The notes beneath the pieces are model-generated. The model saw nothing but the letters and a program-made list of their open reading frames with translations, made no database searches and was not told the DNA's origin. The translations under genes were made by a program, and so were the position numbers. From Podarcis gaigeae (lineage: Eukaryota), in NCBI GenBank assembly GCA_964106915.2, contig OZ066914.1: DNA of 64,000 nucleotides. One strand, written 5' to 3'. Positions 1-64,000 of the stretch are shown in pieces (the stretch's first letter is position 1; each line of letters starts with the position of its first letter).

Positions 1-191
1 CACTGTGGAAAGGAACTTTTGTTGCAGCTCCTGCTCTAGTGGGGCTGTTTTAGCAGTGCTCCAGGAGGGTTTTCCTAGCTGCTTTGGAGACTCTAGTCAA
101 AAAGTAGGACATTAATCTACTAATGAAAGATATGGTGATACAGTTATAGTTAGGCACAGATATATACATAGGTGTGGATTTTAAAAATTAC

Positions 192-340
192 CTTATGTAG
201 TTCAGCACCTTCAGTTTTGTCAACAATTCCTCCCGATATCATAAACTTTAGAGTTTCAGAAGCTGTGTTTAGCACTGTTTGGACTGCTTGTTTGGTTTTC
301 ACGCCTGTGACAATCTCTGGATAATCACGCTGCATTAACC
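192..340 (-). CDS. SLC9C1: SLC9C exon 19 (LMQRDYPEIVTGVKTKQAVQTVLNTASETLKFMISGGIVDKTEGAELHK)
   Basis: PEI...VKT motif preceding the CNBD; 149 nt; AAG|gtaatt donor, so the gene continues leftwards. Confidence 0.92.
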
Positions 341-2186
341 CTAAAACAAATTAAAATATTAGTTACCTAAACAATTTTCTTTCAGTTGAGTTGGGATCAA
401 ACATTTCTTGCCTGAAAATACTGTTTGCCACAATGATCCCCTTTGCTGTTTACTTATGCTGTAAGTAACCCCATTTCAAAAAAACCCTGCCTGTTTCCTG
501 AATTCAAGAGGAGCAGGAGCAGTCTTAATAATAAATACAATATCTTAGGACTTTAAATTTTCCTCAGAATTTTATAAAGTTTTGGAAATTGGAATTAAAT
601 AAGTATAAATTATTTCTCAAGAACTACCCAGAACAATTTGTATGTACAGTGGTACCTTGGGTTAAGAACTTAATTCGTTCTTGAGGTCTGTTCTTAACCT
701 GAAACTGTTCTTAACCTGAAGCACCACTTTAGCTAATGGGGCCTCCTGCTGCTGCTGTGCCACCGGAGCACGATTTCTGTTTTCATCCTGAAGCAAAGTT
801 CTTAACCCGAGGTACTATTTTTGGGTTAGCAGAGTCTGTAACCTGAAGCGTCTGTAACCCGAGGCACCAATGTATACCTCATTAAATTCCTACCTAACTC
901 TTTCATAGCCTCTTGTTTGTTCATTTCCAATATTCTATGTATTTCCTGTAAAAAGGGAGAAAATACACCTTATATGTTAAGCAGAACTCGAGTTTCCTTG
1001 AAAGGTAATTATATATTTATAGCCACTAATGAATAATTATACCAATTTTTAATAGTACATATGTATTTCTGTACTTATTTTTTAAGTATGATTTTATTCT
1101 TGCCCACAACCTAAATGCTTAAAGCACTTAAAATAAAGACAACTATAAAGCAGATTCCAGCTAGAATACAAACCATGGTTTACAATACTCACCAGGCAAT
1201 GCTGGTTCATTTCAGTGAGATATGGGGAGGGGAGAAATCTGTGGCATGATTCCCATTTCCTAACAACTAAGTGTTATATCTGAACTGAGTTCCATTGGAG
1301 GGAGCCATTTTTTCTTTAACTTTGGAAAAGGGCATTTAAATAGAAGATATTCATTTCTTTAGTTTTGAGCAGTCCACGTTATTTGGGGCTGTCCTCTCTA
1401 CTACTTCAGAGGGCATCACCCTATGGTACTTAAAATTAATGTGGTTGCTTGATGGAAACCAAGCTGTTTCGTTAAGGTTCAGTTCTCTTATCTTGATCTT
1501 GTTACATTCATTTTTTTTTTAGATTCTACTAGCCTGAACTACTTCTGTGTGCTCTGAGCTTTTTACAAGTACAAAATAGCATGTAATCCCCTTGTGAAGA
1601 GTTCTTCTTAAAATATATTATTGACTCTTTAAAGCAGAAAATGGGAACCTGTGGCTCTTCAGATATTGTTGCACTCCACCACCCCAGTCAGTATGGCCAA
1701 TGGGTAGGTATGATGGAAGCTGTAGTCCATCTGGTTTCACAGGTTCCTCGTCCCTGCTTTAAGGAATGGTATCACAAGTGATGTAATTTTCTGCTTAAAA
1801 TGTGAAGTCATTTACTCACTTGATAAACTCTCTCATGGCCAGCAATCTGTCCAATTAAACAATTTGTATCTTCTTCACCTTGAACATATCCTTTAGCGAT
1901 ATCATACCGGAAAGTGAGCTGTCTGTTTATTTGCTTCTCCAATAAATAAATCGTTCTAGGTATCACAAGCTGAAATACATAATGTATTAAAATATACATA
2001 TATCATGTATTGCACAGTTAATGGTCATACCAGACCATTACAGCTCCTTCAACATTACCCAGCCAGGACCATAGGACCATATCTTCCACAAATTCAATAA
2101 GCTGCTTTTAAACAATGTCACAAACGCTCAGCTACAACTCATGCCAAGTGCCTGCTACATTCTAGTGAAGCAGGATTGCTCTGGGA

Positions 2187-2235
<49 letters not shown>

Positions 2236-5200
2236 TTATTTATACCCTGCCTTTTTTCCTGACATGGACTCAAGGCAGCTTAGGAATTGAGTGAAGTCAT
2301 TCATAGGAATTGAGGAAAAGCCCCTCCCAACGATGTCATTTTTTCTAGAAGTCCTGTCTGTCAACAGAAGGTTCTCCCCCCATCCAAAAAAATACCCAAT
2401 TCCTGAACCACAGAAGAAAATATAGTTTTCTACTAACAAAGCATAACACATTACTGAAAAAATGATCTTTTTTTTTTTACCTTAAAGAGCCGCAGAATTC
2501 TTAAAACACGAATAAACCGAAATATCCTGATAGTATTAATCATATGATACGTTGTACTGAGTGTTTTAAAGAGGTTAATAATCATGACATCTACAACTCC
2601 CACTACTATGATTATCAGATCAAACTGGTTCCAGTGGTAAAAGATGTAGTTCCTCCCCATTGCAAAAGCCTGTTTAAAACAAATATTTAATTGACATCAA
2701 ACATTGTGTGTATTAAGCATTTTACTCCTCAATTTACAGGGCTCTCAAAGCACCTTACATAATAAAAACAATTACTAGTAGTAAGAAGAGGAGCCTCAAA
2801 ACGTTCTGTATTGGGGACTGATGTTTTTAATTGGTTCACAAAAGACATGGAATAAGTCATGATGTGGACAAATTTGCAATACGCCAAATTATTCAGCATA
2901 ATGAAACCCCCAAAGAACTTACAAGGGCTTCAAAAAAATTTCTCCAAACAAGGTGAATGAAAACCAGTACCAGTACCAGTTACTGGTGGGAAGCAACAAT
3001 TGGAGAGCCTAGTATCTTCAGGCCCTGCACAAGTTCACAAGGTTGGCCACTGTGGGAAACAGGATGGTAGACTTCTCGTCTCACCTAGCACTGATGTGCT
3101 CTCCACATTAATGTACGGTATTCACTGCCACAGGATTTTGAGATGGCCACAACCTTAGACCACCTTAAAAGGGGATTAAATAAATTCATGGAGAATAGGT
3201 CTACGATTAACCTTTATGTACTTCTCTAAATTGCTGTAGAGGCAACAGCAGAGGAAAGTTATTCCTAAGTCTTCAAACATAAAGCATAGACACAACACAA
3301 TTCTATAAACCTAACCAAATAGAATTAATGGGGAGGGTGTGAGCTCCACTGACTGCAATAATGTTCACAGGCAGCTTTGCACACAACTCGAGTGTATGGG
3401 AAAAGGGACTGTCAATATGGAGATCTCCTCATACACAGACATCTCTGATCTTGCAGGAGGTGATCAAGAGAGGAGCGGGATCAACTCTCAGTCAACACAA
3501 CTATAGTTGTTTCTTTTAAGCCACAGCAAGAATCAGAACATTAACTGAAGAAAAAGAATGAGCAGGGTGTGATATTTCCAAGAAACAAGAGTTTCAATTT
3601 CACACTTTTGGTCAAGTAAATTCAAATTCCATATTGTAAAAATGTAAGTTAATAATGATTATATGTCCACTGGAAGGACAGATCGTGAAGCTGGGGCTCC
3701 AATACTTTGGCCACCTCATGAGAAGAGAAGACTCCCTGGAAAAGACCCTGATGTTGGGAAAGATGGAGGGCACAAGGAGAAGGGGACGACAGAGGACAAG
3801 ATGGTTGGACAGTGTTATCGAAGCTACAAGCATGAGTCTGACCAAACTGTGGGACGCAGTGGAAGACAGAAGTGCCTTGCGTGCTCTGGTCCATGGGGTC
3901 ACAAAGAGTCGGACACGACTAAACAACTAAACAACAACAACAAAGTCAATAATTAAAAATACAGTTAATACAAATATTGCAATACTTTGAATAGCCAGTA
4001 CCTTAAATAATGCTTCCATTATATACAAAGCCAGATAATAGTAGTTGCACACTTTTAGTTCTATAATAAATGTTGAAGAATACTTTGGTATAAAGTGAAG
4101 AACGATAGGGACACAGTTCAAAAATGTCATCATGGTACTTATATATTCAAATTCATCCATGAATACCATATGGTGGCACATTCTTAAAAGCTTGTTTCTG
4201 GGGAGGGAGGAGAATAAAATTTTGAGCTTTGATTAGTTACCAAAACATTTAGAAAATTCTGACCACTACATTATATTTACTTGTTCATACCATACATGGG
4301 TAATTAGATTATTTAAAAATGTATGATAAGACCCATAGACAGGCAGGAATCTAGCAACAACTAGAGTCTTGTGAAGCTAAATGAGAAGAATGAAAAAGTG
4401 TGCAAAAGAGTCCTGCTCCTCTTCCTTTCCTAAAACTGGACACCCCTCCCCATTGGAAATGGGGGATTTCCCAACAGAACTATACATAATTGTATGGGCT
4501 GTTTGAGACACTCACTCACTTCTCAAACAAGGGGGGATCCAGAGGTATCAGAGGAAGAACAGTACAACAACACACTTGTATTCCTTTCTTTCTTGCCAAC
4601 ACTCACCTTGCTCCAAAGAAACGTGATGCTGGCAAAGCCAAAAGTAGAATTCTGCTTCCAAAGTTCTACCCATCACTGTCATCAATGTCTCCTCAGCCTC
4701 AGCCCCCTTTCCCTGACTAAAGAGTAGGGGGAGTCAGCGGAGAATGCTGACAGCTCCTATGCTCAGAACTGGGCCAGAACACTGGCTGGAAAGAAGACTC
4801 AATTGAGCTCTATACTGATCTCCACCTGCACACACAGGGATATGAACCACTGTCAAGAGAAATCTAGACTCAGGGCTCCCAGCACTCAGCCATGCCGCCC
4901 CCACCTCCCGAGCCTAACCTCCTGTGCAACTACGGCTGCATTCCTGCAACCTGAACTGTGCATCCAAAGGTATCTATCAGGGTTACAATATAAGCACCAC
5001 CATCAGACTTTAGCACTCCCTTGCCTTATAAAATCCAAGCTTCAGAGCTTGCTCTTCACTTTGAATAATGTGCCTCTCTGGGCAGGATCATGTCTGGAGA
5101 AGCCAACTCCTCCCTTCCCCACACAGCTGACTTTCGCACTGATTATTTGCAAGCCTTAGCTCTCTGATCTTACTTGCTGATTTTGGAACTTGCTATTACT

Positions 5201-8200
5201 TGCTTTTGGTCCTTCAGAACGCTGCTTGTCATTTTGGGACTTGATTAACTGCCTGGAACTGAACTTCTCACCTCTAGACCAAGTCAGCTCTCCACAGAAC
5301 TGGAAACTTGATTCTTTGTGGCCAAACCCCAGCAAACCTCAACAACTATGCTCAATATTTTGATTACTAATCTTAGCAAATGAGTGTGTATGTCTGTATA
5401 ATTTTACTGTGTAAGCACACTACCTTTTCTATCAACCACATTTAAGCAAACATTAATAAACACTAACTTTGGTGCCTTAAATGTTTCCTCTTTCACGCTG
5501 TAAACCCAATCAGATAGCAATTTCTTCAACTTTACCAGCACTCCTTTGCTTTCCCAATAGGTCTTTACTTCATGAATATTCATAAACCTAAAATATTTAA
5601 GACAAGGTAATTGAGAAGAGAAGCTAATAGTAAGAAAATAGTAAGATCCTAAAGATATCTCAACTTACATTATCATAGAGTGAATTTGAGAATACAGATA
5701 TCAAGACAGCTGCTTCATAAAAAAAAACATTAACAATGCAATCCTGAATGTTTCCTTAGAAGCCTGCTCTTCAGGAAAAATGATCAAGGTTGCTTACAAA
5801 ACTTCACTTTTAAATAACAGAAAGATACAAAATCAGTGGAGAAGGAAAATAATGACCATATGAAGGTAAGGTCAGTTCAGCATCCCGTTTTCACAAGGTT
5901 CAGCCAGTTGCCTATAGGATCCCTGAAAGAGGGACCTAATCCAATTTCACACCAAAAAGGGAAATCAATCAATTCTGCCCAATATACACTATTTTGCAAA
6001 GCAATATGCTGTAATACATTGCCTTTTTATGTTATTTCCTCCCTCCAGCATTATGTATTTTTGCACACATTACTTGACCAAAGTATACTGCATATTTGGA
6101 GAAGTGTCAATTTTGAAGGACGGTGGTGTTTCAGAAAGTTCAGGTCAGAAATTATAACTCAATCAAATCTCTCTGTCATCCCTAGTTAGGACCAAGGAAT
6201 CTCCCTCACAAGGAATGTCCCAGGCTCCCAAGAAACCATCAGCTCTTGTCCTACCTTTCTAAACTGTTGACAAATTCTAGTGAGCTGATGATCAAATTCC
6301 CCTCTGTGTACGGGAATTTTAGGGATGTGATACAAGGGAGAGCTGGCTTCCCCCAATTCAAGATTCTGGGGGTGGGGCTGATCAGGTACTGAGGAGATTC
6401 ACCAGAGACTAAAGGAATTAGGGTTCCATTGCTCTTAGCTGATCACATAAATGCCATTAATGAATTGCTGGATGACGCAATTTTTTTTGCATGCCAGCTG
6501 AAGGTATTTTGGAAAGTGGCTAAGACTGCTTTAGTTAACGAATATATGTTTTCATTCTTTTAAAGCAACTCAACTAAAGCAACTCTCCACTCACAAGTTC
6601 CCCACCTGTGTTTTAGTGCCACTATTCTCCTTCATTTTTTTCAGGCGTTTGGAGCATCTTTTTTTAATGCTTGTATACATAAATATGTCTTGCCTGACAT
6701 GAAATTGCCCACCCCCAAAGGCTGCAGACAGTACTCAGAAGGCATTCTCAAAGGCAAAGGCTCCTGCAACCCAGGGCTCAAAACATGCAGTTACAGCCAA
6801 AGAGAACAATCAATCTGTGCAGGCTCAGCAAGCCATAGTGCTAAGTGCTGCAAAGTGGGCAGTCATAACCACAGCCCTGTCCTTGGTTCAACGTGTGGCA
6901 ATTACCACAGGACTCTGTCTCAGTTGCTCTAATAGAAATGCCAACCGGACCTCCATCTTGTCAGGGTTGAGCTTCAGTTTACAAGTCATCATCCAGTTCT
7001 TTATTGAGCCCAGACACCAGATAAGCACTTCCACTGGACTCTCAGGCAATTCTCACTAAACGTTTCCCTATGCACTTAAGATTGCATTATTAGGTTATGA
7101 ACTTGTGTTCTAAGGCCAGTGGTTCCCAAACTGTGTTCCATGAACCATCAGTAGTGTGTGATCTTCATTCAGGTGGTTGGTGGGATGTCTGTAACAATAA
7201 CATTAAAAATCATACAGCACTTATCTTTTTCTTTCTTTAAAATACAGCACTTACTTTCCTTCAATATCAACATAGCTTTCTGCTGCACCTATTAATGTTT
7301 GGGCAGCATCTTGGTTCAGCATTCCACTGTTGTATTGCTTCTGATAACTGGCCTATATTTTGAAAAAAATAATGTATATACTGAATGAAATAACTGTTGC
7401 TTTCTTCAGCAACATGCATTATCTACCTACTGAACAACATAGCTATCTATCTGCCTCTGCATGCTAATTAAACTGTTAATTAGCTCTATTAAAAACACTG
7501 AGGTTACATGGAAGTTCTTTATGTAGTGCTTCACATTTTCCCCCATGCAACCTGTGGTTTAAACCAAAAACAAAACAAAACCTAAGAAGTGTGCATGCAC
7601 ACGAAAGCTCATACCAATAACAAACTTAGTTGGTCTCTAAGGTGCTACTGGAGGGACGCGGGTGGCGCTGTGGGTAAAAGCCTCAGCGCCTAGGGCTTGC
7701 CGATCGAAAGGTCGGCGGTTCGAATCCCCGCGGCGGGGTGCGCTCCCGTTGCTCGGTCCCAGCGCCTGCCAACCTAGCAGTTCGAAAGCACCCTCGGGTG
7801 CAAGTAGATAAATAGGGACCGCTTTCTAGCGGGATGGTAAACGGCGTTTCCGTGTGCAGCTCTGGCGCGCCAGAGCAGCGATGTCACGCTGGCCACGTGA
7901 CCCGGAAGTGTCTTCGGACAGCGCTGGCCCCTGGCCTCTTGAGTGAGATGGGCACACAACCCCAGAGTCTGGCAAGACTGGCCCGTACGGGCAGGGGTAC
8001 CTTTACCTTTACCTAAGGTGCTACTGGAAGGAATTTTTTTTATTTTTTATTTTGTTTCGACTATGGCAGACCAACACGGCTACCTACCTGTAACTAAACA
8101 TGTGGTTTGCTTTTTGTTTTTTTTAAAGACAGCTGCCTTCCCCAGCGCTTCTGATATTGGATAGCTTTAGCATACTCAGGAATCCAAAGTTTTGTGTCTT

Positions 8201-11200
8201 TTTTGTAGGAAATGTATATCTTTTGTGCATTCTGCACAAAACATTATTCCCACATCCAGATCATCACTTGATGCATTGTCAGATACGAGTCTTCAGTTTA
8301 TGCATTTTTCAGACTAGTCCATAACTAAAGAAGCACCTCTCCCTATTCATGTACTAATATTTTTGGACGATGCTAGTCTCAATTTTCTATCACTGAGGGA
8401 AGCTCACTTTATGGTGATGCGGGAATAGAGGCGGCACTCTATCTGTGAACTGTCATCATTTCGGCACTAGGTTAAGACTTACTTACTTGTAGGTTATGTA
8501 AGGTGATTATTATCCTGATGTTGTTTTTAGCTGCTTTGCTTATTAGCATATCTTGTTAATTTTATGATTTGGTTGCAGTTTATGTGTGTTTGTTCTGCAC
8601 CCCTCTGGTACCAGCATTGATGAAGAGTAGACATTTTCTAAGATTTCCTAGTCATGATATCAGGTTGAAACTCACCTCATTCAGCAAGTGAGCCCAGAGA
8701 CTCTGAGGAGCCAGAGTAGAGGGAAGAAATTGTCCTCAGCATGTATCCTCGGTGATCCCACTCTCACTCCGCAGCACATGTGAACCTCCTGAGATGTAAC
8801 ACTAACCTTATGCTTTCATCTTGAAAGCAGCAACAGAGTCAGTCTCCATGGCACCATAAGAACTAATTCCCAGCTCAACTGAGAAAAACTTATTTAATTA
8901 CAAAAGCCATTTTTCAGGGTGATGGTGGAGCTAATTACTCTGAGCAGCATCCCTATTTAAGCCTCAGGGAACTCTAAACCACCGCTGAAGCAACATTTGA
9001 GTTGGCCATACATGTGCGAGCCTGAATGCCATTTGCAACTGTTCAAGGTTCTGCTTGGACCTGAACTTCTATAGGAGGAGTGGGGAACCTGTGGCCAATG
9101 GTCAGGGATAATGTTGGGAACTGAAATCCAACATGTGGAGGTCCAGAGATCCCTCCCTTCTATTAAACCACAACTTCCACGAAGGCTTGAAGTACATTCT
9201 GGCTGCAACCAATGCTTTGAACAGAACATTCCTAGATTTCTAATCCAAGAAACAGACTTCAAAAGTATTTCAATGTGGGAGGTAATCATTACCCTTCCAG
9301 AGCTTGAGCCTTTCTTGACTCTGATGGAGGATTGGGATTTATGTAATTAAATATATATTCCACTCGGGGCTTTTTTTCAGCCGGAACTCAGTTCCGGCAC
9401 CTCTCAGGTAGGCACCATTGGCATTATAAAAGAACAAGGGAGGCGTTCGTGGTGAGTTTCAGCACTCTTTTTTCTAGAAAAACAGCACTGATTTTACCTT
9501 TCCACCTTCAAAAGCTAAAGGAGGCATACACCATCTCATTTTTATCCTCACATCACCCCTGTGAGGTACGTTAGGGTGAACGATAGTGACTGGCCCAAAG
9601 ACACCCAGTTTGATCCTTTCTCCCCATCCTAGTCTGATACTAATCACTGGCAAAAGCAAAAAAAAACCACAAAAAAACCCAACACCTTATACTTTAAATC
9701 GGAGTGGGCAAACTGATACTATACAGCAGGTGAAAAAACTTTCAGTGATATGTAATAGTGTGTGCAATAGAGTGGGGTGAGGTGGACAGAGTGCAGGCAT
9801 TAATCCTTCATATTGGAAAGGGACTGTTACAACCACGTCCCTATCTTCAAATGTGAAATGCTGATTGTATGATTTAGCAATGCAGAAAAATCCAATATCA
9901 AGCCTAAGCATTTTACAACACTGTAATAAGATACAACACTATTACATTTTGGTTTGAAAATGGTCTGCAGTACACAGTATAATAATCTCAGGCGACAACT
10001 GATTTTTCAGGCAGCATTATGCACTTGACTTGTGAGACTACCTCCTCAGTAGATTTTTCTAGGATTGTGCCACTTATAAAGATCCCATGCTACATAAGAA
10101 AACAAAGAAGGGGATTGATTCTGTCAAACTGGATTAGTCCAAAGTGCACTAATCTCATCCACACCTGCTCAATCCATGTGCCTATCAGAATATGTGTCCT
10201 GCAGATTCCTTATACTGTGGTTCAAGGGCTGTAGCACTACCTCATAAAGGGGGATTTGTATAGCAAACACATAGCCACTCCCACACTTTTTCTCTGCAAT
10301 TCTTAAAGTGTGATGGCACATCAAGTTCTATCACTCCCAGTGGGATTTGCAGCACTTAAAACTTTGCAAAGTGAGCAGTCGTGGTAGGAACACCTCACAC
10401 TAGGCAGATGAAACAGCCCTTAAAAAAAAAAAAAGTGAAAAGAGTTTCCCCTGCCACTCTGGGCGGCTTCCAACAAAAGATTAAAAATACATTTTTAAAA
10501 TTTGAGGGCTGCAATCCTACAGGCACTTACTCAGCAATGGGACTTACTTCCGAGTAGACATGGTTAGGATCCCCATTTCTGGGCCATGCCTTTATTGGAA
10601 CCACCCTGAAATGTGGGACAATCCTGCATCATCCAGACCTTTCCTCACGTGGATCTCCTCCTGCTCCCATGCCACCACCCAGCTCTGCTGGGCAAGGTGC
10701 AACTTACTGCACAGAGGTGCGGGGTGTGCACGGCTTCTTGGTGTGCAGGCGGCGGTATGGGTGCCCAAGAACCTGCCTTGCACCAGTTTGGGCACATCAG
10801 GAAATCAGGGCAGCGTCGACGCTGGTGATTGGAGGCATGGGCCTTAGTTTGAGGACCCCTGCTTTAACTGGTTTGATCACAAGTAAGAAATGTGGGGTAG
10901 GCAGGTACAGAGTAGTCAATGCACTAAATTATTCTGATTAGGCATCCTACAGCAAAGAGTGGCTTCTAATAAAACTTTGGGGGGGGGGGGAAATGCCCAA
11001 CATTAGAACTAATTCTCAGATTAACAATGAACTATTTCCTAGGAATAAAGTGGTAGTTATAAAAGACAGATAAAAAGATCTCTCTACCTTAATTATGTGG
11101 ACACCTAATATTGTATTTTTAATAGCTATGGACCACACTAGAGACAATGTATTTTGAATTCACAGTAAAACATATACTTTAAGATTCAAATGTTCTATAG

Positions 11201-14200
11201 AATTGGGACTTTTCGTTCTGAACCACCATAAAATGCTCAATTATATTGTTAAGTAATTATAATCCTGAAATTACATCAATAAAAGGCCAATAGAATTAAA
11301 AGTACGAACTATTTGTGCCGTTAAAAGACGCAATCTGGCTTCTTCCATTATGTCAGCAATTTGTTGAGAACTTCCTTCAAATGTAACATTGGCATTACAT
11401 TCTGGACATCTAAGTGATTTGATCAGTTGATCAACTTCTTCTGAATCTAACTGCACAAGGGGGGGGGATAAGAAAAACAGAATATACATTGACTGAAATC
11501 TCAATATCAAACCAAGGGTAATATTAAATTAATTTAAGAATCTAAACATTTTGGGCACAATCCAATGGAAGTTGAGCACTTTTATACTCTACTGTAGACT
11601 CAACAATTTACAAAGAATGCTGCAGCATTCACACACTAAAATCCTGTCTTATCTACCCTGCTCATGGTGCTGCCTGAAGTCACTGATTCACACCAGTGGC
11701 GTAGCGTGGGGGGTGCAGGGGGGGCCGGGTGCACCGGGCGCAACATCTGGGGTTAGGGCAAATCCACGGGTTAGGGGGCGCAAATCCACGGGTTAGGGGG
11801 CGCAAATTACTTGCCTTGCCCCGGGTGCTTACAACCCACGCTACACCGCTGATTCACACTACTGTGTGGCAGGGCCAGTTTGGTTTAAATCACACACAGG
11901 AGTCACAGGAGACAACTCTAGGGGGCCATAGGTGCCTGGACACCCACAATAATATACCGTATTTTTCCATCTATAGACACCCCCTTGTATAAGACACCCC
12001 CTATTTTGGGGGACACAGATTTAAGACAATGGGGAGAGATGGCCCCATGTACAGTCACACCTCGAGTTAAAGTAGCTTTGGGATGAGTATTTTCGGGTTG
12101 CACGCTGCGGCGACCCGGAAGTAACGGAGTGCGTTACTTCCGGGTTTCGTCCCTCGCGCATGCACAGATCATCAAAATGACGTGCGGATGCGGGTTGCGT
12201 TTGCTTCAGGATGCGAACAGGGCTCCGGAAGGGATCCCGTTCGCATCCAGAGATACCACTGTATAAGGATGCCTCCTAATTTTTGACATTATTTTTTAGT
12301 CTTATACACATTTATTTTTTTAGTCTTATACACGGAAAAATACGGTAATTGTGGGGGCAGAGCACCCACAAAGTCAATGAGAAAAGCCGGCAGGTGGCAG
12401 CGGCATTGCCTCTGAGAATCAGTTCAGCTCTGTCCTCCACAACCAGCCAGCGAGGCACACTTCACACATCTGTGTTGTGGCAATGGGCACCCACAATCCT
12501 GAGGGCGAGATTGCACCCTAGACAGGAACTGAAAGAATGGGCTTAACTTTGGCTTGATTGCATCCCAGAATATCATGTCAGCGTGGTGAGGAAACACATC
12601 AGTCTCCTCTCACATGATTCTGCCTATCCACTCTGATTGTTTGGAGACAACTTTTCCACATCATCAGAAGTGCAGCTGGTTGGGATGTATGAGGGAATTT
12701 ATGCGGTGGTGTCCAGCCTATGAAACTCCCTGCCCCAGAAGATCTGTTGGCTCCATCCTTAATAGTGTTTATAAACCAGGTGAAAATGTTTTTATTCCAG
12801 CACCCCTATGTTAACCCTTAGTTAACCCCTGTGTTAACCCCTAGTTAAGAGATTATTCTGCCCCTGACTTATTAGATAGTTTTGTTCTGCTATCACTTGT
12901 GTACTTTTTTAAAAAAATCAAACACCTTTATTATTACAGTGGTATCTCTAGTTGCGGGCACGATCCGTTCCAGGGTGCCGTTTGCACCCCGAAAAGTTGA
13001 CAACTAGAGCAGCACTTCTGCGCAAGTGCAGAGCGCGATGGAGTGCTTCTGCGCATATGTGAAGCGCACAGAACATGCACGCGGCGAAACCCAAAGTATA
13101 CACTTCTGGGTTTACCGCGTTCACAAACTGAAAAGATGCAACATGAACCTAACACAACACAAGGTATGACTGTATTATTGCTTTCTGATCTTGCTTATCC
13201 AGACTTCTGTGTCTGACCTTCCATTACTCAAACCTGACCTATGCTTGACCATGCTCTGCTTCTTAGATATTGAATGGGTACATGCACCTTCTAGCTTAAC
13301 CTTCAAACATTTGCTGAAACCTTTTCTTTGCTACCAGGCTTGTGCAGATAATTGATGAAAAACATTTTCTTAATAGTTAGCTGGTGATCTACTTTCATTT
13401 TATGTAGTTTTTATTGTGTTACAATTATTATGAACCACTTTGATATTTATAGAAAATTGCAGTTTACAAATATGTTTACAAATAAATAAATGTTCAAGTG
13501 GACTCTGCCTAACACAAATCCCCACTAGGCTAGAGCCCTGTTTCTCAGCTGGGACCCTTACCTAGGGAAAAACAAGAGCTAAGACAAGCAATGAGAGATT
13601 CCTCAAAATTTGTGGTCCTTCTTGGAAGTATTTAGTCCAGCACCTTCTATGTCTCAGTCCTTGCTGTCAGATGAATAACTTGAAATCAGGTTGCTACTTC
13701 TGCCAAATTCTTTTAACAAAGACATAGCAGGTGAATTGCATGGCTAAGCATGACCTGAGGTTGGCCCAACAAGTGTCATACCCCGTCTCTTCCTTTTGAA
13801 GAGCAGTGCAGGCACAAGCCTTAGCATGGCAAATGATAGGTGGCTCTGTTCTGGGCAAGCAAACGGACAAGTGAGCTCAGGCTATGAGCCCACCTTGCAT
13901 TTGGTTTTACACACTTTCTAAGTTATGTTTATTTAACACTAACTGAAAGATACTCACTTTATAAGGATAATCTATTTTAATTGCTTCTTCAGCCATTGTC
14001 CAGTTTGCATCAGCCAAAAATCTATCAAGTTTCAGCATTGCAAATGCATTGGCTTCCATTTGTCTGATTCGCTGAACAGCGTTATGCATTGCCATACGTT
14101 TTGGAAGGGTAATATTACAAAGGCCTATAGAAACAGAAAAGTAATTCATTGGTCATCATAAGATTTACAAGACAGCAGCAAAGGTCAATAATTCCAGACT

Positions 14201-17200
14201 CATGAGTGCTTGATACAGCAAAGAGACAACAGCATGGCTGGGAAATAGAACCCTACCTCATCAGGGCTCCCAGTTGTGAGGAAGGCTGAAAGACTGTGCA
14301 TCTGAACATGCTTAAAAGCCCCCTTCAAAACCTCCAAGAGGGCGAGGGATGGAATGGGCATGCCCAGTGAGCACAAGGAAATTAGGAGTAGGGTCAGCAT
14401 GCAGAAAACTGGTCTTCCTATCCCGTTTAAATCTTATAATTTTTTTAAAAAATGCTTAAATAGGGCTGAAGTTGAAGTATGAATAAAACACATTAATTTT
14501 TATTTTAATAAAGAAAAGAAGAAATGTTGAGAGTATTACCTAGTGTTGTAACCAGCCTTTTCACAGTGGTAGAATTAATCATCAAGGTCAACAAAGACGC
14601 AGTTCCTGAATGCAGTAATAACTGAAAAGATTTGAGCAATTAGCATCTCTATCATAACTAGTAAAAGCAGCAATATAACATTACATTTTATAGCATTTTA
14701 TAATACTTTAGTCTGCTTTGGGAGTTCAGCACAGAACAATGGAAAGAAGCCGAACTACACATTACAATATCACCAAATATGGCAAAAACCTGATGCTCCT
14801 TCTCAGCAAAGTAGCAGCAGGAAAGCCAGCTGTTGAATAGCACTGTGGACAAAATAGTGTCCTATGGAACTCCATAGTGTAAGCACCAGGGGGCAAAGTG
14901 CACTCTCCCAATGCTACTCTTTGGACCTGACCCTGCAGGAGTATTGTAATTGCAATACACTGCCACTGATACCTATCCTGCAGAGTCGGTTCAGAAGGAT
15001 ATCGTGATCAGTGGTATTGAAGACTGCCAAGAGATCAACCAGAAATAGCAGAGTCGCATTCCCTCGCTATAAAAGTCATCCATAAGGTCGATCAAGGCTC
15101 ATTCAGTCCCAAATCCAGGCCTGAACCCAGACTGTCAAAGATTAGATCATTAGTCTCATTCAGGATTGTCTGCAGTTGTTCTGACAGAACTGTTTCAGTC
15201 ACTTTCCCAAAAAAGGAAGTACAGTGGTACCTTGGTTTACAACCATAATCCGTTCTGGAGGTCTGGTTGTAAACCAAAACAGGTTGTAACCCAAGGGGCA
15301 CTTTTGCCAATGGGGCCTCCTCCCCAAAATGGGTTGTAATCCAAAAAAAAGGGACACGAACTTCCGGGTTTGACGTGCTTATAATCCAAAACAGTTGTAA
15401 TCCAAAGCAATTGCAAACCAAGGTACCACTGTATTTGCAATTGAGCAAAACTTCCTACAACCCATTCAGTCCAGTGCTGACCTTTTCAATAGCAGTCATT
15501 CTACTGCCTGCAGAATATTCAAGCACTGACTTCACATACCACTTTTCCACTGCAAATTGCACTCTCCCACTTGGCAGAGAAGTAATGCCTAATGGAATTT
15601 TAAGTACCTTTGGAATCTATTTTTTTCTTTTTAAAATGCTTATTTTTACTTATTGTATTTTTTTCTCAGTTTAAAAGTTCCAGCCATTGCATCTGATTTG
15701 GTTTCAGAGCCCAGACTTCAACCCACACAGAACCATGAAGCTTAATGCGTGGAACTGAACCATTTCTTACCATAACCACTCTGACAGAGTTATTGAAAGA
15801 AAAAAGCAAATCATCTGTATCAGCCCTAAACATCATAGGAAAAGAGAAGGATAAAAAAGTATGATGAGACCCTACAAATGTTTAATCAGAAGTAAGCTGA
15901 CTGCGTTCAATGCATCTTAATGTTCTCAACTTACAGTGAGGTAATACTACAGTTCGAACTTCCAAAATATATTTTAAGGTGCTCTTTCTGACATTCGTCA
16001 AATATGATCTATGGCAGCTGTTATCAAACTTTCTACTTTTAGGGACCACTTGAGAGGGCTGGAAAATACTGAGGCCCTTCAGTAACAAAATAGTGGTGGG
16101 TGCAAGGCAGACCAAGTCACAAAATGTCAGCGCGGGGCGAAGCAGTCACAAAATGATGACATGAGATTTCATGATTTACAGGTTATGTTTTGTGCACTTC
16201 AGAGCACCTATCCCCCTCACTAGCAGTAAACTGAAATACGGCGTCAGAAATAAACACATCTTTCTATATAGATTTTCAAGCAGGCTTCTAGTACAAATTG
16301 ATAATGCTTTCCAAAAATAATGATCTTACTTTACCATGGTTTTAATTTGAAACTCATTTGGAGTTTTGCTTTCTGTTTGGCTAATTCCAAGAGCCATGTT
16401 CAAAGTGAAGGTGCCCCTCATTCCGCTCCAAATCAAAACAGCTCCCCAACGCCAATTAAATCCATAGCCAAGACGACTCAAAAAAGGGCTCAACACAAAA
16501 ACAACCAAACCCCTGAATAAAAATAAAAATAAATGCAAAAATGCATTTAAATCTTAAAACACTATGTTAACAAACTAAGCAAACATTTAAGAAAGCATAC
16601 CCTGGTTAAATAACAGATCATGAGCTTAGCCAAGGGGGGATCAGGGTTTTTTTTCCTGGCTAATGGTAGCATGGCTTAAACTACCAGAACTACCTGAGGA
16701 ATCACTGCTTCAAATTGTATGCCATGAGGAGCTGATTCCATCTGTTTTTTCACTACACTCTTAAGAAGATGAGGGAGTCCAGCATTCTATATATACATAT
16801 TTTTCTAAAAATTGCTTTGCAACTAACTGGAAGTACTCTCTCTTGTTGTCTAAAATCATCCTGAATTATTTGGGGTAGAGCACCAGTAATCTCTGATATA
16901 AGAGAACACATTCCCATTAACCTATGGTTAACCTATAGTTGGGTTCCCAACTGTTCCCAACTGTTAGACCTCTGACATCACAATGACCTGTGATTGGCAG
17001 GTGGGTTGTTCTACCGAAGTTCATCCATGAGATGGCGTAATACAAACATCCAGCCTAAGCCAAAAATATTGCCCATCCCTAAACTAAGTCAATCTGTTCA
17101 GTGGGACAACTTCCACTCATCTAACAGAACTTCCCCCTTCTCTCCCCCTGCCTCCAAATATGGTCTGGGGTGCATGGAGGGAGAAGGGGGGTGAGTGAAA

Positions 17201-19717
17201 TTCCACTGTGTTAGCAGAAGCCGTTCTGCTTGCTCAATGAGTTGGGTGGGTGCACCCCTATTGTTTCCTTTCAATATAATATGAAATTTGACAACGCTAG
17301 AAACAAAAAACCTTCAGGATGTTCAGAAAGTTGCTTCATTAGTTTAAATAGTAAAAGAGATTTTCCAGCTTAAATCTGACCTATTTAACACGTTCCACAT
17401 TATTCTGAGCCTATTTTAAACCTATTAAAATAAAAATAACACAAATTTTGGGTGTTACATTTCAAGGTGTGTGGGGATTCATCTCTTTAACTTCACAACA
17501 GGGATAATAGGGAACCAATAATTAAGTCATAAGAGCATGGCTAAAACTGGTGTCAATTTTCAACAATCACCTTCTGGAACAAAAAGTGTTGAGCCTAACT
17601 ATTAACATATACTTAGGCAATCAGCAATATAGTGGGACAAGTGGTATCCCTCTTCTAACTTACAAAGGTATGCAAAGATAACATCAGATGTCTGCTCCTG
17701 CTGCAGCTGGGCTGTCCCTTCCCCTAGCACAGGGCCATCTAACACTAATTCCCCTAAGAGAAGGAATCCAGGAGATAGGAAAGCACACAAACAGAAAATG
17801 AAATGCTCCTGTTCTTACTTCATTTGAAATGTGTGGTTTGTTTTAAATGTGCAATGTAACCATTGCATTTTATAAATGTTATGAACTGCTTTGAATACTC
17901 TAGTCAAAAAGTAAGAGACAAACCTACTAAAAACCAAAATGCATAAATAAATATGAAGTCTTCCTTTGTACTGATTGGGTAACTGTAATAATTTCAGGAA
18001 ACTGCAGATTTTAAATCTTGTTTTCAGCTTGGAAATACGTCAATTTGCACAGAAGCTATGAATTACCATGGCAATAAAGTCAAAGCACAGAATTGTTTTT
18101 CACAAAGGGAATAAATTTAGTATTCAGAAATCAGGTTCCAGCCTCCACTACATCTAATTCATATAAAATTGTCTACTTCAAAATTATTTTACATTAAGAA
18201 ACTCTTTTCCAATGTTTAGTTCCCAATATTTTGACTTCAACAGTATTCAGCAACACACATTACTTGTTTCATTAATGTCCTAATTGTTAGGGCCCTGAAA
18301 TAGTGTATAGGGGCTATCACCCTCTAACCTCCAAGCATTACTCATAAGGCTAGCTGTTTGACAAATGCCACAATTTTCAAAAAGTTATTAAAACAGCCAA
18401 ACTTTATATTCCTCAGGAAGCAAGGAAGCAAAGGCTCTTGGGCCACCTTAAGATAATTTTCATTCATACAATGCTTGTCCTCTAAAATCTCTGGGAGGCA
18501 GATGGGCAAGTGGTTAAGCAGCTGGCACTCAGTGCAGTCTTGTATATACAATATACACAAAATCTAGACAAGCATGTAAGTATTACTTACTAGTGGCTGT
18601 CCTCTAGTGCGTAATGCCTAAAGGTTAGTAGCTGCCAAAGTTAGTATCTGGAGGCAACAGCAGCAATAGCAGGGAAGGTGTGCCTCTCTGTTTCTTGTTC
18701 ATCTTCTCCTTCACTACTGCTTGGAATGCCACTACAGTAGCATCCTTTAAGCCAGGGCATATGAATGTCAATCACACCAGGAATGTTCAAAGCACCAGGA
18801 AAAGAGGGTGCATATTCCAATGTATATTCCAACCTTCCTCCAAAGGGGCTCAAGGTGGCAAGGATGAGAATCCCTCCTTGCTGCTACAATCACAGAAGTA
18901 GAAGCAACCAGGTGGTCTGGTAGAATGAGCTCTTCACAAAGCAGATTGCAATCCAAACTGTTAAAGAAGCGTGATGATGGCCTGGTTTGGAATAAGTTTC
19001 GAATAAAAGTGTGTTTTCAAAACTATGCCAAATTCATACTGCAAACTGGGTAATAGGTTCAGAGGCACCAATACTAGAAGTTCTGGTAAGTATAAGGACC
19101 TATTTATGTTCTTCATGGCTCCCATGCAGTTACTTGCAAGAGCATGTGTGCCTTGGACTTAAGAATTTTGGAAAATAATATATAATCTACGATCCTATAC
19201 ATGCCTAAAAAGTAAGTCCTAGTGAATTCAGTGTAGCATACTCCTAGTTAAATGCATTTGGATTGCAGTCTGTAGAATATTAACAGTGAGCTTTGTGAAT
19301 TGGCAGAAAACATCAATACAATAAGGAAAATTAAACCATTCTTACCTTGTAAGATTTAATGAAAGGTAGACTGTTATAATATAAAAAATAGCACGAGAAT
19401 TAAAAAATGGAAATGCCTTCTGAGCCAACACAATTCCCGTTATAAGGAATATCATAATGTGAGCCAAAAAGGTCAACATTGACCAGAACCTGTTTTAAAA
19501 AAACATATGTTAAACCATGCTAAGGGGGGCTATAATTCTTTGCGGTATATAAAGTACAAAAGCATTCTCCCCTCACCCTCACCCCAACCTCAAAATCAGT
19601 TTCTTACAAAACTTTCAAAGCATTTAACACAGTGAATATTTGGTCAAACACAATTTTTTAGATTATATTTTGGATTAGAATTCCACAAAACAAGCTGAAA
19701 CTAGAGATAGGCAAAAC

Positions 19718-19770
<53 letters not shown>

Positions 19771-22700
19771 TTTCCTAGCAGGTAACATGAGATTTGTAGT
19801 TTGCTCTACCTCTCAAACTCAGTTGAGAGCCAGAGGAAATGCAATGAACATGGGATTTGTATTTTTTCTATCTACCATTTGAACTCAGAAGGGAAAGGAA
19901 ACTACAGATTCTTTGCCTGTATATTTATTTATATTAATGAGTAGTTCGGTAGCTAAAATATAAGGTATTAGACTTGATATAAACATGTACAGGTTCCTTT
20001 TGCAATAAAATTGGTTACAATTTGATCTAAGGTTTTACCAGTTGGGACTGTTGAGTCTGGCCATATATCACTGTGAAAGAACATAGACTTTCAGAAGGGT
20101 AAAACTACAAGTCTTAATCACAATGTAACTCACAGGCTCTTAATACAGAATACACAATGTGCATTTATAATATTATTCTATATTATTGTAGTTATAACAT
20201 TTTAAAATCAAATGTTCACATTGCAAAAGACAAAAAAGACCATCCTAATAGTACAGTTCAAATCCAATTTTAGGTCCCCCAGGGTTGCATTTCCTTCTTT
20301 AAACTACTAAATGGTGACGACAGACTCCTGTTTCATGTCTAGTTGCGTCTTCAAATCATTGAAAGATCTGACAGGAAATGTTACTTCTGTATTAATAAAC
20401 CAGTCAGTTGTTACTCAACCAACCACCATGCTTTATTTATACTACATTTAAAAAAAAATTATTCAAAGCCAAAAAAAAAAAAATTATTAATCAATTACCT
20501 CTTGTAGCTATTTCAAGTCTACCAGTGCTTAAGTACAATTTGTCGCTGAGAATCTGGTTAACAATAGAAATTTTATGCACTGAACACTTAAAGTGCTTCT
20601 ACAAGGCACTTTTAAATCTTCTACAAGGACTTCAATCCTATCAGTTCACATTCCTTACACAATATGTAAATGGGATACATTTAGCTACCACAGAAATTTT
20701 CAAAATGATTCAAACTGAAATTTAAAGATAAACACTTACTTATGAGCACTTACTTATAAAGAAATATATCCAATCCTGGACTAAAGCTTACAGTATCTAA
20801 AAGAAGGCCCAAAATACAAATAGCAATAACTCCAGACATTCCAAGCCATTCAGCTAAGGACAGGAAAAATAGAGAATTGTTATTTTAAAAAACCACTATT
20901 ATTTAGTTTTATTAATGATTAAGCACAACTGTTTTAAATGCATTGCATTTGACAAAGACGTTTAACTTACCGATGAAGAAAATAATGTATGCCATTGAGA
21001 AGCTTAGAATTATTTCAACTACTCCATCATTGAAAATATGTTGCAACCAATAACTAACTAATCTTGAAGTAAAAAATCCCAAAGCAGTGCTTGCAAAAAA
21101 TTTTAAAATCAACTTTATAAAAATTTCTTTAACTGTAAAAGGTAAAAAGAAAATAGTTATTTACAATCTGCTTTCCAATAGTTAATTTAAAGATAATTAT
21201 AACTAATGATGCTAACTGATTGTACCCTGAACCCTCTTCTTCCTTGGAACCCAGAAGAACAGGTTGCTTACATGCAACTCTTGGTGTTGTTTTTTCAACA
21301 GTCATCTATGCAGTCATACATATTAGGTCTATGGATGCACAGAATCTAATCAGGAAACTTTTATAATTATACACTTATTTTTCATATATATCTATATATA
21401 AATAATTATGATTTTATATTTTAGACAAGAAAAAAAGAGCAAAATGCAATAGTAGTAATTTTTTTAAAAAACCAACCATAACCCCATAGAATAGATCTGA
21501 GAGACAGAATATTCCAGCTGAAAATGTTAACAGCTTTCAAATGAATTGTCTGTCCTGTTCATAGATCCTGTGCAAGTCCAGCCTTGGGAATTTACTTGAA
21601 AAGGAAAAGCCAGTGTTTGGACCAGTTTCAGGAATTCCAAATCTTTGGATATTGCGTTGGTGGACCTCTGTTATGCTCCGGCTGATATGTATGTGTAAAA
21701 CTAATAAAATCGTACTAATTTGTGATGAAAGTATGCTTTTACTTGACTTCTAATGACTGACTTTGAGCTTTTGTGTCAGTTTCTCGATCAACGCTAGGTA
21801 CTACACTTTATAGTTATAGTTACTGTACTCCATTGTAGTTCCTTCTAAATATATTCTCTGCTTAGATGTTTTAAGCAGTGCTGCCATCAGAAGGCATCCA
21901 ATCAAGGACTTACTGTATGACCACATTCTTTAGCACTGCCAATTCTGGGGTCTATATTAAATTTTGTTCAGTGACCTTATTTTTTTCCAGGAAGATACCT
22001 TCCCCCAAATCAACAATTTAGGGTAAAACCACCATATATGGTGGTAAGTGCCAAGGTCCTTACAGCCCGTCCAGCAAGAAGCCGATGCATTGGTGCACAT
22101 GTGTAACTTTAATGGAGGAGGCTTACTCAGTGAGAAGTAGAAGCTGGAACTATCACTTCTGCAGGTAAGCCTTTTACTCAGCTTGTCCTAACAAGCATCA
22201 TCTTCTCTGTAATCATTACCTCCCTGCCTGATATCAACTTTACAATGATAGAGTCAATCCCCACTGATAGACTGACAGCAATAGTCTCATATTTGGAACA
22301 TGTTCTGTCCCTCTAAAATGCCTTAAATAAAACCTTATCCTTCTTTTAGGTCTTTCCTGAGCAGGGTGTTAACTTCAAAACGTAAGCCAGCTTTCAAACA
22401 ATAGCAACACCTCCATATTTAGTAAAACTTGAGACAACAAACTCCCAAAGTACTTATTTTTCAACAAAATACCCTACAACCCAGCTTGATGTATTTCTTC
22501 CCCCTAGTAATACTGTCTTGTGCCATATCCTTCAAGCATTTGTGTTGCTCTATCTGATGTTATCTATCCACATCCTGGGAAGCTCTGGTGGATCCAAGGC
22601 TTCCCCCAATCTGCACAACACCTACCCCTTTCTTCGCCTTGCCATCCACCACCTGAGGAACTGCTATGACAGCAGAGCTACCAGAGTGAGGATGGGACTG

Positions 22701-25700
22701 ATACAGCAGACATCCCTTTTTGTGGGGTGGACCCGCTAGTGACGTGACTGTGCTTGTCATGTTTCTTTTTCAGCTTGTATGCCCTAGATCTCAACAGTTA
22801 AAAATAAGGCTTGTGGCGTAATATGGATTGTATTTTTATGGGGGGGGGGGGGGAATACAGGAAATAATATACTTACTCAATTCTTGGTGAGTTTGTTTTG
22901 CAAGATCCCTATATAACTCAAAAATTATTACTGTTGTAGCATCATTAAACAAAGACTCGCCTTTTATTAAGTTGACAACTATTTTTGAAAGCCCTGAAAA
23001 AAGGGGGGAAGATAACAAAATGAACAAGTTCTTTTTTATTTTTGCTTCTTAAGTGGAAAGATACTATAACAAGACCCATAAGAAATGGGGGAATCAAAAT
23101 CACATGATTAAGATATGCTTGTTTTTAGTGCATATATTCTTCTCAGACAATGAAGGAAAAGTGCTCTATTCTCTCCATACAATTCCCATTAGCACTTCAC
23201 CGTTAAGTCTGCCTATACACATGCAGCCATTCTAAAGCTCCCACAGTTCCCATCATCCTTCCATTCAAAAACCTTGCAGAGATGGCGGCTATGAAGTAGA
23301 ACTGGATAATAAAGGTGGAATGCAAAGATTTAAGACATTTACAATAGCACTTTGATTCAGCAGCTTCACAAAAATAGATTGATTCCTCAAGCAAATAATA
23401 TGCAGTAGTGCTCATCAGCTATTCAAGAGGCAGAAGCTTGATTTTGTTTCCTCCCATGTTTCCTGTTTTTCCAAGAGTGAATATATTTAAATCATGACAG
23501 TTTATATCAGCCAGGAAAAAAAGACTGATTCGAATCAACTTTACTTCTTAAATTTCTTAAACAGTGCAAATCTGACAGCTTAATTATTTTAAATTATAGT
23601 CAAATAGTGTATTATCTACACTGTTGCTTTACTTATAACCAGGCCTTGCATCTCTTTGTTGCACAATATAAACTTTGCATACTTTTTTAATCAAGAGAAA
23701 GAATGGCCTCAACATACTCCCATATAAAATCATTTTGTGAGAATTATGAAAATAAAAGAACTTGCAAACTAGATGATTTTGTCCTCTTCTTTCCAATAAT
23801 GCTCCATTCTGCTTCACTTTATGCTAAAAATTATATTTCAAGTGAAACAAAATACCGTGGTACCAGTTCCCGAATTTAATTCGTTCCAGGAGTCCATTTG
23901 ACTCTTGAAACCATTCGAAAACCAAGGTGCAGCTTCTGATTGGCTGCAGGAGCCTCCTGGGCTCAAGTGGAAGCTACATCGGATGTTCGGCTTTTGAAAA
24001 ACATTCGCAAACCAGAACACTTACTTCCGGGTTTGCGGCATTTGGGAGTCGATTTGTTCGGCAACTAAGCCATTCAAGAACCAAGGTATTACTGTACCTT
24101 AAAAATATGAGCAGGCTCTGTCTGCCTTCAGATTATCCTACAAACCAAAGTTTGGAACACTGGTAACGATCAGGTATAAGCCTTTCACTTGTGCAATCCG
24201 TCTTATTATTCCTGTGTAAGGAGAGCTGTGCCAAAACAAACTAAAGGCCCATTTAGTCCAACATCCTACTCTCACAGTGGCCAAAGAGATGCCTATGGGA
24301 AGCATGCAAATCCATGCATGGCACTATGCCAGGCTTCCTCAACCTCGGACCTCAGATGTTTTTGGCCTACAACTCCCATGATCCCTAGCTAGCAGGACCA
24401 GTGGTCAGGGATGATGGGAAGTGTAGTCTCAAAACATTTGGAGAGCCAAGGTTGAGGAAGCCTGCACTATGCTATACAAAGAATCCCATTCCGACCAACA
24501 GTTATTTGGAGGTAGTATGCTTCCAACAGTGGAGAAGACTCCAATCAATTTACAACCAATCACTGATTCAGGTTTGTGCAAAACAATTGTCCAAATGGTA
24601 ATGGAAGCTTCTCAAGTCTTCCCTGCAGACAAAGGTAAGGAGCAAGGAAGAGAAGGGAGAGCACAAATCACTCACATGCCTGCTTGACAAACCATAGTTT
24701 GCTGTTATGTTCAAATCAAACCTGACTCCATTAGGGGATAATATCTTAGATGAATCCCCTAAGATGCTTGAAACTGTATCCTCAGTCAAAATTTAATGTA
24801 TATTTAACGTTATAGTGACACATCTGACAACTCAACATTAATTCCATAAATACAAAGCTACATAGCTGGTTGTTCATCCTCTTCAAGTACTGGTTTTTGT
24901 ACAGATCATATGGAAGGGAAAATATTCTATTTTTCTTTTTTGCCAGCTTTCAAGCATTTGCCACTTCAACCCCTCTCCTTTTAACCCAAATGTTGAAACA
25001 TCATTACAAAACGTACATTAGCTCACCACCATTCCACTTAACAGTCAATCCCACTTCTTTCTCTGAGACAGCATTCTACAGCTAATTGTTCTATTTTCAA
25101 ATTGTCGCATTTTATTTCCTCAAATAAAACTTTATTTCTGCAAATACTCTGGTGTCATCTTTGTTGCTCCCCTGCTGAATACTTTCCAAGGGAGAAACAG
25201 TTTTTCAGATGTGAGCAAGCCTGAGCAAGCACAGTTAACAATGTACTGCCACATAAATGTATACACATTTGAAAGAGTTCACTCAGGACAGCCAAAATGA
25301 CTTCTAACTTTGGCCTCAATAATTCTACCGTATTTTTTGCTTTATAACACGTGCTAGACCACAAGACGCACCTAGTTTTTGGAGGAGGAAAACAAGAAGA
25401 AAAAAAATCTGAATCTCAGAAGCCAGAACAGCAAGAGGGATCACTGCGCAGTGAAAGCAGCAATCCCTCTTGCTGTTCTGGCTTCTGGGATAGCTGTGCA
25501 GCCTGCATCCGCTCCATAAGACGCACACACATTTCCCCTTACTTTTTAGAAGGAAAAAAGTGAGTCTTATAGAGCAAAAAATACGGTAATTTTCTTTAAT
25601 GTGCGTATGGGGGGCAGTATCTTTCTGCTCATGTCCCTAAACTGTCCATATCACTTCACATTTGTTTGTTACAGACTACAGTTAATTATCAATTAAGTAA

Positions 25701-28700
25701 GCTCTGTGAAGCTATACTGTAAACAGTACACTCCACATTCAAGTACAGTGGTGCCTCGCAAGACGAAATTATGCCCGTTCCGTGAGGCTCTTCGTATAGC
25801 GGTTTTTTCGTCTTGCGAAGCAAGCCCATTGACAGCTTAGCGGATTAGCGCTACAGCTGTCAAGCGGCTTCCAGCGATCAGCTGTTAAGCGGCTTATCAG
25901 CGGAACAGCTGATAAGCGGCTTAGTGGCTTAAGAAAAGGGCAGAAAAAGCGGAAAAAAACCGCGGGGGGATGCAAGATTTTTTTCGTCTTGCGAAGCAAC
26001 CCCATAGGGGAATTCGTTTTGCGAAGCGCCTCCAAAACGGAAAACCCTTTCGTCTAGCGGGTTTTTCGTCTTGCGAGGCATTCGTCTTGCGGGGCACCAC
26101 TGTATTATAATGAATTCAGCTTATCAGAAAAATCAGTGTAAATACCTACCAATGTTTCTTACAGAAGCCACAGAAAGGATAGGGTCTGTTGTGCTAAGAA
26201 TTATTCCAAATAGCATGCTATCATCCCAGGACCAATTATACTTATTAATTTTATAAGTTAACCATCCAAGGAAAGCACAGTTCATCAAAAATCCAGGAAC
26301 TGCAAGAATTAACACCTGCAATGACAATATATGTGTGTGTGTATCAATCATTTGCAAAATAAAATTACATTAAACTCAGGTGGATAAGGCTGGAGATTTA
26401 ATGACACAGTGCTATATATGACATAACAGTCAATCAGCTCATATGAATGAAAATGTAAAAAAGATAATTGTAGGGTGATAGCCAACTAAGTTTTACTTGG
26501 AGCATTCTTGTCCAATTGTTGGTGCCTTTCATTTTCTCACTGCAAATTACGCACACACACACACACATCCAACATACATTTAATGCCCAAGACTTCCCCC
26601 AAAGAATTCTGAGAATTATAGTTTCCCATTCACAGAGCTACAGTTCCCAGTATCCTTAGCAAACTACAGTTCCCAGGATTGCTTGGGGAAAGTCAAATGC
26701 TTTAAATATGAATTGGATGTGTTTTAAACGAAACTATTTTCCTGGAAAATATTACTTTGGGGTTTAATTGGACACATTTGTGTGTAATATGCAACTATAT
26801 CCTTAATTTGAAGTTTGAAGTAAATTTCTAAACAGAAAATTGTATATATGTCTTACCTGCCAAAATGATTTTCGAAATATATAAAAATCCATCTCAAATG
26901 CAGCTGTAAATATTATAACTGGTGTAAACAAATGAAGGAAAAGTACAGGATCTATATCTGCAATGCTCTTCACAATAGGAATCTGGCAACACAAAATGAG
27001 TACAAGGAATTGTTAATTGTGAATACTTTTATATTATTTTACATATTTCTTCCCCGCCCAAGCATATGATCAGAGGGAGTGGAGAAAGAGTACCTAGATT
27101 TCTTCTGTACAAGAAGAATAGCAAAGGAGGAGGCAGTGGCATAGAAAGGGGGGGGCCGCCCCGGGTGTCATCGCTGAGGAGGGTGACAAAAAACAACTTC
27201 CGCCCCCATCGCACACCCCTACCTACGCCACTGCAGGAGCACTCTCCCCCGAGTGATTTCCAGCAACCAGAAGCATGGCTGCCTCCAACTTTGCAGGCAG
27301 AGCACACCCCTTATGGCTAGTAGCCTTCGACAGCCCTCTCCTCCATGAATTTGCCTAGGCTGCCTCCTCCTCTCTGTCTTCCTTGCCTGCTCGCTTTGGC
27401 ACAGTAAGTCTCTGTGGAGGAAAGCCACTTCCCCTCTGCAGGAACTGGGAGAGTCCCAGCATGGGCAGCCGGGCAGAGAGCGAGGCTACCCCTGGGGGCC
27501 AGGAGGGGATCTTCCTGCCAGGTTTCAGCCGCCTGGAAGGTTTCCAAGGCTTGATCAGGTTAAAATGGGCTAAGGCTGCTTGGAACAGGTACAGTGGTAC
27601 CTCGAGTTAAGAACTTACCGTATTTTTCGCTCTAAAAGACGCACCAGACCACAAGACGCACCTAGTTTTTGGAGGAGGAAAATAAGAGGAAAAAAATTCT
27701 GAATCTCAGAAGCCAGAACAGCAAGAGGGATCGCTGCACAGTGAAAACAGCAATCCCTCTTGCTGTTCTGGCTTCTGGGATAGCTGCACAGCCTGCATTT
27801 GCTCCATAAGACGCACACACAATTTCCCCTTACTTTTTAGGAGAGAAAAAGTGAGACTTATAGAGCAAAAAATACGGTAATTCGTTCTGGAGGTCCATTC
27901 TTAACCTGAAACTGTTCTTAACTTGAGGCACCACTTTAGCTAATGGGGCCTCCTGATGCCGTCGCACTGCCATCACGTGATTTCTGTTCTCATCCTGAAG
28001 CAAAGTTCTTAACCCGAGGTACTATTTCTGGGTTAGCGGAGTCTGTAACCTGAAGCGTCTGTAACCCAAGGTACCACTGTATTGTTGGGGGTGGTGTGGG
28101 AGTGAGTTAATACTTTTTGCTAGGTCTGGGTTGCTCTGGGTTTTATGACTGCATGGTGGAAGCTGCCTTTGGAGGCTTGCTGCCCTAAAAAGCATCTTTT
28201 GAATCTCTGCAATAAGCCAGAAACCCACCATCCGGCCCCATTTCTTCCCCTCTCCATAAGCGGGCTGCATTCTTCTTTCCACCATCGGCATACGTCCAGC
28301 CACAATCTAGTCGCTGGCTCCTATGGTAGGGAGCAAGAGCAATGGTGGAGGGCTCGGGGAGTTGAGGGAGAAGAGTTTGGAGAACCACACCCAGGTGTAG
28401 CTAGGTGAGGCAGGGGGCAATGGACGTCACACTGCGGAGTCTGCAGCATGCCTGAGCCACTCATCTCTCCTGAGGGGGAGGCGGTGGGTGGACTGCCTGC
28501 AAGCTCCACGCTGCTTTTTTGAGTAGCACGGGACTTGCGTCTGCCCACCGCCTCAGCTGCCCTACAGCTGAGGAGGAGGCTGTGGAGAGGCTCCATGCAG
28601 CACACCTTGCCTTGGCTTGCTCCGCCCCATGAGCGTCTCGCTCTGTCTGCGGCTGCAGGGCACGCGCACAGCCCTGGGCACCCGAGCGGCTAGCCATGCC

Positions 28701-31700
28701 ACTGGGAGGAGGACCTCCTAAATTGTAGAGTCGGATCCAGTGTTAGATGGGAAGCTGGGTGTCTGAAACTTTACCCTTGTGCAGTAGCTTTTAGTGCCCT
28801 CTGGTAAAACAATCTACAAGTTAATTTTTACAGAAACAATGATGTTTGAAACATTTTTAAAATGATGAGTCCTTCGCTCAAGTTGGAATTGGGCTTGGCA
28901 TACCATGCTCTTTCCTTAAAATATATGCAAGAAGCCTGTTTCTTCCAAGCTCATTTCCAAATTTCAGATCTCTCCCCAAACCCTCTTCCCTGAAAACCCA
29001 TATATTTTGCTCTGCCACTTCTTTCAGTAGCAAACGCTTTTCAATCTGGGTATTTCCCAAGCTGAATGGCTTTGAAGTGGCAGAACCCACTGGCTCATCT
29101 TCAAGAAAGCAACTTGAAGAGGGGTCCACAAATCCACCTTGCCTAGAGACACCTCAAAATGCTAAACTGGCAACAGCAACTACTGTTATCCTCTGTAGGC
29201 TACTAATGTGGAGACAATTTGCATAAAGACCTGGTGTCAGAGACATGCAGGGAGAGCAGAGATGGAATTGAATTTCCTCTCTCCTTCTGCCTCTTCCTCA
29301 ACCTACTGTGTCTGCAACAGCACTTTGTTTACAAAATATCAGTAAAATCTGTTTCCTTATTAGTGATTGAAATGGGGGAAATTAATAGTTCTCCATTACC
29401 TGAGCTGAAAAATGGGGTATTGTTCCAATGCCAGTTCCTACTAAACATACAATTACCAGAATAGGAATTTTTACTTCTTTGATAATTGTTCGTAACAGGG
29501 CTGAGGGAAAAAATATATTACAAATGTAATCAATACTACTGTTACATAATTTCAAGAATGTCAGTAAATAACTATAGTTTTATTAATTCAATGTTTCTTT
29601 ATAAAAATGTTTATCAACATTTCTATAAATAAAATGAAAACTATCAGCTGAACGATTTTTTTTACAAAAGAACAAAATAGTATTAAACACAACACTGAAC
29701 AATCATAAAAATTACTGACTTATCTTAAATGTTTAAACTACTGAACATGCCTGTTGACATAAAGAAAGTCATCATCAAAATCCTATCACTAAAATTACAA
29801 GTAAACTAGAGATTTATAAAATCTAAATCTTAGTGTCTCTGTTGCGTTTTATAAATTTGCTAGTTGTTTTGAGGACACTTGTTGAAAAATACGATATAAA
29901 TTGACAGAATACACACACACACACATAAACACAGTAATATTAAAATAAAGATATATTTGATAAAAAAATTATCTAATCTCGTCTAGTAATTAAAGGTTTT
30001 GGAGGTGAAAACAGTTTGGGTCTTTTAGAGTTCAGAAAGTGCTTTGGGACAAATATTGCCTGCCCATGCACTTGTTTCTATGCCCCCACCCCCAGTGTCT
30101 GAAAACCAATGGATTTATCAATAAATACAATATTACAAAGACAATATGTCTGGAGGACTTTTGTCTTCTGTAAAAGCTGTCCTGAACTTTATCAAACTCT
30201 AGAAGGAGGAGAATATTTCACAATAGCATTAAAGTAATTGCATAACAGATTTATAGTAGAGAAGAGAGCTGTATACCTTGTCATTTTTTTAAAAAAGTAT
30301 ATTGCTTCTTAAAGAAATATAGAAACTTTTTGGGGAAGTAATATGCCTGTAGTTATTTTATTTTTATAATTCTGTACAATTATAATATTTAGAGTAAGAT
30401 CTGTCTAGAAAAAGCATTTTTATCCCATTGATTTCAGTGGGAAGTAAACACTTCTTAAATCACCTATTGAAATTAATGGGACTTTAATTTGGCTGAATCA
30501 TGACCATATTTATATTCTAATGTAATTCTGTATAATTATATAAACATATTTGTTATGGACTACCATTAAGGCAATAAGCCATTGTTTGATGTATAAGGAT
30601 ACAGATATAAATTGCACATAAAATATTATTAAGAGACATTTTTGTTAATTATATTGCACAAAGGGATGTGTCATAATGCCATAATATTTATTGGGTTGCT
30701 TTCTTCTTTGTGACTGAATTCTACTATAAAGATTAAAATAATGAATAAATCATAATTTGAGTCACTTCTGTAGAGGGAAAGAGAATTTCTCCATTTATTG
30801 CAATGCAACAAACTCATTTTTAAAGGAATAGTATTTAGATGTAACTATTTTCACCATTAAAATACAGTTTAAGAAATAGTGTATTAGATGCTAAAAGATC
30901 CCATTCATTCACCCATTCTAAACTGCTAAAAAAAAAGAGTATATGCAAATAATAGTTTAGCTCTCATATAAATGCAAAGTTCTAATTCAATAATGAGACT
31001 CTTATTACATCCTGAGTCATGAGTAGCATTTAAGGGCTTTCTATGCAGCTGCAGATATTTCAACTGAGTTATGAACACAATATTCTCTGTAATATGGCAA
31101 GAAAGTTTAAAAGCAGTTTGTCTTCTTCAGATGGTTTGGCATTCAAATTCTCAGTACTGGATAGATTACCTGATGTGGTACGGCAAAAGTATATAAAAAT
31201 GTGTAACTATTAAGGGAATTGTGTTTAATCCAGTTCATATGAGTAACCCTTCCTTCATTCCTTCATTCCTATTTCTGAGTATAAGTGGCATTATTGTTTA
31301 TGTTTAATATTTTTAAAGTGAATAGTTATAATAGGTTGATGGCCTGGGGCACTTAATTATTTTAATTACTAGCTGACTGCCATCTTTTAATTTTTTAGTA
31401 CACTGCTATTATTTTTATTATATAACTTTATAAACCACTTTACTGCCTGAAATAATTGAAGCAATGTACACTATAAAAATAAGACTCAAAACTATGCGGA
31501 AAACCTCTAAAAAATAATGAAACAATATCTAATGATATACAATTAGCATTCCATAAATGATTGGGTCACACCGCAAGGAAGCCCTTCTTCAATCAAACTG
31601 TGATATTCCTAAATCTTTAGTGGTTTCTAAACCTATTTCCAAAAAATACATGACAACTGTAATAAAGTGCTCATAATGGGAGGTGGGTATGTGAAAAAGA

Positions 31701-33479
31701 AGCTAGTCTCTCTCATTCCTTTTTAACATATCTAGTTCCAATAAGTTGAGGTTAATTTTCTTATATTATAAATCCAGAATCATTTAGAGAAATTTATGGT
31801 TGGCTATCTAACTCACATCAGAGATGTAACTGCTCTCACTACCGGATAAAGCAACAAGCATCACCTCTGTATTTGCTTCTTGGAACCATCCAGCCAGGTA
31901 GCCAGAGATGGTCTCTCTTATAACCTCTGTTTTGCAAGGCCACCCAAGACTGCTGAAGCAGGTAATATGTAACTAGCTAAATTATATGTACTTTAGTGGT
32001 TTTATTTGGCAAATCTGATTGCTGCCTCCCACTTTTCTCAATTTCCCCAAATAAATTTGTTTATGCTTTGACATTTGACTTCATTGGTTTTAAAAATGCA
32101 ATTCTAGGGAAATCTTTGCTAAGTGTTAAGACTGCATGGATGTCCAGGTACCTTTTGTGTCCTAAGGATATTTCACAAGATGTGTTAAGTTTTGTGTCTT
32201 CAGGGCTTTGGAGGAGTAGATACATCTCTGTAGTTTTTAATATTTCTAGAGATGAGTTTAAGGGAAGCTGTCCTTGTCAGTAAGGCTTATAAATCCCCCA
32301 AATAATCAAAGTGTAGAGCAGAAAAAAGGGAACCTGTGACTCCCTGGTGTTGTTCGGTTCCCACTCCAATCAGCCCCAGCCAGTATAGTTCATGTTCAGG
32401 GAATGAAGAGAGCGGTAGTCTAACAATAACTGGAAGGTGAGATATGTGGCCTAGTGGTTTCTTCAGGTTAGGATCAGCATGTAGTAGCAGCATATCCAAA
32501 GGAACCAACTACTAGGGTCCAAGGGGTATTCAATAAAATATTGGAGGGCTGCCCCAAAAAAGTTGATGGGCAATGCCGTTCAAATGGTGTGCATGCGCTG
32601 TGTCATGTGATCGATTATGCAGGGCAGGACTTAGCTCCCTCCAATATTTAATTCAAGTTGGTACCAATTTATGGCATGGGGGCCTTACACAAAAAGCAGA
32701 GTGAGAGGTTCCACTATGGAAAGTCGCCTGCAGCTGGGTATTTTATGTAAAATGTTTACTCCACTTTTCATTTTAGTTATCCCACAAGGTAGCTTGTGGT
32801 ACTAACATAGGAAGAGACCTTCTGCTTCAAGTCAGTGGCCCACCTGTCCAGTCAACTAGAATTAGATCCCTATAAGCTCACAAGCAAGACCTTCTGCTCT
32901 ACACTTGTGTTTCCCTGCAGGTGTTATTCAAAGGGCCTCCGATTGCATTAAAGCAGCAGGAAAAGAAAATGCACCTTGCGGGGGTTGTGCATTGCTGAAC
33001 ACCATGCCTCTCTTATTTAGGCGTCCAATTAAGCAACCAGGATAGTCAACATGCAAACCTTTAGCAATTCTAGCTAACATTTACTAAATGTTATCCGTGT
33101 GCTTGGCACTCCACAATACCAAGTTGTCTTATGTTATCCGGTTGTTGTGTGGGGTGTGGGGTCTGCGTTTTCACAAGTTTATCCTACGGACCCACTCATA
33201 AGAGTGGCTAACGTGGCTGCTTCTTGCACTAGCGCGAGCTAATGCAACTCAGCAGCCACTAGCCCTACCTCCCATGAGGAAGCTCATAAAAACCACGAGC
33301 ACAATCATCGGCCGCTTCTTCGCGATGAGGTGGTAGCTGTCGTAATACAAATCGGCGTCGTCGTCATGGTTATGGCGCATGTAGGTCCGGCGGCCGGGGC
33401 CCGGGGCGGGCAAGCTGAGGTTTAAGTCGCCCCTCGCCTTCCACGAGGCCTCGGCCTCCGCAAAGTACGAGAAGCCCAT
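192..33479 (-). CDS. SLC9C1: SLC9C-family sperm-specific voltage-gated Na+/H+ exchanger (sNHE/SLC9C1-like), 19 coding exons, 3'-truncated by window edge
   Basis: All 19 exons have canonical GT donors, the 18 internal ones have AG acceptors, and they join in frame (2649 nt = 883 codons, no stops). NHE motifs STTDP, GESLFND and WSGMRG are present, followed by a voltage sensor with S4 IRIFRFIRVLRILRLFK and KGYVQGEED. SLC9C1 vs SLC9C2 orthology is not resolvable from sequence alone. Confidence 0.93.
647..872. mobile_element. Tc1/mariner (Tigger/pogo-like) MITE, CAGTGGTACC family
   Basis: TIRs and TA TSD; near-identical to the copies at 27592-28079 and 58184-58408. Confidence 0.85.
894..945 (-). 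CDS. SLC9C1: SLC9C exon 18 (EIHRILEMNKQEAMKELG)
   Basis: 52 nt; ttttacag acceptor, G|gtagga donor; not in ORF track. Confidence 0.88.
1820..1969 (-). CDS. SLC9C1: SLC9C exon 17 (LVIPRTIYLLEKQINRQLTFRYDIAKGYVQGEEDTNCLIGQIAGHERVYQ)
   Basis: KGYVQGE motif; 150 nt. Confidence 0.92.
2188..2233. repeat. (ATT)n microsatellite
   Basis: Direct observation. Confidence 0.95.
2481..2669 (-). CDS. SLC9C1: SLC9C exon 16, voltage sensor S3-S4 (AFAMGRNY...WNQFDL...IRIFRFIRVLRILRLFK)
   Basis: WN.FD S3 motif and R-x-x repeat S4; 189 nt. Confidence 0.94.
3668..3943 (+). mobile_element. BovB/RTE LINE 3' fragment
   Basis: LQYFGHLMRREDSLEKTLMLGKMEG..RRGRQRTRWLD ORF end plus (CAA)n tail. Confidence 0.92.
4002..4197 (-). 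CDS. SLC9C1: SLC9C exon 15, voltage sensor S1-S2 (NKLLRMCHHMVFMDEFEY...LALYIMEALFK)
   Basis: S2 charge-transfer pattern Y..E...K; 196 nt. Confidence 0.92.
5468..5587 (-). CDS. SLC9C1: SLC9C exon 14 (FMNIHEVKTYWESKGVLVKLKKLLSDWVYSVKEETFKAPK)
   Basis: 120 nt, phases 2/2, AG/GT; not in ORF track. Confidence 0.9.
7255..7352 (-). CDS. SLC9C1: SLC9C exon 13 (ASYQKQYNSGMLNQDAAQTLIGAAESYVDIEGK)
   Basis: ASYQ.QY..GML motif; 98 nt; not in ORF track. Confidence 0.92.
7581..8095 (+). mobile_element. Penelope-like terminal fragment interrupted by the Sauria SINE
   Basis: gaagtgtgcatgcacacgaaagctcatacc...ccaacacggctacc resembles lizard Penelope terminal repeats (recognised from memory). Confidence 0.6.
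7653..8012 (+). mobile_element. Sauria SINE, full length, young
   Basis: tRNA-like head with B-box GGTTCGAATCC, (ACCTTT)n tail, perfect 16-bp TSD CTAAGGTGCTACTGGA (7637-7652 and 8013-8028), CpGs intact. Confidence 0.9.
11310..11450 (-). CDS. SLC9C1: SLC9C exon 12 (LDSEEVDQLIKSLRCPECNANV...MEEARLRLLTAQI)
   Basis: CPxC and MEEARLRLL motifs; 141 nt; weak donor ATA|gttcgt but phase fits exon 13. Confidence 0.88.
11694..11851. mobile_element. hAT-type MITE
   Basis: TIRs CAGTGGCGTAGCG / CGCTACACCGCTG, perfect 8-bp TSD ATTCACAC, internal about 22-bp tandem repeat. Confidence 0.8.
11957..12345. mobile_element. CCGTATTTTT-type MITE carrying a nested CAGT-type MITE (12052-12261)
   Basis: Both elements have TIRs and TA flanks. 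Confidence 0.75.
12937..13172. mobile_element. Tc1/mariner MITE
   Basis: TA|CAGTGGTATCTC...GGTATGACTG|TA. Confidence 0.75.
13958..14124 (-). CDS. SLC9C1: SLC9C exon 11 (LCNITLPKRMAMHNAVQRIRQ...DRFLADANWTMAEEAIKIDYPYK)
   Basis: D.FLADA.W cytosolic-helix motif; 167 nt. Confidence 0.92.
14540..14621 (-). CDS. SLC9C1: SLC9C exon 10 (LLLHSGTASLLTLMINSTTVKRLVTTLG)
   Basis: Last transport-domain helix LTL.IN.TT; 82 nt. Confidence 0.9.
14960..15210 (-). mobile_element. L2/CR1-group RT fragment
   Basis: Minus-strand QSGFRPGFGTE and, after a frameshift, LVDLLAVFNTTDHDILL RT motifs. Confidence 0.65.
15222..15431. mobile_element. Tc1/mariner MITE
   Basis: TIR CAGTGGTACCTTGGTTT, TA TSD. Confidence 0.82.
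16335..16512 (-). CDS. SLC9C1: SLC9C exon 9 (GLVVFVLSPFLSRLGYGFNWRWGAVLIWSGMRGTFTLNMALG...IKTM)
   Basis: WSGMRG motif; 178 nt; phase-0 donor ATG|gtaaag matches exon 10. Confidence 0.92.
19346..19489 (-). CDS. SLC9C1: SLC9C exon 8 (FWSMLTFLAHIMIFLITGIVLAQKAFPFFNSRAIFYIITVYLSLNLTR)
   Basis: FW..L.FLA...IF..TG motif; 144 nt; phases 2/2. Confidence 0.92.
19718..19768. repeat. (AC)n(AG)n compound microsatellite
   Basis: Direct observation. Confidence 0.95.
20754..20853 (-). CDS. SLC9C1: SLC9C exon 7 (AEWLGMSGVIAICILGLLLDTVSFSPGLDIFLYK)
   Basis: AE..GMSGV NHE motif; 100 nt; AA|gtaagt donor. Confidence 0.92.
20971..21132 (-). CDS. SLC9C1: SLC9C exon 6 (IKEIFIKLILKFFASTALG...FNDGVVEIILSFSMAYIIFFI)
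   Basis: FND..VEI motif; 162 nt; AG/GT. Confidence 0.92.
22877..22993 (-). CDS. SLC9C1: SLC9C exon 5 (GLSKIVVNLIKGESLFNDATTVIIFELYRDLAKQTHQEL)
   Basis: GESLxND catalytic motif; 117 nt; A|gtaagt donor. Confidence 0.93.
23855..24094. mobile_element. Tc1/mariner MITE (degenerate)
   Basis: Imperfect TIRs, TA flanks. Confidence 0.68.
25328..25586. mobile_element. Tc1/mariner MITE, CCGTATTTTT family
   Basis: TA|CCGTATTTTT...AAAAATACGG|TA; near-identical to 27618-27877. Confidence 0.85.
25746..26102. mobile_element. Tc1/mariner MITE, CpG-rich and internally repetitive
   Basis: TIRs CAGTGGTGCCTCGCAAGACGAA / TTCGTCTTGCGGGGCACCACTG, TA TSD. Confidence 0.85.
26150..26315 (-). CDS. SLC9C1: SLC9C exon 4 (VLILAVPGFL...SMLFGIILSTTDPILSVASVRNI)
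   Basis: TDP ion-binding motif; 166 nt, phase 0 to 1. Confidence 0.93.
26857..26982 (-). CDS. SLC9C1: SLC9C exon 3 (IPIVKSIADIDPVLFLHLFTPVIIFTAAFEMDFYIFRKSFWQ)
   Basis: NHE-type DP..F...F.P.IIF.AAF.MD motif; AG/GT boundaries; 126 nt. Confidence 0.92.
27592..28079. mobile_element. CAGTGGTACC MITE carrying a nested CCGTATTTTT MITE (27618-27877)
   Basis: Outer element matches the intact copies when the inner element and one TA are removed. Confidence 0.88.
29400..29500 (-). CDS. SLC9C1: SLC9C exon 2 (ALLRTIIKEVKIPILVIVCLVGTGIGTIPHFSAQ)
   Basis: ttttttccctcag acceptor, CAG|gtaatg donor, 101 nt; not in ORF track. Confidence 0.88.
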
Positions 33480-33830
33480 GGGCTTCTAGGAGGGAGCCGG
33501 AGCCAGGGAGAGAGGCCGCTGGGGAGCCGCCCACAAGATCCCTTTCGCGTGCGAAAAGTTTGCGTGTTCGCGAGCGGCCTCGGCGCCTTCAAAAGTTGCG
33601 GGCTGAGCGGTCTCTTCCCCGCCCTGAAAGCGGCGAGCTCCGGCAGGTAAACGGCCGTTTGTCCGTTGGAGTTCAAACTCACCTCACGCCGGGCCTCCCC
33701 CGCCAGCACGTGCCTATGTCGTCAGGAGAATTCGGTGGGCGAGGGCGCTGGTGGAGGTTGAAGGCAGGCGGCGACTCCGCCATCATCATCATCATTGGCA
33801 TCCCCTCAGACAACTTCCCTGGGCGTGGGG
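33230..33830 (-). promoter_or_regulatory. CpG island / promoter of SLC9C
   Basis: Dense CpG and high GC against an AT-rich background, overlapping the first coding exon. Confidence 0.8.
33269..33479 (-). CDS. SLC9C1: SLC9C exon 1 (MGFSYFAEAE...KKRPMIVLVVFMSFLMG)
   Basis: ATG in good Kozak context (gcccATGg) within a CpG island; ends in the first TM helix; donor G|gtaggg, phase 1 matches exon 2. Confidence 0.8.
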
Positions 33831-36599
33831 ACCAGGGAGAGCACCAATATATTACACAGCATCCTGCCACTAATACTACTGAGCCTCATTCCACTCTAAG
33901 GCTGTGGCTGTGGAGTGTCAGAGAGAGAGCAAAATGGCACCCACAGCCAAGAAATGTCTTCAGTCAGCCCTAATCCTGTTGCTGCCTTTCTGGTGTAGGA
34001 GATTTGAGTCTATGCTACCATAGGCTTCCCCAAGCCTCTAGTGTGTGTAATTCAAAGTGCTTGCATGGGAAACACAATTCAGGAAATAGCAATGTAATGT
34101 TGCATTGTGTACATTTTTAAACATTTTAAAATGTACATTTTAAAAAAAATGGTGTTTTTTTAAATTAGATTTGTATCATACCCTTCCTCCCAAAGGAACA
34201 CCAATGTGTCAGCCAACATGCTCAGTCCTCACTGGGTTGTTTGGCATTGGTAGGGATCTATTTACCCCCTGTTAATTTACAAACTTAAGTATTTATGCAT
34301 ACACACCTGGGGGTCCCCCATGTATGTAGAATCAGTACCTTTTTTTACATGACCTTTTTTGCTTCCAGACTGATAGACACTTGATCACCTAGTTGATAAT
34401 TAGTGGATAGAGGTAGGACCTGCAACAAAATGCTGCAGTGCAGTGCATCTCCTAGTAGGAGCACTCTTGTTCCAGATTCCTGGTAGCCTGCCATGCTCTT
34501 CTCCAGTTTTCAGAGATCCAAGTACAGAGGCTAGCTGTGCTCAGACAGTTATTCAGTAAGGGAAATACACTTTCCATGTGCATTGGTAAATACTTACCTG
34601 TCTAGCTAGCTTGCGGGTGCAGGAGAAACATTGATCCTTGCCATAACATGAGAGAAATAGGTTCCAGTGCAGTTAAGTTTATCCTTAAGCACAAAGCATT
34701 AAAATATCATTTTACATGTTCCAGAACTAGTCTGTCAAAGAAACTGCTTTCAGGACTAGTCCCTTAGCACTACTTAAGCCCTGAATAACATGTGACATGT
34801 AGCTTGCCCTTGTTTTTCAATATTTTATAAATTATGCCATTTCTAATCCTGAATTAAATGGTGCCTCAACAGTCACAGTTAATTTTTTCCCCAATTGAAT
34901 TTTGTCCTAAATATCCCTACTTTTTTTGTCCTAAATATCCCTACATATCCCTATGTTTTAGCAGTTCTTAAAAGCCTGGGAAAACAAATGCTTTTGCCTG
35001 ATAGTAATGAGGTCTCTAGACAGGCAGAAGAGTTTGTCTAGTCAACACCCGCCATACTTCTCATGGTGGGAGCATCCAGCGAGAGGCCTCAGTGGACAGG
35101 TGGACTGATATGAGAGGTGAACCCAAAATGCCTGTGTTCTGAGCTGTATAAAGCTTTTAAAAATTAAAATCTTTATTAAAATTAAAAACTTTATAAATTA
35201 AGTTCAGAAGCTTATAGACAGCCAGCAGAGTTGTTTTAATACAGGCAAGTTGTGATCTCTTTGCCTATCCTTGTTAGCAAATGAATCTCAGCATTCTGGA
35301 CTTACTGCATGTAGAGAACATTGCAGTAACCCTACTTGGAGGTTCCTAGAACATGGGTAATTTCTGATAGATCATCCAGGCTGGGCTTCAGCCAGCATAT
35401 CACCCTCCTCAACTGATAGGTCTGTTGTACCTAACACTGTACCATTACTTTTTCTGCCTCACCTGACCCAGCTGGAAAAGAGAGCTACGTATCCTCTGAT
35501 GACCTCATTCAGCAGCTTCATATAAATTATGAAGCATACAGGGGCACTTTACCCACTCATGCCAAGGGAGAAGCAAAGTCGGAGCAATCAGGATGCAAAC
35601 ATCAGCACTTAGCTTGTGCATATTATTGGTTTATTAAGTCAAACTTCTTGGCTTACTCAGGAAGATGGGGCAGTGTGCTCCTCTCAGTATGCAATGTAGT
35701 TTTTCTAGAGTTAATATTTCTTAAGTTTGGAAGTGATAAAGAAGCTTGTTGATGAAGTCATCAGGCTCTTGTGTGCTGCCCAGAGAACAGAGCTGAAGTG
35801 TGGGTGGCTTGCTGGGCAGGTGAGTTGAACCCACACATCAGCCTTACCAAATGTACACATCCCCCCCATCCAGGGCCAAAATTAGATGAAGAGAGGCCCT
35901 AGGCTACTCCACTTGTGAGGCCCCTTCCCATCCCCCACCCTCACAACTAGAAGAAAATGGAAGAGTGTTATAAACAAAATTGACTGAACCCAAGGATGAT
36001 GACGGGTATTTAAAACCCAAGGATGATGACGGGTATTTAAAATTCTACAATTCACAATTTCTCCTCTAAAGGACATAATATATTGTTAAATACATGGTGA
36101 TTTTTTAAAAAAATGCATAAAATTAACACTGAAAAACTTTTGCAACAACTGAACTTCGTAAACCTTTTGTGGGGTTGTGGCCTGGGCAGGCCTGGAACTA
36201 GAAGGAGGGCAAGTGGGCACTCTATCAAATGACAGCGCATGAGTTACATGGAGCAGGGCCTTTTCGCTGGTGGTGCCCATTGTATGCCTCACTCTTCCCA
36301 GACCTGCTCTCTTTTGGCCTGCATTTTGGAGCTTTATAATTTAGGAAGACTTTGGAAGAACTGGTTGATAAGTCTTATCAGTTGCTGACATATGAACAGA
36401 TTTTATTTGCTGCTATTCTGTGCTTCTGGTGCACCAGGGTTTACACCAGCGTAATAGAGTTGGACAGGATGCCGGAAGGGATACAATTTATGAGCTTTCT
36501 CCATTATCTGAACAGCAGGGGATGTTCAGTCAACAGTGCAAAGGCTGAGCTGAATCATTCCCTTCTGGTTACCTGCTTTCAAAACAACATCAAACCTCT

Positions 36600-37750
36600 G
36601 GTTACGTAAAACATACTCAATAGATACACGAGACGTAACCAGCTGTACTTTTTGCATAAATAAAGTATACTATTCATGTATCATATTGTAAATTTCAATG
36701 AAAGTAACTCATAAAGTTCAATGAAAAAAGCAGAAGACCCAGTGGATCAGTTCATTCTCTAATCAGTTCATGCATAAGGTCCATGTATTAGTGTCTATTC
36801 CACCTGTGTCCATAAAGTCCAAACAATCCACATGAAAGGTTGTTACAATTCCACAGAATCCTTTCACAGACTCTAAGACAAAGATTTCCGGAATATTAGC
36901 CTTGTTTCGCCGTCCTGGGCTTCTTCAGTAGTACAAGTTCTAGGTAATGCAAATAAATACAAAATCGTGATCTCACACCTTTTTGCAGAAAGAATAATAC
37001 AAAAACCATAAACAACTGTACATACCATATGTGATATAACATGACAGTGGATGTTATGGCAGTGGATCTTATGGTGATAAGCAGCAACTGTTACAAAGTA
37101 GAGTTATATGGACAAACACACTATTGATTTGAGTTACAGGAGTTGGCAATCCACAAATACAAAATTTATTTCTTAAAATGACCCATATGGCACGACAAAC
37201 TTCGTCTATGCACTCTGGTGTCATCGGGACATAAAAAATCAGCTAAACCTTCATCTATATAGCTTAAAGAGAAGACTTCATTTAGAATGACCTGTAATTT
37301 ATTTTTCACTGATGTGGTAGGGTCACTAGGTATAGGCAAGTAGAAATTTGAATTGCTTAATTGTTTCTCTGCTTCCTTAATGTAGTCAGTCTTATTCATT
37401 AGTACAATGGCTCCCCCTTTATCTGCTGGTTTTATAATTATTATTTTTATCAGTAGTAAGTTCATTCAGGATTAGAGAATATTGCTTACTCAAATTGTAC
37501 TGCCTGCAACTCCCTATCTTCTTCTCTCTAATGTTTAGGTCACGGTGTACTAAATGTTGAATTTCTAGATCAAGGAAAGGTAAATGATGTGGACTTGATG
37601 TTCCTTCAAAGGTCAAGTGTCGATTTACACTATTAATCCAGCAGTTAAACGGTTCATGGGCCATGGGCTTCAAATGTGCTCCCAGTGTGGCCAATATCTT
37701 TATAATAAATTTTGATTTAAAACACATAAAAAAGTTTATGGCCATGCTGT
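36600..37750 (-). mobile_element. Penelope-like element, rearranged remnant
   Basis: IIIKPADKGGAIVLMNKTDYIKEAEKQL...DPT and LPFLDLEI, typical of Penelope RT. Confidence 0.8.
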
Positions 37751-38579
37751 AGTGTAGTGTTTATGCGACTGTGAATAAAAGGTGGCTGGGCTCATTGTCT
37801 CGGGGTTTGGGGGGGGGAAGAGGTGACAAAACTCATTTCCAATAAGTGCCCCCCTTTATTTCCACAACAAGTCCTTGAGTCTGTACTCTGAATGGTGACA
37901 CCAGGGACCTAGAAGGTACAGGGCTTGTCAGTCCAACCCCTGCACAGTCTCATCAGGGCTGACCTTAAGGCAATGGAGCAATTGGGCCAAATTGGGCCCC
38001 ACGGGCTGCTCCTAAGGGGGCCCCTGCACCAGGGCAATCTAGATGGATTTTATTTATATCTATAAGATTTTGCAGACTTTGGCTGTGAACTGGGGCCCTA
38101 CAAAAAAAAAATCAAGTTGCGCCCCACTGCTTCAAATTGGACCCCACTGGCTTGCCCTAATAGTTGCTGGGCCTGAGTTGCCCTGACCTTGCATGAAGTC
38201 TTGATTTACAATTTTGGGAGAGGGGAGACTGCGGCACTGGGGAGCGGGCAGGCTGGCGAGTCCCCCTAGATTTAGATGCCCAAGTTGTCCTGCCCTCTCA
38301 TGAAGTCTTGGGTTTACAATTTTGGGAGAGGGGAGACTGCCCACTGGGGAACGGGAGGGCTGGTGGGCCCCCTAGATTTAGAGGCCCTAGGCTTCAGCCT
38401 ACTTAGTCTATACATAAATCCAGCACTGACCCCATCCAAACTAGCCCCTTAGTCTAGGTCTCAGTTCGGCCTTAGACACTTTCATTATTTATTTGAATAC
38501 TTTATTGAGAATACTTTATTGAGGTACATAGCATAGTAGACTGTAACATTTTCAACTCTCGTAAGTCTCTCCAAAGATG

Positions 38580-38975
38580 TCATAGAATAATTGAATTGTA
38601 GAGTTCGAAGGGACCCCCAAAGGTCATCTAGTCCAACCCCCTGCAAATCAGAAATCACAGCTAAGGTATCCACAACAGATGGTAACCTAACCTATGTTTC
38701 AAAACCTTGAATGAAGTCCGTTCCACTGTTGAACAGCTCTTGTTGTCAGAAAGTTATTCCTGATATATTAGTTGCGATCTCTTTTCTTGTAACTGGAAGG
38801 CATTGATTGGAGTCCTACCCTCCAGAGCAGGAGAAAACAAGCTTATTCCCTCTACCATGGGACAGCCCTTCAGATATTTGAAGATGCCTACCACATCCTC
38901 TCTCATTCTTCTCTTGTCCAGGCTAAACATACCCAACTCCCTCAATCGTTCCTCATAAGGCTTGGTTTCAATCAT
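38580..38975 (-). mobile_element. CR1 LINE 3' fragment
   Basis: YEERLRELGMFSLDKRRMRED...FKYLKG plus CR1-type 3' UTR/tail. Confidence 0.88.
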
Positions 38976-39328
38976 CTTTGAGATGCTTTATCATCTTAAC
39001 AACATAGTGATATGATATGATAATAATGTTCTTATTTCTTACCTTCTGTTCTCCAGTACCTCTAATGTGACCCACATTAACATTTTTGTTCAGGCCTAAC
39101 TCTGCTCTCACCTCTTCATTACCTCTGTTTCCTTACTGGCATTTAAAATGGCTACATTGCTCAAGCATAGGTAAACCCTCCATCAAAGAAAACTCTCTTG
39201 GAGCCAAAGGGAAGGAACATGGTGATCTACCACCTGGTGTCAGGCTGCTATGGCAAGCCAGTTGTCCTCAGCCAGACTAACTCAACATTAGATCTGCTCT
39301 TGATATATGGAGGATTATTATGTATGTA

Positions 39329-39571
39329 CAGTGGTACCTCTGGTTACGAACGGGATCCGTTCCAGAGCCTGTTCGCAACCTGAAAGGAACGCAACCTGCG
39401 TCTGCGCGTCGTGATTCACTGCTTCTGCGCATGCGCATGACATCATTTTGTGCATCTGCGCATGCGCGAGTGGCGAAACCCGGAAGTAACCCTTTCCAGT
39501 ACTTCCGGTTCGCCACCGGACGCAACCTGAAAAAACGTATCATGAAGCAAATGTAACAAGAGGTATGACTA
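39329..39571. mobile_element. Tc1/mariner MITE
   Basis: CAGTGGTACCTC start with (GCGCAT) palindromic core, related to 12052-12261 and 12937-13172. Confidence 0.75.
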
Positions 39572-39701
39572 TTTATCATCACTGTCCCCAACCATCCTGT
39601 AGCAGTGAGTTCCAAGGGGCGAATGTGCAAGATGCACGAAATCAGCTTGCCACTCCCAATTTTTAATAGGGCTTTGATATAAATGCTATTTTGATGTGTG
39701 C

Positions 39702-39727
39702 ATAGATAGATAGATAGATAGATAGAT

Positions 39728-39766
<39 letters not shown>

Positions 39767-39786
39767 GATAGATATTAGATAGATAA
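39702..39786. repeat. (GATA)n microsatellite
   Basis: Direct observation. Confidence 0.95.
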
Positions 39787-42700
39787 TAGTGTAGTGTACC
39801 AAATAATAGTGAATGGGTTAGATAGATAGGTATAGTTGTAGTTTAAGGTTAAGAACATAATTATTGTTGAGTAATAAGAACAAAGGGATTTCCAAAGTGA
39901 CTGATAAATATAATGGGTAGTTCTATAACTTAGAAGAGAAAATAGACTTTTATTCAACATAAATTTTAATACTTAGCTCAGTTTGACACTGTTTTACAGG
40001 TGCAAAATGGGCAAATGATTCATAGATCTAAGGCTATCCACATTGTGCCCCCCTTCCCTGTGTTAGACAAGAAAATGAGAAGACAATGGCAAAGGCTTGG
40101 GAAAGATGTAGAAAATGAGCCTTCCCTTATTACCATCCATTTTCATGGTTTTCCATCAATTTTCTCTGCTTCTGGTTGATTAAAAAAACACCCACAATTG
40201 TTCCCACAAATGTGACAAAATGAAAAAAGATGAAGGCAGCCTCTGTAGCTGTTGTGGATGATATATAAAATAAATATCACATACAGAAATACATTCAGGG
40301 CATTAGAAAATTGTAAATGGCAGGTCCACAGCATGTTCACATCAGGGTGCAACTGCTATCTTCAAAATATCTAATGCCTTGACTGAAGCCCCTAAATGGG
40401 TGGATAATAATGAGTTGAAGGAAATCTCAGTAATGTGAATGAAGGGAGCTTCAAAGGACTTCAAAGAACAGGAAGAACTGGCCACATCTATGTCATGTAC
40501 TTGGCCATGAAATGTTTGAGTCATTAACACTGCCTAGCAGTTGTGGTCTTTGGGACTTCCCATGTTTTTAGATACACTGATGGCACCAAAATAATTCTTT
40601 ACTGAATCCTGCCATTTCCACCCAGTCATACTGGCTATCCATACATCTGCTTGTATCATTATATATAAAACTATTATATAGTTTTCTATTTAAACACCAT
40701 ACATTGTTCAGGATACAACAAAAGGTGTAGAAAATGATTCAGTGCAGGGCCAAAGTACAAGTTACAGAGAGTTGCAAATAAAAAGTGTAGAGAAACTCTT
40801 CAAATATCATTCATTTTAAACCTCTTAAACTAAACTAAATATAGAGGAAATTAATTGTTCTTTTTGTGAAGAGACATGGATGGTGCTTATTCATCTGCAT
40901 TATGACACTTATTGTGCTATGTAGTGGCTAGAGTGTTAAGCTTGAATGTTGCAAAATCTAGGTTCAAATCTAGCTTCAGCGATGAAACTCTCAGTGTAAT
41001 CAGCATCTCAGGGCTGTTCTGAAGTTCATGAAGGGTGGTAGGGTATGATTATAGTAAATTATGTCCAATTATTATTCTCATTGCAATGAAAGGATCATTC
41101 ACCTCCCACATTAAGTTCTGACATTTGGGATAGGGACCACCTGTCTGCAGGCCACATTTGACATAACACGGACCCGAATTCAGTTCACAAAGCTGTTTGC
41201 CTCAAACCATGCCTACCTGTGCCATATCTGACAGCTATATTAGCACACACAAAAAATACTTTATACTTTATTCAGAGAGATTGCAGTTTATAGACCCATT
41301 CACTTCTCAGGCAAAGTTAGCCTTTAGGAAATGTATCCAGTTACACTCAGATGGTCAGAAGAAGACAGAAGTTGGGACATTCTGATTTCTTTTAATACAT
41401 AGAATTCTGACAGATTACATTTGTAGATAAATGTCTAAAGCCAGTATTTTTATGGCCTTTTTAGGTAGAGAGAATAAAAAACATACCCCAAAAAAGAAGT
41501 ATCTCCTGAGGTTCCTCAGAGGAAGCATGGAGATGAGAAAAAGGAAATGGGTTACTGAGGGGAACATCAGGAAAGATGTCCAAGAAAGAGAGGGTTTGAG
41601 GAGGAGGCACACCACCCCCACCTCACTGTTATTAGAAGACAACATTCAACATCCATATAAGGTGTTGTTTCAGCTGAAATTCCTGAAGTTATTTTTCATA
41701 GCAAGCAACTGTAAGAAGTAAATGTATTAGAAAGACAACCCAAATTATTAATCTGCAATTTTATCAGGACAAATAGCTGATTTGAATGCTAACACAGAAA
41801 AACGTATAAGAATTATTGTGAATTATTCTGCCTGCACAACTAAGCATGTCATTACTATGCAAGTTAAAAAAGGACAAATAATATTCTTGACAAGCAGAAT
41901 TGAGAGAACAATATACATCGATTGGTGAATGGGTAGAAAATTATTTAATTGATTCTATTCTGCCAATGCAAGTTGAGACAAAAAAATAGGGCAAGTCAAA
42001 AATGAAGTGCAAAAATGCTTCACTGAGTCCTTAATAGTAAAAGAGGCTTTCATCATCTACTCAGCTGACAAAGATGAGAATATCTTACCCAAAAATTGAT
42101 AAAGAATTGCATAAATCATGCAATTTCAAGTTATGGGTTAAAAACATATTGTTCCAGTGGTTTTGGTAGGGATGAAGCAAATGAGCCCAGCTAACAACAG
42201 CAAAAGCATTTTTATTGTAATGTCCCTGGAATCCAGACTTCAGCATAATGCTCTTTTGTTCCTTTTTTTGAATGATAAAAAAGCAGGACCCCCCCCCCAA
42301 AAGGTTATAACAAAAATGGTTTCATTTATGAAGGGGCAAATTGTACTTTATAAAAATCAACACACAGCTTTACTGAACCATTTATGTGTATGTTTCTGCC
42401 ACAGCATTTGGTCTCAGTCTGCTTGAATCATATGCCCTGTTGCTTTATTATTTTCAAAGTCCCAATAAGACACTATTCTAACCTTGTTGATGAGGAAAGA
42501 GCCACCAGATATGCAGAGTAAGATCAGTGCTAGACTGGATCAGTGCCCTGTTCTTGGATGTGGTACCCCAGTCTCCAAGTTTACACAAAGCTCGAAATGT
42601 GGCTTCTCACACAATTCAACCCTGAAACCTCGAGTTTCAGAGAATGAAATGCAACAATGCCAGAATTTAGCAAGTTCCTCTTGTACCTTTTCAAATGAGC

Positions 42701-43506
42701 ACATTTTGGTATGCAACTCATTCTGACAATTCAAATGAACTGATTCACCATACTAAACACCACTGCGTGTGTTTGTCTCTGTGTGCAGTTGTGTGTGCAA
42801 GTGTGTGTTGCTATGTACATAGGTCACCGTAAAGAAACAGAAAAATTACTGTAAATTTAATCTTAAGGCTCTTACAAGATGCAGTGTGCTTCACCAGCCA
42901 ACTATTTCTTCTGCCTCCCAACATTTGTTCCCTCATTTAGCCCAGAGAAGAATTCTGGAGAATATGAAAACTTGAACAATATTTTGTGATATTTTGGTTG
43001 GCCTAAGGAAGGAAGGTATTGTCCCAGTATGAATTTTGGATTTTATTTTTTATGGGCCAAAACCTTTTGACTGCAGGAATACCTCCATCCCCTGCAGATG
43101 CTACAATCAGTTTTGCATTGTCTGCCAGGACGACTAACACAACCCAACGGCAGCTCCATAACACCTGCTCAACTTGTACATTTCATCTGTAAACAAGGTC
43201 GTCTGTTTTAAAGGCACCAAGTAGCCCTGGGTCAAATGAATTTCTGGCTTAGTCGCAATAAAACGAAGAGGCAATGTAAGTCTTTAGTGAGCTTTGCTCA
43301 AAAAAAAAAAAAAAACCGTCGAGGAGGGAGACAACGTCGAACGGTAGGCAATAAAGGGCCAGTCTAAACTCCACACTAAACAAAGTTGACTTCCTTCCGT
43401 CTTAATAGCAGCAAGCTGGATGTCCAAAGACAGCAAGCTGCTTTTCTTGCCGATTCAAGGGAATCTAAAGGGGAAAGTGTTAGGAGGTTTTGAAAGAGAG
43501 ATGGGG

Positions 43507-43706
43507 NNNNNNNNNNNNNNNNNNNNNNNNNNNNNNNNNNNNNNNNNNNNNNNNNNNNNNNNNNNNNNNNNNNNNNNNNNNNNNNNNNNNNNNNNNNNNN
43601 NNNNNNNNNNNNNNNNNNNNNNNNNNNNNNNNNNNNNNNNNNNNNNNNNNNNNNNNNNNNNNNNNNNNNNNNNNNNNNNNNNNNNNNNNNNNNNNNNNNN
43701 NNNNNN
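43507..43706. other. Assembly gap (200 N)
   Basis: Run of N; the round length suggests a placeholder of unknown true size. Confidence 0.99.
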
Positions 43707-43710
43707 GCTC

Positions 43711-43717
43711 ATAAATA
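43711..43717 (+). promoter_or_regulatory. TATA-like box of GAL (ATAAATA)
   Basis: At the 5' edge of the GAL CpG-rich region, immediately after the gap. Confidence 0.55.
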
Positions 43718-43739
43718 GCGCGGATCGGACTGGCTTAGG

Positions 43740-43940
43740 TACCACTCGGACCACCACCCCGCCTCCCCAGCGCTTCTTCCGCAAGCTCCTCCTCCTCCTG
43801 CTCCCCGCTTGCGGGATCTACGCAGGGATTGAGTGAGGAAGATTCCCACAGGAGATCAGCCAGCAGCCCTTGGGGACCACCGTCCTACCGCTCGCCAGGA
43901 TCCACCTCGACACACATCGGACACCACTTTGCACGGCAAG
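43740..43940 (+). other. GAL: GAL putative non-coding exon 1 (start approximate)
   Basis: CpG-rich segment about 30 nt after a TATA-like ATAAATA; donor gcaag|gtactg at 43940/43941; vertebrate GAL has a non-coding first exon. Confidence 0.65.
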
Positions 43941-44194
43941 GTACTGTCGCGCTGCGTTCGTGACCTCATGCGCCTTCCCCATCTTTGGCTACAACTTTTG
44001 ACGCGCGTCTTTGAGTTCTCCTACCCGCCGTGTGCGCGCGTGTTTATATAAAATCTGTAGATAGAACATCGCTCGTTCCCCTTTACTTTCTTCCTCCTGG
44101 GATTATGGGTAAGAAGGGAAGCGGGTGTCTGAAACCCCCCAGCTGACAGGGGCGGGCAGGCAGAGGGGTTCAGTGCGTTTTGGTCTCCTTTCAG

Positions 44195-44275
44195 ATGCAG
44201 AGGTGTACCTGTCTCCTGTTTGCCTCCTTGATCTTCTGCGCTGCCGTCTCAGAGACTTTCGGGCTGGTGTTATCC
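44195..44275 (+). CDS. GAL: GAL exon 2, signal peptide MQRCTCLLFASLIFCAAVSETFGLVLS
   Basis: ctcctttcag|ATG acceptor, TCC|gtgagt donor, 81 nt; resembles the sauropsid GAL signal peptide. Confidence 0.93.
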
Positions 44276-47200
44276 GTGAGTATTGTCGCTTTCTGCTTTC
44301 TACACTACTCTCCGTCTACAATAATCATGTGTAAGTGGTGAAGGGTGGGTGGGGGACAAATTTCACGGTAAATTTCAGAAGCCTGCTCTTGGATCAATGC
44401 AAGAGAAAGTGTGTTCACACGGTCGTTTTTTCCTCCAGTATTGATACAGTATAGCCACTCATTTATTCCGGAGTACCCAAACAGCCTTCTTACAAAGGAG
44501 GGCATCCCTGTTTTCTCCCCAGTGTCATCCTGAAGTTTTTGAGTGATGGTGGTGTGTAGTGATTTTTTGGAGTTTCCATCACAATTATATAGTGCAGTCC
44601 TTTCAGGTATGATGGATTGATGGAATTCTGTTGTCTGGCATGAAAGTGTGCTTTGGGAATGTAGCAAAGCCCCTCTGCATTTCTTGGTCACCTCTCCACA
44701 GTTGCCAGTTCTAAAATGTCATCCCTCTGCAGTGGTTTTCCTACAGTGGTGGAACAAATTTCCCTCCCCATTTCTGGGGCAGGAAGGAAAGTGGGGGAAT
44801 AACAATTGTATTTTCCAAGAGTTGATCTTTTCCAGCTGGAGAGAAGCAAGTGATTTGTTGAAGAGCACAGGAATCCCAGAGAAAGTGGTGTAAATCTTTT
44901 GAAACAGTTTAACAGCAAGGAGAATGTGAGTTGCTTCTTACTGAGACATTAATGTCAAGCTGGTTGCAGTCCCAAGTTTACTTTTCTGGAAGGAAATTCT
45001 TTTGAAATTGATGAAGCCAACTCCAGAGTAACCTGAGAGTACAAAGTATGAGGGATGAAACCCTGTAACAAATCATTTACTTTACTTATTTTTTATTTTA
45101 TTTTAGCTATATAGTAATTTATCCTTTAAATTCAATTATACTATTCAAACAACACTATAAATATTATATAGTTATATATGGTAGATTACACTTACATTCA
45201 AGAAAACAGGTTTAAATATATATTATGAAACATGATCAATGTGTGATTTCCTTGGCTGGTATTTCTGTATTTTAAAAGAAAAATTGTGTGGCAGTAATAA
45301 GTGAAAAAATAATAATCTCACAATTTTTCTTTCTGCAAGGCTAAAGAGAAAAGGGGATGGACTGTGAATAGTGCTGGTTATCTGCTTGGTCCAAGTAAGT
45401 CCAAATGTTTTATATTACTTGAAGACAATCTGGAATAACAGAAAAGTAACATCCCGAGGTTTCTAAAGCTCATCACATACTATACATGAGCATACATGCA
45501 ATATCCCATACTAACTCTCATTCACAGCTTGTGGCGGGTGACAGCACTAAATCACTCAGTTAGTGCTCTCTCTGGTGTTTATTGTAACCTATTTACAGTG
45601 GAGTGCTTTGCAGGAATTATGACTCTTATCACTGCGCTTGAATCATGAGAGTAAACCAATTTTATCTGAAAGCTCATCTTTCAGTTCCGAAGCCATGCCA
45701 TTTACAGATAATATTAAATATACATACTAGTATCTCTGAATGTGGTTATCAACTTTCCTGGAATAAATATGCCAAACTAATACTATGCTGGAAAACTGTA
45801 TCTTTTCTGCTTTGGAGTCCACATCTTTTTACTTTCCTTTGCTTACTGTTGTTGAGAAGATGATGTATTTTGGACTGTCTACAAACAACTGAGGCCCAGT
45901 CCAGCAAAGTTAATGAAAGGGCATCTGCTTTGCATGCTGAAGGTTCTGCATGCTGATGTCGCCAGCTAGGACTGGGAGAGAGCCCTGCCTGATCTCCTGA
46001 TAAGTTGCAGCTAGCTATTGTAGACTATACTGAGCAAGAGGGGCTAATAATCAGACAGACTCAATATTAAGCGGCTCCCTATGTTCCTAAATCCCACTGA
46101 GTGTACTCGAATAGGACTTTACCTAGATTGTGCCCATGATAAGTGCTTTATGTAGATACTATACTTCAGCTTAGGGAAATAATTTTGTTATCCATGAACA
46201 GGTAATTTTGGTAGAGAAGAGGGTAAAGCGATTGAAGTGGTTAGGTGTCGGGGGGACAAAATTCACAGTAAGGTTCAAAAGTCTTTTACTTGGATAAATG
46301 CAAGAGAAAGGGTGTTCCCATGGTTGCTTTTTCCTCCAGTATTGATTCAGTTTGCTCACTCATTCCTGAGAATCCAGGCAGCCTTCTTCCAAATGACATC
46401 TCTCTTTCCTCGCATCATGAAGTTTTAAAGTGCTGGTTTGTAGTGATTTTTTTTTTAAAAAAACCTTTTTATTAAGTTTCCCATTTTAACAATCCAATCG
46501 AATCACATTGAATGTTCCAGATTACACAAATACATATCAAATAGTCCAAATATTCTGCCTAAATTATATATTTTTTGCCTAAATTATTTTTTTTTTGTTG
46601 AGACTTCCCATGCTTCAAGTTTGGGGAGGCTCTTGTTTGTAGTGATTTTTGTTTATCACCCTTTCCTTTAGTGTACAAGCAATTATCAGCTAAGCTTCTT
46701 TTAAAGCCAAATTTCTTTGTGCAGATTTACGTTAAGATAAACTGTTTCAATATCAAAATGATTTACCTTAAATCCATGTTGTGCTGCAATAGCTAGCAAT
46801 AAACATACACTTTCACTCCTTGCAGTAGGAGAAAAGGTTTCATCAAACTTTCACCTTTTCTTTGCGTAAAGCCTCGTGCTACCAGCCTAGCTTTGTACTT
46901 AACACTACCATCTGCCAAGTGTTTTATTTTATACACCCATCTACAGTACACTGTCTTTTTTCCTTCTGGCAATGGCTCAATAGTAAACACATTATGTTCT
47001 GCCAAAGATTTCATTTCTGCCCTCATTGCATTTCCCCACATTACTATTTCCTGGTGTGGTAACTTTAAAACCTCCTTATAATCACGAGGTTCTTTCTTCA
47101 CATCAACAGTTTTAACTTCTTGTATAGTAAACCTTTCTGGAGGTACCCCCTTATTGCTTCTTTGTGATCTTCAAACTTGAACACTTTCCCCCTCTGAACT

Positions 47201-50200
47201 ATCTTCCCCTTCTAATTCATCTTGCTCAGGAGAAATTGGTTCAGCTTTAGGAGATTGTGTACTGGGACCCTCATCCCCTGATTCCTCATCACTATCACTT
47301 TCAGAACTTTTTTTAATTTGTGGCTTTTCTTCCTCAGATTTCACAAATTTATCTGTATCATCTGAAAATAAAACAACTTCTGAATTTCCATGTAAACGAG
47401 CCCAACCATCTTACTCATAAAACTCTGCATGTCTTGATATTACAACTCTGCCAAGCCCTAGTGCAAAACGATACACTTTTGACCAGCTTTGATAACCAAC
47501 AAATCTAAGTCTCTTTGCCTTGGGAACTCCTTTCCTTCTCTGTCCTTTTGGGATGTGAACCCAAGCCCAACAACCAAAAGTTTTAACATGGTCCAAAAAA
47601 GGTTTTTTTCCATAAAGCAAAAAAATGAGGGGTATTGTTTATGGTAAAATGAAACAATCTGTTCTGTATGTAATTAGCACAGAGAATTGCTTCCCCCCAA
47701 AACTTCCTGGATAAGCCAGAATTACATAACATAGAATCTAGCATTGTTTGTAAAGACCTTATCTTGCGTCCTGCAGCTGAATTTTCTTCGGGTGAAAAAG
47801 GACACTATTTATGGTGACTAATACCACATTTTTTTCAACCATATATGGAGGGCTTCAGACATGAACTCGCCTCCACGGTCACTCTGCAATTGGGTAACTT
47901 TGTAGGGAAACTGCCTTTCTATATAGTTGACCCAATTTTTAATCAGTTGACCAGTTTCACTTTTGTGTTTTAACAAGTATACCGGCTATAATCACCCACA
48001 AGAACCAGAAAAAACATTGCTCCTCCTTCAGATTCTGCAAATGGCTCACAAAGGTCTGGATGTAATAAAGCAAATGGCTTCTTGCTAATTCAGGATAAGA
48101 TCCCCACTTACTTTTAGACTACTTGCAGGTATTGCAGTCCAGAAAAACTGAACATTTTTTTCATTTTAATTCCCTTACTTAATTCTGGCATTTTTGCAAT
48201 GCTGCGGAAATTGGCATGCCCCAAATGACCATGCCACAAATGCTGGCACTCATCATGCAAGGCTCTATTACTGTTGGGGGGGGGGGTTCTTCTGGTGGCA
48301 GACGACAGAACCATGAAAGAACACTCAAACAAAGGTTTTATTACAGCTATACAAAACAACAAACAAAAAGCATGCAAGTGTTCTCTCTCTGCAGGCAAAT
48401 TCAAACTGCAACTTCTCCTCCTTTTGTAGTCATCACCAGCTGTACCTAATCAGCCTAGAAAACCACTCCCAGAACTCACAGAAAAGGTTCTTAAAGTTAC
48501 AGTCATCCTTTCTGTTTATTTGCAGAATGACTCCTAACACTACCAGTAGATCACGATCGACCTGTTGGACATCCCTGGAACAGATCAACTGAAATTAATA
48601 GACCTAACCTAGCTGTGCTCATTAAATTCAGTGGGTCGACTCTAAGTAAAGCTTAACTGAATACAGCCGAAGTTTCTCTTTGTACACACCTGTTAGTAAC
48701 CTCCAGCTGCTTCACTCATAACGGAGCTGTATTTAACTAAGTGACATTTTCAGAATGCAAGCTTCACGCCTTTGCTGCTTATTGGGTGTGTTCAATACAC
48801 CTTTTCACAATTGCCCAATATGTTAGATTATAGCTATCCGTCCGTATGTTGTAGAAATTACTTTCAATGACACAAGAGGGGTGTCTTTACTTACAAGGGG
48901 TAAAGCATAATACAAGAGTTTTAAAAACCGTGCCTAAATACCTCTACTAAGAATGTTTTATTTGTTTGTGTTGGCTTCAGATAAACAGTGACTGAAGAGG
49001 CTGTGCAGACAGCCAAATCTCCATTCCATAGAAAAGAGATCTACTGATCAAAGTTCCGTTTTTTCTAAGGTTGGGTAATAGCCATAATCTGTTTCAGGTC
49101 GTGTTGCTCAGATCCTCAAGAAAATGTCCCGTGCAAAGGGGACAGAAGAGCCACCTGGGGAACGTAAGATGGCTTTTGGAGGTTATTCGTGTAAACTAAC
49201 TGCAGTTTACTGTCAAAGCAAACTAACTGACAACTCGCTACTTAAAATCAAAGGAAGCAACAGTACAACTACATTTTCTTTTGTTTTCTTTTTATAAAAT
49301 TTATTGAACAATTTCCACAAACAAATTTCAAAACAAATAATCAATTACATTGTTCCCCCATATTTTCCTTATTCCCCTCCCTATCCCTCCCTCCCTCCCT
49401 CCCTCCCTCCCTCCCTTCCCCTCCAGAGACTTCCCTCAGCTCCTCTCTCTGATTTGTATACCTATGTTATTCTCTGCATGTTAAAGAATGTACGTATCGT
49501 TACTTAATCTATCATATGTTCATCTACTAAATTTGTGGATGTTTATTCAAAACCTGCCAAGGAGTCCAATTCCTTTTGTTGTTGTTTTAAGTAATTTGTA
49601 AAAAGTTCCCACTCTTCTTTGAAGTCAAAGTTGTCCTTATCACATAATTTATATTTCAATTTAGCCAATTCCGCATAGTTCATCCGTTTTTCTTGCCACT
49701 GTTCCTTCATTGGGGTTTCTTCATTCTTCCATCCTTGTGCTAACAAGGCTCTTGCCGCTGTTGTAGCGTACATAAATAAGTTCTTTGTTTTTCTTGGCAG
49801 GTCTTGTCCTACAATCCCCAACAAAAATGTGTCTGGCTTTTTTACAAATGTAATTTTAAACATTTTTTCCAATTAATTATTTATCATTCCCCCCCCCCCC
49901 AATTAACCTCTCTACATTCCCACCACATATGGTAAAAAGTACCTTTTTCTTTACATTTCCAACATATGTTTGATCCGGTTTTGTACATTTTTGCTATTTG
50001 TACTGGTGTAATATACCATCTGTACATCATTTTCATATAATTTTCTTTCAAAAGAGAACAATCTGTAAATTTCAAATTTACTTTCCACAAATTTTCCCAG
50101 CCCTCAAATTGTATGTTATGTCCTATATCCTGTGCCCATTTAATCATAACTGATTTAACCTCCTAATCTTTTGTCTCCCATTCTAGCAAAATACTATATG

Positions 50201-53200
50201 CTTTCTTCAACAGCTTCACTTCTTCTTCTATAACTTCCTTTTGAAATCTAGAAGTTGTATAACTAAACCCTTTCTTGCTATCTTCCTTATACATCTCACG
50301 TGATTGTCTGTAATGTAACCAACTTTGAAATGTTCTTTAATTTCCTCATAGTCTTTTAATTTCCACTTTCCTTCTTGGTCCCTCAGTAAATCTCTGTATG
50401 TAGGCCACCTCCCCTTTTTGCCAAGCAGTTTGAGTAACAAAGCTTCAATTGGTGATAACCACCAGGGTGTTTTTTTGTTCAATTAAGTCTTTACAGTACA
50501 ACTACATTTTCTAAATTGGACACAATGAGCCCAAGACTGCACCCAGATATGCTCAACTCTTTTAGTCACGGCTTTTCAGGAAAGGACAAACGAGGGCTTT
50601 GAATCAGAGATGGTTCAGGAGATGCCTTTCGAATTCCTTGCTAATGGCTCAGTTCCACATTTGGCTGAAGGGACACATAAAGTCATTGGGACGTGTTATA
50701 CCAGTAGCTGCACCACCACCACATCATCATCTATGACACTGTGGTGGTGCAGTTGTTTGCCAGTGATGCATTGGTTTACAGCTGGTGTGTCTGTTTAAGT
50801 GAAATGCTTCTTTCCATTCATTTGCTGTTCACCATCCCATCATGAAATGTCTTTCACGTTCTTGTTCAAAGCTGAAATCTTTTTACCTGGTGTGGTGACG
50901 TCTATGAATCTCAGGCTACTCTAGTAAGCATTACAGAATGAATGAAACCTCTCTCGTTTGTTAACAGGTGCAATTGACAAAGTTTTTAATGCCCAGCCTG
51001 GTCTAGCTGGTAAACGTGACATACAGCTTGAAGGAAATACAAAAGCAGGTAATGAAATGACCCCCTTCTCATACTTACTGAGGAGTTTATATCCCAGTGA
51101 TATCTGAACAGCTGCCCACCAAACATTCTTGGCACATTTCTAGATTCTAAAGAGAGCCTTTATTCCAAACTTTTACAGGGGGGGTCTGGGCAGGATTTCA
51201 GGAGTCTAGAGGTTTCGGCAGGGCCAGTCAATCAACTGGTGTATGGATTGCATCACCCCTTTTTATTCTTAGTGCATTTGAAAATGAAATATTGCTTTTA
51301 AAAGATACTTTAAACTAGAGGAAAAGCTTCTTTCCACTGGAAACTGAGTGCCGCTGATTACAGAAGCTGGTTAACATAAGTAGACCTATAACCAACATTG
51401 TCTCATCAGCCTGAGAGAAAAAACAAACCCTTTATATCCTAATGTATATTATATTACTGCCAATATGTATCCCCTTCCCCACCTTAATTATTTTAAATGA
51501 ACAGCAAATTTAGTAATACCTAACTAATATTTTCTAGGTATTTTGGGAAGACCACTGACTGATGACAATGTTTTGCGTATGGTAATTGATTTTTTGACAT
51601 ACTTACACCTTAAAGGTTAGTAAACCTGTTTTCACTTCAAACCGTTTTGTAATATGAAAATTAACATAATCCTTACAGAGGATTGTAACCCATATTCCAT
51701 GAGCAGCATTCCACTCAAGCAACAGGATTCCCCCCTTTCCTTGTGTGCACCCCAGATCTGCTCCAAAGGCCCCACCCCACCCCAAGAATTTGCAGAAAAT
51801 ATTTGCAGAAAAACGTAAAGAAAATATTTAGGGGCAAAACCAAAGGGGAAAAAAGCTCCCAAAACTGACCAATGAGGAACTGGGTGTAAACAGAACACTA
51901 GGAGAGGGGGACGGAGTAACCTGGAAGAGACACACCTGGCTGGCTTTTGGACGTTCAGGCAGTCATTACGGCCGGGAATGCCTTTGCTTAAGTTTGGTTG
52001 GTGTACCAAATGCATCCTTTCCTGGAAAAGGCAGATCTGGCTACTGCTGGTTATTACCCACATGGCTTTGCATGGACATTTGAAACTGTCCACTCACTTC
52101 TTCTTCCATGTGCTGCCACTGGCAGAGGTGAGAACATGAGTAGAGCCCTGCATGATCAGGCCAAAGGCTCATCCTCTTCCCAGATGCCTATGGGAAGCCT
52201 GCTAGCAGGACCTGAGTCTCCCTCTTCTGATTCAGAGCAATTCGTATTCAGAGGTGTGCTGCTTCTGACAGTGGAGGTAGGACATAGCCAATAGCCCACT
52301 GACAGCTTTATCCTCCATGAATTGTCTATTCCTCTTTAAAGCCATCCAAGTTTCTCTCACTTCACCTGGTGAGAGAAAATTTTGCAGCTCAACTATGCAC
52401 TGTGTGAAGAGGTACAGTGGTACCTCAGTTCTCAAATGTAATCCATTCCGGAAGACCGTTCGAGTTCCGAAACATTTGGAAACCAAGGCACAAAGGGCTG
52501 TCTGCAGATTCAGTTGAGAAAACTGAAAAACACGCAGTGGAAGCCGTTTGACCTCCGAGGCGCATTAGGAAACGGAAGCATCCACTCCGTGTTTTTGACG
52601 TGCAGGTTCTGAAACTTTCATCAACGGAGACGTTCAAGAACTGAGGTACCACTGTAGTTTCTTCTGTCTATCCTACCTCTTCCAACTTTCAGCTTCATTA
52701 CATGGCCCTGAGTTCTAGTATTATGAGGGAGAAAAACTTCTCCCTGCCTTATTTCTCCACATCATGCCTAATCTTATACATCTCGGTCATGTGCCCCCTT
52801 TCTAGCTGTTTCTCTAAACCAGAAAAGGCCCAAATGTTGTAACCTTTCCTCATGGGGGCGTTGCTCCATCCCATGGATCTTCCTGGTTTGGTTGGACGTG
52901 GAACAAGGCCTTCTTTTTGGAGCGTTCTAACTCTGGAACAAATAAAGCTGTTGTTTCTTACACACACTTTCTCAATGCTGAATGGCTTCTTAATTATTAC
53001 AGGAAAATTGCAGGTGAAATAAATGGGGTTTTGCATCTTTCCAGAATTTCTTTCAGCTTTTAGGCAGTGTGATTTTTTCCCCCTACAAAGGGAGCCATAT
53101 AGGTAGAAAATTATTCGTACAAGGAGAGAATAATAACAGCAAGATGAAAGGCAGGCACTGTAATTGCAAATCGGATGGTAGTGCTTCTGTCAATGAAGGG

Positions 53201-53794
53201 ACCTTTGAGTCAAAGCCACACAATGCTTTCTCGATAAGGGAAGAAAAGCACATTCATTGACAGGTGAAAATGTTCAAGGATGACCAGCCTCATGCAACAG
53301 TGCAAGAAGAGAAGCATATTTAGAATTTGCCACGTATTTAAGCAAGGGAAGCTGTGGTCCTCCAGGTGTTGTTAGACTACAACTCCGCTCAGTTCCAGCC
53401 ACCTAGGTCAATATGATGGAAGCAACACTTTGAAAACCAAAGGTTAGCTGCCTCTATGTTAGAACATAGGTTTCCCATCACTGATTTGAACCCCAACACA
53501 TGCCTATATCAAAATTACATCCATACATAATTACAAACAGTAGAATGAAACCATAAGAAAGGAATGGCGTATTGTTTTTATTTCTTTTCGGAGACGTTAA
53601 GTGAGTTCAAGTGCCTTGCCTTGTATCATAATTGCTTTGGAAGTGAACTGTAGTTTTATAGATTTGTCTCCAAGCACTTACTGTTTCCTGTCTTTCACAA
53701 GCATACACTTTTAATTTTTATTTATTTTTCAGAAGCTGGGGTTCTTGATGACATACCTGCAACACTTTCTTCAGAAGAAACAAATCAGTCTTGA
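44195..53794 (+). CDS. GAL: Preprogalanin (galanin + GMAP), 118 aa; 140 aa with cassette exon
   Basis: Exons 44195-44275, 45340-45394, [49098-49163], 50968-51048, 51538-51615, 53733-53794 join in frame: MQRCTCLLFASLIFCAAVSETFGLVLS AKEKR GWTVNSAGYLLGPSAIDKVFNAQPGLA GKR DIQLEGNTKAGILGRPLTDDNVLRMVIDFLTYLHLKEAGVLDDIPATLSSEETNQS*. Confidence 0.95.
45340..45394 (+). CDS. GAL: GAL exon 3, AKEKR-GWTVNSAGYLLGP
   Basis: Galanin N-terminal signature after the KR site; 55 nt; A|gtaagt donor. Confidence 0.96.
46452..46634 (-). mobile_element. Short poly(A)-tailed retroposon 3' end (probably L1)
   Basis: 16-bp TSD GTTTGTAGTGATTTTT (46436-46451 and 46635-46650), with AATAAA and an A-run on the minus strand. 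Confidence 0.65.
46660..48450 (-). mobile_element. Ty1/Copia LTR retrotransposon pol remnant (pre-integrase, integrase, RT start)
   Basis: LWHGHLGHANF, QLQSDRGGEF, KTFGCWAWVHIP, CRWVYKIK...YKARLVARGFTQ; integrase-before-RT order is diagnostic of Copia; frameshifted. Confidence 0.9.
49098..49163 (+). CDS. GAL: GAL alternative cassette exon ((S)RVAQILKKMSRAKGTEEPPGE(R))
   Basis: ctgtttcag acceptor, C|gtaaga donor, 66 nt, phase 1/1, no stop. Confidence 0.75.
49280..50492 (-). mobile_element. 5'-truncated L1-clade LINE in a GAL intron
   Basis: ORF2 C-terminus with CCHC knuckle (CWKCKEKGTFYHMWWEC), A-rich tail, 20-bp TSD ACAGTACAACTACATTTTCT (49260-49279 and 50493-50512). Confidence 0.88.
50968..51048 (+). 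CDS. GAL: GAL exon 4, SAIDKVFNAQPGLA-GKR-DIQLEGNTKA
   Basis: Amidation/cleavage site GKR; 81 nt; AG/GT. Confidence 0.92.
51538..51615 (+). CDS. GAL: GAL exon 5, GMAP core GILGRPLTDDNVLRMVIDFLTYLHLK
   Basis: GMAP signature .N..R..I.FL.YLHLKE; 78 nt. Confidence 0.95.
52120..52880 (-). mobile_element. Degenerate CR1 LINE 3' fragment, interrupted by a MITE
   Basis: GLEKQLERGHMTEMYKIRHDVEK and ALKRNRQFMEDK resemble the CR1 ORF2 end. Confidence 0.65.
52415..52654. mobile_element. Tc1/mariner MITE inside CR1
   Basis: TIR CAGTGGTACCTCAGTTCT, TA TSD. Confidence 0.82.
53733..53794 (+). CDS. GAL: GAL exon 6 coding part, EAGVLDDIPATLSSEETNQS-stop
   Basis: ttatttttcag acceptor; TGA at 53792-53794. Confidence 0.93.
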
Positions 53795-53984
53795 AAGAGA
53801 ACGTATTTATACTCTGTGTTATAAATTCCCAACATCTAATCAGAACTTTGAACAAAATATGGCATTGTAGTCACCTTGTATGTTCTTCCTCATTGTCAAC
53901 TTCTTTTTGTCTTTTCTTTCTTTGGTGATGTTACATTGTAAAAACAAAAATCATTGATAAAAAATTACTTTCGATAAATGACAT

Positions 53985-53990
53985 AATAAA
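53985..53990 (+). terminator. GAL polyadenylation signal AATAAA
   Basis: About 190 nt after the stop, followed by a GT/T-rich stretch. Confidence 0.65.
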
Positions 53991-56003
53991 AAAATAGCAG
54001 CTGTTGCTTGTTTCACTTGTTCTAGAATACTTTGACGCTTCTGCATAAGGTTATAATCAAGGGGGCTTCAGTCCTGGTTAGAGATCTCTTTCCTTTCAAA
54101 GGCTGATGGTGGCGTTAGGCGAACTCACTCAGTGTGACCCAAAAGAAATCTCTTTTATTGTAAAGTGGGGGGATGTACACAGCAAAAGCAGCAAAAACCA
54201 TTATTTCAAACAATGCAAGTCCTCTCTAGATCTCTTCCCAAGACCCTCATAAAGTAGTCCAGTGGATGGAAATTGTTCCCACTCATAAAGCCATCATTCA
54301 TAACAACAGATAGATGCCTACAAGCTGCTCTGTTGTAACTCCTGTGCATCCTTTGCAAAGGTACAAGAAGATACTGCACCAAGGGTTAAGTTACATGTTG
54401 TGCTCAAGGTTTTTTTCCAGCTGGAACTCACTGGAACTCAGTTTCAGCACCATTCAAGTGGGCGCCATTGCCATTCTAAGAGAACAAGGGTTCATGGTGA
54501 GTTCCATCACCTTTTTTCTATAAAAATAGAACTGATTGTGCTTAATGTGTTGTGTGCAGCAACATCTATTTTTATGGTTAATTTAATTACAGCAGGTTTC
54601 TTCCTCCTTCCGTTAGCTAAGGCTGATAATTGGCAACGTGGCTTAATATAACACTGCACGGGGGCAGCAGGTGTGTTAGTCTGTTGTAGCAGCAACAACA
54701 GCAGCAGCAAGGGAAAAAACACCTTCATGAGTTTTCATTTAGTAGCTCACCGCTCATTGGGTGCGTGAACTGTTATTTTCCATTGCTGTATGTATCTACC
54801 ACGCACCTATACCAGCACACCGCCCCCACACTCACACGTCATTTGTAAATAGTGAGTCCCCCAAACCATGAAATACAAGGGGTAGAAAGTCTGTCACATA
54901 TCAGTGCATAGCCCAAAGTCATATGAACAGAGGGACCTCTCCATAATAGAAAGCAGTGGGGAGGGGACACATTTAAAACCTTGCAGGAGTGGGAGAATTC
55001 CAGTGGTGGGGGTGGGGAGTTGTGGAAAACTGAAACAGCTGGGGGGGAAAGGATCAAGTACTTCCACTTCACTCATCTCAATTAGACACACTGAAGTGGC
55101 TTTTGAAAAGGGCTGTTGGGATAATGCAGTGGTGGGGAAGGCCACAAGTTCCCCCTCCCTGAGCTACAGTTATGAGCATTAACACAGAGTTGAAGCCTAA
55201 AGATAGCAATTTGAGTCATTTTCACTGTATATTGTGTGAGCTTTCCCTGATTCTGAGGCAAAGATGCACTTTAGAATCCTAGGCTGTTATCCTATGGACA
55301 GAATCCCAATAAATAAACAGGACTTCTTCCGGTCATAAGTAAACACGTGCTAGTTTGTGCTGTTAGGCAAGCATACAGAAGTTTTGGTGTACAGCCATTC
55401 ACTCTATTCTTGGACCCTGCTGTTGGCTTTGCAAACGTCGAATGAACACGGGTTTTCCTCACTTGTCATAAAATTCACACACGAGTTAAGCTCCTTCACA
55501 TATGCAAGCTGCTCGAATTTTCCCCGAAGATAGAACAAATTCAACAAGTTCTTTGGCAATTATTGAGTGGTCATTGGATTCACGTGGAGCTCAGCCACAG
55601 TGGGAAGCTCAAATCCAAATCCAAATGCATTTGTAAATATGACTATGATTGTAGTCTGAGGGGTCCCCACATGGTGTGATTCAGAAGTTTTTAGACTACA
55701 CTTCCCACCATCCTTGACCATTGCCCATGCTGGTTGGGGCTGATGGGAACCAGAGTCTAACAACACCTGGAGGGGACTGCATTGTCTACCCCGGTGGCAG
55801 ATGATGTGCTTCACTGAACTGGAGGACAATATAGCTCTGCGGTTAGAAGAGTTAGGGGCTGGCATGAGATACAACCAACTTCATCTGTAGGAGTATGCAT
55901 CAAAGAGACAGGTGGGAAATAAATAGATTTTATTCCAGCCCCTTCAGGCTAGGAATTGAACTGGGAGTGCAATATGCTTCCACACCACCACCTCCTTAGC
56001 AAT

Positions 56004-56564
56004 GCTGTTGTTGTTTAGTCCTTTAGTCGTGTCTGACTCTTTGTGACCCCATGGACCAGAGCACCCCAGGCACTCCTGTCTTCCACTGCCTCCTGCAGTT
56101 TGGTCAAACTCACGTTGGTAGCTTCGAGAACATTATCCAACCATCTCGTCCTCTGTCATCCCCTTCTCCTTCTGCCCTCCATCTTTCCCAACATCAGGGT
56201 CTTTTCCAGGGAGTCTTCTCTTTTCATGAGGTGGCCAAAGTATTGGAGTCTCAGCTTCACGATCTGTCCTTCCAGTGAGCATTTAAGAATGGATAGGTTT
56301 GATCTTCTTGCAGTCCATGGGACTCTCAAGAGTCTCCTCCAGCACCATAATTCAAAAGCATCAATTCTTCGGCGATCAGCCTTCTTTATGGTCCGGCTCT
56401 CACTTCCATACATCACTACTGGGAAAACCATAGCTTTAACTATACAGACCTTTGTTGGCAAGCTGATTCTCTGCTTTTTAAGATGCTGTCTAGGTTTGCC
56501 ATTGCTTTTCTCCCAAGAAGCAGGCGTCTTTTAATTTTGTGATTGCTGTCACCATCAGCAGTGA
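56004..56564 (-). mobile_element. BovB/RTE LINE 3' fragment
   Basis: KAMVFPVVMYG...RRIDAFELWCWRRLLRVPWTARRSN; 11-bp TSD TCCTTAGCAAT (55993-56003 and 56565-56575). Confidence 0.92.
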
Positions 56565-57219
56565 TCCTTAGCAATAGTAAGGGCCTAAAATGTGACAAGA
56601 CACCTTAAGAACCTTTCTGAAAAACATCCTAGTGATATTATGGCTTATCATTTCAGGAGGGAACGGGGGACTTCCTTTCCCTAGTTAACAAGTCAATGGA
56701 TTCCCTAAGGATCCAAGTCAATGGGACGAGCTAGAAAAAGATAAGTGATTAAGGTATTTTAGGATGCTCCACACAGGATCATGCGGAAAAGGCAAGTTTG
56801 CAACGGAATGATTGAAATCCCCCACTGAAAGACAACCTGTATCTGTGGGTTCCCTTTCCAAGCCCCTTCTTTGTAAGCAGTGGAGGATGGTCCATTTGGG
56901 TGAATAGGGCACTGCCCCACTGACATCAGTTTGCCCTCAGGCAGCTCCCACCTGCCTGCCTTCTTACTTGCAACCAGCCCAGGGAGTGGCCTGGGCTGCC
57001 AGCTTCCTCCTCCCTTGCAGGACTCAGAAGTGAGAAGAAAATGGGGGCAAAGCTAGAATTAGTTGGCCCTGTCTGTCTCTGGCTCCACCCATTATTGGCT
57101 TTGGCTCCATATACCACTGCCCCCCCCCGCCTTCCTTCTTACCAGTCCCAAAAGGCATCAGCCACCACCGTTGATGAGGTGGATGAAAGTCATTGAACAC
57201 CTTCCCTTTAGGAAGGATG

Positions 57220-57221
<2 letters not shown>

Positions 57222-57258
<37 letters not shown>
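57222..57258. repeat. (AG)n microsatellite
   Basis: Direct observation. Confidence 0.95.
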
Positions 57259-57262
<4 letters not shown>

Positions 57263-58183
57263 GATATTTAACAGAGGACAGGAGGCTGTGCCAGTAAAGG
57301 CACAAATCAATAAATTCAACCAGGGAACCACAGCATAAAAGGAAAGAGCATATCCCATAAAATGGGTTTAGGAAAACATGTGCAGTGACACGGAAACCAC
57401 CCCCAGCCAGGTCTGTTTCCACTGGACTTAGAGGAAGCAACTGCGGGGGAAAGAAGCAGACAAAATAAACAACAATAGCATTAACTTGGACTCCTGCAAG
57501 TTTAGTTTAGCTTAACTGCATGACACTTTCCCACGGATGCTTTCTCACTTAGTGGCAGCAGAGGGTAGTCTTGTACTAGAAATGTTTTCAAAGTTGCACT
57601 CATAGTTACAATGCTGGGGCAGAAGGGATGGAAGTACAGTAAAGGGATAACCAGGCTCCTGGAGGAACAGGCATCACCATGCCAGGATTGTGCGCATCTA
57701 GATGACTGCTCTAACCATGCAAATATGGTTGGGAGCAGAATGGTAAACAGCGACTGGATAAAAGCAAGAGGAAAGTGGCCTGCTGGACTCAGAAGGCCTT
57801 TAGTCTGATCCATCAGTGTTCTACTGTCCTTACTTTTATTTACTTTTATTTGATTTTATAGGTTTTATACCCCATCCCTCATGACTGGCGATCGGGGTGA
57901 GTCAGAGCAATTTAAAATACAATGATCAGTCAGCACAGAAAACAAAATACAATTTAAAAATAACAATCGCTAACCCCTCTGTTAAATATTGCAGTCAGTA
58001 TGGCCATATGACTACAATCTTGGTCAATGGCGGCACTGGCAGAAGAGCCTCCCCACAGCCAACCTCAAGGTCTGGCTGAGACTGTACAGCATTTAATAGC
58101 TTGTCCATTACTATAGAGTTTGTCACATTACTCTGTTGAATGAGTTATTATTTACTACTATCATTTATGGTTTGTGTGCAATA

Positions 58184-58408
58184 CAGTGGTACCTTGGGTC
58201 AAGAACTTAATTCGTTCTGGAGGTCCATTCTTAACCTGAAACTGTTCTTAACCTGAAGACCACTTTAGCTAATGGGGCCTCCTGCTGCTGCCGTGCTGCC
58301 GCCACACGATTTCTGTTCTCATCCTGAAGCAAAGTTCTTAACCCGAGGTACTATTTCTGGGTTAGCGGAGTCTGTAACCTGAAGCGTCTGTAACCTGAGG
58401 TACCACTG
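58184..58408. mobile_element. Tc1/mariner MITE, CAGTGGTACC family
   Basis: TA|CAGTGGTACC...GGTACCACTG|TA. Confidence 0.88.
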
Positions 58409-61034
58409 TACAGTGCAAATGGAGGGTTCCACTTGCGCCAAGGGACGTGCCCTTCTTCACCTCTCCTGCAAGCACCCAAAATCTGCTCAACAGGGTCCCT
58501 CAATCCTCTAGAGATTTTGAGGTTGCATGGTGGGCTGCAGCAGAGAGGAAAAAAGAGGAAAGTTCTGCTGCACAAGAAGAATTCTTCTGCATGTGTGTGA
58601 TGGCAGCACTGGATCCAACTCTGTGAATTTGTATTCTGTCTTACACAGAATTGACACAGTACAAACTTAAAACCAAAAGTTCAAGCTGAAAACTTAAAAG
58701 TTCAAGCTGAAAACCAGACAAAATCCAACCTGAGAACAAAGCAAGCAGCAAAACCAACAGCAGTTATTATGGGTGACATGTTGGTTTTGAATGGAGAATT
58801 CAAGGTTTTAAAGACGTAACTACATTTATAATGTTGGGAGCTGCCTAGAGTGGCTGGGGCAACCCAGCCAGGTGGGTGGCATACAAATAATAAAATTATG
58901 ATGTTGATAATTTTATATTACATTTTAAATGGATAATATATATGCATTTCTACTTTTATTTATTTATTATTTATTACATTTATACCCCACCTTTTTTCTA
59001 CAAGGAACACAAGGAGGCATACATTGTTCCCTCCCTCCTCATTAATCCCCCTCAACAAGCCTGCAAGGTAGGTAAGGCTGAGAGTGAGTGACTGGTCTAA
59101 GGTCACCCAGTGAACTTCGTGGCTGAGTGGGAATTTGAAACTAGCCTCCCACGTCCTGGTCCACTACTCTAGCAGTGCCATCACACTGGCTCTGAGGGAG
59201 AGTAGTTGGATTCCTAACACACAGCTGAGTCTTAACAAACATACTCCTGTGTACCTCTGAGAAGGTACCTTCTCTTTGTTTCTTCATTCACTGGCCAGGC
59301 CACATGTCACCTTCAAGATGAGGGTAACATCTTCAGAAGGGCACATGATCTGATCACACCAAAGCAGCTTTGAAGATAATGCTCCAAGAAGCAGTGGTAG
59401 TTATCCTGATGCCAATTTGAATGTACATCAATCCAATGAGAAACAATACTCTGCAGTTCTGGTGTATCCACCTCTGATGAAAAGTCATTAAACAGATGAA
59501 TGATAACATTGTCCCACAGGCCTATTAAAGGAAAGGGCACATCGCAACTGTCAGCTTCAGAAGAAGGGAAGGGGATTTGGAGCATCTGGTGAACTTGGCT
59601 TTTAATTTTTCAAAGAAAGTAATAATACGGTATGCACGTAATTCAGTTTTCAATTTTAATAGACGGATAGGAAGGGGGGGACTTGCATCTTCCTTTTGTT
59701 GTCTGTTTGTTAGAGATAACAAAGCACTTATGCACAAATGTACTCCCAGACATATCAGAAAATGTATTACAAGATACTAGGAGCTAGGATTAATGCATTA
59801 CAAAATAAATTACAGCATATTGACAGGGAGAGTAATTCTTCTTTATCCCATTTCCTAAGAGCAAGGAGAAATGGAATTAAAATGGAACAAACTGGAAGTA
59901 GAAGAATATACTACACGGAGGAGTTGCAATCAGTTCCTTCGAAATCCAGTGCTTAAGAAAAATTGAATGGCAAGCCTCAAGTCTCAGGTTGTATTGCCTG
60001 CATTTTTTAATGGGAATGGACAAATAAGTTGGGTGGGTATATACATGCCTAAAAATATGAGTGCTTGTTCTCTGGAAATGCACTCGCTTTATGGAGATCA
60101 AACACAGCTACTATTCCTCTCCAAGGCAGAGCTCAAGGAAGCCTGCTTCTGCAGTCAGGAAATAGAACTGGCTGTGCCTGGTGCTGATTGGCTGAGGTAG
60201 GAAGCTGCCTTCTACTGTGTCAGACCCCTGGTCCACCTTGCTCAGTACCATTGACTGGCTGTGGTTCTCCAGGGTCTCAGTCAGCAGCCTTTGCTAGCTC
60301 TAACTGGAGATGTTGGGGACTTAACCAAGGGCCATTTGCACGCAGAGCCCTGCCACTGTGCACTAGCCCTTTTCCTTCTTTTCTATACCCCGTACAAAAC
60401 ATTTTTGTGACTGGAGACAAACCGATTAAAATAAGAATACAGCAACACAAGTGGTACAGCAATAAAACCGCTAGCACATTTGCAAAGCTAAGCAGGGTCC
60501 AGTATGGTTTCAAACTGGATGGGGGAACTGCATGTTGAGATTCAGGAAGGTTGAATTAGAAGACCCTTGGGGTCCCAACTCTATGATTTTATGATTCTAA
60601 GGCACTAAATGAACGTGTAATTGCATAAAGGTTTACACAGCCCTTCAAGCCATTTTTTTAAAAGGCAGGTAGCCCACCTGAAGCACACAGGAAAGGCCAG
60701 CACTGATGACTATGAAGCGGAGGCAAAGATGTCTGTTGAAGGCAGGGAAAAGCTAAGCTCATCCTGTTGGGGGGAAAAGCAAAGAGGCTGCACTGAATCC
60801 TGCCTGTAGGTGCAGCTCATTTAAGAAAGGGGGAGAGATATGATGCAAAGGCAAACTTGCCCAACTCTCAGTATCTGAAACATTATGCAAACTGAAACAC
60901 AACCCTCTTTTGAAATTTGCACTTCTCCAAATCTTGCAATGCTGTTCTCTAGCTTGACAAGGTGCAGAAATGCACATACTAAGGAAAAGTGTGTATAAAA
61001 ATGCATATATTAGGTCTGCCTATTAGATAGTGTC

Positions 61035-61606
61035 TCCATGATCACAGCAGATGGTGACAGCAGCCACGAAATTAAAAGACGCCTGCTTCTTGAGAGAAAA
61101 GCAATGACAAACCTAGACAGCATCTTAAAAAGCAGAGACATCACCTTACCAACAAAGGTCCATATAGTTAAAGCTATGGTTTTCCCAGTAGTGATGTATG
61201 GAGTGAGAGCTGGACCATAAAGAAGGCTTTTCGCCAAAGAATTGATGCTTTTGAATTATGGTGCGGGAGGAGACTCTTGAGAGTCCCATGGACTGCAAGA
61301 AGATCAAACCTCTCCATTCTGAAGGAAATCAGCCCCGAGTGCTCACAGGAAGGACAGATCGTGAAGCTGAGGCTCCAGTACTTTGGCCACCTCATGAGAA
61401 GAGAAGACTCCCTGGAAAAGACCCTGATGTTGGGAAAGATGGAGGGCACAAGGAGAAGGGGACAACAGAGGATGAGATGGTTGGATAGTGTTCTCGAAGC
61501 TACCAGCATGAGTTTGACCAAACTGCGGGAGGCAGTGGAAGACAGGAGTGCCTGGCGTGCTCTGGTCCATGGGGTCACAAAGAGTCGGACACGACTAAAC
61601 AACTAA
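61035..61606 (+). mobile_element. BovB/RTE LINE 3' fragment
   Basis: ITADGDSSHEIKRRLLL...LVHGVTKSRTRLNN, frameshifted. Confidence 0.92.
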
Positions 61607-62343
61607 AGTAGTGATGTTATGCCAGATCAAAAAAAGGAAAGTCTGTTGAAGGAAATAACTTGCATTTATCTAGATTTACCACAGTGTTTCCACTTATCAT
61701 TGCAGGATAATTTGACAGTCACTGAGGACTAAAGTACCACACTTTAGAAATGAGACTGCGCTGAAAATGCTGGAGACATTTGCAAATAGTCTTTTAAAAG
61801 AGTCAGGCTGTCTTGCAGGAAGCAAACTACTCTGGGTCAGCTAGATCTGTGCGAGCTAGCCCTACTTCAGATGTAAATACAAAGGGCATATTTTAGATGC
61901 TGTAGTTTATAAAGTACTTTACAAATGGGTATACAGGGGGAAATGGCAAGATATATTTTCATCTTAAAAGAGTCACGAACGTGCAATGTCATATTTGGTG
62001 CTCCACTGTGGCTTGGTTGCTCCCACCTTGGTCCTTTAAACTATTACTGGGAGTTGGAGACTCCCTTAAATAGTGTTCAATGCAACAAGGGGCTATAGAT
62101 GGGCCGGGGGGCGGGGGACAACCATGGGTGCTTCCAGACCCTGATTTGCTTGTGGGGAGATTCAGCAACATTGGCTATTAAATGAGCACTCGTTCTGATT
62201 TGTTTGTAGGGAAGTTAAATGATGCATCAAGCAAGGGTTTCTCCACACTTTCCAGTGCATTTGCCTTGTTGAAACACACATCCTTGTTGAAATGAGCAGG
62301 GCCAAAGCTTGCACAACAAACTGCCTTATCTTCTTCTTGTATA

Positions 62344-62541
62344 CAGTCTTGGAAGTCGAACAGAATCCATACCAGAAGTCCATTTGACTTCCGAAACATT
62401 TGAAAACCAAAGTGCGGATTCTGACTAGCTGCAGGAAACTTCCCAAAACCGTTTGAAAACTGGAACACTTACTTTTGGGTTTTGACCGTTTGGAGCCGAT
62501 TTGTTTGGGAGCCATGGTGTTTGAGATCCAAGGCACAACTG
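62344..62541. mobile_element. Tc1/mariner MITE (degenerate)
   Basis: TA|CAGT...ACTG|TA with an internal sequence related to 23855-24094. Confidence 0.65.
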
Positions 62542-62622
62542 TACTTGCAAACGAAGCAAACAATAGAAAGGTGGCTTTATAAAGGGATTGGGGAAATTCA
62601 TGGTATAGTGTTCATTGTATTC

Positions 62623-62765
62623 ACTGGATAGTGTTCTCGAAGCTACCAGCATGAATTTGACCAAACTGTGGAAGGAAGTGGAAGACAGAAGTGCCTGGCG
62701 TGCTCTGGTCCATGGGGTCACGAAGAGTTGGACACGACTAAGCGACTAAACAACAACAACAACAA
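62623..62765 (+). mobile_element. BovB/RTE extreme 3' end
   Basis: Same sequence as the other copies plus (CAA)n tail. Confidence 0.85.
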
Positions 62766-63938
62766 ATTAATGGTGGATAAGGCTTCCCAGGGCTACCTCC
62801 ACTGCAGAGACAGAGCACCAGTGGCTAGGGAACAGGAGGAATGGGGCAGAGGGCTGTTGCCACCATGTTGTCGCTTGCGAGCTTCCCATAGACATCTGAT
62901 TGGCCACTGTAGAAACAGAATGCAGGCCTGGATAGGCCTTTGGTCTGATGCAGCAAGGCTCCTCTCACATTCTTAAAGACACTGTAAGGCTATGCACACA
63001 TAACTGCCTTAAAATGGAGGAAGGCATACCCTCCAGTCACACCCTATATGTTGGAAGGTCTTCGAAGGTCATTGACTGACTGAATGGCCGGGGGTTCACT
63101 GTTCAAATCCCATTCTAATCATTGAAAACTATGCGATCCCAAAAGGGTGGAATGTTTCGTTGAAGCAGCAACGAATTTCCCCAAAAGATTAATATTTGAA
63201 AAGGAGCCTTGACAAATTGTTTCATCTTCTTACAGCAGTGACAGCGCAATCTCTCAATAAAATTCTGGTCTCCCCACAAACAGTTGAGTGTGAAAAGGAG
63301 CTGAAAATGAAATGACTACAATCTAAGTGCAATAAATGTACAGTTTTTGAAGCTAAATTGGAGCCGTCTTCTGTGATCAGAAACAGAATTACTAACTTCT
63401 GAGTGTTTGGGGGAAGAAGGAATTCATCACTTTAACCCAAGAGAAAGTGATAAGTAGGTGAGTGTGCTGTACAGTCCCTGGAGAAGATATATTTGAGGAG
63501 AACACATGAACACAGGCTACTGGTTTTACCTCCTATGTGAGTTGGGTGTATTATTTTTCTGCAGACGAGAAGGTAAATATGAAATGAACAAACATGGATT
63601 GTTTTTATATTTTGCTGCAAGCCGCCCAGTGTGGTTGAGGAAAACCAGCCAGATGGGCAGGGTATAAATAACAAATTTATTATTATTATTATTATTATTA
63701 ACAAAGAATGCCTTCTTATCAACTGATCAGCAGTGGTGTAGCAGAGAAGGGACTTCACAACAGGATTGATGATATCATCTTCCATATCATCTGTCCATTT
63801 TACATTAGGCTAGTCCAGGAATTCCTCTGCAGTTTGTATTTCTTCCTTCATACCCCAAATCAAAATCCTATTATTGATTAATTTATAGGGCTTAGGGGGG
63901 TCCTTCCCAAATCTATAACAATATAGATGGATATATAT

Positions 63939-63972
<34 letters not shown>
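63939..63972. repeat. (CAA)n microsatellite
   Basis: Direct observation. Confidence 0.95.
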
Positions 63973-63974
<2 letters not shown>

Positions 63975-64000
63975 GATTGGAATCTACCTCATTAGTCTGC

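Follow-up and report, generated by a model that had tools for sequence, protein, structure and literature searches.

A predicted 27-residue galanin of squamate format encoded at the preprogalanin locus of the wall lizard Podarcis gaigeae

Residues 1-15 of galanin are held to vary hardly at all among vertebrates, a constancy on which the design of ligands relies. Receptor structures have assigned roles in binding to Gly1, Trp2, Asn5, Tyr9, Leu10 and Pro13 (PMC9371267, PMC9173784). Of the receptor-bound peptide, residues 1-17 alone were resolved, with Leu4, Pro13 and Val16 packed against extracellular loop 2 (ECL2), and binding of the 1-16 fragment resembles that of full-length galanin (PMC9173784). 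In the GALR2 structure, His14, Ala15 and Val16 are exposed (PMC9371267), and neither residue 14 nor the C-terminal half, including everything past residue 17, makes receptor contact in the published GALR structures (PMC9371267, PMC9173784). In non-mammalian vertebrates, an alternative exon 3a giving a long galanin isoform, GAL53, has also been described (PMC12749109). We found no publication describing squamate galanin sequences, which databases already carry as automatic predictions; in the literature text, neither squamate N-terminal motif was found, nor any substantive link between galanin and squamates. Here we analyzed a 64-kb stretch of P. gaigeae DNA (64,000 nucleotides, hereafter the window), for which a sequence-only reading had proposed a divergent 27-residue galanin with substitutions in its N-terminus.

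Gene structure and encoded peptides

Judged from its exons, the locus carries an ordinary and intact gene for the hormone galanin, the preprogalanin gene (GAL) of the wall lizard. Reading the DNA of the window, we found five of five preprogalanin coding exons, all with open frames and all on the plus strand. The signal-peptide exon (44,195-44,275) comprises the start codon, 27 codons in all and a GTGAGT donor; it shares 21-22 of its 27 residues with alligator, turtle, chicken and gecko (E values of 1e-8 to 3e-9 by tblastn). Exon 3 (45,340-45,394; 55 nt, acceptor ...ctgcaag, donor gtaagt) contains the end of the propeptide, a KR processing site at 45,349-45,354 and the codons for galanin residues 1-13, and stops one base into codon 14. 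Its match to the Pfam Galanin model PF01296 scored 30.6 bits, above the gathering cut-off of 20.5, and of the first 13 peptide residues 12 agree with the human galanin of PDB 7wq3. Exon 4 (50,968-51,048; 81 nt, acceptor ...gttaacag, donor gtaatg) supplies bases 2-3 of codon 14, residues 15-27 (to 51,008), the downstream Gly-Lys-Arg with amide donor and dibasic site (51,009-51,017) and the start of GMAP. The core of GMAP lies on exon 5 (51,538-51,615; Pfam PF06540, 38 bits where the cut-off is 25), while the last coding exon (53,733-53,794), assigned by a partial GMAP match and by alignment, encodes the GMAP C-terminus and a TAA stop; the weaker, partial matches to the GMAP model fell on exons 4 and 6, in the order of the model.

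Exon sizes, phases and borders were as in GAL of Crocodylus porosus, except for the shorter exon 4 (81 vs 87 nt), and, as in Crocodylus, the peptide is divided between two exons one base into codon 14, with the signal peptide on the preceding exon. Nucleotide identity to Crocodylus was 45/55 in exon 3, 52/66 (79%) in the putative exon 3a and 63/81 in exon 4; exons were compared separately and the counts then summed. A second GT of exon 3 (45,399) was rejected as donor, as it breaks the frame, and on reading the sequence no other AG was usable as an exon 4 acceptor. Galanin-like peptide (GALP), 60 residues long, has the galanin(1-13) motif as its residues 9-21 and lacks GMAP, and this identity was ruled out by the KR immediately before Gly1 and the GMAP downstream. 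No conserved flanking gene was recognized among the open reading frames of the window, and the crocodile locus is likewise without a neighbor within 10 kb. In anole, spexin-2 reportedly maps close to GAL (PMC9174643); a spexin-like motif was absent from every frame of the window.

Splicing exon 3 to exon 4 in phase, over canonical AG/GT borders, would yield KR, 27 residues and G-K-R, as the sequence-only reading had stated. Its individual substitutions were likewise borne out at the codon level. Residue 4 is Val (GTG at 45,364-45,366), where Crocodylus has TTG (Leu). Codon 14 joins the A that ends exon 3 to the GT that opens exon 4, giving AGT (Ser); in Crocodylus, the final base of exon 3 is C and the first two of exon 4 are AT (His), and hence H14S required two base changes, one in each exon. 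The shorter exon 4 corresponds to a 6-nt gap, placed after the Ala-Ile-Asp codons, which removes two residues, and the His/Arg-rich stretch of the C-terminal half is replaced. By contrast, the binding residues Gly1, Trp2, Asn5, Tyr9, Leu10 and Pro13, read from exon 3, are all unchanged. The claimed integrity of the signal peptide, Trp2, Asn5, Tyr9, the dibasic sites, the amide-donor Gly and GMAP also held, with open exons and Pfam matches above cut-off. We propose that, upon removal of the signal peptide, cleavage at KR and G-KR and amidation would release the 27-residue galanin.

Between exons 3 and 4 lies a putative alternative exon 3a (49,098-49,163, plus strand; 66 nt, phase 1 at entry and exit, acceptor ctgtttcag, donor gtaaga), the counterpart of the 72-nt Crocodylus exon 3a. 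Searched across the whole window, the exon-3a peptides of crocodile and turtle matched best here (E value of 0.005), and a long isoform made through this exon is a likely second product of the gene.

Age of the short form

A 29-residue galanin with Leu4 and His14 is kept in tuatara, crocodilians, turtles, birds, amphibians and mammals, whereas a 27-residue form with the matching two-residue deletion, and with Met4, was present in five gecko species from three gekkotan families. This distribution dates the shortening to the squamate stem and indicates that it is an old trait of the lizard lineage rather than a recent oddity of P. gaigeae. The length of 27 residues and the loss of the His/Arg-rich half are no peculiarity of this lineage, as the five geckos carry the same deletion, and the sequence-only reading is to that extent not supported in the form in which it was put. 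Its premise of a near-invariant N-terminus proved sound: across 84 short-isoform galanins drawn from 90%-identity clusters, residue 4 was Leu in 79 and Met in 5 (the geckos), and residue 14 was His in 81. Relaxation of residue 4 probably also goes back to the squamate stem. Furthermore, exon 4 aligned without gaps to that of Eublepharis (19/26 residues identical), and a 3-residue insertion in the last coding exon is common to Podarcis and geckos and absent in crocodilians, turtles and birds.

We suggest the following order of events. The two-residue deletion in the variable C-terminal half would have arisen on the squamate stem, after the tuatara split, with replacement of the His/Arg-rich stretch as part of the same 27-residue format; residue 4 would also have departed from Leu in squamates, to Met in geckos and to Val in Podarcis; and the lineage leading to Podarcis would have gained H14S and three C-terminal substitutions. 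The changes private to Podarcis relative to geckos, the only other squamates compared, are Val4, H14S, D22A, K23Q and H24P.

Function and competing explanations

With the binding residues kept, a hydrophobic Val at position 4 and the other changes off the GALR1/GALR2 interface, the Podarcis peptide is most likely a functional ligand that acts on the receptors in a broadly conventional way. By analogy with the receptor structures, L4V is a conservative change that retains the hydrophobic contact with ECL2. As Leu4 is nonetheless a receptor contact and invariant outside squamates, some pharmacological shift is possible. Overall, we favor, at a probability of roughly three in four, a single orthologous GAL gene that acquired its 27-residue format on the squamate stem, underwent later changes on the Podarcis side, and would encode a working ligand and likely a long isoform.

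Two other readings of the same substitutions appear unlikely to us. One is that positive selection drove rapid evolution of the ligand in this lizard lineage, and that its selectivity among GALR1/2/3 shifted or the receptors co-evolved with it. Val4 occupies the contact with ECL2, a loop in which GALR1 and GALR2 differ, H14S involved two base changes, and private substitutions in the 27 residues numbered 3-5 in Podarcis compared to 0-1 in geckos. This excess was, however, not significant (p 0.06-0.4), the rest of the precursor evolved at the same rate in Podarcis as in geckos, four of the five private changes fall at positions without receptor contact, Leu to Val is a conservative replacement, and the largest change, the deletion, is squamate-wide. 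Of the earlier description of a functional but rapidly evolved ligand, what stands is a gene that looks intact and functional with near-fixed positions altered, while the claim of rapid evolution is left with a small, non-significant excess of private changes, and a shifted receptor selectivity of the Podarcis peptide is not favored. The second such reading, which we hold to be similarly doubtful, is a galanin system re-tuned across squamates, in which Leu4 was freed along with changes in ECL2 of GALR1 and GALR2, the 27-residue peptide has altered bias or stability, and the Podarcis long isoform would be processed differently owing to the loss of Arg-Arg after Pro13 and the gain of Lys-Lys.

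That the odd codons reflect assembly or sequencing errors, or a gene decaying under relaxed constraint, is very improbable: a gap of 200 N is located 0.5 kb before the start codon, but Ser14 combines two changes, each in a different exon and 5.6 kb from the other, the deletion preserves the frame and is also found in geckos, and nothing is broken in the reading frames, the splice and dibasic sites, the amide-donor Gly or GMAP. Least credible is the suggestion, also raised from the sequence, of a diverged second copy with a canonical GAL elsewhere in the genome, since, even though in some turtles one contig bears both 'galanin peptides' and a 'galanin peptides-like' gene, so that GAL duplicates do occur in reptiles, the sole listed GAL of the geckos is of the same 27-residue type, no squamate protein with a canonical 29-residue peptide appeared in the best 120 of 345 matches, where it would be expected to rank, exon structure and exon 3a agree with the crocodile orthologue, and the 64-kb window holds one exon set with a single exon 3 and a single exon 4, tblastn finding no second or canonical one there.

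Under the favored reading of a single squamate-format orthologue, a reptile order whose galanin is shorter and varies at residue 4 offers a natural experiment on the positions that the receptors tolerate. It also bears on work in lizard physiology that uses mammalian galanin and antibodies, such as a Podarcis thyroid study as it is cited in PMC12692533. As most of the changes lie off the receptor interface, their effect is probably modest.

Comparison with described galanins

The closest counterparts are the gecko galanins, RefSeq predictions from Eublepharis, Heteronotia, Paroedura, Sphaerodactylus and Euleptes, which share with Podarcis the 118-residue precursor, the 27-residue peptide with its two-residue gap, a residue other than Leu at position 4, the Gly-Lys-Arg end and the 3-residue insertion in the GMAP tail. 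They differ in having Met4, His14 and Asp22-Lys23-His/Tyr24, where Podarcis has Val4, Ser14 and Ala22-Gln23-Pro24, and in Arg rather than Lys at residue 18. The canonical 29-residue galanin of tuatara, Alligator, Crocodylus and chicken agrees with that of Podarcis in gene structure, phases, KR and G-KR sites, the GMAP domain and residues 1-3, 5-13 and 15; it is two residues longer, with Leu4, His14 and a His/Arg-rich stretch past residue 17.

Compared to GAL53 (PMC12749109), the putative Podarcis long isoform would likewise use an alternative exon that keeps the same phase and sits between exons 3 and 4. Its exon 3a has 22 codons instead of 24, Pro13 is followed by Ser-Arg instead of Arg-Arg, an internal Lys-Lys pair is present, and the residue following the insert is Arg instead of Tyr. 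Losses in the C-terminal half also occurred in the 24-residue galanin of the pipefish Nerophis ophidion and the 28-residue galanin of Xenopus tropicalis, where residues 1-13 and the processing sites were kept. The lineages are unrelated and the shortenings arose independently; both peptides retain the Leu4 and His14 that Podarcis has replaced.

Structure of the Podarcis galanin gene

Using a direct reading of the DNA, in which exons were searched and compared individually and not as a joined spliced protein, we found a galanin precursor gene (GAL) of 118 codons over five coding exons on the plus strand. Exon 3 (45340-45394, 55 nt; acceptor cag, donor gtaagt) encodes the propeptide end followed by the Lys-Arg site and galanin residues 1-13, and closes with the first base of codon 14. 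Exon 4 (50968-51048, 81 nt; acceptor acag, donor gtaatg) supplies the two bases completing codon 14 (AGT, Ser), residues 15-27 and Gly-Lys-Arg, and then enters GMAP, the domain downstream of galanin in the same precursor. The borders of both exons are canonical, and their reading bore out the predicted mature 27-mer with Val4 and Ser14 described in the sequence-only reading. The remaining coding exons, i.e., the start codon and signal peptide exon (44195-44275), the GMAP core (exon 5, 51538-51615) and the GMAP tail with the stop (exon 6, 53733-53794), are open, in phase and correctly ordered. Exon 3 matched Pfam Galanin at 30.6 bits (cut-off 20.5) and exon 5 matched Pfam GMAP at 38 bits (cut-off 25), with partial GMAP matches in exons 4 and 6 that keep the model order. 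Human galanin, taken from PDB receptor complexes, aligned with lizard residues 1-13 with residue 4 as the sole mismatch.

A 200-N assembly gap (43507-43706) lies ~0.5 kb upstream of the start codon and adjoins a stretch rich in G+C (43.7-44.0 kb), the probable site of the promoter and of non-coding exon 1. Intron 3 is several-fold longer than in the crocodile, which a decayed Ty1/copia-type retroelement on the minus strand (46796-48404) helps explain; it carries a Pfam RVT_2 match (46796-47101, 41.5 bits) and a sub-threshold gag_pre-integrase match (48117-48404, 22.5 bits, cut-off 28.4). Outside the gene, one interspersed repeat occurs in four copies (3612-3956, 56043-56534, 61174-61606 and 62425-62976) with long overlapping open reading frames on both strands, the translations of which are alike between copies; neither of two sampled frames had a Pfam match.

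A 27-residue galanin shared with geckos

An exhaustive search of representative proteins, queried with 30 residues from around exon 3, led to a tortoise preprogalanin (P0011), which as query returned 345 galanin precursors. From the clusters listed (the best 120 of 345), we took 84 short-isoform mature peptides and found that the canonical positions are indeed nearly invariant, as had been claimed: 76 peptides have 29 residues, Leu occupies position 4 in 79 (Met in the other 5), and His occupies position 14 in 81. Other lengths occurred in the pipefish Nerophis ophidion (P0014, a 24-mer), Xenopus tropicalis (P0116, a 28-mer) and the tinamou Nothoprocta (P0082), the 27-mer of which is missing residues where exons 3 and 4 meet, perhaps through an error in the gene model.

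All five Met4 peptides in the listed clusters came from geckos (Eublepharis, Heteronotia, Paroedura, Sphaerodactylus and Euleptes), and all five are 27-mers. Their exon 4 aligned with that of Podarcis without gaps (17-19 of 26 residues identical), whereas alignment with tuatara, alligator, crocodile, turtles, birds, salamander or opossum required one and the same 2-residue gap in every case. Podarcis and geckos also have in common a 3-residue insertion in the last exon that is absent in crocodilians, turtles and birds. Geckos and lacertids lie on either side of one of the deepest crown-squamate splits, and hence the 27-residue format and the loss of Leu4 would most plausibly be assigned to the squamate stem, later than the divergence from tuatara. 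The altered 27-mer thus stands, but its shortening is not specific to this lizard lineage, and the earlier interpretation is partly supported. Overall, the Podarcis gene is most likely an ordinary GAL orthologue, encoding a probably squamate-wide 27-residue variant with a few extra substitutions off the receptor interface. This variant is apparently undescribed in the searchable literature, and is already present in databases as automatic predictions.

Rate of change and receptor contacts

Against geckos and outgroups, the changes on the Podarcis side were Val4 (Met in geckos), Ser14, Ala22, Gln23 and Pro24, as well as Lys for Arg at residue 18; with this comparison set, they could be confined to Podarcis, common to lacertids or general among non-gecko squamates. 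The rapid evolution proposed earlier was put to a three-taxon relative-rate count, made exon by exon and then summed. The mature peptide gave a hint of extra change (3-5 Podarcis-only versus 0-1 gecko-only changes), but the acceleration was not significant (binomial p 0.06-0.4), and outside the mature peptide the counts were 6-8 versus 3-11, so that the whole precursor is not fast-evolving relative to geckos. The best 120 of the 345 matches all scored at least 124 bits and included no non-gecko squamate, which suggests that galanins of such squamates are at least as diverged as that of Podarcis, with no canonical copy annotated in them.

In the GALR2 complex, where galanin residues 1-16 were modelled, binding is carried by Trp2, Asn5, Tyr9 and Leu10, while His14, Ala15 and Val16 are wholly exposed without contacts (PMC9371267). 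Structures of GALR1 and GALR2 resolved residues 1-17, the binding of fragment 1-16 is close to that of the full peptide, and extracellular loop 2, which differs between the two receptors, packs hydrophobically on Leu4, Pro13 and Val16 (PMC9173784). Given these contacts, binding should be little affected by the deletion, by H14S or by residues 22-24, and Val4, like gecko Met4, retains a hydrophobic side chain at the sole changed contact. For these reasons, Podarcis galanin is most likely a conventional, working galanin, although residue 4 may slightly alter its preference between GALR1 and GALR2. Galanin in the Podarcis thyroid is the subject of a study cited in PMC12692533.

Comparison with the crocodile gene and alternative exon 3a

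A second GAL copy, the other earlier proposal, was not borne out within the 64 kb window: tblastn with crocodile, turtle and gecko precursors found exactly one copy each of exons 3 and 4, and thus neither a hidden canonical exon 4 nor a tandem copy there. Among turtles, Chrysemys (P0020/P0023) and Emys (P0025/P0043) have 'galanin peptides' and 'galanin peptides-like' proteins on one chromosome-size contig, which may mean that GAL is duplicated or that its annotation was split.

We located the exons of the Crocodylus porosus GAL locus, reached via its long isoform, and compared the DNA. Borders and phases match throughout, with 45/55 identical bases in exon 3 (55 nt in both species), 52/66 in exon 3a (66 nt in Podarcis, 72 nt in Crocodylus) and 63/81 in exon 4 (81 versus 87 nt), where the 6-nt gap directly follows the Ala-Ile-Asp codons. 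Residue 4 is encoded by TTG in Crocodylus and GTG in Podarcis. Codon 14 is assembled from C and AT (His) in Crocodylus and from A and GT in Podarcis; Ser14 therefore needed two substitutions in exons 5.6 kb apart, which disfavours a base-calling slip.

Non-mammalian vertebrates are reported to produce a long galanin by including exon 3a, an additional exon that lies between exons 3 and 4 (PMC12749109, 2025). Scanning intron 3 for open, in-phase AG...GT exons yielded a plus-strand candidate (49098-49163) with a good acceptor and the donor GTAAGA, which was the window-wide best match for crocodile and turtle exon-3a peptides (E 0.005; 12 of 21 residues identical). Judged by sequence, this is the conserved alternative exon of a putative long isoform. 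The exon is two codons shorter than in the crocodile. Since the last base of Podarcis exon 3 is A, Pro13 is predicted to be followed by Ser-Arg, in contrast to Arg-Arg in crocodile, turtle and quail. The insert contains an internal Lys-Lys pair and is followed by Arg, not Tyr; one may speculate that such changes would alter processing of the long form.

Follow-up and report, generated by a model that had tools for sequence, protein, structure and literature searches.

Galanin exon 3a and a burst of amino-acid changes in the long galanin of wall lizards (Podarcis)

The most unusual trait of the wall-lizard galanin gene (GAL) is a burst of amino-acid changes specific to Podarcis, which an initial annotation of this DNA had missed while drawing attention to one of the gene's exons. 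We analyzed a window, the whole stretch of 64,000 nucleotides from Podarcis gaigeae, in which that exon, an old cassette known in other vertebrates as exon 3a, would let one gene yield a galanin of 49 residues when spliced in or of 27 residues when skipped. We consider it probable that the long form serves as a whole ligand with altered signaling and that the peptide was reshaped by selection in wall lizards.

Gene layout and use of the cassette exon

A complete galanin gene lies on the plus strand of the window, where the cassette is accompanied by five other coding exons, each with AG/GT ends. Transcript evidence came from relatives of the sequenced animal, through contigs of six sequencing runs (X1, X4, X7, X10, X13, and X14). 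The features are as follows.

43707..43940, plus strand: first, non-coding exon of GAL, with a provisional 5' end; an X4 contig lies over 43707-43938
44195..44275, plus strand: exon 2, with the start codon and signal peptide; residues 1-32 show 0 differences from Zootoca and Lacerta
45340..45394, plus strand: exon 3, with the KR site, galanin 1-13, and the first base of codon 14 (Pfam PF01296)
46793..48449, minus strand: broken Copia-type LTR-retrotransposon pol fragment in intron 3 (Pfam)
49098..49163, plus strand: cassette exon 3a, 22 residues, single copy; inclusion junctions in X14 (both) and X13 (upstream)
49260..50512, minus strand: 5'-truncated LINE-like insertion with a 20-bp target-site duplication
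50968..51048, plus strand: exon 4, with C-terminal galanin, the GKR amidation/cleavage signal, and the start of GMAP (spliced contigs)
51538..51615, plus strand: exon 5, GMAP (spliced contigs, protein comparison)
53733..53794, plus strand: exon 6, coding part to the stop codon, with the 3' UTR running on to at least 53969 (spliced contigs, protein comparison)

In exon 3, which scores 29.7 bits against PF01296 (cut-off, 20.5), the galanin 1-13 core stands directly after KR. The GKR signal is followed by GMAP (PF06540), for which a record that departs from the window product at 2 of 140 residues (P0014) scores 86.8 bits. The best protein relatives, at 84 to 88%, are lacertid galanins named galanin peptides. 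By its sequence, the gene is the GAL ortholog rather than GALP, and because its product is only 2/140 residues off isoform X1 of both P. muralis and P. raffonei, it is a Podarcis gene.

A second galanin-family gene was located at G000:C25:21076963-21076998 on the minus strand, as well as at L005:1497-1551 and L008:5640-5690. Its 55-nt exon encodes KR followed by galanin residues 1-12 in unchanged form and His at position 13, and a GMAP-like exon lies about 4 kb beyond. The gene is far more diverged than GAL and is a putative GALP. We rejected a recent GAL duplicate that might have freed one copy, as a whole-precursor search matched this locus only and the C25 gene is far diverged. A loose scan of the window for spexin-like motifs gave no convincing exon. 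In turtles, some species have records named both "galanin peptides" and "galanin peptides-like" (P0050, P0080, P0081, and P0105), a pairing that hints at a duplicate GAL gene.

The cassette, read from the window sequence, is 66 nt long, is bounded by AG on its 5' side and GTAAGA on its 3' side, and sits in phase 1/1, with the reading frame open through it from exon 3 to exon 4. It adds 22 residues, giving a precursor of 140 residues and 49 residues between KR and GKR, versus 27 when it is left out. On these points (coordinates, translation, phase, and the two peptide lengths), the initial annotation was exact. Its description of the splice sites as strong suits the donor, which matches 7 of 9 consensus letters, but not the acceptor, whose pyrimidine share of 0.59 is the lowest among the six coding-exon acceptors (0.65 to 0.76 in the others), as one might expect of an exon that can be skipped. 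A T-rich tract ending in AAG at 49058-49069, 28 nt upstream of the cassette acceptor, would cause a frameshift if used; no contig among the runs aligned over the exon backs its use.

A search for sequencing runs listed 22, of which none is on record as RNA and 16 were guessed to be RNA; six distinct runs were aligned as contigs, and their RNA nature is inferred from GT..AG joints. The runs derive from relatives rather than from this individual (X14 is off the window at one exon-4 base, and X13 is ∼4% off in introns), and their contigs demonstrate presence, not absence, and yield no inclusion level. Constitutive GAL introns appear as GT..AG joints in X1, X4, X7, and X13, including the joint 43938-44193 (cut +2), which is present in all four of these runs. 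Among the joints listed, three of the six runs (X1, X4, and X7) carry the GT..AG skip joint 45394-50968 and two runs from two studies (X13 and X14) include the cassette. X13 joins exon 3 to 49098, also among the joints listed, and its 96-nt contig covers the end of exon 3 together with the cassette and carries 8 differing letters. In X14, a 562-nt contig matches 49098-49165 without a single differing letter; its unaligned ends correspond to the final 30 nt of exon 3 and to the beginning of exon 4, which places both inclusion junctions in one contig. Both joints proposed for checking by the initial annotation (45394-49098 and 49163-50968) were therefore seen in relatives' contigs, both in X14 and the upstream one in X13. 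No inclusion contig was found in the remaining four runs, judging from contigs and the joints listed; X1 had an unspliced contig only, X10 had none, and X4 had no depth in the exon bin. In the transcripts of relatives, the cassette is a real exon that is both spliced in and skipped.

The exon had been described as flanked by Copia and L1 insertions. The upstream label stood: RVT_2 (E value, 2.4e-10) and SH3_retrovirus (E value, 2.3e-20) exceed their cut-offs, with rve and gag_pre-integrs falling below theirs, and we take the RVT_2 domain to mark the fragment as Copia. The downstream element is a 1.2-kb repeat with a T-rich end and perfect 20-bp direct repeats (49260-49279 and 50493-50512), and it is high copy (40 of 4,766 candidates were scored, of which 39 were non-self at 86 to 91%). 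The name L1 did not come from Pfam, which named none of its three ORF pieces and gave two spurious sub-cut-off matches; that label comes from a cysteine-rich motif. One 634-nt contig from X13 runs from 49134-49278 directly into 50493-50991, which is the empty site. X13 has the exon without the insertion, and the insertion is therefore younger than the exon. As it is absent from the organism of X13, the insertion could serve to mark lineages. Both flanking transposons are incidental, and neither explains the exon; a transposon origin of the exon was rejected because it is single copy in genome G000 and older than the LINE-like insertion.

Exon 3a across vertebrates and the changes in Podarcis

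Judged by sequence, the cassette is galanin exon 3a, the squamate homolog of the long-galanin exon of birds and teleosts. Long galanin has 49 residues in the 16 other squamates that we tabulated and 52 to 53 residues in birds, crocodile, turtles, amphibians, and coelacanth, and the Podarcis insert is alignable with the bird, crocodile, turtle, frog, and coelacanth inserts; between Podarcis and Zootoca, 14 of the 23 residues of codons 46-68 are identical. The homology that the initial annotation had proposed is upheld, with an orthologous insert across bony vertebrates, and so are the 27- and 49-residue forms. The exon is neither hidden nor new. The text of Lai et al. (2025; PMC12749109) describes galanin exon 3a in teleosts, amphibians, reptiles, and birds, with inserts of 22 to 24 amino acids, and cites earlier reports of long galanin from quail, goldfish, and sea bass. 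Furthermore, the RefSeq proteins XP_077788127.1 (P. muralis X1) and XP_053251635.1 (P. raffonei X1) both contain the cassette unchanged. Publication together with annotation in Podarcis means that the exon and the long isoform were already known. Exon 3a is annotated in many further squamates, and P. lilfordi has only short forms among the records seen. In the text supplements of PMC12749109, "podarcis" and "lizard" occur 0 times and "anolis" 6 times, although the alignment in Fig. 1c there may still show a lizard sequence.

The chicken long galanin, GAL53, and the window gene have in common an extra exon between exons 3 and 4, an insert after residue 13 in phase 1/1, a changed junction residue, alternative use, and KR and GKR flanks. 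Squamates in general differ from chicken in an insert of 22 rather than 24 residues and a short form of 27 residues; Podarcis differs further in that RR at positions 14-15 is gone, KK is gained, and His14 of the short form has become Ser. Squamate galanins (27/49) are two residues shorter than those of bird, crocodile, and turtle (29/53) and that of tuatara (short form only), at window positions 50968-51006, and the squamate insert carries a second two-residue loss relative to birds, crocodile, and turtles. The statement that mammals lack the exon agrees with the text of PMC12749109, but one marsupial record, isoform X2 of Notamacropus eugenii galanin (P0071), carries 25 extra residues at this junction, with a short ARGR stretch in common with exon 3a. 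If homologous, this insert would be what is left of an exon that mammals reportedly lack; it could equally be an unrelated cryptic exon.

Within the genus, the peptide is nearly constant. The cassette of the window shows no difference from those of P. muralis and P. raffonei in protein sequence or from that of X14 in DNA sequence. The precursors of P. muralis and P. raffonei are each 2/140 residues off the window product, and the mature 49-mer is identical to that of P. raffonei and 1 residue off that of P. muralis, with nothing of substance different. Two close relatives outside the genus, Zootoca vivipara (XP_034980320.1) and Lacerta agilis (XP_033012106.1), have the same length, layout, and signal/pro region as the window product; their mature peptides are off by 13 and 14 of 49 residues, respectively, and nearly all of these differences are derived in Podarcis. 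Across all 16 other squamates, the Podarcis 49-mer differs at 13 to 19 residues, while the 120 pairs among those 16 differ at no more than 9 (mean, 5.1). The Zootoca long galanin is only 2 residues off those of Hemicordylus and Sceloporus.

Polarized against Zootoca with five outgroups, the ratios of changes on the Podarcis side to changes on the other side were 13:0, 13:0, 13:0, 12:0, and 12:1 (P = 0.0002 to 0.003); against Lacerta, they were 12:1, 12:1, 12:1, 11:1, and 11:2 (P = 0.003 to 0.02). The count of 13 versus 0 that three outgroups give against Zootoca (P = 0.0002) is a lineage-specific rate excess. None of the 32 residues of the signal/pro region differs from Zootoca, and GKR plus GMAP differs at 7 of 59 residues, with a lean toward Podarcis (4 to 6 versus 0 to 1) that reaches P < 0.05 in 1 of 10 tests. 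Of the 13 changes, 9 affect the 23 codons that make up the cassette with its junctions, 3 affect the tail, and 1 (M4V) affects residues 1-13; residues 36-49, the tail matching chicken 38-53, hold 4 Podarcis changes. The short form is altered as well, having Ser where 71 of 77 short-form records have His14.

According to the text on the human GALR2 structure (PMC9371267), Trp2, Asn5, Tyr9, and Leu10 carry binding and residues 14-16 are without receptor contact. These four residues are unchanged in Podarcis galanin. With 12 of 13 changes outside residues 1-13, receptor binding was probably kept and the bias-tuning tail altered. The role given to the tail is drawn from chicken: in PMC12749109, synthetic GAL53 is described as a beta-arrestin2-biased GALR2 agonist, its bias is abolished when residues 38-53 are deleted, and the residues responsible for the arrestin bias of long galanin could not be pinned down.

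Literature searches, with most subscription journals outside their coverage, found no paper on Podarcis galanin divergence. Cichlid galanin (PMC4992253) is another case of exceptional divergence in one lineage, for which ligand-receptor co-evolution was proposed; unlike Podarcis, it concerns a teleost and a 32-residue short peptide, and no selection test was noted in the part of that paper covered here.

Selection, relaxed constraint, and processing

Positive selection is the likely cause of the Podarcis changes. More specifically, with somewhat better than even probability, a positive-selection burst on the Podarcis stem rewrote a quarter of long galanin, centered on the cassette, with RR lost and KK gained, and then froze, in a neuropeptide that otherwise hardly changed during the squamate radiation. 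Wall lizards would then have a GALR ligand retuned by nature, perhaps together with receptors that co-evolved or with a new product of cleavage.

A DNA-level comparison was possible with X13. The last base of its exon 3 is C, which is what both the Zootoca and the Lacerta peptides call for, so that X13 behaves as an outgroup. Between X13 and the window, 8 of the 65 bases compared in the cassette differ, versus 106 of 2,402 bases in five mainly intronic pieces (4.4%; Fisher's P = 0.009), where the baseline is probably too low, as it uses five of eight X13 pieces displayed, omits three transposon-derived ones, and carries an 85% filter. Against the most diverged intron piece alone, P was 0.03. 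The minimum number of base changes in those 65 bases needed to reach the Zootoca or Lacerta peptide is also 8; the observed number equals the minimum, and so nearly all X13 differences would presumably lie in replaced codons, with ∼0 to 1 silent. For the mature peptide, at least 15 changes over ∼111 replacement sites leave an excess that holds to a neutral divergence of 7% (P = 0.013) and is lost at 9% (P = 0.08), and for the cassette alone, it holds up to 11% (P = 0.03); the regions tested were picked after the data had been seen. GC-biased conversion is not supported as a cause, there being no AT-to-GC bias among the changes (7 versus 6).

An unlikely alternative is relaxed constraint, under which residues beyond 13 lost their function, for example to spexin or to a different ligand of the galanin family, and were then changed by drift. 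The placement of the changes, almost all outside the receptor core, suits such a loss, as does the presence of the second galanin-family gene, with its unchanged 1-12 core, at G000:C25, and the drift of GMAP on the Podarcis side fits gene-wide relaxation. Against relaxation, replacement changes exceed the intron baseline (with its filtering noted above), exon length, frame, and splice sites have been kept, the cassette is constant within the genus, and the signal peptide is unchanged. Positive selection accounts better than decay does for a burst of change that is followed by stasis.

A question compatible with either selection or relaxation is how the long precursor is processed. Both forms are predicted to be cut at the flanking KR and GKR sites and amidated, and the long form is likely to leave the precursor in one piece and, by analogy with chicken GAL53, to signal differently at its receptor. 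The initial annotation suggested, as one option, that the long precursor is cleaved at its internal KK into an N-terminal 20-mer, which would be a ligand, and an amidated C-terminal peptide; we regard this as doubtful. The KK is present in the window insert, the 20-mer would span the 16 residues that the GALR2 structure shows (PMC9371267), and the loss of the conserved RR at 14-15 with the gain of KK at 21-22 could represent a moved site. The text of PMC9070308 adds that cathepsins L and V cleave at KK or between its two residues when P2 is hydrophobic, as here, where Ile-Leu precedes KK, and that PC1/3 and PC2 cut KK in proenkephalin; in the peptide library described there, however, PC1/3 cut KR and RR and PC2 cut KR. 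The idea that KK marks a general cleavage product of the long form is not supported, since this internal dibasic site is not conserved across orthologs. It is absent from all 16 other squamates (KE in 15 and ME in 1), making it specific to Podarcis among them, and occurs in 5 of 57 long-form records, a set with several records per species (the 5 are 3 Podarcis and 2 frog records). By comparison, RR at 14-15 is found in all 16 other squamates, and 50 of the 57 long-form records open the insert with RR. Moreover, the bias of chicken GAL53 requires the C-terminal part (PMC12749109). The peptides in PMC12749109 were synthetic, and neither "mass spectrometry" nor "cleav" appears in its main text; mass spectrometry of cichlid pituitary detected the short-isoform galanin peptide, according to the text of PMC4992253.

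It is very unlikely that the long form was driven toward a membrane-active host-defense peptide in which galanin 1-13 is joined to a cationic helix lacking proline. Residues 14-28 do have a charge of +5, compared with +1 to +4 among 11 others, and a proline is gone from this stretch, but the whole 49-mer is only +3 and the hydrophobic moment is not raised (best 11-mer, 0.83, versus 0.78 to 0.96 in other squamates). A helix at precursor residues 45-58 appears in an AlphaFold model of low confidence (pLDDT, 52.6; pTM, 0.21). Reports of antimicrobial activity of GMAP and alarin, in the text of PMC9764007, and the intestinal peak of chicken GAL53 mRNA (PMC12749109) would agree with a defensive role; the changes, though, also strike the tail of the short form. 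Finally, that the cassette is a chance or transposon-derived cryptic exon, or is dead in this species, is extremely improbable: it does sit between two transposon insertions with the weakest acceptor in the gene, and the runs used are relatives, none shown to be this species, but the insert is orthologous across bony vertebrates and single copy, is spliced in in two studies, and is present in X13 where the LINE-like insertion is absent.

Meaning for wall-lizard galanin

The reading that we prefer remains an old cassette used alternatively, with a wall-lizard peptide that was probably reshaped by positive selection. Exon 3a itself adds nothing new; the Podarcis variant is of modest interest as a case of fast, lineage-specific remodeling. 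It is uncommon for a neuropeptide as conserved as galanin to change adaptively. The Podarcis and Zootoca 49-mers have the binding core in common and differ at 12 tail residues, and they provide a ready test set for the residues behind arrestin bias. If the changes are adaptive, they may reflect a shift in gut, feeding, or reproductive signaling in a much-studied genus of lizards.
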